From Coraliomargarita sp. (GTDB lineage: Bacteria; Verrucomicrobiota; Verrucomicrobiia; Opitutales; Coraliomargaritaceae): DNA of 64,000 nt. Below are positions 1 through 64,000 of this stretch, piece after piece. The stretch spans positions 224,001 through 288,000 of the forward strand of contig OZ244160.1 of NCBI GenBank assembly GCA_965216325.1. Direction: 5' to 3'. Under the pieces are notes generated by a model, which saw only the letters and a list, made by a program, of their open reading frames with translations, was not told the origin of the DNA and made no database searches. Every line of letters begins with the position of its first letter. Position 1 is the first letter of the stretch. The translations under genes and the position numbers were made by a program.

Positions 1-12250: not shown

Positions 12251-12925
12251 TTAGTCGGTTTGGCTGAGAATTGAGAGAATCAGCACCCAGAAGCACAGCA
12301 CGATATTGAACATGAAGACCTGAAGTGCACTTGGCATGGCATAAACTACACTGACGGTCGGAATCCAGATTATCCAGTTCAGCACGATCATCATGACGAT
12401 ACGTTTCTGATAAAGTGGAGTCTTGAGTAGCTTGAGGGTCACGGGCCAGCTAAAGTCCTTGTCCATCCACGCTTTGAATACTGCGATGCAGGGCACCGCG
12501 TAGAATGCGCTGAACACAAACATATCGAAACAGACCTTTTTGACTATGGTTGCAGGCTCATTGTCCGCGCCCCAGATCACGGATTGCAGCCGATAGAAGG
12601 CATCAATCTCGGCACCTTTCCAGGCCCAAAAGAGCGTGAAGAAAAGGAAGCAGCTGAAGGCTCGGCCTGTGCTTGGGTATTCGCCTCGTAAGAGATGAAT
12701 GAGGTAGGGGATCAGGCCACCAAATAGACTGGTTGAGAGCGCAGAGAACAGGTAGCCATGTTGCTGCTTGAGTGCGCTGACTTTGTCCAAGGCCTGCTCT
12801 GCACTTGGCCAGTTGTCGTAGGCTGAGAGTAAAGCCAGTGCGACGCACCAAAGCACGAGTCCTGGCAACCAGTTGCGTTTGAAGCTGGAGACGATTAGCG
12901 TTCGAATCGATTCCTGTTTAGGCAT
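12251..12925 (-). CDS. Membrane protein (Mpv17/PMP22-like)
   Basis: TM helices; KKVCFDMFVFS and NWIIWIP..VY.MP..LQ pattern. Confidence 0.6.
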   Translation of the reverse strand: MPKQESIRTLIVSSFKRNWLPGLVLWCVALALLSAYDNWPSAEQALDKVSALKQQHGYLFSALSTSLFGGLIPYLIHLLRGEYPSTGRAFSCFLFFTLFWAWKGAEIDAFYRLQSVIWGADNEPATIVKKVCFDMFVFSAFYAVPCIAVFKAWMDKDFSWPVTLKLLKTPLYQKRIVMMIVLNWIIWIPTVSVVYAMPSALQVFMFNIVLCFWVLILSILSQTD

Positions 12926-13553
12926 TCGCCAGCTTGGCTTCAATCGCTGCCCAAACTATGGCTTCCAGAGTCTCAATGCTTTGGCTCCCATTGAGCACAA
13001 GGAAACGCTCGGGTTCGCCCTCGGCGAGAGCGAGGTAGCCACTGCGCACCGCTTGGAAGAACTCCATGGCTTCGCGTTCCATGCGGTCAAGTTGGCCGCC
13101 ACTGCGGGCTTTAACACGCTCCAGTCCGACCTCCGGGTCGAGGTCGATCAGGATCGTCAGGTCAGGCTTACAGTTGCCAACGGCAAACTGATTGACCTGG
13201 GAGACGTCTTGCGGGGCGAGTGCGCGGGCCACTCCCTGATAGACGGTCGTCGAGTCCATGAAGCGGTCGCAGAGCACGATCTTGTCTGCTGCGATTGCGG
13301 GTGCAATCAGCTCTCGGGTGATTTGCGCCCGCGCTGCCGCGAAGAGCAGTAGCTCAGATTCGGAGGACATTCCTTCGCCGGCAGGATCGTGTTGCAGTAG
13401 GTTGCGGATTGCCTCGCCGAGTGGAGTGCCACCCGGTTCACGTGTCTGGATGACTTCGTGTCCGTTTGCTTTGAGGCGTTCGGAAAGTGCACGAATCTGT
13501 GTGGATTTGCCGCAGCCTTCGCTGCCTTCGAAACTGATAAAAAGGCCAGGCAC
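12918..13553 (-). CDS. tmk: Thymidylate kinase
   Basis: FISFEGSEGCGKSTQ, TREPGGT, DRFMDST.VYQG. Confidence 0.96.
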   Translation of the reverse strand: MPGLFISFEGSEGCGKSTQIRALSERLKANGHEVIQTREPGGTPLGEAIRNLLQHDPAGEGMSSESELLLFAAARAQITRELIAPAIAADKIVLCDRFMDSTTVYQGVARALAPQDVSQVNQFAVGNCKPDLTILIDLDPEVGLERVKARSGGQLDRMEREAMEFFQAVRSGYLALAEGEPERFLVLNGSQSIETLEAIVWAAIEAKLANA

Positions 13554-13556
13554 GGT

Positions 13557-14675
<1,119 letters not shown>

Positions 14676-14823
14676 AGGTAAGTTTTCTGTGGTAGGCTGA
14701 TAGAGTCTATCAAGCAACCACTTTTATTCAATTTGCCGCTCTGGATTGATTTTATGTTGGCAGCCTTTTGAACGCTGGTTGTTAATTGCCGTCTATTTTA
14801 AGGACACCACCAAACTGACACTG

Positions 14824-15558
14824 ATGCACTTATCTTCTGTATTCGATTTTCTGCTAATTCAAGCGGCCGGCGGGCCCAATGTCTTTACCTACTTCGCTCA
14901 ATCTAATTTCGCGGGCAAAATTGTTATTCTGGTGCTCGGTGTGTGTAGCATCTTGGCTTGGACTGTGATGCTGGGCAAATACATGGACCTTTCCCGACTG
15001 CGTTCCCAGAACCAGCGTTATGAGCGCATGCTTAGCAAAGAGGCACACCTGCTCGCCCTGGAGCCATCGCGACCAGGTAAGGGCGCTGGCCCGTTTTATA
15101 ATATTATCCGCGAGGGCCTGGAGGCCTTCTTTCGCTATGGCGGTGATTTGGTCGACACGGATACGCACCGCGCAACGCTGCGTATGGGGCATGTCGAGAA
15201 TGCACTCCAGCGTGCGGTTGCTGAGCAAACGCTGCGCTACGAAGCGAAGATGGTCTTACTCGGTTCGATTGTGACTGGTGCGCCCTTTCTGGGGCTGCTC
15301 GGAACGGTCTGGGGGGTGATGGATGCCTTCGGTGGTATGGCGGGATCCGGCTCCGCGAGCTTGCAGAGTTTGGCGCCGGGTGTGTCGGGTGCCCTCTTGA
15401 CGACGGTTGCCGGCCTGGTGGTGGCGATCCCTTCGGTGTTTGGTTACAACTACTTATTGCAGCAGACGAAGATTGCCGTGGTTGAGTTGGAAAATTTTGC
15501 GAGCACGGCCGCGGATCGTATCGAACTCGAAGCACAAGCCGCCGCAGTTGCGGAATAA
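14824..15558 (+). CDS. MotA/TolQ/ExbB proton channel protein
   Basis: APFLGLLGTVWGVM, APGVSGALLTT.AGL.VAIP. Confidence 0.93.
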   Translation: MHLSSVFDFLLIQAAGGPNVFTYFAQSNFAGKIVILVLGVCSILAWTVMLGKYMDLSRLRSQNQRYERMLSKEAHLLALEPSRPGKGAGPFYNIIREGLEAFFRYGGDLVDTDTHRATLRMGHVENALQRAVAEQTLRYEAKMVLLGSIVTGAPFLGLLGTVWGVMDAFGGMAGSGSASLQSLAPGVSGALLTTVAGLVVAIPSVFGYNYLLQQTKIAVVELENFASTAADRIELEAQAAAVAE

Positions 15559-15589
15559 CTCTCACTGTCACCATCACTTTCACTTCACT

Positions 15590-16003
15590 GTGGCTCGTAA
15601 ATTTCATCGTAAGAACCGGCTCGACGCGCTCACGGAGATTAACGTGACGCCGTTGATCGACTTGGCCTTTGCCTTGTTGATTATCTTCATGATTACAACG
15701 CCGTTATTGGAGCAAACGATCCCTGTGGACCTGCCGGTCGAAACGGCCTCGGCTCAGCCGCAGGATCGTGAGGAGTTCCTCTCTGTTTCCATTGATAAAG
15801 AGGGGCGTTATGCTTGGGGCGACGAATACGTGACGGTTACTCAATTACAGGATTATCTCGATGTCCTTGCCGCCAATCCGGATCCACCGGTGCTGAGTAT
15901 TCGAGCGGACGGGGCGCTTCCCTATCAGGAGGTGGTCACGGTGATGGATATGATCAAGCAGCGTAAAATTTCTAAAATCAGCCTCGATACCAAGGCCGAG
16001 TAG
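15590..16003 (+). CDS. ExbD/TolR protein
   Basis: EINVTPLIDLAFALLIIFMITTP; IRAD; GTG start. Confidence 0.93.
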   Translation: MARKFHRKNRLDALTEINVTPLIDLAFALLIIFMITTPLLEQTIPVDLPVETASAQPQDREEFLSVSIDKEGRYAWGDEYVTVTQLQDYLDVLAANPDPPVLSIRADGALPYQEVVTVMDMIKQRKISKISLDTKAE

Positions 16004-16009
16004 CACTCC

Positions 16010-16780
16010 ATGAAACTTCCCAAAGATCAGCCGTTTTGGACCTCCGTCATCTTGCATGGCGCGGTCTTGTTGGCGCTGTTCTTGGCCACGATTATTGAAT
16101 ATTTTCGTCCGGATGAGGAAGCAGTGCATGTCTTTGAAATGGTCAGTGACGTTGCGCCGTCGCCGAGCCAATCACAGTCGGTGACGAGTGCAGAGCCACC
16201 GCCGCCGGATATTCAGATGCCGGATTTGGCCCCAGTGCCGGTCGTGCCAGACGTGCACGTGCCGCCTCCGCAGGTTACGCCACCGCCGACACCTCCACCT
16301 GCGCCGACTCCGCCAACACCGAAACCGAAGAAACCTCAAATGATGAGTTATGAGGAGTTCTTGAAGCACAATAAGATTCGTGAGCCGCGCCAGCAACAGC
16401 GTCCCTCGAGGTCAGTAACGACTGCTCCAACGATTTCGATTCCACAAGTGGATGTGCCAACCATCACGCACTCAGCTCAATCCTCGCGACCAACTGCGGC
16501 GCAGGTGTCGGCATTGAATAACTACAACATGCAGCTGCGTAATCGCTTGATGCAGGCCTGGCGTAAGCCGACGAACTTGGGTGGTCTAGAGCTGCGTGTG
16601 AATGTGAGTTTCTATGTGTCCGCGAGTGGGCACATCAGTAAGGTGAAGCTGAACCCGCCGACTGGGAATGCGACTTTCGATCAGTCGGTCTTGTCTGCCT
16701 TTCGTGCGATGGGGAGTGCGGGCCCGACCCCGACGGGGCAGGGATTTAGTTCCAGTATCAATTTCCGGATGGAGCTTTAG
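16010..16780 (+). CDS. TolA/TonB-like energy transducer
   Basis: N-terminal TM with S..LH, Pro-rich linker, C-terminal GNATFDQSV. Confidence 0.85.
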   Translation: MKLPKDQPFWTSVILHGAVLLALFLATIIEYFRPDEEAVHVFEMVSDVAPSPSQSQSVTSAEPPPPDIQMPDLAPVPVVPDVHVPPPQVTPPPTPPPAPTPPTPKPKKPQMMSYEEFLKHNKIREPRQQQRPSRSVTTAPTISIPQVDVPTITHSAQSSRPTAAQVSALNNYNMQLRNRLMQAWRKPTNLGGLELRVNVSFYVSASGHISKVKLNPPTGNATFDQSVLSAFRAMGSAGPTPTGQGFSSSINFRMEL

Positions 16781-16799
16781 TTCGGCGGAGGACTTCGGG

Positions 16800-16895
16800 A
16801 GTAGGGCCTTTGCTTGCAAAGTGCCGCGAGTCACAGCTGGTCTTGGAGAGGCATCGTGCACCCAAAGGGTATTTTTCGCCAGCACGAGCCCTACT
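16800..16895. repeat. Degenerate GTAG-type REP pair
   Basis: AGTAGGGC...GCCCTACT ends; left arm resembles the 9134 arm (TGCTTGC). Confidence 0.55.
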
Positions 16896-16967
16896 GATTG
16901 GAGTGTGAATGGATTCTGATGTTCTCATTCATTGCAGGTGCGCATCCGTCTGTCTGAAATTTATTAA

Positions 16968-16987
16968 ATACCTTGACATCAAGTAAT
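16968..16987. promoter_or_regulatory. Putative MarR/MhqR operator 1
   Basis: ATACCTTGACATCAAGTAAT (CTTGA-CA-TCAAG palindrome) just upstream of the regulator. Confidence 0.6.
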
Positions 16988-17008
16988 TTGTTTGAAGGTT
17001 TCATTTAC

Positions 17009-17458
17009 ATGGCAAAGATTTATCAGAACTCCGGCACGCACTTGTTTCTGCTTTTTTGGAAGGCATCGCATGCGGTGATGGCCTACGACCAAGAGAGTAT
17101 TCAACGCTCCGGGTTCAGTTCGCTCTCGGACTTTGCGGTGCTGGAGGTGTTGTTGCATAAGGGTGCGCAGCCGGTGAATACGATCGGGGAGAAGGTGATG
17201 CTGACCAGTGGGTCGATCACGACTGCGGTGCAACGCTTGGAGAAGCGCGAACTGGTGCGCCGCGAGCGTAGCCGGGATGACGCACGTGTGGTGCTGGTGC
17301 ATCTTACGGACGCCGGCCGCGAACTGATTGAGGCGAGCTTTGCCGCACATGCTGAGCATCTGGATACTTTATTCGAGAGCCTGGATGATGACGAGCGCGA
17401 GCAGTTTGCCGCGCTGATGCGTAAAGTTGGACACCGTGCTCAAAGCCTAAACGGCTAA
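17009..17458 (+). CDS. MarR-family regulator, MhqR-like
   Basis: FAVLEVLLHKG.QP...IG.K..L.SGSIT..V.RLEK; D.R wing. Confidence 0.9.
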   Translation: MAKIYQNSGTHLFLLFWKASHAVMAYDQESIQRSGFSSLSDFAVLEVLLHKGAQPVNTIGEKVMLTSGSITTAVQRLEKRELVRRERSRDDARVVLVHLTDAGRELIEASFAAHAEHLDTLFESLDDDEREQFAALMRKVGHRAQSLNG

Positions 17459-17471
17459 TCATTTTAACTAT

Positions 17472-17491
17472 ATATCTTGATGTAGAGATAT
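17472..17491. promoter_or_regulatory. Putative MarR/MhqR operator 2
   Basis: ATATCTTGATGTAGAGATAT; related to operator 1, upstream of the DoxX gene. Confidence 0.6.
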
Positions 17492-17519
17492 TAATTCAAA
17501 GACGAACGAAAACCCACCA

Positions 17520-17954
17520 ATGAAAATCAAAAAAATCCTCCTCAATACGACATCGACCTATGCCACAGTGCCGCTCCGCTTTGGGGTGGGCATTGTGATG
17601 GCTGCGCATGGTGCGCAAAAGCTCTTCGGCTGGTTCGGCGGACACGGCTTGCCGGGCACTGCAAAGTTCTTTTCAGAGAATCTCGGTCTTGAGCCCGGCT
17701 TGCTGATGGCAGCGATGGCCGGCGGCACCGAATTCTTCGGCGGTCTGCTGCTCCTTGTGGGGCTGCTAACGCGTCCAGCTGCCGCTGCGATCGCCTTTAC
17801 CATGGCGGTTGCGATTGTCACTGCGAAGATGGGGGCCTTCTTCGCTTCGAATAATGGTATGGAGTATCCGCTGACCTTGCTGCTGGCGAGTCTCAGTCTG
17901 GCTATGCTTGGCGGGGGTGCCTTCTCAGTGGATCGCAAGCTCAGCCAATCTTAA
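17520..17954 (+). CDS. DoxX-family membrane protein
   Basis: HGAQKLFGWFGG, EFFGG, G.EY..LL, GGGAFSVD. Confidence 0.92.
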   Translation: MKIKKILLNTTSTYATVPLRFGVGIVMAAHGAQKLFGWFGGHGLPGTAKFFSENLGLEPGLLMAAMAGGTEFFGGLLLLVGLLTRPAAAAIAFTMAVAIVTAKMGAFFASNNGMEYPLTLLLASLSLAMLGGGAFSVDRKLSQS

Positions 17955-17960
17955 TCTCAA

Positions 17961-18051
17961 AGGTAGCGCAGCACCGTCCTCGGTGCGCAAGATCCCGCCG
18001 ATTTAGAACCGTTTTTCAGTTCATGCGGCGCGAGACGCGCCAGCGCTACCT
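17961..18051. repeat. GTAG-type REP-like inverted pair
   Basis: AGGTAGCGC...GCGCTACCT with internal hairpins. Confidence 0.6.
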
Positions 18052-18078
18052 GTGGACAATACTAGTAACAGTAAGGTG

Positions 18079-18801
18079 ATGACTATGTTCAAACAGATCA
18101 CGCGTGCGCAGGAACGGATGCGCACACAAATCGGCTGGCTCGATGGCTGGCATAGTTTTTCTTTTGGCGGCCATTATGATCCGGATCGTATGGGATTTGG
18201 GGCACTGCGTGTGGTCAACGACGACCGTATTGCGCCGGGTGGCGGTTTTGCTCCGCACCCACATGCAGACATGGAGATCGTGACGCTTGTGCTTGAAGGG
18301 CAAGTCGAGCACAAGGATAGCATGGGCAACGGTCGTGTGATCAACACGGGCGAAGTGCAATACATGAGTGCCGGCAGCGGGGTCACGCACAGTGAGTTTA
18401 ACCCCTCTCAAGCGCAGCCGACCCATCTGATGCAAATCTGGATCGAGCCGAATGCGAAAGGGCTTGAGCCACGCTATGCGGATCAGCCGATCATCGGGGA
18501 GGCCGACAACGAATGGAAGTTGATCCTCTCTGCCGACGGGCGTGATGATTCGATTGCGATCCGGCAGGATGCAGAGTTGCGCACGGTCCAGTTAAGTGAC
18601 GGCGCTAGCTTGAGTTATGCAGCCAAGGGCGAGGAAAGAGGGCTTTGGCTCTTTGTGATCGAAGGTGAAGTCTCAGTCGATGGTGAGACGCTCTCGACCG
18701 CCGACTCATTGGCACTCTCTGGCGTAGAGGAGTTAGAGGTCGTCAATCGCAGTGGCGGGCCCGCCAAGGTCCTGCTTTTTGATGTCCCATTTGAAGTATA
18801 A
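18079..18801 (+). CDS. Pirin-family protein
   Basis: HSFSFG.YDP, HPHADMEI, HKDSMGN, MSAGSGVTHSE. Confidence 0.94.
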   Translation: MTMFKQITRAQERMRTQIGWLDGWHSFSFGGHYDPDRMGFGALRVVNDDRIAPGGGFAPHPHADMEIVTLVLEGQVEHKDSMGNGRVINTGEVQYMSAGSGVTHSEFNPSQAQPTHLMQIWIEPNAKGLEPRYADQPIIGEADNEWKLILSADGRDDSIAIRQDAELRTVQLSDGASLSYAAKGEERGLWLFVIEGEVSVDGETLSTADSLALSGVEELEVVNRSGGPAKVLLFDVPFEV

Positions 18802-18860
18802 TAAAACGCTAGTAAACTCGACTGATCACTGGCTCAAAGGCCACGACTTAAAAAACTATC

Positions 18861-19463
18861 ATGAACGTAACCGAAGCTATCGAAAATCGCCGCTCTGTAA
18901 AACACTACGATGCGGATCACACCATGCCCGAGGCAGACCTTGCAGAGCTCATTCGTTTGACGAAGCTCGCGCCGTCCTCGTTTAACATGCAGAACTACCG
19001 TCTGCTCGTCATCCGTGATAAGGAATTACGCCAGCAGATTCGCGCAGTTGCCTGGGATCAGGCACAGGTCACTGATGCGAGCGTGCTCTTTATTATCTGT
19101 GCCGATCTCAATGCGCACAACGAAGATCCGGCACTGTATTGGTCGCACGCACCGCAGGAAGTGCAGGATATCCTTGGCCCAATGATCAAGCCGTTCTACG
19201 AGGGCAATGATCGGCTAATCCGCGATGAAGGTATCCGCTCTTCTGCCTTGGCTGGCATGACCCTGATGCTGGCCGCGAAAGAACTCGGTTACGACTCTTG
19301 CCCGATGATTGGCTTCGATGGCGAGAAAGTCGCTGAGCTCGTGAATCTGCCCGAGAACTATGCGCTGAGCTTCATGATTCCGGTAGGGAAGGAGTCGAAA
19401 CCGGCCTGGGATCGGGGAGCTCGGTTGTCGGACGATATTGTCGTGACTTACGATCGCTTTTGA
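18861..19463 (+). CDS. Nitroreductase family protein
   Basis: RRSVKHY, APSSFNMQ, GYDSCPMIGFD. Confidence 0.93.
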   Translation: MNVTEAIENRRSVKHYDADHTMPEADLAELIRLTKLAPSSFNMQNYRLLVIRDKELRQQIRAVAWDQAQVTDASVLFIICADLNAHNEDPALYWSHAPQEVQDILGPMIKPFYEGNDRLIRDEGIRSSALAGMTLMLAAKELGYDSCPMIGFDGEKVAELVNLPENYALSFMIPVGKESKPAWDRGARLSDDIVVTYDRF

Positions 19464-19478
19464 TTCTAACGCTTTAGC

Positions 19479-20450
19479 TTATTCGGCGAAATCCTGCAGC
19501 ATGTTTAGATAGCCTGCGTAGAAACAGATGATCGTGTAGGCGACCATGCATGCGACGAGTGCGAATAAAATACTGGGGTAGGTGGCAGCTGCAATGGTCA
19601 ACGCGCGGTTGGCCTTACCCTGGTATTGTTCGCCAATGGTTTTGAGGCTTTCGTCGAGTTTACCGGTTTGTGCGCCGGTTTGATAGTATGCGCAGAAATC
19701 AGCAGGAAAGCATTTGAGTTTTTGAAGTTGTGTGCCGGGGTCGTCGCCCGCGTCGAAGGTGGGCTGTAGGTTTCGGTAGGCACGTTTGAATTCCGACGCG
19801 TTGGTGATGTCCGTCGCATATTGCCAAGCACGTTGGATGGGCAGGCCCGTTTCGACAAAGGTGCCTAGACTGTTTGCCAAGTCCGCAACCGCTTGTGTTT
19901 TACTGTATTTGCGTAGCAGTGGCACACAGCGGATCAGCCTTGGAAGCAAGGGGCTTTCGATTTTTGCCATGACAACGACTAGCCCGATCAATGCCCATAG
20001 AGGCACCAGTAGCGACAGCACCTGCAGTCCCATCAGTGATGGATTGAGGCTGCTCAGGCCCGATTCGTAGTCGAGGTTTTGCATGAAGACCAAGACGACG
20101 GCGGCAAAATGGAAGACGCCCAAGGGATAGAGGGTGCTAAAGACAACCTTTCGCTGGATGTCAGCGATACGCTGGTGGCGGGTGTGCAGATTGAAAAAGG
20201 TCTGTGGCAGGCGCCCGCTGTCTGCCGCAGCGATGATAAAGATACGATCTGCTCGTGGGAGCCATCCGGGTGCATTGGTAATGACTGTGGCAATCGTTTC
20301 GCCCGCATGGAGTTGTTCGGTGAGTTTGCGACGTCCGCTGGCTGGTGGGCCTGAGGCGCACTCGATCGCTTCGGCGAGGGGAATGCCGGCTTCCATATGC
20401 TGCGCCAATTGCAGATACCAGTTGGCGAGCGTTTTGTGTGAGGCGGGCAT
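19479..20450 (-). CDS. Type II secretion F / PilC-family membrane protein
   Basis: Two T2SSF-like repeats (AGIPL..A; SGRL; TGKLD; YP before TM). Confidence 0.8.
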   Translation of the reverse strand: MPASHKTLANWYLQLAQHMEAGIPLAEAIECASGPPASGRRKLTEQLHAGETIATVITNAPGWLPRADRIFIIAAADSGRLPQTFFNLHTRHQRIADIQRKVVFSTLYPLGVFHFAAVVLVFMQNLDYESGLSSLNPSLMGLQVLSLLVPLWALIGLVVVMAKIESPLLPRLIRCVPLLRKYSKTQAVADLANSLGTFVETGLPIQRAWQYATDITNASEFKRAYRNLQPTFDAGDDPGTQLQKLKCFPADFCAYYQTGAQTGKLDESLKTIGEQYQGKANRALTIAAATYPSILFALVACMVAYTIICFYAGYLNMLQDFAE

Positions 20451-20466
20451 GGAGGATTGATTGAGT

Positions 20467-20532
20467 CGGAGGGTGGACACGCTTGTCCACCATGCGGGGC
20501 GTGTGGGGCAGGACAAGAGTGTCCTGCCTCCG
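20467..20532. repeat. REP-like inverted pair (GGAG type)
   Basis: CGGAGGGTGGACACGCTTGTCC...GGACAAGAGTGTCCTGCCTCCG, 19/22 complementary. Confidence 0.7.
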
Positions 20533-20613
20533 GAGGATAAGCATGAAACTGCCTTGCAAGCTTGTTCTCAAGGGCAAAGCATACAGCTTTGTCATTAACC
20601 CAACGTAGATACC

Positions 20614-22362
20614 TTGAGTCTGGAAAATAGTAGCCCGTTCGATGCCGTTGCCTGTTCCAATGTGAATAGTGCATGGGGCGCAGTGACGATGGAGGTCTTG
20701 GCACGCTTAGGTGTGCAAACAGTCGTTGTTTCGCCGGGGTCGCGCTCAACGCCACTCACCATCGCAGCTGCACGTAATCCGAAGCTTGAGGCCATTCCTG
20801 TCTTGGATGAGCGGACTGCAGCTTTCTATGCGCTTGGTATCGCGAAGCGCACGCACCGCCCAGTCGTGTTAGTCTGCACTTCGGGCTCGGCTGCTGCAAA
20901 TTACTTCCCGGCAGTTGTGGAAGCTTCACTGAGCGCAACTCCCTTGCTGGTGTTGACTGCAGATCGGCCGCCGGAACTACGCGCATGCGCTTCGGGGCAA
21001 ACGATCGACCAGCTGAAATTGTTTGGCGAGTATGTCCGCAGCTTTACAGAACTGGCTTTGCCAGAGGCGCGTCCCGACATGTTGGCCTATTTGCGCCAAA
21101 CGCTGGTGCATGCGGTCAATCGCAGCTTAACCGGCGAGCCCGGTCCAGTGCATTTGAATTTTCCGTTCCGCGATCCATTGCATCCAACCGCAGATGGAGG
21201 GGGCGTCGTGGATGCCGCGACACTCGAAGCTGCTGCAACCGTGCAAACGCGTCGTTGTGAAGCAGTGCCGTTTAGCGGGGGCATTGATTCGATTGCAGTG
21301 GAACGTTTGAGCAGTCATCGCAAGGGCTTGATTATCGTCGGTGATGTGAATCCTGAAGACGGTGATGAGAGCTTTGCCGATGCGGTGGCGATGCTCTCGG
21401 AGAAGCTCGGTTGGCCCGTGTTGAGTGACGTGCTCAACCCCTTAAGGGGGCACGCGCGTGAGACGCGTGCATTGGTGACGCGCTATGATGCAATTCTCCG
21501 TGATGAAGCGAGTGCTGAAGATCTAGAACCGACCGCAGTGCTGCAAATCGGGCCTTTGCCGACCAGTAAGGTGCTACGCAAGTGGCTGGGGCAACTCGAT
21601 GCGGTTGCGTTCTTATTATCCGAATATCCGAGTAACACCGATCCATTGCACCGTGTTGCGACTCCATTGATTGGCTCTGCGCACTCTTTGGCTGAAGTCG
21701 TCGGCCATCTGCAGCCTGAAGAGGGCTGGGTCGAGACGTGGGTCGCCCGCGAGTGGCATGTCTCTGGACGTATTGATGATGCGATGGAGTCCATGCATGG
21801 CTTGTTCGAGGGGAAGGTCGCATGGATGCTCTCGCAGAAGTTGCCAGTGGGCAGCTCGGTCTTTCTGGCGAGTAGTATGAGTGTGCGTTATGCGGAGTGG
21901 TTCTGGTCGGCGGGGAGCCGTGCCTGTTCGATCTATGCGAACCGTGGAGCTAATGGTATAGATGGCACACTCGGCACGGCTATGGGTGTTGCGCATGGTG
22001 GTCAGCCAGCCGTTCTGCTCACAGGGGATCTTGCGTTCTTGCATGACAGTAATGCTCTGATGGCGGCCCAACAGTTGGATGGCAGCTTAACCGTGATTTG
22101 TATTAACAATAATGGTGGGGGCATCTTCGAGCACCTGCCGGTTGCGCAGGCGAGTCTAGAGTTCGAGGACTACTTTGCGACACCGCAAACGGTGGACCTT
22201 GCGCAGTTGTGTGCGGCGCATGAAGTCTCGCACACTTGTATCCATGATTGGGATACATTTTCGGAAGCCGTTTCACGCCTGCCGGATCGTGGCGTGCGCG
22301 TTTTGGAACTGCAGACCGACCGCAAAGCCGATCGTGCAACTTTGAAGGCCCTGTTGGGATAG
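20614..22362 (+). CDS. menD: SEPHCHC synthase
   Basis: SPGSRSTPL, DERTAAFYALG, TADRPPEL, NRGANGIDG, GDLAFLHD..NNNGGGIF. Confidence 0.96.
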   Translation: MSLENSSPFDAVACSNVNSAWGAVTMEVLARLGVQTVVVSPGSRSTPLTIAAARNPKLEAIPVLDERTAAFYALGIAKRTHRPVVLVCTSGSAAANYFPAVVEASLSATPLLVLTADRPPELRACASGQTIDQLKLFGEYVRSFTELALPEARPDMLAYLRQTLVHAVNRSLTGEPGPVHLNFPFRDPLHPTADGGGVVDAATLEAAATVQTRRCEAVPFSGGIDSIAVERLSSHRKGLIIVGDVNPEDGDESFADAVAMLSEKLGWPVLSDVLNPLRGHARETRALVTRYDAILRDEASAEDLEPTAVLQIGPLPTSKVLRKWLGQLDAVAFLLSEYPSNTDPLHRVATPLIGSAHSLAEVVGHLQPEEGWVETWVAREWHVSGRIDDAMESMHGLFEGKVAWMLSQKLPVGSSVFLASSMSVRYAEWFWSAGSRACSIYANRGANGIDGTLGTAMGVAHGGQPAVLLTGDLAFLHDSNALMAAQQLDGSLTVICINNNGGGIFEHLPVAQASLEFEDYFATPQTVDLAQLCAAHEVSHTCIHDWDTFSEAVSRLPDRGVRVLELQTDRKADRATLKALLG

Positions 22363-22861
22363 CCACAAAAAACACGAAAAAGCACAAAAAACTATCAAAC
22401 TGAGGTTGTGCTAATCCTGGACGTATTTCTTGATGTATAGTTTGGGTGCGCCGAAATTGATAAGCAGACCATCGTGTATGCGGGCAGATTTCAGATAGCC
22501 AAGTATTTGAGCGACATGGTCCTCTGAGACTGAGCGAGTGGCTTTCAGCTCAACAATGATACGGCCTTCTACGAATAGGTCGGCGAAATACTCTCCGATA
22601 ACTGTTCCATCCTCATCGTAAACAGTCAGTGGGTGTTGCTGGATGACTTCTAGCCCTGCCTTTTGTAAGCGATGACACAGCGCGTTTTCATAGACTTTCT
22701 CCAGATGTCCATTGCGGTGATATTTGTGGATCGCGAAACTGGTTTCGCGGATGAGGTCGCAGAGTTCGTTGATTTGTTTCATGGAACTAACGTTACTAAT
22801 GGGGGTTCTTTATATTTCAAACGTCAGCAGAGTTTTTGTGCCTTTTGGTGTTTTTTGTGGC
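22362..22861. mobile_element. 500-bp cassette: GxxExxY gene within terminal inverted repeats
   Basis: GCCACAAAAAACACGAAAAAGCACAAAAA (from 22362) vs reverse complement of 22833-22861, 27/29 identical. Confidence 0.65.
22411..22782 (-). CDS. GxxExxY protein (PD-(D/E)XK nuclease-like)
   Basis: [39 protein letters not shown]. Confidence 0.93.
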
Positions 22862-22923
22862 CAATGCCCAGATCCACTTTCACTGGGTTGCTTTTCGTGA
22901 AAAACCTCTCCTTAGTAGCTCCT

Positions 22924-23757
22924 ATGAACTGGGAAAAAGTCCGCGAATTCGAAGAGATTATTTATGAAAAGTGTGATGGCGTTGCCAAGGTCACGATCAA
23001 TCGTCCGCACCGTCGTAATGCGTTTACACCCGATACGGTGGGTGAGTTGATCGAAGCATTCACGGATGCACGTGAAGATTCCTCCATCGGTGTCGTTTTG
23101 CTGACAGGTTTTAATCCGCAGACAGATGGGAAGTTCGCGTTCTGTGCTGGAGGCGACCAAAAGATCCGCGGGCACAAGGCTGGCGGTTACATCGGCAAGG
23201 ATGGTGTGCCTCGTTTGAATGTCCTAGACCTTCAGAAATTGATCCGTTCGATGCCGAAGGTGGTGATCGCGCTGGTTGCAGGATACGCAATCGGTGGTGG
23301 TCATGTGCTCCATGTGGTCTGCGATATGACTATCGCCGCGGACAATGCGATCTTCGGTCAAACGGGCCCGAAGGTGGGGAGCTTCGATGGAGGCTTTGGC
23401 TCCAGCTACTTGGCACGTATTGTTGGCCAGAAGAAAGCGCGTGAGATTTGGTATCTCTGTCGCCAATACAATGCGCAGGAAGCGCTGGACATGGGCTTGG
23501 TCAATAAGGTGGTGCCCTATGAGCAACTTGAAGCCGAGGGCTACCAGTGGGCGCAGGAAATTCTGCAACACAGCCCGCTGTCGATTCGTTGCTTGAAGGC
23601 CGCCTTCAATGCAGATGTTGACGGTCAACAAGGCCTGCAGGAACTTGCCGGCAACGCGACCTTACTCTACTACCTCACTGAAGAGGGTGAGGAGGGCCGC
23701 CGTGCGTGGAACGAAAAGCGCGCTCCAGAGTTCAAGAAGTATCCTTGGTTGCCTTAG
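22924..23757 (+). CDS. menB: 1,4-dihydroxy-2-naphthoyl-CoA synthase
   Basis: [32 protein letters not shown]. Confidence 0.97.
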
Positions 23758-23824
23758 TCGTGCAACTTGTGGAGCCTTGCTTGTTCTTGACCACGTTCGC
23801 TCTAAATCATATGTCTGCATGCAT

Positions 23825-24574
23825 ATGAAGGGGGGTATATGTATACTGCTTGTTGCGCTCTGTGGCGCACTTTCAGCGGGAGAAACATGGACACTGACGA
23901 ATCAGAAGAATCAATCGATTGAGGTGGATTACATCTTCTATGATGGAGTTCAGCTTAGCTGTCGGAAGGTCGGAAGTGTCAATAAATTCAAGCTTTCGCC
24001 CAACGACCTCTCGAAAGAGTGCTGGAAGGAAATTCAGGCGAGTTTTGGCAACAGTGCTGTCATTGACCTGGAAGTGAGCCGTCGGACGAAAACGTCTTCA
24101 GATACGGACCGCACATCCTATTCGGGGTATTTCTCCACATACAGTCACGAGCGTAAGGATATTGAAAAGCTCAATTTGTTTACGATCGAGCTATCTTCTT
24201 CCTCACATTTTGCCTCAGAGGTGACGATTGAAACCTTCATCTTTGCAGATGGTGAGGTCGAGTATGGCCGTATTCCTGCGACAGTTTCGATGCGTGAATC
24301 CTTCGAAACTGTTGTGGAGAAGATGATGGAGAGTACTGAATACAGCTCAAAATCGTCTTACAGTGGAACTTATTACAAAAGCGAGTATGGCGACGATAAG
24401 GCTTATCTTGGAGTGATCGTGTTAAATGGTCGTGGTGAGGAGATTGCGGACTATGCTTCCTCTGGAAAAATTAAATCCAGAATGCACGCGATCAAGCACT
24501 CGGAGCGCCAGAGTTTTAAGCCGAAAGGTGGGGGCAAGGAAACGAACAAGAAGAAGTCCGTTGAAAGCCTCTGA
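23825..24574 (+). CDS. Exported hypothetical protein with SHD1-like N-terminal domain
   Basis: Signal peptide then TWTLTNQ..QSIE...LS pattern. Confidence 0.55.
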   Translation: MKGGICILLVALCGALSAGETWTLTNQKNQSIEVDYIFYDGVQLSCRKVGSVNKFKLSPNDLSKECWKEIQASFGNSAVIDLEVSRRTKTSSDTDRTSYSGYFSTYSHERKDIEKLNLFTIELSSSSHFASEVTIETFIFADGEVEYGRIPATVSMRESFETVVEKMMESTEYSSKSSYSGTYYKSEYGDDKAYLGVIVLNGRGEEIADYASSGKIKSRMHAIKHSERQSFKPKGGGKETNKKKSVESL

Positions 24575-24580
24575 GGCTCG

Positions 24581-26143
24581 CTATTTTCGGTTCTTTATAT
24601 AGTCCAGTGCCTGGCTGACTGGAAGTTCGTCGCTCGAAGGGCCGTTGCGAATAAAGAAACTTTCGCCCTTGGTGTGCTTGAGGAAGACTGGTTCGTCGGA
24701 GCGTTGACATTCGGCAATGCCGACCAGTTTGCCGTCGAGAGTGACCGTGCGGAACTCGATGTATTTGGAGAACTCAGCGCCGATCTGTGCCGCGATCAGA
24801 TTTTTGAAATGGAGTTGTGCGTGGTCTTCGCTTTCGAACTTGTCGGCTTCAAGGCCGAGTATCTCGCCATCGTCCGAGACGCCGAGCAGTAGGGTGCCGC
24901 CATCGGTGTTGAGAAATGCGGCCACGCCCTTGAGCCATGCGGTTTCGATTTCCTTGCCCGGCTTGTTGGTGTGGAGGTTGGTCCGCATGGTGGACTTAAA
25001 CTCGCGGCGTTTACTTTCGCCACGCTTAATCATGTCTTGGACGCTCTCGATGGCTTTTGCGGGGTCGAACGGGACCGTTGGGCCTCCGCGGTGGCCAATT
25101 TGGCGCCTAGCCAAAACAAAGCTGAATGCAGCAGCGACCACTACCGCGAGCATGCCGAAGCCCATCAGCATACTGCGTCGTTCGCTTACCCCTTGTATGG
25201 TGTCTTGCTCGGGAACCATGACGCCCACCCATACATTCTGTTCGGGGTTGAGAGGACGAAAACCACACCACCAGACCTTACCACCGTGTCGGACTGCGAT
25301 GATTTTTTTCTCCTCGGAGGTATTTCGCCATGCCGAGTGTGCCTTCTTCGCCAGCTCATTATCGCTCTCTTGCATCGAAGTAAAGGCAGCGCCGTTCTCG
25401 GGATGCGTAGTATACATAGCCTCGTCACGGCGCAGAATCATGATCTGGCTGTTGGGGCTAGGCTGCATGTCTTGGATGCTGGCGTAGAGGTTCTGTAGAG
25501 AAAGGTCGAAGGCGATTACCAGTTGGTAACCTTCGGGGTTCTCCAGTTGTATTGAGCTGGACGCGGTGAGGCCGACGATCTTGTGCGTGAAGAAAATGTA
25601 GGCATCGGTCCAATACACCTCATCGGTACTGAGTGCTGGGTAAAACCACGGGCGGCTTCGAGCGTCGTAGTGACTGACTTCTCTGGTTTCGTTGAGCAGT
25701 TCGTCGCCATTCCAGATTTTGGTGACAGCCTGACGCTCGCCGTTCTTGATTCGGGTGTAGGTTGTCGTGATCGGGCCGTCGGCATCCGTGATGTAGTAGC
25801 TGCGACCATCGGTATCGGCGATGGAGAGGCCAAAGTGCTGACTGTCCTGCTGGATCAGTGGGAAGAGCAGGTGGTTCATCGCTTCGGGATCGTCCAAGGT
25901 CAGTAGCTCGGATTGAGCCCACTGGCGCACGATACGCACGGCATTGCTGGTCGCAGTTCCGACGATCCGAAACTCATTTGTTGCGCGGTCGGTTGACTGC
26001 TCAATGTAGGTGCTGGAGACATCCCGTTGCGCCTTACTCGCAAAATAAAGCGCAGGACCTAAGCCGACAAGGGTAAGGACGGCCAGCCCGATTATAAAAT
26101 CGCGCAGGAAGGTCTTGAGCAGAGTAGATTGTTTACGGGTCAT
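24581..26143 (-). CDS. Membrane sensor: periplasmic dCache_1 plus cytoplasmic Schlafen/AlbA_2 domain
   Basis: TM - YDARSRPWF..WTDAY..FD - TM - GESKRREFKS..VAAFLNTDGGTLLLGVSDDG. Confidence 0.82.
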   Translation of the reverse strand: MTRKQSTLLKTFLRDFIIGLAVLTLVGLGPALYFASKAQRDVSSTYIEQSTDRATNEFRIVGTATSNAVRIVRQWAQSELLTLDDPEAMNHLLFPLIQQDSQHFGLSIADTDGRSYYITDADGPITTTYTRIKNGERQAVTKIWNGDELLNETREVSHYDARSRPWFYPALSTDEVYWTDAYIFFTHKIVGLTASSSIQLENPEGYQLVIAFDLSLQNLYASIQDMQPSPNSQIMILRRDEAMYTTHPENGAAFTSMQESDNELAKKAHSAWRNTSEEKKIIAVRHGGKVWWCGFRPLNPEQNVWVGVMVPEQDTIQGVSERRSMLMGFGMLAVVVAAAFSFVLARRQIGHRGGPTVPFDPAKAIESVQDMIKRGESKRREFKSTMRTNLHTNKPGKEIETAWLKGVAAFLNTDGGTLLLGVSDDGEILGLEADKFESEDHAQLHFKNLIAAQIGAEFSKYIEFRTVTLDGKLVGIAECQRSDEPVFLKHTKGESFFIRNGPSSDELPVSQALDYIKNRK

Positions 26144-26185
26144 TTCCTGAGAGAAACGACAGGGGATAGCCGAAAAAGTTGCTGC

Positions 26186-27166
26186 TTACATAAAGTAGCG
26201 AACGTAGGCGCGGTTGCGCAAATCTTCGATCCAGCGCTCCTGAGTTTCACGGGCGATGTCGCCAACGAGAATGTCTTCAATGGTATCGCGCACCTCGCTG
26301 ATTGGCTGGATGCCTTCTTCACGCTTGTCCTCGCAGTAGAGGATGAAAACAGTGCCGTTGAGTTCGATTGGTTGGCTGTGTGCGCCTGGCTCTAGGTCGA
26401 ACGCGACATCGCTCAACTCCTTACGAATATCTTCGCGCTCCAGCCAGCCCCAATCACCACCGCGACGGCTCATTTCGTCCTGACTATACTTCCGGGCCAG
26501 ATCGCTGAAGTTTGTGCCTTCATCGAGTTCAGTCATGATCTTCTTCGCGGTTTGGCCGAGTAGGTCGAGACCTTCGTCCGCCATCGGGGTGAGGATGATC
26601 TGGCGCAGGTGCATGGACTCGTTCTGATAGAACTTGATCTTGTTACGCACGTAGAAGGCCTCGATGCGCTCAGGGCTCATTTCGGACTGCGACTTGCGGT
26701 TTTGCTGACGCATCACGTTAACCGTCACGCGCTTGCGAATCGATTCGCGGTATTCGCGTGGTGTCTGGCCCTGGGCTTTCAAATACTGGAGGAAACGCGC
26801 GCGGTCGCCGCCGAAGTCCCGCTGAAGTACGTCGTTATATTCCTGATCGATATAGGATTGTGGAATGAGCAGGCCCTTGTTTTCCGCTTCTTTCACAATG
26901 ATGATGCGGTCGATCATGTTCTGCAGTACTTCCTTGCTGAGCTCGTCGATGCGGCGGCGGAAGTCCTGTTCATTGCGAGATTCTACGCGGAGGCGTGGGA
27001 TGATTGGTTCCAGCTCGCGGCGCAGCTCTTCGACCGTAATGATCTGACCTTCGGCGATGGCGGCGATGCCGTTGCCGAGGCGAAGCATGTCGCGGGATTG
27101 TTGCGCGGAGGCAGAAAGTGTCAGGCCGAGAACGGCGAATAGGGCGATTAGGCGTGGAAAGGTCAT
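26186..27166 (-). CDS. surA: SurA-like parvulin peptidyl-prolyl isomerase
   Basis: Signal peptide, SurA N-domain, F..LARKYS.D...GGDWGW. Confidence 0.85.
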
Positions 27167-30100
27167 GTGCGCGCGTGGCGTTGTAAAAACTTTGAAATTT
27201 CGGCCAACCTTAGAAGGGGATTCTTGGCGGTCAAGCGGGGAAAGCGGCTGCCGCTTTTTAGGAATTCCTTCTTGGGGCTGGGATTCGCCAGTCTGCAGAT
27301 CAGTCGGTCGCCCTCGGTTTCGACGCGACGCACCCCCGCCAGCTCAGCCAACACGCGGACTTTGCTCACGGCCAGTAGATGTTCGCTCGCTTTGGGCAAT
27401 TTGCCAAAGCGGTCCTCGAGTTCGTCGCCGATGGCACTAATTGTGTCGACTTGCTCCGCGAGGGCGAGGCGGCGGTAGAGATCGATCCGTAGGCGCGGTT
27501 CGGCAATATAATCGACGGGCAGTGCGGCCTCGACCACTTTTGCCTGCCGGTTGCCGTATTCGGCTTCCTTGATGGCTGCGAAGCTGTGTGTGCCGGTCGT
27601 GCTGCGGCGGGCGCTGGCACCTTCGCCGCTGGCGATAAAGTCGAGCTTCACTTCGGCTCGAATGCGGTCCGCGCCGGGCTCGCCCTTGAGGCGGGCAACG
27701 CTCTGCGTGAGCAACTGACAGTAGAGCTCGAATCCAACACCTGCGATGTGACCGCTCTGTTGCGAGCCGAGTAGGTTGCCCGCGCCGCGGAGTTCCAAGT
27801 CGCGCATCGCGATACGGAATCCGGCCCCGAGCTGGTTGTGTTGCTTGAGTGCGTTGAGTCGCTTTTGAGCTTGATCAACCAGTGCCGCGTGACGGTGGAG
27901 TAGGAGATAGGCGTAGGCTTGGCGTTTAAAACGGCCCACGCGTCCACGAATTTGATAGAGCTGCGCGAGCCCAAAGCGGTCGGCCCCTTCAATGATCAGC
28001 GTATTGCAATTTGGGATATCGATGCCGGACTCGATGATCGTGGTGCAGACCAGCACGTCAAAATCACCGGCGACGAATTTGGTCATGATTTTCTCGAGCT
28101 GACCTTCTTCCATCTGCCCGTGCCCGACGGCTACCTTGAGGCGCGGGTGCATCTCGCGGATGGTGTTGGCGACACCCTCAATCGTGCTGACACGGTTGTG
28201 CAGGTAAAACACCTGACCGCCGCGATCGGTTTCGGCCTGAATCGCGCTTTTAATGAGGTCGAGGTCGTAGCTTTTGACCACGGTCTCGATCGGACGACGG
28301 TCCACGGGTGGTGTTTCAATCACGCTCATTGCCCGTGCGCCGGCCATCGCTAGATACAGTGTGCGCGGAATCGGCGTTGCGCTGAGGGTGAGAATGTCGA
28401 CGTCAGCGCGCAGGCGCTTGATCGCTTCCTTTTGTTTGACGCCAAAGCGTTGTTCCTCGTCCACGACTAGCAGGCCAAGGTTTTGAAAGTGCACGTCTTT
28501 GCTGAGCAGGCGATGGGTGCCGATTACGATGTCGATACGGCCTTCGGCGAGGTTGGCGATGATTTCCTTGTTTTGCTTCGTGCTGCGGAAGCGGCTTACC
28601 ATGTCGATAATGATGGGGAACTGCGCCATGCGCTCACGGAAGGTATTGAAGTGTTGCTGGCAGAGCACCGTGGTCGGCACCAGCACCGCGACCTGCTTGC
28701 CCGCAAGCACCGCCTTGAGCGCAGCGCGGATCGCGACCTCGGTCTTACCAAAGCCCACGTCCCCGCAGATCAAGCGATCCATTGGTAGTGGCTTTTCCAT
28801 GTCCTCCTTGGTGGCGTCGATGGCGTGTAGTTGATCGGGCGTCTCTTTGTAGGGGAAGGCATCCTCGAAGGACTTTTGCCAGAGGTGGTCGGGTGGGAAG
28901 GCATAGCCACCAGCGTTTTCACGCTGTGCGTGCAGGTTGAGCAACTCGGCGGCGTAGTCGAGGGTTGCGATTTCAGCAGCCCCGCGGGTCTTGTCCCACG
29001 CGGCTCCGCCAATCTTGCCGAGTTTGGGTAGGCTCTTAGTGAGGCCGACGTAGCGGGTAAGGAGGTGCGACTCGTGCAGGGGCACGTGAATCGTCATATC
29101 GTCGGCAAACTCGACCGAAATGACTTCCTTGGTGCCGCCTTGAATATCCAGCTTGGTCAGGCCACGGAATAGGCAGATGCCGTGTTGCAAGTGCACCAGT
29201 GGGTCCCCATCGGCCAGTTCGGTGAAGTCGAGCATCTGATCGACCTGTGAGATCGTTGGACGGGCGCGCTCCTTGCGAGTGTGCAACTTGCGGCGGCGGG
29301 TGCCGAAGTATTCGCTTTGGGTGATGAGGACGAAGCCGGAGGAGGTTGGGGTCCCGGCTTTAGCCGGCTTCGAGCTAGATATAAAACCGCCTAAAGGCGG
29401 GACCCCAACCTTATCCTGACGAAAGATAAACCCAGCGCCAATGTTGCCTTGCAGATACTGAGGCTTGAGCTTCGCGGTCAGCGGATTGTCAGCCAGCAGA
29501 TCTTTGATGCGCTCGGCTTCGCTTGCGTTTTGAGTGGCGAAGCAAAGCTGTAACTGGTCTTGCTTGGCCCAGTCGGCCAGCTGGCTTTCGAATTTTGAAC
29601 GGGTGCTTTGCTCCGATTCGAAGCGGTCGAAGCCGACCTGAGTCGCGTCCGTGTGCAGTCGGTAGTTTTCGGTGGCCTCGGTGGAGAGGCCAATGCGTTC
29701 GGCATCTTTAAAGAGCTCCGGCGCTGTATCCACTTCGCAAATACCGAAGTATTGGTCGTCTGCGGGTGCACGGTCGGCTATGACTTTATAGAAGCTGCGC
29801 TGGTTGTTTTTTTCGAAGCGTAGGGGGTGTTCCCGCACCAATAGGGCGGGGTCTTCGAGGAGCCATTGGATGGATTCAATGGGAAGGTAATCGATAAGGT
29901 TGCCTTCACTGGAGGAGGCCGTGCTTTCGTTGCCAATGGCTGCGGCGATACTGATCGATTGCACCGGATGGGTTGTGCGCTGCGAGGCTGGATCAAAGCT
30001 ACGGATGCTCTCGATCTCGTCGCCGAAGAAGTCGATGCGGTAGGGCTCGTTGGCGTCGTAGGGGTAGATATCGATCAATCCGCCGCGGGTCGCCAGTTGC

Positions 30101-30594
30101 CCCGGATGTTCGCAGAGTGCCTCCGCGTCGTAGTTGAGTTCGTCGGTGAGCCGACTGATTAGCTCGGTGAAGGGCAGTTCATCACCGACATTGAGTTTGA
30201 TTTGCTGGCTCTCGAACTGGCTGCGCTTGGGGCAGGCACCTAGGAGAGCTTCGGGTGTAGCGATGAGGACCTGCTTGCTAGAACTCGGTTGAAGTAGGGC
30301 GCTGAGCACAGCGAGGCGTTCGCAGATGCGGTCGGCACGGCGATTGACGTCGATGTCGGGCGGGGGTTCTTCGGGGAAGTGATGCACCGCCATCGTCTCG
30401 GCTTGTCCCAACCAGCTTGCAAAGGTTTCGGCCTCGGCTGCAGTGCTTTCAGCGCGGCGTGGGTTGGCGACCAAGGCCACTGTGAGCTCGACAGAACTCT
30501 CGCGGCAGAGGCTTGCGTAGAGTGCAGCGCGTGCTTCAAGGCAGACGCCGTGTAGCAACTGGGCCTTGCTTAACTCTGGAGGTGATTTGGGCAT
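27163..30594 (-). CDS. mfd: Transcription-repair coupling factor
   Basis: UvrB-like N-terminus, CarD-like domain, [36 protein letters not shown]. Confidence 0.97.
29343..29411. repeat. 69-bp REP-like palindrome inside the mfd coding sequence
   Basis: AGGTTGGGGTCCCGGCTTTAGCCGG-19 nt-CCGCCTAAAGGCGGGACCCCAACCT; related arm at 33070-33093. Confidence 0.85.
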
Positions 30595-30606
30595 AGCTAA
30601 GGTGAG

Positions 30607-30684
30607 ACCCCTTCCACCTGGCAAGCAGGTGACCTCCTCTTAGCAGGGGAGGGGCTCAAACTCCCCTCCTTGTTGAGGTGGGGT
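30607..30684. repeat. CCCCTCC/GGAGGGG-type hairpin repeats between rnc and mfd
   Basis: CCTCCTCTTAGCAGGGGAGGGG and CTCCCCTCCTTGTTGAGGTGGGG. Confidence 0.5.
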
Positions 30685-30706
30685 GGTGCTTTTCTAGGCT
30701 GAGCAT

Positions 30707-31381
30707 CTACAATTTTTCCAGCGCATCGGCGGCTGCCGCGATTTCAGCCGCCTTCTTGGAACTGCCGCTGCCTTGACCCAGCTGTTCGCCATTTAGATAG
30801 ACGGCTGCTTCGTAATGGCGGGCGTGGTCGGGGCCTTCGGCTTTGATCAATTGGTACTCAGGCTTTGCGCCATTGTGAGCGCTCTGGCTCCATTCTTGTA
30901 AGCGACTCTTGGGAGTGCCGTTTGCGAACTGCTTGCCTGCAGTGGTGATGTCGTTGCCAAAGATACGCAGCACGCTGGTCTTTGCGGCGGAGAGTCCACC
31001 ATCCAAATAGATTGCGCCGATCAGCGCCTCGATCGCGTCTTCCAGCATGCGGTCGCTCGGATCGGGGTGGTGTTTGCGTTGTGCGTCGCTCACTTCAAGG
31101 AGTTGAGCCAAGCCAAGTTCGCGCGCTTTGGGTGCCAGCGCACGGCCATTGACCAGACTGGCGCGCATCCGGTCGAGTGCGCCTTCTTCGAGTTCGGGGA
31201 ATGCGTCATAGAGTGCTTCGGCGATGATCAAGTCGAGCACCGCGTCGCCTAAAAATTCAAGTCGTTGATTGTCATGCACTCCGAGGCCAAGGCTCGGGTG
31301 CTTGAGGGCAAGCTCGAGCAGATCACGATTTTTAAATCGGTGATCAATTTGTGACATCAGCTGGTCGAAATTGGTCTGCAT
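30707..31381 (-). CDS. rnc: Ribonuclease III
   Basis: [26 protein letters not shown]-terminal dsRBD. Confidence 0.97.
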
Positions 31382-31511
31382 TGCTAAATTTTAATGAACT
31401 TGGCTTTACGGCTTGCGCCAGCAAGGGGATTTTATTGGCTGTTTATTAGTTCATTCACCTCCCGCAGGCAACCGTTGGGAGACGATTTTACCCGCTACGA
31501 ATACCTTTCCA

Positions 31512-33065
<1,554 letters not shown>

Positions 33066-33069
33066 AACT

Positions 33070-33238
33070 GGTTGGAGTCCCGCCTTTAGGCGGATTTGAA
33101 GACGAATTTTCCTTTGCTACGACGCATGTGAGTCGGGGCTTTGCTTGCCTTCGACCATGAGCTCAGGCCGAATGGCGAAGCCCGCAGTCTGGAACGGCGA
33201 CTCTGACGCGGCGGGCGTCGCAAGCAACGCCCCTACAA
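33070..33238. repeat. Cluster of REP-like arms between convergent genes
   Basis: GGTTGGAGTCCCGCCTTTAGGCGG (mfd-type arm) plus a GTAG-type arm ending CGCCCCTAC. Confidence 0.75.
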
Positions 33239-33280
33239 TTTGGAATTAAATCGCTCTGTTTGATGAGGGCTTTCTGAGCA

Positions 33281-34195
33281 TCATGGCTTCTGCAGCGATA
33301 CCTGTCCCTTCGTCGGAAACTCAGCTGGCGCTTCGGTAGGCACATCTGCGCCCGCCGCCCACCGTACGGCTCGCTGAAGAATAGTTTGAAAGCCGCGGCA
33401 ACGCATGCCGGGAGGGGCCTCACTCAACTTGTGCCAGTGATGGCCGAAGGTGGAGGTGTAAATGCGTCCCTTGCCGTAGCTGACGACCCATTCTGTTGGG
33501 AAGTGGATCCCTGTTTTCTCATCTTGCGCGTAAGACAGCACTGTCAGATTCTCTGCGGGTCCACGGGCGTAGCGATAGATTTCGGTGTCGGCCGCCATCC
33601 ATTGCTTGGGCAAGCCTGCATGTATTGGATGCTCGCCGAGTCGTGTGATCACCGTATCGACTCGCGGACCATGCCCTGTGTGGCCACCCTCGCCAGTTGG
33701 GATGCGAATGGGCTTATCGTGTTCAATGATGATCGAGGGGCCAAAGTCATTTTTTCGCCAGCCGAGTCCAATCATTTGGTTGTATGCCTCCCATTGAGGG
33801 AAGGCGTTGTTGGCAGAGTGGAAGGCGAGCATCCCTCCGCCCTCATGAATATAGCGTTCAAAGGACGTCCGTGCGGCGTCCGGCCACGCACCCTTTTTTG
33901 AAATGTCGTTGGTGTTCTGGATGACGACCGCATAAGCTTCAAAGTCAGGATTCCATTCCGGCCAATCGGGGCTGCTTTGCGCGGGAATCGTCGAGACTTC
34001 AACTGTTAGCGCTTCATCGTGGCTTAAAATCGACTGGATCGCTTCGGTGGTTGCACGCCAGTCGTGGTTGCTGAAACCGTCGACAATCAAGACTCGAATC
34101 GAGCGTTGTGGAGTGGTATTGGATCCAAATAGAGCACTCGCGCTGAGGATGGCGAACAGTGTTCCCTGTTGGAAAAGGCTAAAGATTCGTTTCAT
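33281..34195 (-). CDS. ThuA-like domain exported protein
   Basis: VLIVDGFSNHDW, GGG...HSA, YGKGRIY...GH. Confidence 0.85.
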   Translation of the reverse strand: MKRIFSLFQQGTLFAILSASALFGSNTTPQRSIRVLIVDGFSNHDWRATTEAIQSILSHDEALTVEVSTIPAQSSPDWPEWNPDFEAYAVVIQNTNDISKKGAWPDAARTSFERYIHEGGGMLAFHSANNAFPQWEAYNQMIGLGWRKNDFGPSIIIEHDKPIRIPTGEGGHTGHGPRVDTVITRLGEHPIHAGLPKQWMAADTEIYRYARGPAENLTVLSYAQDEKTGIHFPTEWVVSYGKGRIYTSTFGHHWHKLSEAPPGMRCRGFQTILQRAVRWAAGADVPTEAPAEFPTKGQVSLQKP

Positions 34196-34207
34196 CTAAT
34201 TTTAAAT

Positions 34208-34633
34208 TTAGGAGCGCTCGATCCGTGCTTTGAGAATCTCAAGGAATTCCTCACGATTCACAGGTGAGATCAAGGCGGTGCCTTTGCGGTGTTTGATTTT
34301 GAGCCGTTTGAGTGAAAGTGCCGGAGAGCTCAGCGGACAGGAACTCAGGCTAACGTCGATAATGCTTTGGTAGGAGATGCGCTGTTTCAAGATGCCCGCG
34401 CGAATCTCTAACTGTTCGTCTTGCAAGGTGTAATAGCAGGGTAGGAAGATCGCGGTAAGCCCGCTGACAAAGCAGCCCGCGAGAATTGAGATGATGCCGT
34501 CTTTGGGCGAGAAGGTCAGGAAGTAGAGTCCCAGCCCAATGCAGAAGACAGGGCTGGCAATCAGTATGGTGCCGAGCCACCAATCGACGGCCGAGTTGTA
34601 TCGCTGGCCGGTCGTTTGCTCTTGCTTATGCAT
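34208..34633 (-). CDS. Bacterial PH-domain membrane protein
   Basis: SAVDWW, two TMs, SSPALSLKRL, ISP.NRE.F. Confidence 0.75.
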   Translation of the reverse strand: MHKQEQTTGQRYNSAVDWWLGTILIASPVFCIGLGLYFLTFSPKDGIISILAGCFVSGLTAIFLPCYYTLQDEQLEIRAGILKQRISYQSIIDVSLSSCPLSSPALSLKRLKIKHRKGTALISPVNREEFLEILKARIERS

Positions 34634-34672
34634 AGGATCAGGCGGGTAGGGGCCTCGGTAGTTGGTGAACAA

Positions 34673-34990
34673 TCATTCGTCCAATGGTCTCTCAGTTTGG
34701 CAAGACCAACACTCGGACAGGAAGCCATCTACGATGCTGCCGCAGTTCGGGCAAGTCCAGTCTGGTTGATTACCGAGGTTCGGGTTTTGATAGTCTTCGA
34801 TTAACTGCTTGGCTGCTGCAACGTTTTCCGCGTTGAGAACGTAAATTGTTGGATACAGGCTTGGGATGGGGATCTCGGTAATGTTCGAGCCCGTCCAGTT
34901 CTTGATCAGCGTCGGAATGCCCGAGTCTCTAGGCACGCCGTCCAGCATGCCCACCTTCGCGGAGTCGATATCTCGGAAAACTTCGTGCAT
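34673..34990 (-). CDS. DUF2007-like protein with C-terminal Zn ribbon
   Basis: GIP..IKN; WTCPNCG..CWSC. Confidence 0.75.
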   Translation of the reverse strand: MHEVFRDIDSAKVGMLDGVPRDSGIPTLIKNWTGSNITEIPIPSLYPTIYVLNAENVAAAKQLIEDYQNPNLGNQPDWTCPNCGSIVDGFLSECWSCQTERPLDE

Positions 34991-35010
34991 GGTGCTAGTG
35001 GTTCTTGGGT

Positions 35011-35718
35011 TTAGTCGATAATCCCGTCTTTGCTCTTCAGTACCTTGGTCGTGCGTTCGTTGATTTGAGTGGCGAGTGCATTGTTGCCATTATATCTGGC
35101 TAAGTCCGCCAATTGTGTGCTCTCGGTGGCGAATCGCGTCCGTGCCCAAGTTCGATGGCTCTGGTCTGTAAACATCCGATAATCCCGGAGGTAGTCTGAG
35201 TAGAGGTTCCGATATTCTTGCTCGATGTCCGTGACGTATTTGTTGATCAGCTCGTAATCCGCGTGCTTGAATGCGGTGTCTTTCATGACGATCCAGTAGC
35301 GATCTGTCTGTTTTGGATACTGCAGTTCGACTTCTTTGAAGAGTGTGAGTGTGCGTTGATCCGCTTTCAACTCACGGTTGATGGAGCTGACGTCATGAAA
35401 GAGCTCAAAGGAGCCCGCGCCGTTCTTAATCAGCGCTTCTTTTTCGTCACGAATTGCTTTCAGTTTATCCAGTGCCGGTGGATAGTTTTTGCCCAGACGG
35501 ACCCAGTCGCTGAGGGCGAAGGAGAGGCGCACCCCTGCCATGGAAGGCTGATGCTCTAGCGCGTGGTAATGAAACCAGACCTGCCTGCCGAGTGCTTCTT
35601 CGTATTGCCCAGCCTTGGTGATGCGTCGTGTTTCCTGCAGGTAGGCCTGCATGTCTTTTGCCTGAAGTGACGTTGTGATTGCTATCAGAACCGAGAGAAG
35701 CAGAGGAAGTGATTTCAT
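35011..35718 (-). CDS. Exported hypothetical alpha-helical protein
   Basis: Signal peptide, 235-aa ORF co-oriented with neighbours. Confidence 0.65.
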   Translation of the reverse strand: MKSLPLLLSVLIAITTSLQAKDMQAYLQETRRITKAGQYEEALGRQVWFHYHALEHQPSMAGVRLSFALSDWVRLGKNYPPALDKLKAIRDEKEALIKNGAGSFELFHDVSSINRELKADQRTLTLFKEVELQYPKQTDRYWIVMKDTAFKHADYELINKYVTDIEQEYRNLYSDYLRDYRMFTDQSHRTWARTRFATESTQLADLARYNGNNALATQINERTTKVLKSKDGIID

Positions 35719-35909
35719 GACACGTGAATGGTGCTAACGTTTTTAGGGGATGACAAGGTTTGTTCGGTACAAAACCGCTGTGGAGATAGGCGTGTGAGAG
35801 AGAACCTCTGTTGGAATTCGGATTCGGATTACGATTCGAGAGCCCTTGGTTTGCTGGCTTGACTGCGAGGCGGTTGGGGGCTGTCTTCGGCGTCTGAATT
35901 TTACTTCCA

Positions 35910-37181
35910 ATGATCGACATTAAGCTCCTTCGTGAGCAGCCGGAGTTCGTCCGTGCTGCGATTGCCAACAAAAAGTTCTCTTGCGACATCGACGCCGTGC
36001 TCGAACTCGATGCGACCCGTCGTGCCAAGATTACTGAGGCGGAGCAGGCGCGCGCGCAGCAGAAGGCTGCCAATCAGGAGATGGCGGCACTCGCAAAGGG
36101 CTCTCCCGAATTCTTGGAGAAGGTGAAGGAGATGAAGGCGATCGCCGGTCGCGCTAAGGAGCTCGAAGTCGAGTCCAAAGCTGCGGACGAAGCGTTTCAG
36201 GAGGCCTTCCTCGGTATTCCGAATCTGCCGGACCCTTCGGTTCCGGTGGGCAAGGGCGAGGACGAGAATGTGGTCGCTTCGACTTGGGGGGATGCGGATG
36301 CAGCCTTTCCGAATGCATTGCCGCACTTTGACATTCCTTGGTTTGAGTCGCGTATTGATTTCGCGCGTGGCGTGAAGACCGCGGGTGCTGGTTTCCCATT
36401 TTACGTGGGCGAAATGTCCCGTATGGTCCGAGCCTTGGTGAATTTCTTCCTGCAGGAGGCGCAGAACAACGGCTACGAAGAGGTGTTGCCTCCAATCGTG
36501 GTGAATGCGGCGAGTGCCACTGCGACCGGTCAGCTTCCCGATAAAGAAGGCCAAATGTATGTCGACGAGAACGAAGGCCTTTACCTGATCCCAACAGCGG
36601 AGGTGCCGGTCACCAATTTCTATCGTGACGAGATTTTGGATGCGGAAAAACTGCCGATCTACCGCTGCGCATACACACCGTGCTTCCGTCGTGAGGCAGG
36701 CAGTTGGGGCGCCCACGTGCGTGGCCTGAATCGTCTGCACCAGTTCGACAAGGTGGAGTTGGTCAAGTGGACCGACGCCGAAAGCAGCATGGAAGAGCTC
36801 GAGAAGTTGCGTGAAAACGTCGAAGCGACGCTGCAAAAGCTTGAGCTGCCGTATCGTGTGCTGCGTATGTGCACGGGCGACATCGGTTTCCCACACGCGA
36901 AACAATACGACCTTGAAGTATTTGCGGCGGGTCAAAAGCGCTGGCTGGAGGTGTCGAGCTGCTCGAACTTTACTGATTTCCAAGCGCGTCGTGCGGGTAT
37001 TCGCTACCGTGGTGCCGATGGCAAACCGGTGACTGCACACACGCTCAATGGCTCTGGTCTTGCGGTGCCGCGCGTGCTTGCCGCGATTCTTGAAAACAAT
37101 TTACAGGAAGACGGCCGTGTAAAGGTGCCTGACTGCCTGCAATACTGGATGCAGCAGGAGTTCATTGGCGAGGCCAAGTAG
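35910..37181 (+). CDS. serS: Serine--tRNA ligase
   Basis: LIPTAEVP, CFRREAGS, RLHQFDKVE, EVSSCSN, TLNGSGLA. Confidence 0.98.
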   Translation: MIDIKLLREQPEFVRAAIANKKFSCDIDAVLELDATRRAKITEAEQARAQQKAANQEMAALAKGSPEFLEKVKEMKAIAGRAKELEVESKAADEAFQEAFLGIPNLPDPSVPVGKGEDENVVASTWGDADAAFPNALPHFDIPWFESRIDFARGVKTAGAGFPFYVGEMSRMVRALVNFFLQEAQNNGYEEVLPPIVVNAASATATGQLPDKEGQMYVDENEGLYLIPTAEVPVTNFYRDEILDAEKLPIYRCAYTPCFRREAGSWGAHVRGLNRLHQFDKVELVKWTDAESSMEELEKLRENVEATLQKLELPYRVLRMCTGDIGFPHAKQYDLEVFAAGQKRWLEVSSCSNFTDFQARRAGIRYRGADGKPVTAHTLNGSGLAVPRVLAAILENNLQEDGRVKVPDCLQYWMQQEFIGEAK

Positions 37182-37250
37182 GGGAAATTAGGCCAAATTG
37201 CATCAAGGCGTAGGCTTGCACTTCTTTAATTAGTATAGAGACTTCTTCTC

Positions 37251-37472
37251 ATGGATGCCTTCATGCAGTCTTTGGTGAACCGCGATATCATTGCGTGGGT
37301 CATTGTCGCCGTTGTTTTAATCATTGGCTTGAAGCTCCTGAAGAGTGCAGGCAAAGGCTTCTTCATCTTTTTGTGTGTCATTGGCCTGATCGTATTCATT
37401 GGAAAATTCTTCCCTGGTGTGATGGAGCCGTTCACGAACTTTGTGCAAGGCGGCTGGTTGCAGAATAAGTAG
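37251..37472 (+). CDS. Small membrane protein
   Basis: Two hydrophobic helices; fills the serS-proS gap. Confidence 0.65.
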   Translation: MDAFMQSLVNRDIIAWVIVAVVLIIGLKLLKSAGKGFFIFLCVIGLIVFIGKFFPGVMEPFTNFVQGGWLQNK

Positions 37473-37560
37473 ACTCTGTGGTGCCGCTGTGCTGTTTTCC
37501 TGCGCACGGATGCAATTTGGCATTGCAGGCTAGAGCTGGGCAGATTTGCTAGCTGCCCTT

Positions 37561-39081
37561 ATGGCTAAGCAGGCAAAAACCGCAATTACTCCTACCCGCG
37601 AGGAGAATTATCCTGAATGGTATCAACAGGTCGTAAAGGCTGCTGATCTGGCAGAGACCTCGCCCGTTCGTGGCTGCATGGTGATCAAGCCATGGGGTTA
37701 CGCCATCTGGGAGAATATCCAGCGCGAGCTCGACCGTCGTTTCAAGGAAACTGGTCACAAGAACGCTTATTTCCCACTCTTCATTCCGATGAGCTTCCTC
37801 CAGAAGGAGGCCGACCACGTTGAAGGCTTTGCCAAGGAATGTGCGGTGGTGACGCACTCGCGCCTTGAAGCGGACGAAGACGGCAAGCTCCAGCCTGCGG
37901 GCCCACTTGAGGAGCCGCTTATCGTGCGCCCGACCTCCGAGACCATCATTGGTGAACTCTTTTCGAAGTGGGTGCAGTCCTACCGCGACCTGCCACTGCT
38001 GATCAATCAATGGGCCAATGTCGTGCGTTGGGAAATGCGCACTCGTCTGTTCCTCCGCACCGCGGAGTTCCTCTGGCAGGAAGGCCACACCGTCCACGCA
38101 ACTTCTGATGAGGCGATGGAAGAAACCCGCAAGATGCTCGAAGTCTACGCCGACTTCGCAGAGAGCTACATGGCGGTGCCGGTGATTACCGGTGAAAAGA
38201 CCGAAGCCGAGCGTTTCCCGGGGGCGGATGCCACCTTCGCGATCGAAGCAATGATGCAAGACCGCAAGGCGTTGCAAGCGGGCACCTCGCACTTCCTTGG
38301 TCAGAACTTTGCGAAGTCCAGCGACATCAAATACCTCAGCTCCGAGGGCAAAGAGGAATATGCATGGACCACCTCATGGGGTGTGTCGACTCGCCTTGTC
38401 GGTGGTTTGATTATGACCCACTCGGACGATGACGGTCTTGTGCTGCCGCCGCGTATTGCGCCATCTCACGTGGTCATCATTCCGGTCACTCCGAAGGAGG
38501 AGACCCGACAGCAAGTGCTCGACTATTGCCTGGAACTCAAGGCTGAGCTCGAAGCGCAGAACTTCCTCGATGAGCGCGTGAAGGTGGAGTTTGACGACCG
38601 CGACATCCGCGGTGGTGAAAAGACCTGGGGCTGGATCAAGAAGGGCATTCCTGTCCGCGTAGAAGTCGGCCCACGCGACATGGAGAGCAATTCGGTCTTT
38701 GTCGGTCGCCGTGACCGTGCGCCAAAGGACAAGCAAGGCATTGACCGCGCTGAGTTCGTTGGAGGTATTTCTGCACTGCTCGACGACATTCAGGACAACC
38801 TGCTCGCGCGTGCGAAGAAGTTCCGCAAGGAGCACACCAAGGAAATCACTTCCGAAGCAGAGTTCATCGAGTTCTTTACTCCAAAGAACAAGAACAACCC
38901 TGAGATTCACGGTGGTTTTGCATCCATGGGCTTCTGCTGTGACTCTGAACTCGAAGATCAGATCGCGAAGAAATACAAGGTCACTGTGCGCTGTATCCCG
39001 AATGCGACCCTCAACGAAGAGGTCCCGTGTGTGTTTACCGGCAAGCCGGGCAAGCGCGTGATTTTCGCGAAGTCGTATTAA
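37561..39081 (+). CDS. proS: Proline--tRNA ligase (archaeal/eukaryote-like type)
   Basis: VRPTSET, QWANVVRWE, FLRTAEFLWQEGHT, C-terminal AKSY; no editing insertion. Confidence 0.97.
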   Translation: MAKQAKTAITPTREENYPEWYQQVVKAADLAETSPVRGCMVIKPWGYAIWENIQRELDRRFKETGHKNAYFPLFIPMSFLQKEADHVEGFAKECAVVTHSRLEADEDGKLQPAGPLEEPLIVRPTSETIIGELFSKWVQSYRDLPLLINQWANVVRWEMRTRLFLRTAEFLWQEGHTVHATSDEAMEETRKMLEVYADFAESYMAVPVITGEKTEAERFPGADATFAIEAMMQDRKALQAGTSHFLGQNFAKSSDIKYLSSEGKEEYAWTTSWGVSTRLVGGLIMTHSDDDGLVLPPRIAPSHVVIIPVTPKEETRQQVLDYCLELKAELEAQNFLDERVKVEFDDRDIRGGEKTWGWIKKGIPVRVEVGPRDMESNSVFVGRRDRAPKDKQGIDRAEFVGGISALLDDIQDNLLARAKKFRKEHTKEITSEAEFIEFFTPKNKNNPEIHGGFASMGFCCDSELEDQIAKKYKVTVRCIPNATLNEEVPCVFTGKPGKRVIFAKSY

Positions 39082-39089
39082 TGGACTCG

Positions 39090-39154
39090 GTAACACAGGC
39101 TTCTAGCCTGTGTCATTCATTGTCTAGGTGAAACAGGCGAGACGCCTGTTCTAC
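39090..39154. repeat. REP-like inverted pair
   Basis: GTAACACAGGCTTCTAGCCTGTG...ACAGGCGAGACGCCTGTTCTAC. Confidence 0.7.
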
Positions 39155-39241
39155 GCCTCATCGCGTTCCAAAAACGCGCAACTTTCGGCACGATCTGCGG
39201 ATCAAATGGTTTTGCCTGCGGCTGTGGTCAGCCGCTAGGCT

Positions 39242-40618
39242 ATGCCCTATATCATGCAAATTACCGCAGAAGATCTTCAGCTCATCGAGAAATACAACCG
39301 GCCTGGACCACGCTATACCAGCTATCCGCCGGCGAATCATTTTCGCGAGTATAGTGACCCTGCGCCACTGTTGAAATCAGTGCGCGAGGGCGATGCACCG
39401 CTGTCCCTGTATTTTCACCTGCCGTTTTGTGAGACGCTGTGCTGGTTCTGTGGCTGCCACCAAATCACGACGCTGGATCGGGGGCGGGGGGATGACTACC
39501 TCGATTTGTTGGAGAAAGAACTGGAACTGTTTGCTCCCAATATCCCTGCTGGCCGTGAGGCCGTGCAAATGCACTTCGGTGGAGGCACGCCAAATTTCTT
39601 CGGCGCAGCGCAGATCGATCGCCTTGGGGCGATGATTGACCGCCACTTCAGCTTCACTGCCGATGCGGAAAAGTCGGTGGAGCTGGATCCGCGCCGTTTA
39701 ACTGAGGACCAAGTCGCGGCTTTTGCACGCATGGGCATTAGTCGTGCGTCCTTTGGTGTGCAGGACTGTAATCCGGAGGTGCAGGAAGCGATTCACCGCA
39801 CGCAGCCGCAGTCGATGAACGTCGAGGCCATGCAAATGCTCCGTGAGCACGGCTTTGATTCGGTCAATCTTGACCTGATCTATGGTCTACCGAAGCAGAG
39901 CCTTCCAAGTTTTGACGAAACCATTGATCAGGTGCTGGAGCTGAAGCCAGACCGCTTCGCGATTTTCAACTACGCACACGTGCCGTGGATGCGCCCTGCG
40001 CAGAAGCTGCTGGAACGTGCCGGCCTGCCGGACGCAGAAACGAAGCTGCAATTGCTGAAACTCTGCATCGAGCGCCTCACTGCGGCAGGCTATGTCTATA
40101 TCGGCATGGATCACTTTGCCTTGCCCAGCGACGAACTGGTCAAAGCGCAGCGCGAGCAGTCGCTGCAACGTAACTTCCAAGGCTATAGCACGCGTGCCGG
40201 TGTTGAGATCTGCGGTTTTGGTATTTCCAGTATTTCGCAAGGCGGCACAGGCTTCCGTCAAAATGTCAAAGATCTCGAAACCTATCGGGCGCAACTTGGA
40301 AAAGGCCAGTTGCCGATTACTAAAGGCTACGAGCTCACCGACGAGGATCGTCTCCGTGCAGATGTGATCATGCGCCTAATGTGCGACCTCTCTCTCGATT
40401 ATGGCGCGATGTCAGCCAAGTGGAACATCGACTTTAAGCAGCACTTTGCCGACGCGATCGCTCAGCTCGCCGAACCCGAGGCGGACGGGCTGATTGTGAT
40501 GACTGAGGATGGCTTCACGGTCACCGAACGTGGCCGCTTGTTCATTCGCAATTTAGCGATGTGCTTCGACGCCTATCTACAGCCAAGCGAGACAAGTCGT
40601 TATTCAAAGACGGTGTAG
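39242..40618 (+). CDS. hemN: Oxygen-independent coproporphyrinogen III oxidase
   Basis: GPRYTSYP, HLPFCETLCWFCGC radical SAM motif, GGGTP, RNFQGY. Confidence 0.96.
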   Translation: MPYIMQITAEDLQLIEKYNRPGPRYTSYPPANHFREYSDPAPLLKSVREGDAPLSLYFHLPFCETLCWFCGCHQITTLDRGRGDDYLDLLEKELELFAPNIPAGREAVQMHFGGGTPNFFGAAQIDRLGAMIDRHFSFTADAEKSVELDPRRLTEDQVAAFARMGISRASFGVQDCNPEVQEAIHRTQPQSMNVEAMQMLREHGFDSVNLDLIYGLPKQSLPSFDETIDQVLELKPDRFAIFNYAHVPWMRPAQKLLERAGLPDAETKLQLLKLCIERLTAAGYVYIGMDHFALPSDELVKAQREQSLQRNFQGYSTRAGVEICGFGISSISQGGTGFRQNVKDLETYRAQLGKGQLPITKGYELTDEDRLRADVIMRLMCDLSLDYGAMSAKWNIDFKQHFADAIAQLAEPEADGLIVMTEDGFTVTERGRLFIRNLAMCFDAYLQPSETSRYSKTV

Positions 40619-40694
40619 ACAAATTTAGTGGACTCTGTGCGATCCGGACTTGCCACGAGTTGTTCGGATCCTTTCTCTACATCGCTTCACACCG

Positions 40695-40780
<86 letters not shown>

Positions 40781-40865
40781 GTTGATTATCAGTGGTTTAT
40801 GGTTTCCGTTGGGCGTTTTTTTAATTGTTCTGGTTTTTGATGTGACCAGAAAGTGCCGAATCCTG

Positions 40866-41519
40866 TCAGTGCGTTTTGTATAAAACAACGCCTTGAGGTG
40901 GCGGTGCGATTTTCGGGATGCTATTCTCTACTGCCTGCGTGATGGTGTCGAAGATCCTTTTTGCACTTTCGACCTCTTCGGGGTCCGCCTTTGAGTTGTC
41001 GAGAATTAGGAAATCAGCTTCGAGTCGCATAAGGAACTCGGTTCTCTCTTTTCTGTTATCAACAAAGTGCGAGTCGTTAAGCCCCATATTAACTATATGG
41101 TAGAACCCTGCGGTGCTGGTAGCCACAAGATAGCCAGTTTCTGGGTCCTCAAAAATGTGGTTTCCGTAGTCGATCTCCTCGCATGGGTTTAGGTAGCGCA
41201 TCCCTAAGTCGGACTCTGCTTTATTTGGCCAAGTGTCCGACTTCTTCATATTGCATGAACCTGCGCTCGGAAATAGATTTTTGTATGCGTGTCGCCGCCT
41301 GCCAGTGAGGTGTGGGTCGAAATGGTCGATGTGTATGCCACTCGCTCCGCCAGCCTTAGACTCATGAAGCATGGAGAAGGCACATCGCTTCTTGAAGTCT
41401 CTCTCGATCTCTTTGCGAGAATGCTTGCGGTAGGTGTTATCCGTCAGGATTCGCAACTTACCATCGCTCTTTTTGGGCGCTGGGCCTCTCTTAATACGCG
41501 ACTTTTTCCGCGGAGACAT
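40866..41519 (-). CDS. HNH endonuclease-like protein
   Basis: RCAFS..HIDHFDP..YKNLF...CNMKK, LNPCE. Confidence 0.8.
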   Translation of the reverse strand: MSPRKKSRIKRGPAPKKSDGKLRILTDNTYRKHSRKEIERDFKKRCAFSMLHESKAGGASGIHIDHFDPHLTGRRRHAYKNLFPSAGSCNMKKSDTWPNKAESDLGMRYLNPCEEIDYGNHIFEDPETGYLVATSTAGFYHIVNMGLNDSHFVDNRKERTEFLMRLEADFLILDNSKADPEEVESAKRIFDTITQAVENSIPKIAPPPQGVVLYKTH

Positions 41520-41916
41520 AGTGGTCAAACGCGTTTAGGAGATTTCGAAACGCTTGCTTACGCTCATATTCTTTAATGCGCTCCTCTGTTGTGCATTGAT
41601 CTAGCGCATCTTCTCGAGCATCGTAGAGCTCCTGAAATTCACGATCTTCAGCTTCACTTGTCTTTTGCTGCGCTTTTAGGAGCATGAGTTCGCTAAAACG
41701 CCCCTTTGCCTGCTCATTCCACTCTACGGGAACCCGAACCCTTGCAGTGGCTGTCGGAGTGGATTCTTTACCAACTGATACTGGCCGCGGCCTTTCAATT
41801 GTTGCGGTGCACTCTAATTCAGTTGCTGATGATGCACTAGCAATAGTTCCTGCCATGCCTACCCCAAGGGCGACAGCAACGGTAGCTGGCTTTGTGTATT
41901 GAATCTTAGACTTCAT
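41491..41916 (-). CDS. Hypothetical protein with helical C-terminus, possible antitoxin-like partner of the HNH
   Basis: Overlaps the HNH start; RFSELMLLK..SEAEDREFQEL. Confidence 0.6.
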   Translation of the reverse strand: MKSKIQYTKPATVAVALGVGMAGTIASASSATELECTATIERPRPVSVGKESTPTATARVRVPVEWNEQAKGRFSELMLLKAQQKTSEAEDREFQELYDAREDALDQCTTEERIKEYERKQAFRNLLNAFDHYVSAEKVAY

Positions 41917-41941
41917 TAGATCAGGAACTTCAATGCTTACA

Positions 41942-42439
41942 TTAACCCTTCATGTAGATATCTGCAAGTAGGTTGAAGTGACATTCAAAAGACGATCGAA
42001 GTAGTGCAACTCCTTCGCATTTAACTTTTTGCGCGTTAGGTTCACCGTCTGCGGTGGGGTAGAATCTTAGGGCAGACGGAGCGTAATTCTCCAAGCGTAT
42101 TTCGGCGAAGTTATCATTTCGTCCAGCATTAACAAGCGCTGCGTGCGCGATTGTTACGCCGCCTTGTGGCATGCGGATTCCACGGTGTATATAGTCAGGT
42201 TTCGCGGGATAGGGCTTTGAGCGCGATAGATACTTTACGATAGATCCAGTATTCTCAGGGTCCATTTCCTTATTTATCGAAAAAGAGAAGCTAGATAGAA
42301 GTTCTCCATCATCGCTGACTAGGCCACATGTAGCAACAATGTAAGGTTTTGCATGCGTAACCACATAACGGTTGAAGGCCATTACGATAGGAAAGCCACT
42401 AAGTGCAGGCATTAAATCTATCTTAATCTCTTTGGACAT
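41942..42439 (-). CDS. Hypothetical cargo protein
   Basis: 165-aa ORF, first gene of the three-gene cassette. Confidence 0.65.
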   Translation of the reverse strand: MSKEIKIDLMPALSGFPIVMAFNRYVVTHAKPYIVATCGLVSDDGELLSSFSFSINKEMDPENTGSIVKYLSRSKPYPAKPDYIHRGIRMPQGGVTIAHAALVNAGRNDNFAEIRLENYAPSALRFYPTADGEPNAQKVKCEGVALLRSSFECHFNLLADIYMKG

Positions 42440-42538
42440 GAGCGCTCTACGTGCAAAAAGTTCGTTAGATAGTCACACTGCTTGACGGCCAGCAAGCATA
42501 AATTACTGCGCTCGATATTGCCAAACCTTGAAGATATA

Positions 42539-42580
42539 CAAAAACGCCGGCAGCCAGAGTCTCCTCAAGTGCTGCCGGCG
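42539..42580 (-). terminator. Terminator after the capsid-protease genes
   Basis: Minus strand CGCCGGCAGC-loop-GCTGCCGGCG followed by TTTTT. Confidence 0.75.
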
Positions 42581-42605
42581 CAACCGTTTTTATGAATACA
42601 AAATC

Positions 42606-43088
42606 TTACAATTCAGACACGGAGGTTCCTTCGTAAGCAGGGAAGGTGACCGGACTAACCTCAATCAAGTCCACTTCGACTAGTGATCGCAGCGCTCGAT
42701 CGCCAGATCTAGTCCAGCGCTCCTTCTTCACAACAAAGCCGATACTCATCCCGCTAATATTTCCGTGCCGAATGTTCTCAACAAGATCCCGCGCAGCCTG
42801 AGTGTTAGGAATGCGCATGTGGAAGCGCAGGCCCTTATCATCCTCTGACAACTTTAAAGTTCCAGCGCTCCGCCGGGCAATTACGTCCGAATCTCTGTGA
42901 TTGTAGAGAGCGCGAACGTCTGCGCCATTACTCAGCGATCGATTGAATGCGCCGCTAACAATCCGCTCATCAAAGTTACCAATAGGAGCAATCTGTCCGT
43001 AAACCGCAGCGTAACCGCTCAGCTCGGTTCCATTTGAAGAACCGCGAAGCTCAACTGAACCCAAAGAGCTAATTTTTCTTTGTTCCAT
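42606..43088 (-). CDS. HK97-family prohead maturation protease
   Basis: GYAAVY, E....GAF, LYNH (His), GMSIGF (Ser), EVSPVTFPAY. Confidence 0.93.
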   Translation of the reverse strand: MEQRKISSLGSVELRGSSNGTELSGYAAVYGQIAPIGNFDERIVSGAFNRSLSNGADVRALYNHRDSDVIARRSAGTLKLSEDDKGLRFHMRIPNTQAARDLVENIRHGNISGMSIGFVVKKERWTRSGDRALRSLVEVDLIEVSPVTFPAYEGTSVSEL

Positions 43089-43164
43089 AATGCGTGTAAA
43101 ATCGGCGACAGAAGGAAGATTCCCACCAACTGCCGCCGACAACTCATCTACCTAACCAAAGTTA

Positions 43165-44652
43165 CTAGGAATTATCGCAATCCTTGATCGCCGCGAAGCT
43201 TTGCGGACGAACTGGACCACCGTCATAATAGACTGCGGCATGAATCCGAGTCATGCCCTCGCTCCGTTTCGTATAAGGATCAGCCATGACCTCAACCCCG
43301 CTCCATTGAGCGATATAGAAATCAGCCCAAGTGCCAAAGAGGATTGCGCTCAAGTCGGTGCCGCCTCCCTTGCTTAGATTGCCAGGGATCGCATTTGACT
43401 CAAAGAATGGGTATCCAGCCAGGACACCTGGAGCGCGATCGTCCAAGAGCGTCATAGAGTCAGTGCTCGCGATCTTCGCGACAGTCTTAAGTTTTGCTGC
43501 AGTCGCAGAATTGATTGCGAAGGCTGCTGTTCGATCCAATGCGTTGTCAATCGCAACCTCCTTAATGAGATTCACCAGCGCTGCATGAGTTGGCGCACCC
43601 CCATCGACTCCCATTTCCACTAGACCAATGCCAGAGGTTTGCAAAATGCCGGTAGGCTTTTTGTCCCCATCGCCGTTAATGAATGCTCCCTCCATTACAG
43701 TTAGGAGCTTCTGGCGCAAATGGCGCTCTATGATTGTTGTGAGGGTGGCATCGCTGCTCTGCAAAAGCAACTGATTTGAAACATCGATATACGTAGGTAG
43801 ACGCTTCGGCGACAAGCTGAGATCCGTAAATGTCGGCGAATGCTCACCCGCAGCCTCATTCTCGCCCTTATGGCCTGGATCTGCCCCGTCAACAATTCGA
43901 GGGATATCAAGATTGCCAGTAAGCTGATCGAGAACAGTAGCTCCAGCTCTAGCAATAAATAGAGAATCAAACAGTGCGCCCAGGAGGGAGTGCTTATTGG
44001 TCTCAACCGTGAGCCCGCCTTGATCTCCCCCCGTTCCCCCCGTAACGCTGAGGCTGCGGCCTTCTTGATACTCCGAGTAGCTTTGAAAAGCTCGACTACT
44101 AATCATGTAGCCATTACCAGGGAGCCCAGCTGATCGAGCCTCACTTGCACCCTCATCAATGATTTCACGCTCAACACCGTCGATCGCGTGACCATTAAAC
44201 TGAGAGCGAATCAGGCGACCAATTGAGAATTTGGCTGCGTCCCGATCCTCAGAACTAGGGCAAGACCTACGTAGAGGGTTGATAGGAGGATTATAATCGG
44301 GAGTGCGTGTCTTTGCTTCATCAGAAGCGCTCATTACTGCAAGCGGCATCGACCGCACTTCCTCTAAAGTGACAGGCTTTCCGTCGAAGTGCATCGGAGC
44401 GCGACCATCAATAGCACGTTGCTCGCAAATCGCTAGGATTCGATTTCTGCGCTCCTCATCAAAGTTGCGCTTAGGTTCCGCCGGTGACGGCTGTCCGCTT
44501 CTTGTTTCAACCTCTCGGAGGGTTTTCTCGACAAACTCGTGAGCTTGTTCGCCATTTTTAAACGTGCCGCCAGGATCATCAATGCTGACAGAACGGCTTT
44601 CGGGATCTACTTCGATTTTTGTTTTTTTACTCATATCAACCTTAGCAATCAC
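43165..44652 (-). CDS. HK97-fold major capsid protein with N-terminal scaffold region
   Basis: GG.TVET, GA..L..L.G..DIPR, GE, F..L.L.PK, S..LL, INGDG..KPTGI, LAGYP, FGTW, RPQSFA. Confidence 0.92.
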   Translation of the reverse strand: MIAKVDMSKKTKIEVDPESRSVSIDDPGGTFKNGEQAHEFVEKTLREVETRSGQPSPAEPKRNFDEERRNRILAICEQRAIDGRAPMHFDGKPVTLEEVRSMPLAVMSASDEAKTRTPDYNPPINPLRRSCPSSEDRDAAKFSIGRLIRSQFNGHAIDGVEREIIDEGASEARSAGLPGNGYMISSRAFQSYSEYQEGRSLSVTGGTGGDQGGLTVETNKHSLLGALFDSLFIARAGATVLDQLTGNLDIPRIVDGADPGHKGENEAAGEHSPTFTDLSLSPKRLPTYIDVSNQLLLQSSDATLTTIIERHLRQKLLTVMEGAFINGDGDKKPTGILQTSGIGLVEMGVDGGAPTHAALVNLIKEVAIDNALDRTAAFAINSATAAKLKTVAKIASTDSMTLLDDRAPGVLAGYPFFESNAIPGNLSKGGGTDLSAILFGTWADFYIAQWSGVEVMADPYTKRSEGMTRIHAAVYYDGGPVRPQSFAAIKDCDNS

Positions 44653-45140
44653 AACCCGAAATTTCGCGTAATCGGCGGAATGAGGTCTTTAATCTTCCTC
44701 CTAGTCTCTTCCACAGTCCGAACGGTGACTCCGCACTCCTCTGCGATGCATTTATCGCTTAGAGTTAGCAACTCGAGTTGCTTTAGTGCCACATGGAGCT
44801 TTACGAGGCGGAGAGGACGCAGCTCCTTGTGGACTACTTCACGAATAACTCGCATGCCCATGCCGATCGCGATCTGTTGAATAATTGAATCGAGAGCTTT
44901 GTCATCTCCCTCCTTTGCATAGAATCTTGCCAGGTGGAGCTTTAGATCTTCACCTGGATCGTATTCATCTAGTGGAGCTACATGCTCCCGAGCCTGCGCC
45001 TCCCTCGCTTCTTGGCGCTTTAGTTCATCAATTTCAAACTCGAGCGATACTGGCGAATCAGTGTAACTACCGGCCTGAATATTGCCAAGGCCGACCATTC
45101 CCTTTTGCCTAGAGATTCGAATGCCCTTCGAGCTACCCAT
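44649..45140 (-). CDS. Protein with C-terminal HTH (possible transcription activator)
   Basis: LSDKCIAEECGVTVRTVEETRRK; stop overlaps the capsid GTG. Confidence 0.7.
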   Translation of the reverse strand: MGSSKGIRISRQKGMVGLGNIQAGSYTDSPVSLEFEIDELKRQEAREAQAREHVAPLDEYDPGEDLKLHLARFYAKEGDDKALDSIIQQIAIGMGMRVIREVVHKELRPLRLVKLHVALKQLELLTLSDKCIAEECGVTVRTVEETRRKIKDLIPPITRNFGL

Positions 45141-45590
45141 TGCGCTCCCCCCCTGCACCCCCCGCTCCGCATATCCAGGTGGTCATTAGCGTCATATTTA
45201 AGCGATTTTCGGAAGATCCGGAACGGATCGAGGCAAAACTCGCATCGACCGGAACCCCCTCGGCACAAAACATGCGCACACATTTTTTTAGCTGAACAGA
45301 CGGTAGGCGGATGCCGGCGGCGCAGGTTTCGACTCCCCCCTGGTTGGATCCGGATTGAATGACCAATCCCAGGTAGATGAGGATTATTAAAGCGCTCAGT
45401 TTACCAGGTAGGGAACTCAACCTCCTATCTCTTCTACTACACTTAAGACACCTTTTATGAATATCATCTAAAGAAAATATATATAAAATATATCTAGGTA
45501 GAGTTCGCGCATAGCGTCTTAAGTGTCGTGCCTCAGCTGTCTCTCGAGTATGACCCGAGAACATAAAGCTAGTCAATCTATATACTACGC

Positions 45591-46040
45591 TCATGATGTT
45601 ATTCCATTTTGAGGGGGGAGGGGAGTCTTTAGGTTAACTCCGAAATATCCTCGGCACTGCTTCCCGTTTCGGACGACAGTAGCCGCCCTAGCCACGCCAT
45701 GTAGGGTTCGCATTGCAACCGGTAGCAAACGCTCAAACTCTCTCTTGGTGAGTGTCGGCTGCCGACCTTGCAGCATTTCCAACTCGTAGGCGGTCCAAGC
45801 TTCAGCGGTTGAGATCGAGCTACCTTTATTGCCGGAAATGATTTCCTTGGAGACGAATAGCCCGATGAGAGTTCCAGATCCGAGGAGGTTCTGCACTCTG
45901 GTAATATCTCGCATCGCAGCTAATAGATTGCCCTCCTTTATCGCTTTTGTCGCTGTCTGCATGAGGTCGAGCTTCAGCCATTCGACTCGCCGGTGATCCC
46001 CCGGATGACCCAGCTGAAAGTTAAAATCAGTTTGTATCAT
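45591..46040 (-). CDS. Stand-alone domain resembling the C-terminal winged helix of D5/P4-type primase-helicases
   Basis: LFV....ISTAEAWTAY...LTKREFERLL...NGKQCRGYFGVNLK. Confidence 0.55.
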   Translation of the reverse strand: MIQTDFNFQLGHPGDHRRVEWLKLDLMQTATKAIKEGNLLAAMRDITRVQNLLGSGTLIGLFVSKEIISGNKGSSISTAEAWTAYELEMLQGRQPTLTKREFERLLPVAMRTLHGVARAATVVRNGKQCRGYFGVNLKTPLPPQNGITS

Positions 46041-46440
46041 AGCTGCATGGATTGAAGTCAGAGTTTAAGCTTAGCCAGGCGCGCGCATCCTGGAGAGTCG
46101 CGCCTTCGCCAGGCATCTCAAAGCCGGAGCAGATCATCGCATGCACATAAGTCCGGCTCTTTCCTATCGCAGCAGCTAACTCGAATAAAGTAAGCCGCTC
46201 GCCTGGGAATTGAATAATGGAAGTTCCGGATCTTGGCAGCTCGCCGCGATCCTCAGCCTCCTCGCTTATGTAAACTCCGAGCAATTCAACAACTTGACTG
46301 CGCATGCCGATCCACTCCTCGAGGGAGTAGTTTGATACTGATCGATGCAGCGCAGAGATCATATCAAATCCCCTGGCGCGCGCGGGAGCTGGTCTTGCCG
46401 GCTCAAACTTGACAACTATTTGTCCTGCATTATGTTTCAT
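46027..46440 (-). CDS. Hypothetical protein with C-terminal HTH-like domain
   Basis: LTLFELAAAIGKSRTYVHAM; paralogous to the N-terminus of 46784-47440. Confidence 0.7.
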   Translation of the reverse strand: MKHNAGQIVVKFEPARPAPARARGFDMISALHRSVSNYSLEEWIGMRSQVVELLGVYISEEAEDRGELPRSGTSIIQFPGERLTLFELAAAIGKSRTYVHAMICSGFEMPGEGATLQDARAWLSLNSDFNPCSYDTN

Positions 46441-46531
46441 GTTTTTACTGATACATTGAACCGCGTCATCGATTAGGCCCGAGGCGCGGTTTATTTATGT
46501 TCGCAGCCAACACCATGAAGGCCGCCAAAGT

Positions 46532-46723
46532 TTACCGAGTCTCCATTCCTCGAAGTGCCTCGAGTGCCCTATCAATAGGGATTAAAATCAGACGTGGAGT
46601 AGGGCGGCAGTGCGGAACAATGCCCTGCGAAACCAGGTTGTTTACATGGCGACGACTGCAACCGATACGCTTTGCAAACTGAATCGGTTTTTCATATTCG
46701 GCTGTTGGGCTTTCTTGCTTCAT
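46532..46723 (-). CDS. Excisionase/AlpA-like HTH protein
   Basis: 63 aa; QFAKRIGCSRRHV..L...G.VP...PRLILI. Confidence 0.72.
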   Translation of the reverse strand: MKQESPTAEYEKPIQFAKRIGCSRRHVNNLVSQGIVPHCRPTPRLILIPIDRALEALRGMETR

Positions 46724-46783
46724 GCAACCCATAATGCCGAAAATGCCTCAGTAAAAAAACGAGAGTCGAAAAGTAGAACTTTC

Positions 46784-47440
46784 CTATTTATTCTTCGGGC
46801 GACCCCGAGGCATCTTTAGTAAATTCCAGCCCATTGCCTTAGCTGCGCTCTCGATCGTTTTCTTGTCAGCGGTGCAGTGACTAAGTTCATCAGAAACTTG
46901 CTGCCAGGTGAGCTCCTCCCCATCTCGCTCCGCACGCTGTTTTATTATGACCATTTCTAACCGGACCGGATCAAGCGGGCCTGTTGATTCCTTTTTGCGG
47001 CGCAAACTACGGGAAAGAGCCTCAAAGAATTCAAAATTAAGCTCCTCTATTTTTCCACGAAGAAGCTTTCCCAGGTATTCATCCTCAAATCCTTCTTGCC
47101 CTGTTTGATGGTCGAGAACCACTTGATCGCAGACACCCAAATCCGGATGATTTATTACATCCTCGCCATCGGAAAAGAAACAGATGCGCTCATTGAACCC
47201 CCCTGGCATATCAGGCAGATACATATTAGGCTTCCTTCCAGTCTTCACTGGGTTGCTCTTCTTTTTGTTATACGCTGTTGAGGAAAATTTTGGATTCGCG
47301 GCAAGCCACGCCCGAGCCTCACTTAAAGTCGCCCTGGATCCAGGCATAACAAACCCCGCTTCCTTCATCGCAAATATGTATCCACGGTTGCGACCAAGTT
47401 CAGCCGCCAACTCTTTCACAGATAGTAACTTTTCAGTCAT
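46784..47440 (-). CDS. Hypothetical regulator with N-terminal HTH-like domain
   Basis: LLSVKELAAELGRNRGYIFAM; ATGA overlap with integrase stop; C-terminal PRGRPK. Confidence 0.72.
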   Translation of the reverse strand: MTEKLLSVKELAAELGRNRGYIFAMKEAGFVMPGSRATLSEARAWLAANPKFSSTAYNKKKSNPVKTGRKPNMYLPDMPGGFNERICFFSDGEDVINHPDLGVCDQVVLDHQTGQEGFEDEYLGKLLRGKIEELNFEFFEALSRSLRRKKESTGPLDPVRLEMVIIKQRAERDGEELTWQQVSDELSHCTADKKTIESAAKAMGWNLLKMPRGRPKNK

Positions 47441-48618
47441 GCAACATCCTCCACTAATTGAGCGCCCTTCGGCGCTATTCTCCAAAACTTCACGCCGTCG
47501 GCCTTTTTTACCAGGGCCCTATAGTGCTGCAAAACCATTTCAGGCGTGCCGTGCCCCATGGCCTCCTGCAGCTTCTTGATATCGCCATAAGCGGCTAGGT
47601 GATAGCTCGCGAAGGAGTGCCGCAGAACATCCTGCTTTTTCGCTATTCCGACAACGTGGCGAATCGCTTTAATCTTATCCCCCCATACGGATGGAATGAT
47701 TCTCCCCGTTCGTTCCCCTTCGGGCGTCAACTCCAGCCAGGCGCGGAGATTTGTGGCCATTTCAATATTCCGGACGGACCGCGTTTTCGCTACATCGAGA
47801 CCGACCTTAATAAACTCATGGTCAAAGTCTACGTGCTCCCAATGTAGCCGAGTAATTTCTTTCGGACGGATTCCCGCGAAAAGTTGCAAAGCAACAGCCG
47901 GAATACAGTCGGAGCAATCTAGGCGGTAACTCATCGGGATGTTCTTTTCCTTCCGGTGGTCGCGACAAGCCTCGAGAACCGCCTCACACTCCTCGAGTGT
48001 TGCAATCTCAGTCGGTGACTTCTTCGGCTTCCGTGATTCGATCCGAGTAAATGGGTTTTCGTCTAGATAACCCCGCTTTATGGCGAAACTGAAAGCAGGA
48101 CGAATCGTCCTTGAAGCATTGTCGAATTGTCGGTCCGTATGGAAAGATCCTTCGATAGCCTTCTCTATCTCGATTGGCTCAATCTCCGAAACTGTCCTTT
48201 GTCCCAATGCAGCAATAAGAGGGACCGAATACCGAGACATGTCCTTTAAATATGAATCCGAAACGCTAGTCTCCTTGCGCTCTTGGTATTCGTTCCAGAG
48301 AGCTTCTAGGGTGACAGAGCGATCTGTCCTTTCTTTCCAGTCGCTCCAATGTTGAGCGGCCTCCGAGAGCGTGCAGCGACCGTTTAGAATATCGTAGGCT
48401 TTCGCCGCGTCCTCGGCTTCTCCAGCGGTTAGCCGGCGAGAAGTCTCGCCCCATTTTCGGAGCTCGCCCTTTATCCTGGATGCTTCGGTCTTTGCCTTGC
48501 TTTCGTTTGAGAAAAACAGGCGCTGTCTCTTTCCAGTCGGGGAGGCTTTTGCGCTGACATCAAGTAGCCAGCGGCCATCAGGCAAGGATTTCGGCTCAAG
48601 TGCAGGTGATTTCGGCAT
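47437..48618 (-). CDS. Tyrosine recombinase/integrase
   Basis: AGIRPKEI (R), AKT (K), DVLRHSFASY, MGHG, HY; adjacent to att. Confidence 0.95.
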   Translation of the reverse strand: MPKSPALEPKSLPDGRWLLDVSAKASPTGKRQRLFFSNESKAKTEASRIKGELRKWGETSRRLTAGEAEDAAKAYDILNGRCTLSEAAQHWSDWKERTDRSVTLEALWNEYQERKETSVSDSYLKDMSRYSVPLIAALGQRTVSEIEPIEIEKAIEGSFHTDRQFDNASRTIRPAFSFAIKRGYLDENPFTRIESRKPKKSPTEIATLEECEAVLEACRDHRKEKNIPMSYRLDCSDCIPAVALQLFAGIRPKEITRLHWEHVDFDHEFIKVGLDVAKTRSVRNIEMATNLRAWLELTPEGERTGRIIPSVWGDKIKAIRHVVGIAKKQDVLRHSFASYHLAAYGDIKKLQEAMGHGTPEMVLQHYRALVKKADGVKFWRIAPKGAQLVEDVA

Positions 48619-48727
48619 GACTCCAGACTGCCCAATGATGCCCAAACAACAAGCCTTTAATGCCTTAAATGCCTAAATAGTGCCTAAATTACATGTTGAT
48701 AAGCAATGGCTTAGGTAATTGCGGCAA

Positions 48728-48774
<47 letters not shown>

Positions 48775-48781
48775 TGGGCAC

Positions 48782-48957
48782 TTCGTTTGGCGTGACTTTG
48801 TTCGTCAAACTGCCAAGGGCACCCGTTTTCCTCACCCACTACGTGGGCTACGCCATCTTCGTGCTTTCGCACTACGTCACCCTCCGGGTGGTCCGATCTG
48901 CGGTGCAGTCGGTCATGTCGGCCTTCGGCCTCGGAACAAGTCCCGCCCTGGGCACCA
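48782..48957. repeat. Hairpin-rich mini-insert ending in a third copy of the tRNA-Leu 3' end
   Basis: CAAGTCCCGCCCTGGGCACCA at 48937-48957 preceded by four short perfect hairpins. Confidence 0.75.
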
Positions 48958-48987
48958 ACGGCTTGTGCGATTTCTGGCTGCCCTGCA

Positions 48988-49922
48988 TTAGAAGTGGTGC
49001 ACCCAGCGAAGGTTGCCACGTGTGCCTTCTGGTCGGTTTTCGGCTTCCATCTCAACGTAGAGGTTAAAGAAGATATGGTCTTCGGGTGAGAAGCTATAGA
49101 TGAAACCGGGGCCGAGTGCGAGGACCTGCTCTTCGCTATCCGATAGCGAGTCTCCGTTGATCTCGTCCTCTTCGAATTGGTAGAATGCATAGCCGTTCAG
49201 ACCGATGCGTAGCTGGTCCGGAATCAGCATGTAGGCCATTGCAAAGTTCGCATGCAAGGATTGGCCGGCTTGAATGTCGATGCCGCCCGGGCCGTCGGTA
49301 TTCTCGTCATTCCAAAGATAGTGCAGACGCCAGCTTCAGTCCATTTGGGCGAAAGAAAGAGAGTGCCTGCCCAGTAGGGGTTGAAGGAGAAGTGGTTGCT
49401 ACTGGGATTGGCTGCGTTGTCTTTATCGTATTTTCCGGTTGGGAAAATCATCTGCAGTTCGACGCGGTGCATGAAGATCGGTCCGTTGTCGCCCATAATT
49501 GGATCCCATTGTAGGAAGGGGCCTACGAGCAGGTCACCGAGACCTGTTTCGTCGGAGCTCGGCAGCGGGCTGCTTCGGGCATCGAGGTCCAGGTGCACCA
49601 CGGGCACGATCACATCCAGGCCCCACTTTCCTCCAGCCAAAATCGTCTGATCGGATTGGTATATGAACTGAGAGAGTGAGATGAAGGCGTCGAGCTCGGG
49701 GTCGCCCGGGATTTCATCGTTGCCAGTTAGGGTGAATTCGTCGGCCGTCCAATATTGAAAATATTGGGTAAAGTAGAAGCCGGGGCCTGCGGGGGGCCCT
49801 CCGTCGAGAAAACTAGTAAAGCCCAGATTCACGGACGGCTGGTTATAGGCCAGCGCGGTGCTTCCTGTGGTTGCCAGTGAGAGTGTGAGGAGTAGGGCGG
49901 ACAAGTGTTGTTGCAGCTTCAT
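48988..49922 (-). pseudogene. Frameshifted outer-membrane transporter (SphA / phenol MetA-pathway-like)
   Basis: [36 protein letters not shown]; split by an apparent 1-bp deletion near 49337 (could be a sequencing error). Confidence 0.75.
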
Positions 49923-50090
49923 TCGTTATCTTGACGGGGAGTTGTTTGATGTGAGTGCCAGCCTCCGCATCTATCTTTGGCTAGCAAGCTCTTGGCTCTC
50001 AGGGACAAGGAAATTAGGTTCTCGAAAGGCTGCTATTAGACGAGTCATTGGCCTTGAGATCGCTGGCTTGTGCCTACTAATGTCGACGCA

Positions 50091-51062
50091 ATGAAAGTTT
50101 TTGTAATCGGAAATGGCGGCTGGGGTACCGCGCTCGGTATGGTGCTCGCCGGAAATGGTAACGATGTTACGGTCTGGGGACCTTTTGAAGACGAACTCAG
50201 TGAGATCCGTGAGCGTGGCGAGAATCCCGCCTACCTCCCGGGCGTTCAGGTCCCCACAGAGATTTCTTGGACGGCTGATCCTGCCGAGGTGAGCGATGCC
50301 GACCTTGTCGTCGTGGTGACTCCCTCACGCTTCTATCGCTCGTCGCTAGAGACCTTTAAGCCGCACCTGCCAGCAGACGCGTTACTGGTCAGTGCGACCA
50401 AGGGGCTGGATGAAAGCACGCACCAACGCATGAGCGAGGTGGCGAAAGATGTTTTGGGTAAAGACATTGCGATTCTGTCGGGTCCTTCGCATGCTGAAGA
50501 GGTTGCACGAGGGGTGCCCACCGCAGTGACGATTGCCGGTGAACATGCCGAGCAGATGCAGCAGGCCTTCATGGGGGAAACTTTTCGTGTCTATACCTCA
50601 GACGACCCACTAGGCGTCGAAATTGGCGGCACCTTAAAAAACATCATTGCCGTGGCGGCAGGGATTCTGGATGGCATTGGCTTGGGCGATAACAGTAAGG
50701 CTGCGCTCATGACGCGTGGCCTCGCGGAGATTTCACGCTTGGGTGTGTGCCTTGGGGCCAAGCCGGAAACGTTCTCCGGTCTGAGTGGCATTGGGGATTT
50801 GATGGTTACCTGTGCGAGCCGTCACAGTCGCAATCGTTCGGTTGGTGAACGACTCGGTAAGGGCGAAAGTCTCGAGCAAATCATGGGCAGCATGAAGCAA
50901 GTCGCTGAGGGCATTTGGAATGCCAAGGCGGCTCGCGATCTTGCGGCCGAGCACAACATCCAAATGCCGATTACCGAAGAGGTGTGTAAGATCGTCGAAG
51001 AGGGTAAAGACCCTCGTCAAGCACTCAAAGATCTGATGTCTCGTGATCCGCGAGCGGAGTAA
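50091..51062 (+). CDS. gpsA: NAD(P)H-dependent glycerol-3-phosphate dehydrogenase
   Basis: GNGGWGTAL, TKG, SGPSHAEEV, LKNIIA, GDL.VTC.S.HSRN. Confidence 0.96.
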   Translation: MKVFVIGNGGWGTALGMVLAGNGNDVTVWGPFEDELSEIRERGENPAYLPGVQVPTEISWTADPAEVSDADLVVVVTPSRFYRSSLETFKPHLPADALLVSATKGLDESTHQRMSEVAKDVLGKDIAILSGPSHAEEVARGVPTAVTIAGEHAEQMQQAFMGETFRVYTSDDPLGVEIGGTLKNIIAVAAGILDGIGLGDNSKAALMTRGLAEISRLGVCLGAKPETFSGLSGIGDLMVTCASRHSRNRSVGERLGKGESLEQIMGSMKQVAEGIWNAKAARDLAAEHNIQMPITEEVCKIVEEGKDPRQALKDLMSRDPRAE

Positions 51063-51089
51063 GCTCGTTTGCTTGTGTTGAGCGGTGTG

Positions 51090-51425
51090 CTATTCCGCAC
51101 GGAACTCATTAATGTCATAGAGGAAGTCTTCGCCGTCGGAGAGATAGAGCCGGTTCGCTTTGGTGATGTATTCGATGTTTTCCGGATCGGCGTTTTCGGG
51201 GATCAGGTTGATGATGTTGCGCGCATCGGTAAGCGAGATGACTTGGGTCCGTTTTTCGGGCTTCTTCTCAAATTTTTTATAGAGGCTCATGATAAACACA
51301 TAGCCGGTTACGCGGACCGTGTGTTCGTTAGATGACTCGACTTCACCGATAAAATGTCGCCGTTGGTCGCCTTCAAAATTGCGTCGGAATGCAACAAAGA
51401 TGCGTTCGCCTTTTTTCAGTGTCAT
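51090..51425 (-). CDS. Hypothetical protein
   Basis: 111-aa ORF with RRNFEGDQRRHFIGEV. Confidence 0.6.
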   Translation of the reverse strand: MTLKKGERIFVAFRRNFEGDQRRHFIGEVESSNEHTVRVTGYVFIMSLYKKFEKKPEKRTQVISLTDARNIINLIPENADPENIEYITKANRLYLSDGEDFLYDINEFRAE

Positions 51426-51508
51426 AGTGGATATAGGAATGGGGGTGCGGTTTCGGGAGAGTTTGTTGGGGGCTATTTTCAAGCGGCTTCGCTTGGCATT
51501 GGCGAGTG

Positions 51509-52006
51509 TTAGCGGAGGGAGTCCACTGATTCTACTTGGTTAATCAACCAGCCGTCTTCGGTGGATACAAAGTGAAACAGAAAGTCCTGTAGGGCAGGGT
51601 TGGGCTCGCCGGTGACTTGTGCGTGACCAGTTGCTTCTACGGTTGCAGTCAGTGCATCGTCAGCCAGTTCGATTTCGATATCGACCAGACGGGCGCTGAG
51701 TCCACTGGCTTGCCTGCGCGCGGCGATTGCAGCGCCCTGAATCGCTTCGCGGCCAGTCAAGCTTTGCTGGCGGAGACCAGGCACTCGAATGCTCACGATC
51801 ACATTTTCGGTGAACAAGCTACCCAAGCGCTTGGCTTTGGTGACCGCACTCAGATCGGACTCCTTTGCATTAAAGGATACCAGCTCTTCAAGTGCTTCCA
51901 GTTGTTGTCGTATACGCGCTTCCGGTCCGGCGAAAATACCCAGTAGTAAATAGCCGAAAAATGCGAATGAGAAGAGCGCGAATGCGATTTGTAGTGAGCG
52001 ATTCAA
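51509..52006 (-). CDS. Membrane-anchored NTF2/SnoaL-like protein
   Basis: N-terminal TM; LFTENV, GREAI, DGWLI. Confidence 0.6.
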
Positions 52007-52503
52007 AAGATTACCTTTCCAACGATACGGGATTCTGTGGTGCGACCGAATAAGTGCTGAGTCAGTGGCATCGAGCGGTTGTCGCCGACGACGAAATATT
52101 CATTTGCTGCGCAACTAACTGCCGCCTTGCTCCAATTCGAGTTAAAGCTGAGATAAGGCTCTTCGACTGCAATGCCGTCAACGATCAATCGTCCATTCTC
52201 AAAGCCAATTGCTTCGCCCGGTAGACCGACCACGCGCTTGAGTAGGAAGAGACTACGGCCAGAATCTCGCAGACGCACGGCGACGATATCGCCCCGTTGC
52301 GGAGAAGACCAAAGATAAGCGAGTCGATTCGCGACTGCGAATTCGCCACTGCTATAAGAGGGCTCCATACTCTCACCTTGTAGCCGTAGGGGAGCCAGGA
52401 TGACTCTAAACATTACGATGGAGGTAATGACCAGAATCAGGACCCGAAGCAGAGTGCGTCGCAACTGTGTGCCGATGAGGAGCCGTTTTAGAATCGCAGA
52501 CAT
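52003..52503 (-). CDS. lepB: Signal peptidase I
   Basis: [27 protein letters not shown]. Confidence 0.93.
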
Positions 52504-52633
52504 GTCGAAGCATTAGCACAAGGTTTCGTCCATGTGAAAGCTCAATCTGCCAACGAGTTGCAGAATCTGATCCTGATGGAATGAGGTTGCATTCGTGGTG
52601 GTATTCGACTATAAAAACCGAAGGAGGTTTAAG

Positions 52634-53122
52634 ATGAAAAATGTATCCGTTTCACCCCTTGTCTTGGTGGGAATTATACTAGCACTCATACTGTCCTTGG
52701 GAGCGTTGTTGTTTACCCAACGAGTCGTTGAGGACTCACCCAAAGGGTTTGTCCTACCCGCAGGAGATCCAGTTAAAGGCAGGCAAGCCTTTGTCGATCT
52801 TGGCTGTGTGAACTGTCACTCCGTTTACGGCGAGACATTTGCGACTGAGCCTAGTGTCAATTCTGAGTGGGTCATTCCGCTTGGGGGTGAATTGCCTATG
52901 GCAGTCAGTTATGGCCGTTTGGTCACCTCGATCATCCATCCATCGGAGTCAACGCGTTCCAGTAGCGATGTCTATGTCGGAGAAGACGGCGAATCCTTAA
53001 TGCCTGAATACAAAAGCGTGATGACGGTTGAACAAATGACCGACTTGGTCGATTTCTTACAAGATCACTATGACGTCGTCAGCGTGTATGATTATGGGCA
53101 TAACCCGGTACTGTATCCATAG
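52634..53122 (+). CDS. Membrane-anchored monoheme cytochrome c
   Basis: N-terminal TM, CVNCH, distal LMP. Confidence 0.85.
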   Translation: MKNVSVSPLVLVGIILALILSLGALLFTQRVVEDSPKGFVLPAGDPVKGRQAFVDLGCVNCHSVYGETFATEPSVNSEWVIPLGGELPMAVSYGRLVTSIIHPSESTRSSSDVYVGEDGESLMPEYKSVMTVEQMTDLVDFLQDHYDVVSVYDYGHNPVLYP

Positions 53123-53251
53123 CTAGTAGCCTTTGCTTTTACAGTGTTTGCGCAATGCAGATCTGATCATGAGAACTGCTGGTGGAGGCGCGTCTATCCT
53201 TCGGGAGTACTTTCTGGGAATAAGCGCGAGTTTTGTAGCTCCTCTTTATCT

Positions 53252-53950
53252 ATGCGTAGAACACTCTCATTATTGATCGTTTTATCGATGACGCAGCTCG
53301 TTGCTGAATCGGTGCTGCAGAAACAACTCGACCAAAAGAAGGCGTCTTCGCCGATTGATGCGACTACCCGCGCAACGATGCAGGCTGCAATCGATGAACT
53401 CGCCGCGACACAGATCACGAAGCACGCGGTTCAAGCTGGTGATGCCGCTCCGGATTTCTCGGCGCCGCGAGTGGACGGAACAGGGACGCTCGAGCTATCG
53501 AGTGCGTTTGAATCAGGCCCTGTGGTGCTGGTCTATTACCGTGGAGACTGGTGTCCGTATTGTAACCTCCAGCTTGTCGAGTATAACAAGTATGTAGAGC
53601 AATTTGCTGAGTATGACGCGCAAGTAGTCGCACTGAGCCCGCAGACTGCGGAGAATAGCAAATACTCTGGCGAGGCGAATCCCTTTGAGTTTACCATCGT
53701 TACGGATCCGGACAACGAGATTGCGCGTCGCTACGGTATCGCCTTCGAACTCCCCGAGGAAATTGACACCTTGTATACAAAGTTCGGCTTCGATCTACAC
53801 ATCGAAAATGATTCCGAACGTGCGGAACTACCGCTTGCTGCGACCTATGTCATCGGTCGCGATGGTGAGGTTGTTTATAGCTTTCTGGATGCCGACTACA
53901 CGAAGCGTGCGGAACCTGATGAGATTCTTGAAGTGTTAAAGGCGTTGTAG
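53252..53950 (+). CDS. Peroxiredoxin-like (AhpC/TSA) protein
   Basis: YRGDWCPYCN, LPLAATYVI, DYTKRAEP. Confidence 0.9.
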   Translation: MRRTLSLLIVLSMTQLVAESVLQKQLDQKKASSPIDATTRATMQAAIDELAATQITKHAVQAGDAAPDFSAPRVDGTGTLELSSAFESGPVVLVYYRGDWCPYCNLQLVEYNKYVEQFAEYDAQVVALSPQTAENSKYSGEANPFEFTIVTDPDNEIARRYGIAFELPEEIDTLYTKFGFDLHIENDSERAELPLAATYVIGRDGEVVYSFLDADYTKRAEPDEILEVLKAL

Positions 53951-53978
53951 TTGTGGCCGATCTACAGGCTTCGAGGTC

Positions 53979-54049
53979 GGTAGGGTGTGTTATACTTAAC
54001 GCGCCGAGACGATTCCGTTGACGGTTCGATAAGGATATCGAACCCTACC
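53979..54049. repeat. GTAG-type REP-like inverted pair between convergent genes
   Basis: GGTAGGGT...ACCCTACC with internal hairpin. Confidence 0.6.
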
Positions 54050-54052
54050 TGT

Positions 54053-55864
54053 TTACAGTCCTTCAAGTCCATACGGCATGCGCGCATACACATAGCGTGG
54101 GTCGTTCAGTGCACGGATCGTCCGAGTGATTGCCTCCATATGTGAACCGATTTCGTTTACTGGATGTGGTCCACGAGCGATTGGTGCAGCTCCGCTCTCT
54201 TCAAGCCATTTGGCCAATGTCTCGGCAAAGTTGGCAGGCCCGGGAACTTGCTCAATTGCGAGCTCTTTGAGTTCGCCGAGCTGTGTGGCTTCGGTGATGG
54301 CTTCATTGAGTCCACCACGTTTATCGGTCAGCTTGAGTTGCTGGGCACTGAGGCCGCTCCAGACGCGTCCCTGTGCCAGGTTGCGCACCTTGCTGCTCTC
54401 CAAGTTGCGACCTTCAGCGACTTTCTCGATAAAGGCGTCATAGATTTCGTCGGTAAAGCTTTGTATGAGCTCCATCTCACGTTCGGTGCGTGGACGACTC
54501 GGGGACTCGATGTCTGCGAACGGAGCGGTTTTGACTCCATCGAAATACACGTCGAATGCTGCCGCGGCTTCTTCGATGTTGAAAATCAGGCCAAACACCC
54601 CGATCGATCCGGTAATTGTGTAGGGCTGTGCATAGATCGTATCCGCATATGCCGAGATCCAATAACCCCCACTGGCCGCATAGCTGCCCATGGAGACGAT
54701 GACGGGCTTTTGTGTGGAGAGCAGTCGTGTTTCGCGCTGAATGACCTCCGACGCGATGGCACTGCCGCCAGGGCTATTGATGCGCAGCACCACGGCTTTG
54801 ACCGCATCGTCGTGACGCAGGCGACGTAGCTCCTCTGCCAGCCAGTCGCCTCCGACATAACCGGGGTATTTTCCCCCATCGACGATATCACCTTCGGCAT
54901 AAACGACGGCAATGCGCTCTCCAGTCTTAACTGAGGTGCTCAGATCGAGGCCATTCGCATAAGCATAGTCCATAAGGTCGATTTGACGGAAGGTGTTTTT
55001 ACGCTCAGCCGGAGCGTGTGTTTCGGAGAGCTGTTGGATTATTTCATCCAAGTAGCCGATCCGATCCACCAGATCTACATTCAGTGCAGTATCTGCGGTG
55101 AAGAACGCTTCTTGGGCACTGAGTTGGTTCAATGTTTGAAACTCGATGCCGCGCTCGTTGCTGACCTCGGCCAGTAGACTGTGCCACAGGTCGTTAAGTA
55201 AGGTGGTCATTTGCTGGCGGTCGGCATCGCTCATGCTGCTACGGGTGAACAACTCGACCGCAGATTTGTAGTCACCAACGCGTGTGGTTTGCACTCCGAT
55301 GCCATATTTTTCAAGTGCGCTGCCAAGAAAGGGCGCCGTGCTTGCGAGGCCGTTGAGTGAGACGGTTCCAAAGGGGTGAATCCATACTTCGTCGGCTACC
55401 GATTGGAGGTAGTAGTCCTTCTGGGTGGGACTGACCAAATAGGCGTAGACAGGTTTACCCGAGCGCTTGAATGCTTGAATCGCCTCGCGCACTTCCGAGA
55501 CTGCGGCCAACCCAGAGCCGTAGTTGCGGGCTTGGAGACTGCCATGCAAGAGTAGCGCGCTAATTGCCTCGTCACTCGCTGCGAGTTGGATGCTCTGAAC
55601 GACCTGAAGCAGGTGAGTCGTTGGTTGTGCTTGTCCACTGAGTGCTTCTTGCAGCACAGCCTCAAAGTTGGACAGGGGAGGTGCGTCTTGAATATTCGTA
55701 TTCAGATCGAGCACCAGCACGCTGTTCGTTTCGACTTCGACGATGGGGCTCTCTGCGACCGAGACCATAATCACGAGCACAAGGATAAGTGTGAACGCAG
55801 CTCCAAAGCAGATTAGAGTAAATGCGAGGAGAGAGCCTAATAGGCTTTGAAAAAATCCTTTCAT
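54053..55864 (-). CDS. sppA: Signal peptide peptidase SppA (67K type)
   Basis: VGDYKSAVE, LRINSPGGS, SMGSYAASGGYW, TGSIGV. Confidence 0.95.
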   Translation of the reverse strand: MKGFFQSLLGSLLAFTLICFGAAFTLILVLVIMVSVAESPIVEVETNSVLVLDLNTNIQDAPPLSNFEAVLQEALSGQAQPTTHLLQVVQSIQLAASDEAISALLLHGSLQARNYGSGLAAVSEVREAIQAFKRSGKPVYAYLVSPTQKDYYLQSVADEVWIHPFGTVSLNGLASTAPFLGSALEKYGIGVQTTRVGDYKSAVELFTRSSMSDADRQQMTTLLNDLWHSLLAEVSNERGIEFQTLNQLSAQEAFFTADTALNVDLVDRIGYLDEIIQQLSETHAPAERKNTFRQIDLMDYAYANGLDLSTSVKTGERIAVVYAEGDIVDGGKYPGYVGGDWLAEELRRLRHDDAVKAVVLRINSPGGSAIASEVIQRETRLLSTQKPVIVSMGSYAASGGYWISAYADTIYAQPYTITGSIGVFGLIFNIEEAAAAFDVYFDGVKTAPFADIESPSRPRTEREMELIQSFTDEIYDAFIEKVAEGRNLESSKVRNLAQGRVWSGLSAQQLKLTDKRGGLNEAITEATQLGELKELAIEQVPGPANFAETLAKWLEESGAAPIARGPHPVNEIGSHMEAITRTIRALNDPRYVYARMPYGLEGL

Positions 55865-55953
55865 GTCGCCGACTTTCAGCGAAAGCTGGCAATGCTGGCA
55901 ACCTCCAATGCGCCGAATCAAACATCTGTTCGAGTCATCAGGAGTCTGTCGTC

Positions 55954-56628
55954 CTAAGATCTAAGTATACTTGAGTGCTTCCTGTGCATCTCCAGATTGT
56001 CTACGATAGATACGCTTGCTGTGCTAGCGCGTCCACTGGCAATCATGGCCTGCGCAACTGTCTTCGGCGTGATTGGCTTGAGTTGGCGAAGCTTGCCAAA
56101 TAGTAGTGGGCTGAGACTGTTGAGCACTAGGGTTGCAATGCGTTCGCCGAGTCTGGTTTGACTGCGTCGCGTATCCAACAACGATGGCCTGAAAAGGCTG
56201 AGCGATTCGAATTCAAGCGCGATCAATGCCGCTTCCATTTCACCTTTAGTGCGGCTGTAAAAGTTACGTGAATGCGTATTCGCACCGATTGCGCTGACTG
56301 CACAAAAGTGATTCGTGTTCAATGTGCGACAGTGCGTTGCGAATGTGACGACTAAATCATGATCGACTTCTCTGAAGGCTTCGCGACTTCCAGCCTGTTT
56401 GATTGTCGTCCCAAGGCAGCAGTAGGCATGCACTTGACCCTTATGGTTGATGCTCCCGCTCAGATCTTCCAGTGAGGTCAACCATGTGAGCTTTGGGTGT
56501 TGGACAGGTGCTGGCTTGCGTGCCAGCACGACGACCGAATTATAGTAGCTGTCATCTAGGCAGAGTTTGAGTAACTCGCTTCCGACTGCTCCGGTGGCCC
56601 CATAGATGACTGCACAACTCAAACTCAT
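55954..56628 (-). CDS. NAD(P)-binding protein (YraR/TIP30-like)
   Basis: GATGAVG, CCLGTTIKQAGS, YSRTKGEME, RPSLL. Confidence 0.88.
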   Translation of the reverse strand: MSLSCAVIYGATGAVGSELLKLCLDDSYYNSVVVLARKPAPVQHPKLTWLTSLEDLSGSINHKGQVHAYCCLGTTIKQAGSREAFREVDHDLVVTFATHCRTLNTNHFCAVSAIGANTHSRNFYSRTKGEMEAALIALEFESLSLFRPSLLDTRRSQTRLGERIATLVLNSLSPLLFGKLRQLKPITPKTVAQAMIASGRASTASVSIVDNLEMHRKHSSILRS

Positions 56629-56881
56629 TGCTCGGACCCTTAGCGTATCGCGAAGGAATTGCGAGCTAAGCCGGTGGATAGGCAAACATTCTAGCGAATG
56701 TGTCGGATTAAGGGGGCTTTGTGGCGGTATTAGTATTTGGTGTAGTGTTGCTTAGGATTATGGTGTCGGTGGAACTTGGTATGCTTTCTTCGGTCCCTAT
56801 GAGACGCATCGGTTTGAATGTGTTGCTTAGGGGCGGGGTGCCCTTGGGTTTATCGGCTGAGTTGCCGATGCGCTTCGAATC

Positions 56882-57376
56882 ATGCGTCCATATATCATGC
56901 TTATCACATGGCTACTCGCGGCCAGCCTTTCGACTCCGAGTGTGCTTGCGTTGGCTGGGGATGCCGTTGAGGAAGCCTTTAGTCTAGCGGGTGAGACCGC
57001 TGGGAATGTCGATGCAATGGGGGAACTTGAGGCAGAAGGTTTGCGTATGAATGTGCACGATGCCCCTGAAGCCAGTGGCCCAGTTCAGAGCATTGCCGAT
57101 ATTCACAGTAATCCGCTCTTTTCGCTTTTTCAGTTCTCGGGCGACGAGGTCTATTCGATTATCGGTACTAGTATGCCGCTTAGTTCTACGGACATGGCCA
57201 AGGCTCAAAAGCAGCTACTGGAGGGAAGCGCCGTTGCTGGGCTCGATTTAGAATCTGTGAGCGGTGGCTTTGAGTCGATCCCTCTCATCGCGGTTCCAGA
57301 GTTTGCATTGTATGCGATGTCGATGTCGCTTTTCATTGCATGGGTTGCCAATCGACGCTGTGGGCCGCGGCGATAA
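56882..57376 (+). CDS. PEP-CTERM-like exported protein
   Basis: Signal peptide; C-terminal AVPEF + TM + RR. Confidence 0.65.
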   Translation: MRPYIMLITWLLAASLSTPSVLALAGDAVEEAFSLAGETAGNVDAMGELEAEGLRMNVHDAPEASGPVQSIADIHSNPLFSLFQFSGDEVYSIIGTSMPLSSTDMAKAQKQLLEGSAVAGLDLESVSGGFESIPLIAVPEFALYAMSMSLFIAWVANRRCGPRR

Positions 57377-57472
57377 GTTGACTGGCTGCTGACAGTGCGT
57401 CGTGGTTGAACTGCGCAATGCAAAAACTGTGTGACGAATCTGTGCGGAGGTTCGTTTGATACCTCTGAGGCC

Positions 57473-57838
57473 TTATGCGCGGCGGTAGTCATATTCGATC
57501 ACGTAGAACTCGGCATTGAGGCCAGCGAACGGTTCACGCAATTTAGCGAGCTCCTCAGCCGGGCCGTGGATTTCGAGGCGAGTCAGCTCGACGAGTGCAA
57601 GCGCGTCTTCGAATTCGGCGGCTACGTTCTCCGCGTGAAAGAGCAAGGCTTCGGCATTCTCATAGCTTTCACGGCAGAAGGCGCGGTCACCCTCAAAACT
57701 AAAGCCATAGTTCAGACAGCCCGGCTCATTCTTGATCTTTTCCATGAAGCGCTCGCAGATTGCTTTGAATGCATCGAGCTTGCCTTCGGGGATTTTGAAG
57801 TAGGGGTGGATGGAGCAGGAGGTGTTTTCACTATGCAT
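57473..57838 (-). CDS. ABM/putative quinol monooxygenase-like protein
   Basis: EPGCLNY, CRESY..AEALL.H, EIHGP. Confidence 0.8.
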   Translation of the reverse strand: MHSENTSCSIHPYFKIPEGKLDAFKAICERFMEKIKNEPGCLNYGFSFEGDRAFCRESYENAEALLFHAENVAAEFEDALALVELTRLEIHGPAEELAKLREPFAGLNAEFYVIEYDYRRA

Positions 57839-57936
57839 GCTGAATTTGCTAGGTCACCGATTGGGCTGAGTCAATTGTTGTGGTTCCATTAAGTATAGCG
57901 TAAAGCCGTGAATGGATCCTTGTTAGTCGCTGTGGG

Positions 57937-58470
57937 TTATTGTTCTGTCGTGGTATTCACCACCTGCGTGCCAATGATTAGCTGCTTGTATTGTTGCCAG
58001 CTGACTTGGTCGGAGCCGGTGCAGAAGAAGTTGACCCAGTCGTCGTCGGCTTGCATGAGCACGCCGCGGAGTTCCATCTGGTTGTATTTCGATTGCTTGA
58101 GTGGCTGTGAGTAAAAGATAAAATTGTCACGGGCGAGGGAACGTCCGGGGTTCGGGTGCATGCCTTGTTCGCGGGCGGCATTAATCCATGGGGCAAAGGT
58201 GGCTTCGATGAGCTCATCGGAGTAGGCCACGCTGGAGCTTGGATGCTCGACCTTGAGCACCGAAATCGTAAGCTTCTGATGCGTTGTCGGGTTCTCGAAC
58301 TTCGCGTGGGTGATCTTGCCGCGATTGGGAATTTGCTTGGTCGACGAGTCGAGATAGGCCCAGCCAGAGGGCACGGTGTAAATGATGGTGTCTGCAATTT
58401 TGAGGCTTTGAGCAAATAGTGTTCGACCAGAAATGGCGAGTAATAGGCAGGTCAGGAGTAACGTCTTCAT
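57937..58470 (-). CDS. Exported hypothetical protein
   Basis: Signal peptide, YTVPSGW. Confidence 0.6.
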   Translation of the reverse strand: MKTLLLTCLLLAISGRTLFAQSLKIADTIIYTVPSGWAYLDSSTKQIPNRGKITHAKFENPTTHQKLTISVLKVEHPSSSVAYSDELIEATFAPWINAAREQGMHPNPGRSLARDNFIFYSQPLKQSKYNQMELRGVLMQADDDWVNFFCTGSDQVSWQQYKQLIIGTQVVNTTTEQ

Positions 58471-58558
58471 CGTAGGTTAGTAAATGCGCGCTAATCTCTA
58501 GCGTGAGAAGCTTGATTTGGCGAGCCGATTCGCACGGTGGCAGAGTCGATCACTTTGC

Positions 58559-60607
58559 TTAGCGGCTCTTGCTGCAGAAGTTCTCGATGACTACGCTGAG
58601 TTCCTCGCGTATGACCGGTTTGGACAAATAGCCATCCATACCAGCCTCTAGGCAGCGTTCCTTCATGCCGGTCATGGCCCAGGCAGTCACGGCAATGATG
58701 ATAGATGGCTGGGCCGTTCTGTGGTCGGCTAGTACCTCATCTTCGCGGATCCGTGCGGTGAGTTCAAAGCCATCCATGTCGGGCATGTTGACGTCCATGA
58801 ACAAAACGTCGTAGTGTTGCTGTTGCATACGCTCAAGACACTCCGAGGCATTGTAGGCGATGTCGCAGCTGTATCCGTCCTTATTGAGCAGGGTGGCCAA
58901 TAGGCTGGCATTCACCTCATTGTCTTCGATGACGAGCATCTTCAAGCGGCTCTCAATTAAGGGAGTGAGGGCTTGCTCACGGGTGCTGTTCGGCGTTGGC
59001 GCAACAAACTCTTTCGGAGCATGCACTGGGATCGAGAAGTGAAAGCTGGAGCCAACCTTTGGCTGACTGGTTAGTTTGATTGAGCCACCGAGCATTTCGC
59101 AGAGTCGCTTGGTAATCGCGAGCCCCAGGCCCACGCCTTCGTATTTGCGTGTAGGGGAAGAGTCCATTTGAGTGAAGACTTCAAATAAGCGCTTTTGATC
59201 CTGCTCGGAAATGCCGATGCCGGTGTCGACGACTGCACACTCGAGAATGCCAAGCGCTCCGTCTGAGTGGGTTGGTTCATACAAGCCGACGAAGCCGATG
59301 CGAACAGTGATTGAGCCTTCATTGGTAAACTTAATCGCATTGCCAACGAGATTGATCAGAATTTGCCGGACGCGTGTTGAGTCGGATTCAATCAGCTCGG
59401 GCACACCCGTTTCAATCTCTGTGATCAGCTCGACGGGCTTGCCGTCGACTTGTTTCTCGAGGATTTTGATGACGTCCGCAACTAGCTCGTGGATGTTAAA
59501 GTTGCTCTGTTCCATTTCCAGGCGACCGGCTTCAATTTTTGAGAAGTCCAGAATGTCGTCGAGTAGACGTAACAAGGTTTCGCCACTGTTGTGAATCACA
59601 TCGATGAACTCACGTTGCTCCTCATCCAGTTCGGTGTCTTTGAGCAGTGAGGTGAAACCAATCACGCCATTCATTGGTGTGCGGATTTCATGGCTCATTG
59701 AAGCGAGGAACTCCGACTTGACCCGGTTGGCTTGCTCGGCGGCGTCCTTAGCGTCTCGCAAGCTTTGCGACTCAAGTCGTTGTGCTTCGGACAGGCGTTC
59801 CTGTAGGCGCTTTTCACGCTCTTGGGCAAGGGCACGTTCTTCTTTTTCAATGTTCAGCTCTTCGATCCGTTTGGAAAGTTCCTCTGTTGTATGGCGCAGG
59901 CGTGCATCGGATTGTTGGATACGTGCCAACATCTCGTTGAAGGCACGCGAGAGTTGTCCGAGTTCGTCCGTGCTCTGGTGTTGTGAGCGCAGGCTGTAGT
60001 TCTCGGTGCGCGAGACTTCCCCGGCGACTTCGGCGAGTTCTTCGACTGGGGCGGAGACCCGGCGCAGGAAGCCGCGTGCGAGTTTGATTGCCAATACGCT
60101 ACTCAGAATGATGGTCAGAGTGGCGGTTAGTGCAGCACTGAGAATCGCAGATAGGACGGGTTTCTTGGAGGAGACGACGAGCACATGCCCGATGGGCGTG
60201 TTGTCTAGGGTAACGTTCTTTTGGACAGAGAGGCAGGGAGAGAAGGTGCTGCATTGCTCGGGGGTGGGGAGTGGCTTGCTTTCGTGATGATTATTTGGTC
60301 GGCTATATTCCGCGAAGAGCTCGCCGAATTCCGTGTAGAGTGCAGCGACCTCAATGTGTTCCTTGTAGCGAAGGGCGGAGAGTGTGACCTCAGCCTCGGA
60401 TTTCGAATCAAAGTAGAGCGAGGCCGCTATGTTGGACGCAAGAATCTCGCTGGTTGTCTCGATCTCATGCTGTAAGGCCGTGCTGGCAAGGCGCGCTTGA
60501 GAGACGATGTTCATCACGCAGCTGAGCGTAACTGCTAAAAGCGCCGCACAGGTAATAATGAGCGTCAGCTTGTTGCGTACGGGCAGTTCTGAAAAGCGTT
60601 GGAGCAT
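58559..60607 (-). CDS. Hybrid sensor histidine kinase (periplasmic sensor, HAMP, HisKA, HATPase, REC)
   Basis: [48 protein letters not shown]. Confidence 0.96.
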
Positions 60608-60612
60608 GACCT

Positions 60613-61158
60613 CTAGAAGTTTACCTCCTTTGCATGACGCAGCAGATTGCCGCTGATTTCGAGTCCACTTGCTTGAACCCGATCCAAGTTGACCGAAAAC
60701 GCGAGCCGATCGTTTACGACTTCGACCAGAACCATGGCGCCTGCTTTGAAAATTATAGGATCAGTGGTGACGGTGAGGATCGGTCGTCGGCTGAGTGTGT
60801 TGTGTGCCTTAGTGAATTGCTGGAGTCGCTGGCCTGGGATGATGAGGACCTTACCGCCAGCGGGGAGCTGCTTTGGCGGGAAACGCTGCACGTGGACTGG
60901 GCGCTTGTGGATGGCTTGCCCCTCAATGACTCTGAAGGCGCTCCTGAGCGGACTATCACTCCATACAGCAAACAGGAAGGGCTGTTCTTCGGCCACCATC
61001 TCGGGCGGCCATACCGTGAACTTGGCGATGTTGTAGATCAGCAGTGCCTTGCCCTGATTCTCCTCGAGGATGGCAGGTTCAGTTGCGGCAGTCAGCGAGC
61101 TCAGGCTGAGGGCAAGACCGATGGCACCAAGCAGGCATCTCTGTAGGGACCGGATCAC
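60613..61158 (-). CDS. YfiR-family (DUF4154) periplasmic protein
   Basis: [22 protein letters not shown]....SGL.IS..LL; start uncertain (61158 or 61200). Confidence 0.88.
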
Positions 61159-61163
61159 ACTGG

Positions 61164-62291
61164 CTAAAAGTTGATGACCAAGCTGGCCGACATGCGCCAT
61201 TCCGCCGATGGCTGTGGGCCGTTTAGGTCTTCATAAAAGGGTAGACCCGCTTCGACTTCCAAGAATGAGTTTTCCATCCAGCCATTCGGGTGCTTTAAGC
61301 GCAGGCCGCCAACTGCGAGGAATTTCGTACCGCCAAACAGGCGAGGATTCGTCACCGCCGCTGGGTAGGGGAAGGGGCCGGGCACGGTGATCTCATCGTC
61401 TTGACCACTGATTCGCTCCCAATGTTTGCCGTAGATTCGGATCGACGGCTGGAACCAATCCGAGTGCTCGGAGCGCACCCAGAGGTCGCCTTGGTAGACA
61501 TTACCCAAGCGATAGTCGCGGTCGTTTTCACCAGTGCGAATGGTGAAACTCAAGTCCACGCCGTAGGCCCAGTCGCCGGCTCTGGCTGTGTAGATGAGGG
61601 AGGGCTTAAAGTCATAGGTGCCGGAGCCCAATTGCATGGTGTAGGGCAGTTGTGTGTCCTGAGTGGCATCACGCGGGGTGCGTCCCTCTTCGTCGATCGA
61701 GCCGGTGGGGAAGTTCAATCCGAGGCCAAGTAGCAGGCTACTGCTTTCATCGTACCATGCCAGCCACGAGACGCCTGCTTCCACGTCGCCAAGCCCTTCG
61801 CTTTCAATAATAAAATCGCTGAAGCCTGGCACAATACTGATGTGGTCGGTCTCCTGTTTTATATAGGGGATGCTCAGGTTCAGGCTGTAGCGATCTGTGA
61901 GGTTGTAGGCCGCTTTGAATTGAATCACCTCTTGGTAGATGGTCGTCGGCACGACGGGGAAATTCTTATCTGTCCGTGTCTCTCCGGGCGTCCATAGCAC
62001 GTCGTTGTTTGAGACATTACTGGTGCCGTCACGATAGCCATCAAACTTTACATAGACATAGCTCATGCTGAAGTGGAGCCGGCTCGCATCAAACTGCGCG
62101 CGTGAAGCCACCTCTAGGTCCTCGCTATGGGGGGCTAGGTCCGGTGTCGGTGACTGATGACGAATTATTTTTGCATTCAGGAGGTCGCCGAGGCTCATGT
62201 TGGCAAGGTCAACAGGCGGCGACTGACCGATGGTAGGGAGCACCATGGCTAAATACAAACACAGCAGGAAGGGGTAGTAGGCGTGTTTCAC
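61164..62291 (-). CDS. Outer-membrane barrel (MetA-pathway/transporter-like) with N-terminal DLxxMSLxDLL peptide
   Basis: Signal peptide; GLGD, PTGSIDE, LPYTMQLGSGTYD; C-terminal F. Confidence 0.75.
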   Translation of the reverse strand: MKHAYYPFLLCLYLAMVLPTIGQSPPVDLANMSLGDLLNAKIIRHQSPTPDLAPHSEDLEVASRAQFDASRLHFSMSYVYVKFDGYRDGTSNVSNNDVLWTPGETRTDKNFPVVPTTIYQEVIQFKAAYNLTDRYSLNLSIPYIKQETDHISIVPGFSDFIIESEGLGDVEAGVSWLAWYDESSSLLLGLGLNFPTGSIDEEGRTPRDATQDTQLPYTMQLGSGTYDFKPSLIYTARAGDWAYGVDLSFTIRTGENDRDYRLGNVYQGDLWVRSEHSDWFQPSIRIYGKHWERISGQDDEITVPGPFPYPAAVTNPRLFGGTKFLAVGGLRLKHPNGWMENSFLEVEAGLPFYEDLNGPQPSAEWRMSASLVINF

Positions 62292-62348
62292 AGTAGAATT
62301 AAGCAGGCTAATGGGTAGGTTATATTCCCTGTCTGTGCAACCTTTAAC

Positions 62349-63925
62349 CCGCATATTGCGCGAATAAAGTATCGAAGGGTTTCAAGCAACTGCTATGCAG
62401 TTAGTTGCGAAAAAGAACCCAAAACCCTTCGATGTCAGAAAAACAACAGAGCACGTATCGTTTCACAAGTCATAAAAGCAAGCGGGTGAGTGCTCGTTTT
62501 GACGCAGTTAGATTGAGTAGTGATGGGGGCTTGCTGTTATTACGCGAAGCGGATCGTCGCTTAGGTCTGACCAAGGCTGCATCGAAGCGTTTGGTCGATG
62601 ATCGCCAGCCGGGTAAGATTAAGCACAGCGCTGAGCAATTGCTACGCCAGCGCGTCTATGGTTTGGCCAGTGGCTATGAGGACTTGAACGATTTTGACGA
62701 GTTTCGGGATGATCCCCTCTGGCAGATGCTTGCCGGGGGCGACAAGAGCCTTGGCAGCGGATCGACATTGTGCCGCTTTGAGAACGCTCAGGATCGCAGT
62801 GGTGCGGTAGCCTTGAACAAGTTGTTCGTCGATCAGTTCCTTGATTCCTTCCAGCAGGCTCCTGAGCGCATTGTTTTGGATTTTGATGCGACTGATGATC
62901 CGGTCCATGGCATGCAAGAGGGACGTTTCTTTCACGGCTACTATGGTAACTACTGCTTCTTGCCACTGTATGTGTTTTGCGGTTCGCAGTTGCTCGTCGC
63001 TTACCTGCGCCCGAGCAATATCGATGCGGCCAAGCATGCCGGTGCGATTCTCAAGTTGCTGACTACTTATATCCGTCAGCGGTGGCCGCAGGTGAAGATC
63101 GTCTTTCGCGCCGACAGTGGTTTTTGTCGCCACCGAGTATTGGGTTGGTGTGAACGTAACCAAGTCGATTATGTCGTCGGGATCGCACGTAATCCACGTC
63201 TGCAGCGAGCTGGAGCCAAGTTACAACAGCAAGTTGCCGAAGACTTTGAGCAGACCGATGAAAAGCAAAAGCGCTTTGGGCAGTTTACTTACGCGGCCGG
63301 TAAATGGAAACGCAGTCGCCGGATCATCCATAAGGCCGAACACACCAAGCTCGGTGCGAACCCTCGCTTTGTGATTACCAATGTGAGCGAAGCGCCCGAG
63401 CAGGTATACGCGCACTACTGCGAGCGGGGCGAAATGGAGAATAAAATCAAAGAACAAATGATGCTCTTCAGTGACCGCACCAGTGCTTCAAACTGGTGGG
63501 CGAACCAGTGGCGGGTGCTCCTGTCTTCACTCGCTTACGTGCTCATGGACACAATTCGCCGTATCGGATTGGCAGGCACCAAATTGGAACGCGCCACCGT
63601 GCACAGCATACGGATCAAACTCGTGAAGATCGCTTGCCTGATTGAACGAAAACGCAGCCGCTGGCTGTTCCGGCTCAGCGTCGCATGTCCCGATCAACAG
63701 GCCTTTGCCGCATGTGCGGCCAAACTACATCCCACTTAAAATCCACCTTCGCGCTTCACCCTGCGGCTCAACTCCAGAGGAAGCCAAATATACGCAGGGA
63801 TAGAGCTAAGCTATGCTTACAGATAAAAGCTAACGCTTTTTACCTGCGATTCGGTAGTCCCTTTACACCAACTGAGCGAAAAAAGATCAACCTGACCAAG
63901 ACAAACCCATTCATGCAATATGCGG
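62349..63925 (+). mobile_element. IS1380-family insertion sequence
   Basis: 17-bp TIRs CCGCATATTGCGCGAAT / ATTCATGCAATATGCGG (15/17) around the transposase. Confidence 0.9.
62432..63739 (+). CDS. IS1380-family DDE transposase
   Basis: SSDGGLLLL, GYEDLND, LDFDATDD, RADSGF, RGEMENKIKE. Confidence 0.95.
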   Translation: MSEKQQSTYRFTSHKSKRVSARFDAVRLSSDGGLLLLREADRRLGLTKAASKRLVDDRQPGKIKHSAEQLLRQRVYGLASGYEDLNDFDEFRDDPLWQMLAGGDKSLGSGSTLCRFENAQDRSGAVALNKLFVDQFLDSFQQAPERIVLDFDATDDPVHGMQEGRFFHGYYGNYCFLPLYVFCGSQLLVAYLRPSNIDAAKHAGAILKLLTTYIRQRWPQVKIVFRADSGFCRHRVLGWCERNQVDYVVGIARNPRLQRAGAKLQQQVAEDFEQTDEKQKRFGQFTYAAGKWKRSRRIIHKAEHTKLGANPRFVITNVSEAPEQVYAHYCERGEMENKIKEQMMLFSDRTSASNWWANQWRVLLSSLAYVLMDTIRRIGLAGTKLERATVHSIRIKLVKIACLIERKRSRWLFRLSVACPDQQAFAACAAKLHPT

Positions 63926-64000
63926 CCTAAGAGACCAAACCGAGCACTCCCCAAAACACTCAGCCGAAAAGAGATCTCCAAACTCTTGTCACAACCAAAT

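What the first reader, a model, noticed from the sequence alone, without database searches (positions are those of the whole stretch)
24581..26143. Amino-acid-sensor dCache_1 domain fused across the membrane to a Schlafen/AlbA_2 domain
Seen: TM-periplasmic-TM-cytoplasmic layout. The periplasmic part has YDARSRPW, a Y after 15 intervening residues and a D after 30 more, matching the dCache_1 amino-acid-binding motif YxxxxRxW..Y..D. The output domain has E..EFKS and AFLNT.GG.L.LGV.D.G with no ATPase. Known: dCache_1 usually feeds kinases, cyclases or chemoreceptors; Schlafen domains are tRNA/rRNA endonucleases or nucleic-acid binders. Inference: a one-component receptor coupling extracellular amino acids (nutrient or lysis cue) to RNA cleavage or binding, possibly an undescribed signalling or defence class.
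Basis: partly seen in the sequence, partly recalled or inferred. Interest (0 to 1): 0.78.

Follow-up and report, generated by a model that had tools for sequence, protein, structure and literature searches.

The report
Membrane amino-acid sensor fused to Schlafen nuclease
This gene encodes a membrane receptor whose outer part looks like a bacterial amino-acid sensor and whose inner part is a Schlafen-type RNA-cutting domain, a conserved but untested pairing that may link nutrients outside the cell directly to RNA cleavage inside it.

Summary
Window 24581..26143 (minus strand) is a 520-aa ORF. It has TM1, a periplasmic double-Cache domain, TM2, a short linker and a C-terminal SLFN_AlbA_2 domain, with no ATPase or HTH.

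The sensor carries the complete published amino-acid motif (Y159-x4-R164-x-W166, Y182, D213). W, Y and D are invariant in 120 of 120 homologs. The output carries the Schlafen catalytic motif Ex4ExK (E376, E381, K383), also invariant in 120 of 120.

The family is large, with at least 555 loci in eight phyla. It is chromosomal, its neighbours are housekeeping genes conserved only within lineages, and it is not in defence islands. The same AlbA_2 clade is also fused to receiver (REC) and HAMP domains, so it behaves as a signalling output module.

The architecture is not unrecorded. It is listed without comment in supplementary tables of a 2022 PNAS paper ("AlbA_2,dCache_1", 11 proteins) and a 2026 Nature Microbiology paper ("pSlfn12", 25 members, defence score 0.36).

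Best reading, at about 0.5: an amino-acid-gated receptor RNase, probably a tRNase. No ligand binding or cleavage has been shown.

The parts
24581..26143 (-). Whole ORF, 520 aa (P0001): TM1, dCache sensor, TM2, linker, SLFN_AlbA_2
   Evidence: Searches give the ORF and its translation; the best 120 homologs cover at least 93% of its length at 41-100% identity.
26036..26104 (-). TM1 (aa 14-36). A basic N-terminus (aa 1-13) precedes it, so the N-terminus is predicted cytoplasmic.
   Evidence: hydrophobicity scan; helix 4-77; coordinates checked.
25190..26035 (-). Periplasmic double-Cache (dCache_1-like) sensor, aa 37-318: stalk helix, distal PDC module (about 101-225), proximal PDC module (about 226-318)
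   Evidence: model. (Foldseek): top hits are amino-acid-binding dCache ligand-binding domains Mlp24, PscC, Mlp37, PctA, Tlp3, PctB and CtaA, at E 1e-10 to 1e-8 and target TM-score 0.6-0.75. PF22673 at 26.5 bits.
25646..25669 (-). N-terminal half of the amino-acid motif: Y159-D-A-R-S-R164-P-W166, the carboxyl-binding part
   Evidence: R164 is kept in 119/120, W166 in 120/120, and Y159 is Y in 89 and F in 28 of 120.
25598..25600 (-). Y182, the motif residue equivalent to PctA Y144 (amino-group contact)
   Evidence: Invariant in 120/120, 15 residues after W166 (published range 13-17).
25505..25507 (-). D213, the motif residue equivalent to PctA D173 (amino-group contact, essential for binding in PctA)
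   Evidence: Invariant in 120/120, 30 residues after Y182 (published range 27-34).
25109..25189 (-). TM2 and its juxtamembrane helix (aa 319-345). It follows the conserved WWxGF...VPExD segment (W291, W292, P311, D314 invariant).
25028..25108 (-). Cytoplasmic linker (aa 346-372). Poorly conserved (25% identity to remote members) and rich in Gly and Pro, with a low-confidence stretch at 351-360.
24584..25027 (-). SLFN_AlbA_2 (Schlafen) output domain, aa 373-520. It is the most conserved part of the protein (67% identity to 110 remote members, against 25-38% elsewhere).
   Evidence: PF04326, E 4.5e-20. (VIA-align Z): 14.0 to DIP2311, 12.8 to the SAMD9 DNA-binding and tRNase domain, 9-10.7 to the SLFN5/11/12/13/14 C-lobes. 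(identity by region).
24995..25018 (-). Catalytic motif Ex4ExK: E376-S-K-R-R-E381-F-K383
   Evidence: each of the three residues is invariant in 120/120; also 100% in 100 REC-linked relatives. The motif is defined in PMC13056530 and matches the CbCash triad E17/D22/K24 in PMC13462974.
24872..24874 (-). D424 in the GV(S/T)DDG segment. A conserved acidic residue that aligns with the acidic GV-D/E-D segment of mammalian SLFN C-lobes.
   Evidence: 119/120; 100% in both sets; HMM alignments to SLFN12 and SLFN13.

Best explanation
The gene encodes a one-component transmembrane receptor whose output is a Schlafen-type nuclease.

Shown here:
- The topology is two TM helices with a periplasmic sensor between them.
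- The periplasmic domain has the dCache fold and carries the complete, family-invariant amino-acid-binding motif.
- A short, variable linker joins TM2 to a single AlbA_2/Schlafen lobe.
- That lobe keeps the Ex4ExK catalytic motif and a set of invariant acidic and basic residues.
- There is no ATPase or HTH.
- The family is large, chromosomal, and inherited with lineage-specific housekeeping neighbours.
- The same AlbA_2 clade is fused to REC and HAMP modules elsewhere.

Inferred mechanism:
1. An amino acid, or a close derivative such as GABA, binds the membrane-distal PDC module.
2. The conformational change passes through the proximal module and TM2 of a receptor dimer or oligomer.
3. This changes how the single-lobe AlbA_2 domains pair. 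Solved prokaryotic Schlafens need oligomerisation to build the active two-lobe nuclease.
4. Cleavage of a universally conserved RNA, most likely tRNA, is thereby switched on or off.

The net effect would be direct post-transcriptional coupling of external amino-acid availability to translation capacity. The sign of the regulation and the physiological purpose are unknown. I favour nutrient or environment signalling over phage defence.
For: Sensor:
- The Foldseek top hits are all amino-acid dCache domains.
- HMMER aligns YDARSRPWF, DAY and AFD to the matching segments of PscC (6mni) and PctA.
- The motif and its spacing meet the published definition.
- The exact variant Y....R.WF{n}Y{n}D is listed for Pontiella sulfatireligans. 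Its family member (my locus L039) is one of 11 'AlbA_2,dCache_1' proteins in the dCache_1AA data set.
- That paper reports that every tested dCache_1AA domain bound amino acids.

Output:
- PF04326 scores 72.8 bits.
- Ex4ExK is invariant.
- Prokaryotic Schlafens with this motif are tRNases activated by sensor-driven oligomerisation: CbCash by cA4-induced filaments, SLFN-pAgo by tetramerisation, RorSlfn5 as a hexamer.

Signalling module:
- The cytoplasmic part has 419 cluster representatives at E<=1e-30, nearly all with a C-terminal AlbA_2 behind a sensor of about 350 aa.
- Variants include REC+AlbA_2, TM-HAMP-AlbA_2 and 6TM-AlbA_2.
- A genome of the same genus encodes a REC-AlbA_2 regulator directly after a REC-Hpt kinase tail.
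- 113 of its 120 best homologs carry both domains.
- 34 positions, including E376, E381, K383 and D424, are at least 90% conserved in both the 49 Cache-linked and the 100 REC-linked domains.
- A sensor paralog in the same genus drives an adenylate/guanylate cyclase.

Universal target:
- The output domain is 67% identical across phyla, against 25-38% for the rest of the protein.
- No neighbour is shared by more than 15 of 81 loci.

Not defence:
- None of 21 proteins within about 11 kb is a defence gene. The only two PADLOC hits are generic helicase or P-loop matches to Mfd and PhoH.
- 112 of 135 immediate neighbours in 74 loci have no PADLOC hit.
- No full-length member was found on 72,556 plasmids or 50,697 phages, and only 4 distant partial hits in 2.9 million viral contigs.
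Against: - No biochemical datum exists for any member. Ligand, substrate, oligomeric state and direction of regulation are all inferred.
- The window protein's own Pfam sensor match is sub-threshold.
- F replaces the Y that follows W in most members (106/120). This is an accepted variant, but as far as I read it has not been tested.
- The TM2-to-AlbA_2 linker is variable, Gly/Pro-rich and modelled with low confidence. That is unlike the rigid helical couplers of most receptors, so the transmission step is the weakest link.
- AlbA_2 domains also bind DNA (SAMD9 domain crystallised with DNA). Ex4ExK is conserved across nearly all prokaryotic Schlafens, so its presence does not separate nucleases from binders.
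- All characterised prokaryotic Schlafens are defence effectors. The family's patchy, partly horizontal distribution also fits an accessory or defence gene: it is present in 3 of 3 other genomes of the genus but in 0 of 33 other genomes of the family, and phyla are mixed in the tree.
- In the published survey, 36% of pSlfn12 members lie within 10 kb of a defence gene.
Confidence: 0.5

Rival explanations
1. Membrane-tethered nucleic-acid-binding regulator. The AlbA_2 domain binds DNA or RNA without cutting it. The protein would work like ToxR or CadC as a ligand-controlled transcription or translation regulator, and the REC-AlbA_2 relatives would be ordinary DNA-binding response regulators.
For: - Sources name homologs 'putative DNA binding domain-containing protein' or 'RNA-binding domain-containing protein'.
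- One of the two closest solved folds is the SAMD9 domain crystallised with DNA.
- The domain carries many invariant basic residues: R387, K405, K447, R499.
- From general knowledge, most response-regulator outputs bind DNA, and REC-AlbA_2 proteins are common.
Against: - There is no HTH and no other DNA-reading module.
- The catalytic Ex4ExK motif and D424 are invariant in both Cache- and REC-linked sets.
- No target-like neighbour is conserved across lineages. The output domain is nevertheless 67% identical across phyla, which fits a universal substrate better than species-specific operators.
- The same SAMD9 domain is deposited as a tRNase (9o0d).
Confidence: 0.2
2. Anti-phage abortive-infection sensor. 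The periplasmic domain detects an infection- or lysis-associated cue, such as amino acids released from lysed kin or envelope damage, and unleashes the Schlafen tRNase to stop translation.
For: - Every characterised prokaryotic Schlafen is a defence tRNase: RorSlfn5, CbCash, SLFN-pAgo.
- 69.6% of pSlfn genes lie near defence genes.
- The group has a defence score of 0.36.
- Distribution is patchy and shows some inter-phylum transfer.
- In Kiritimatiellales loci the gene sits between a PLD-like and a TatD-like gene, which give domain-level PADLOC hits (DrmC/MkoB, QatD).
Against: - There are no defence genes around the window gene.
- 112 of 135 immediate neighbours elsewhere give no PADLOC hit. 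The 21 lineage-specific hits are generic PLD and TatD folds.
- Synteny within lineages is stable and housekeeping-like: NhaA and Mla-like genes in Desulfocapsa, the CCA enzyme in Chromatiaceae, Mfd and SurA-like here.
- The family is absent from phage, plasmid and viral collections.
- No PADLOC model hits the protein.
- The sensor is an ordinary amino-acid dCache, and the sister form is wired to a phosphorelay.
- The score of 0.36 is below the source paper's own cut-off. That paper notes that some pSlfn may be non-immune.
Confidence: 0.15
3. The sensor responds to something other than amino acids, or the protein is a constitutive membrane-anchored RNase in which the Cache domain has only a structural or localising role.
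For: - Motif-based ligand prediction is indirect.
- dCache_1 relatives bind amines, purines and other ligands after small motif changes (abstracts listed).
- The flexible linker argues against tight allosteric coupling.
Against: - All five motif positions and their spacings are kept, and three are invariant in 120/120. A decorative domain would not hold a ligand pocket under such constraint.
- The carboxyl-binding R and W, which the amine-sensor preprint's title and abstract (search listing only) led me to expect would be altered in amine sensors, are retained. I did not read that paper's text.
Confidence: 0.1

Closest known systems
dCache_1AA amino-acid receptors (PctA/B/C, Mlp24, Mlp37, Tlp3, CtaA, PscC; defined in PMC8915833)
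   Same: The topology is the same: TM, double-PDC periplasmic domain, TM. The fold matches, and so does the Y-x4-R-x-W...Y...D motif with its published spacing.
   Different: Those receptors feed chemotaxis, kinase, cyclase, phosphodiesterase or Ser/Thr kinase and phosphatase outputs. This one feeds a Schlafen/AlbA_2 domain through a short non-HAMP linker. Sequence similarity to them is low (8-17% identity in the fold alignments).
CbCash, the CRISPR-associated Schlafen (PMC13462974)
   Same: A small-molecule sensor is fused to a single-lobe prokaryotic Schlafen domain with the E-x4-(E/D)-x-K centre. Ligand binding re-arranges an oligomer to align the catalytic interfaces, and tRNA is cleaved.
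   Different: The Cash sensor is a cytoplasmic Rossmann-like Csx15 domain that reads cA4 made by type III CRISPR, and the protein sits in defence loci. Here the sensor is periplasmic, the protein is membrane-bound, the predicted ligand is an amino acid, and the context is housekeeping.
RorSlfn5 and the pSlfn catalogue (PMC13056530); group pSlfn12 = Cache-pSlfn, group pSlfn18 = CheY-pSlfn
   Same: The window protein has the pSlfn12 domain composition (Cache.Cache.pSlfn). The REC-linked relatives correspond to pSlfn18. The catalytic motif is the same.
   Different: Only Ig-like, HisKinase, DUF262 and unannotated fusions from Enterobacterales were tested there. pSlfn12 appears only in a supplementary table, with a defence score of 0.36. 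At least one family member (Desulfosarcina widdelii) was left there as an 'unannotated fusion'.
Ire1 and RNase L of eukaryotes (from general knowledge, not tested here)
   Same: The logic is the same: a receptor, transmembrane in Ire1's case, whose ligand- or stress-driven oligomerisation switches on a cytoplasmic RNase domain.
   Different: The folds are unrelated (kinase plus KEN domain) and the organisms are eukaryotic. No homology is implied.
SAMD9/SAMD9L AlbA_2 domain and mammalian SLFN C-lobes
   Different: Sequence identity is 17-24%. They are embedded in large cytosolic multi-domain immune proteins. Mammalian SLFNs carry two lobes in one chain, whereas this protein has one.

Membership tests
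dCache_1 / dCache_1AA (amino-acid-sensing double Cache) | Extracytoplasmic double-PDC fold between two TM helices | tested here: met
   Model pLDDT is 88.1, with two PDC modules between helices 4-77 and 319-350. The Foldseek top hits are dCache ligand-binding domains at E 1e-10 to 1e-8 and target TM-score 0.6-0.75.
dCache_1 / dCache_1AA (amino-acid-sensing double Cache) | Match to the Pfam dCache_1 profile (PF02743) above threshold | tested here: inconclusive
   The window protein has no PF02743 hit at E<=1, and PF22673 scores 26.5 bits against a cut-off of 27. 24 of the 120 best homologs carry a precomputed PF02743 hit. Eleven family members passed the PF02743-based screen of PMC8915833.
dCache_1 / dCache_1AA (amino-acid-sensing double Cache) | AA_motif Y-x4-R-x-W, then Y after 13-17 residues, then D after 27-34 residues | tested here: met
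   Y159, R164, W166, Y182 (15 residues between) and D213 (30 between) are all present. The variant Y....R.WF{n}Y{n}D is listed in Dataset S1.
dCache_1 / dCache_1AA (amino-acid-sensing double Cache) | Measured binding of amino acids | not testable with these tools
   Needs thermal shift or ITC on the recombinant periplasmic domain.
SLFN_AlbA_2 / prokaryotic Schlafen nuclease (pSlfn) | Pfam PF04326 match above threshold | tested here: met
   72.8 bits against a cut-off of 25.3, aa 376-507, profile positions 1-117 of 118.
SLFN_AlbA_2 / prokaryotic Schlafen nuclease (pSlfn) | AlbA_2 / Schlafen C-lobe fold | tested here: met
SLFN_AlbA_2 / prokaryotic Schlafen nuclease (pSlfn) | Catalytic motif E-x4-(E/D)-x-K | tested here: met
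   E376, E381 and K383 are each invariant in 120/120. They are also 100% in 49 Cache-linked and 100 REC-linked domains. The motif is as defined in PMC13056530.
SLFN_AlbA_2 / prokaryotic Schlafen nuclease (pSlfn) | Metal-dependent RNA (tRNA) cleavage | not testable with these tools
   Needs a biochemical assay.
SLFN_AlbA_2 / prokaryotic Schlafen nuclease (pSlfn) | Oligomerisation that pairs AlbA_2 lobes | not tested
Anti-phage defence system (pSlfn as defence effector) | Location in defence islands or next to known defence genes | tested here: not met
   In the window, 0 real defence genes were found among 21 neighbours. Across 74 loci, 112 of 135 immediate neighbours have no PADLOC hit. The published group score is 0.36, below the 0.5 cut-off.
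Anti-phage defence system (pSlfn as defence effector) | Protection against phage | not testable with these tools
   Needs phage assays.
pSlfn12 (Cache-pSlfn group of PMC13056530, Supplementary Table 2) | Domain composition Cache(.Cache).pSlfn | tested here: met
   establish the composition here. Searches give the group definition (25 members).
Bacterial signal-transduction output module | The same output domain recurs behind different canonical input or transmitter modules | tested here: met
   dCache (hundreds of proteins). REC (113 of the 120 best homologs of the REC-linked form; L009 sits next to a REC-Hpt tail). HAMP (P0177). A 6-TM N-terminus (P0242).

The most novel reading that the evidence does not exclude
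Bacteria have a class of signal-transduction proteins whose output is RNA cleavage rather than phosphorylation, second-messenger turnover or DNA binding. Members include transmembrane dCache-AlbA_2 receptors, HAMP-AlbA_2 proteins and REC-AlbA_2 response regulators. In this gene, an extracellular amino acid would directly gate a membrane-bound Schlafen tRNase. This is Ire1-like logic in bacteria, tuning translation to the nutrient environment, and it would be a non-immune role for prokaryotic Schlafens.
Probability: 0.35. Interest if true: 0.8.

Novelty: new variant of a known kind. Interest (0 to 1): 0.58.

Why it matters
Prokaryotic Schlafens were shown only in 2025-2026 to be tRNases, and every studied case is a cytoplasmic anti-phage effector.

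This family would extend that effector to ordinary environmental signalling. It has a chemically defined, easily tested input (amino acids) and a membrane receptor format. It comes with a sister set of response regulators that place the same nuclease under two-component control.

If the reading holds, three things follow:
- RNA cleavage joins the recognised outputs of bacterial signal transduction.
- Prokaryotic Schlafens gain a documented non-immune function.
- A ligand-switchable Schlafen becomes available, which would help in working out how Schlafen nucleases are activated in general.

If instead the domain only binds nucleic acid, or the system is a defence sensor of lysis cues, it still defines the function of a family of more than 500 loci that current annotation calls 'ATP-binding', 'DNA-binding' or 'RNA-binding' protein.

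Tried and rejected
- Complex prediction of an AlbA_2 homodimer was asked for once and was not available. The oligomerisation step is therefore untested.
- PADLOC gives no hit for the protein itself.
- NCBIfam gives only a weak sensor-region match to the phosphodiesterase GepA (25 bits against a cut-off of 1200). This is not informative.
- A conserved partner gene was sought by clustering 869 ORFs from 80 loci plus the window. None is shared by more than 15 of 81 loci.
- The scan for a promoter or terminator in the 42-nt gap upstream found no promoter-like site there. One weak terminator-like hairpin lies just beyond the stop, on the other strand. The counts are at or below the shuffled expectation, so nothing can be said.
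- GC content of the gene (0.55) is like its surroundings (0.48-0.60), so composition gives no sign of recent transfer.
- RNA evidence is weak. Short contigs (154-296 nt) from two transcriptomic runs of one sample, and from one run only guessed to be RNA, lie on parts of the gene and of the upstream SurA-like gene. This hints at transcription but does not show it, because DNA carry-over cannot be excluded. A fourth run laid nothing.
- Earlier notes of this scan held nothing for this place or sequence.
- Literature searches: 0 papers hold both 'AlbA_2' and 'dCache'. The 4 papers with 'Schlafen' and 'Cache' and the 5 with 'AlbA_2' and 'response regulator' are unrelated by title and abstract.
- Supplements not seen: those of the bioRxiv preprint 10.64898/2026.05.29.728809 (closed), Supplementary Data 3 of PMC13462974 (not opened), and 14 of the 26 supplementary files of PMC13056530 (not searched). 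These could hold further mentions.
Full report
**1. What is at the coordinates**

Window 24581..26143 holds one ORF of 520 aa on the minus strand, with ATG at 26143 and the stop at 24581-24583. It lies 42 nt downstream of, and on the same strand as, a SurA/PpiC-like gene (26186..27166), which follows mfd (27163..30624).

The other neighbours are ordinary genes. They are RNase III, a PhoH/PIN protein, MenD, a MenB-like enoyl-CoA hydratase, a PDDEXK_3 protein, a T2SS-F-like protein and a nitroreductase. GC content (0.55) matches the surroundings.

**2. Checking the observation**

- A hydrophobicity scan finds two membrane segments, at about aa 14-36 and 326-344.
- YDARSRPW is aa 159-166. Y182 follows W166 after 15 residues, and D213 follows Y182 after 30.
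- The C-terminal part has E376-SKRR-E381-FKS and AFLNTDGGTLLLGVSDDG.
- Pfam gives SLFN_AlbA_2 at E 4.5e-20 (72.8 bits against a cut-off of 25.3, aa 376-507). No ATPase or HTH family appears.
- The sensor region gives only a just-sub-threshold MCP-like_PDC_1 match (26.5 against 27) and no dCache_1 hit at E<=1.

These features are not chance. A homolog search found 618 proteins at E<=0.001 among 7,997 scored candidates. The best 120 all cover at least 93% of the query at 41-100% identity, and all carry PF04326. In their alignment W166, Y182, D213, E376, E381, F382 and K383 are invariant. R164 and D424 are kept in 119/120. Position 159 is Y in 89 and F in 28.

**3. Structure**

An AlphaFold2 model built on the 120-sequence alignment has mean pLDDT 88.1. 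Its parts, in order, are as follows.
- A long helix, aa 4-77 (TM1 plus stalk).
- A distal PDC module, aa 103-224.
- A proximal PDC module, aa 233-311.
- A helix, aa 319-350 (TM2).
- A low-confidence stretch, aa 351-360.
- A compact alpha/beta domain, aa 361-518.

The top Foldseek matches against the PDB, apart from two integrative chemoreceptor models at ranks 1-2, are ligand-binding domains of amino-acid chemoreceptors. They include Mlp24 with glycine, asparagine, arginine, proline or serine, as well as PscC, Mlp37, PctA, PctB, Tlp3 and CtaA. E-values are 1e-10 to 1e-8 and target TM-scores 0.6-0.75. HMMER also aligns the motif segments to PscC (6mni) and PctA (5ltx).

The cytoplasmic part was folded alone from a 49-sequence alignment and has pLDDT 87.9. 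Foldseek finds 30 chains at E<=0.001. Those listed are all AlbA_2, SAMD9 or Schlafen chains. The VIA-align second look gives these scores.

A profile of the domain also reaches SLFN12, SLFN13 and SLFN5 by sequence, at E about 1e-4.

**4. The sensor as an amino-acid sensor**

PMC8915833 defines the AA_motif as Y121, R126 and W128 (carboxyl contacts) plus Y144 and D173 (amino contacts) in PctA numbering. The two halves are 13-17 residues apart, and the final D lies 27-34 residues further on. R126A weakened binding 61-fold and D173A abolished it. Every dCache_1AA domain tested bound amino acids. I read passages and section 6 of this paper.

The window protein meets all five positions and both spacings.

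The paper's Dataset S2 lists an architecture 'AlbA_2,dCache_1' with 11 proteins. Three of those records coincide with loci I fetched independently: Pontiella sulfatireligans (L039), Marichromatium gracile (L051) and Desulfobacteraceae UBA2771 (L031). Dataset S1 gives the motif variant Y....R.WF{n}Y{n}D for the single entry of the Pontiella genome. That is the window protein's variant. The main text mentions neither AlbA nor Schlafen.

**5. The output as a Schlafen nuclease module**

PMC13056530 (passages read) states that the SLFN11 C-lobe active site is Ex4ExK, and that prokaryotic Schlafens keep Ex4(E/D)xK. Its RorSlfn5 is a Mn2+-dependent tRNase that forms hexamers and is switched on by a phage protein.

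PMC13462974 (abstract, passages, section 11) shows CbCash cutting tRNA with an E17/D22/K24 centre after cA4-induced filament formation aligns the catalytic interfaces.

The preprint 10.64898/2026.05.29.728809 (passages, section 5) reports that tetramerisation rebuilds the two-lobe mammalian architecture from single AlbA_2 lobes.

The window protein has one such lobe with the motif intact. The output domain is by far the most conserved part of the protein. It is 67% identical to 110 remote family members, against 25-38% for every other region.

**6. The AlbA_2 clade is a signalling output**

A full-database phmmer search with aa 346-520 returned 5,628 representatives at E<=0.001 and 419 at E<=1e-30. 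Most of the best 150 are 480-560 aa with the domain at the C-terminus.

I scanned 36 of the shorter hits. All 36 have AlbA_2, and most are N-terminally truncated fragments of the same architecture. The exceptions are a REC+AlbA_2 protein (P0266), a TM-HAMP-AlbA_2 protein (P0177) and a six-TM-AlbA_2 protein (P0242).

In a genome of the window's own genus, a 306-aa REC+AlbA_2 response regulator sits directly after the REC-Hpt tail of a hybrid kinase (L009). 113 of its 120 best homologs carry both domains. Sources name them 'response regulator' or 'CheY-like'.

Thirty-four positions are at least 90% conserved in both 49 Cache-linked and 100 REC-linked domains. They include E376, E381, K383, R387, E400, K405, D424, D434, D440, H445 and R499.

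Conversely, a paralog of the sensor in the same genus drives an adenylate/guanylate cyclase (L012). Both halves are therefore standard interchangeable signalling modules.

**7. Distribution and context**

The window's genome is one 3.06-Mb contig and has a single AlbA_2 gene. Among 60 relatives, full-length copies occur in 3 of 3 other genomes of the genus and in none of 33 other genomes of the family.

The 80 best are labelled Verrucomicrobiota, Kiritimatiellota, Thermodesulfobacteriota, Pseudomonadota (mostly Chromatiaceae and other Gammaproteobacteria), Planctomycetota, Calditrichota, Myxococcota and Bacteroidota.

A quick maximum-likelihood tree of 71 full-length members shows coherent lineage clades (Chromatiaceae, Desulfocapsa, Pontiella, Coraliomargarita). 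It also shows phylum mixing: Thermodesulfobacteriota needs at least 6 changes forced by well-supported branches. The pattern is vertical descent within families plus some transfer between phyla.

Clustering 869 neighbouring ORFs found no partner in more than 15 of 81 loci. Synteny is stable only within lineages.

PADLOC hits occur in 23 of 135 immediate neighbours. Of these, 21 are the PLD-like and TatD-like genes that flank the gene in Kiritimatiellales-type loci, matched at domain level. Around the window gene, 2 of 21 proteins hit PADLOC, and both are generic helicase or P-loop matches to Mfd and PhoH.

No full-length member was found on 72,556 plasmids (0 places covering 80% or more) or in 50,697 phage records. 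2.9 million viral contigs gave only 4 distant partial matches.

**8. What is already in print**

Beyond the 2022 data set, Supplementary Table 2 of PMC13056530 lists group pSlfn12 (Cache.pSlfn, Cache.Cache.pSlfn or Cache.Cache.Cache.pSlfn). The group has 25 members, makes up 0.42% of the survey, and has a defence score of 0.36. It also lists pSlfn18 (CheY.pSlfn), with 14 members and a score of 0.5.

That paper considered groups only if their score exceeded 0.5. It notes that the 30.4% of pSlfn genes away from defence genes 'may have non-immune functions'. Its main text contains no 'Cache', 'transmembrane', 'receiver' or 'response regulator'.

The Desulfosarcina widdelii member of my set is filed there as an 'unannotated fusion', so the published group under-counts the family.

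Full-text searches found no paper holding both 'AlbA_2' and 'dCache'. Searches for 'Schlafen' with 'Cache', or 'AlbA_2' with 'response regulator', found nothing relevant. The architecture is thus catalogued but, in the library searched, never discussed or tested.

**9. Interpretation**

The best-supported reading is a one-component transmembrane receptor in which an amino-acid-binding dCache domain controls a Schlafen RNase.

The transmission step is inferred. dCache receptors act as dimers (general knowledge), and single-lobe prokaryotic Schlafens become active when sensors re-arrange their oligomers. Ligand-dependent re-pairing of the two AlbA_2 lobes is therefore the simplest mechanism. A REC domain, which dimerises on phosphorylation, could drive the same switch in the sister family.

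tRNA is the favoured substrate, for two reasons. All characterised relatives cut tRNA. And the extreme conservation of the output across phyla, without a conserved neighbour, points to a universal target.

The weak points are these.
- The flexible, variable linker.
- The absence of any biochemical data.
- The motif cannot separate nucleases from mere nucleic-acid binders.
- The accessory-gene-like distribution.

I put the amino-acid-gated RNase reading at about 0.5, a non-catalytic nucleic-acid-binding regulator at 0.2, a defence sensor at 0.15, and a different-ligand or constitutive enzyme at 0.1.

**10. Verdict**

The architecture and the inferred coupling stand, 'undescribed' is overstated, and defence is not favoured.

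This is a new, membrane-bound, small-molecule-sensing variant of the sensor-fused prokaryotic Schlafens. It is already listed in two supplementary tables and is functionally unexplored. It is readily testable, because the predicted ligands are cheap and the predicted activity is easy to assay.

Noticed in passing
L009:1054-1971 (genome G001 of the same genus); also L008 (G002): A 306-aa REC + SLFN_AlbA_2 response regulator lies directly downstream of the REC-Hpt tail of a hybrid histidine kinase. Its AlbA_2 domain is about 40% identical to the window protein's. 113 of its 120 best homologs share the architecture. L008 has a comparable short AlbA_2 match, but I did not check its domains.
   Followed up: partly
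L012:118-2316 (genome G001): A 732-aa paralog of the sensor (34% identity to aa 8-252) is fused through a TM segment to an adenylate/guanylate cyclase domain. In its motif the W is replaced by Y (RTRPYF).
   Followed up: partly
Loci L043, L047, L050, L052, L057, L059, L061, L064, L069, L073, L079, L087 (Chromatiaceae and related Gammaproteobacteria): A CCA-adding tRNA nucleotidyltransferase-like gene lies convergently, 0 to about 1,200 nt downstream of the receptor gene, in 12 loci. It could be lineage synteny only, but a tRNA 3'-end repair enzyme next to a putative tRNase is worth a look. The name rests on my reading of the sequence, not on a family scan.
   Followed up: no
Loci L021, L023, L024, L028-L030, L033, L036, L037, L039, L040, L042 (Kiritimatiellales type): The receptor gene is flanked on the same strand, with gaps of 0-75 nt, by an upstream PLD-like gene of about 600 aa (PADLOC DrmC/MkoB domain-level hits) and a downstream TatD-like hydrolase (QatD model, 56-89 bits). 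This may be a three-gene nuclease-rich operon, limited to one lineage.
   Followed up: partly
L017 (contig labelled Yoonia sp. MAG): A contig binned as an alphaproteobacterium carries a family member 63% identical to the window protein. It sits inside the Coraliomargarita clade with 100% SH-aLRT support. It is probably a mis-binned contig rather than a transfer.
   Followed up: no
window 22411-22782 (-): A 123-aa PDDEXK_3 (PD-(D/E)XK nuclease superfamily) gene is wedged between menD and the menB-like gene. It overlaps the long upstream extension of the menB-like ORF, whose true start is probably further downstream.
   Followed up: no
window 23609-24574 (+): A convergent 321-aa ORF ends 7 nt from the receptor's stop. 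It has no Pfam or PADLOC match. An internal Met followed by a hydrophobic stretch suggests a secreted protein or lipoprotein with a later start. Similarly placed convergent ORFs occur in L015 and L016.
   Followed up: no
window 30707-33065: RNase III and a PIN+PhoH (YlaK-like) protein lie within 7 kb of the receptor gene, so several RNA-processing genes are in the neighbourhood. I saw this arrangement only in the closest relatives, so it is probably coincidental.
   Followed up: no
Supplementary Table 2 of PMC13056530, row NZ_AP021875.1_3262 (= my L026): The Desulfosarcina widdelii family member is filed there as 'pSlfn.unannotated_fusion_cluster228' rather than Cache-pSlfn. The published count of 25 Cache-pSlfn proteins therefore understates the family.
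   Followed up: yes
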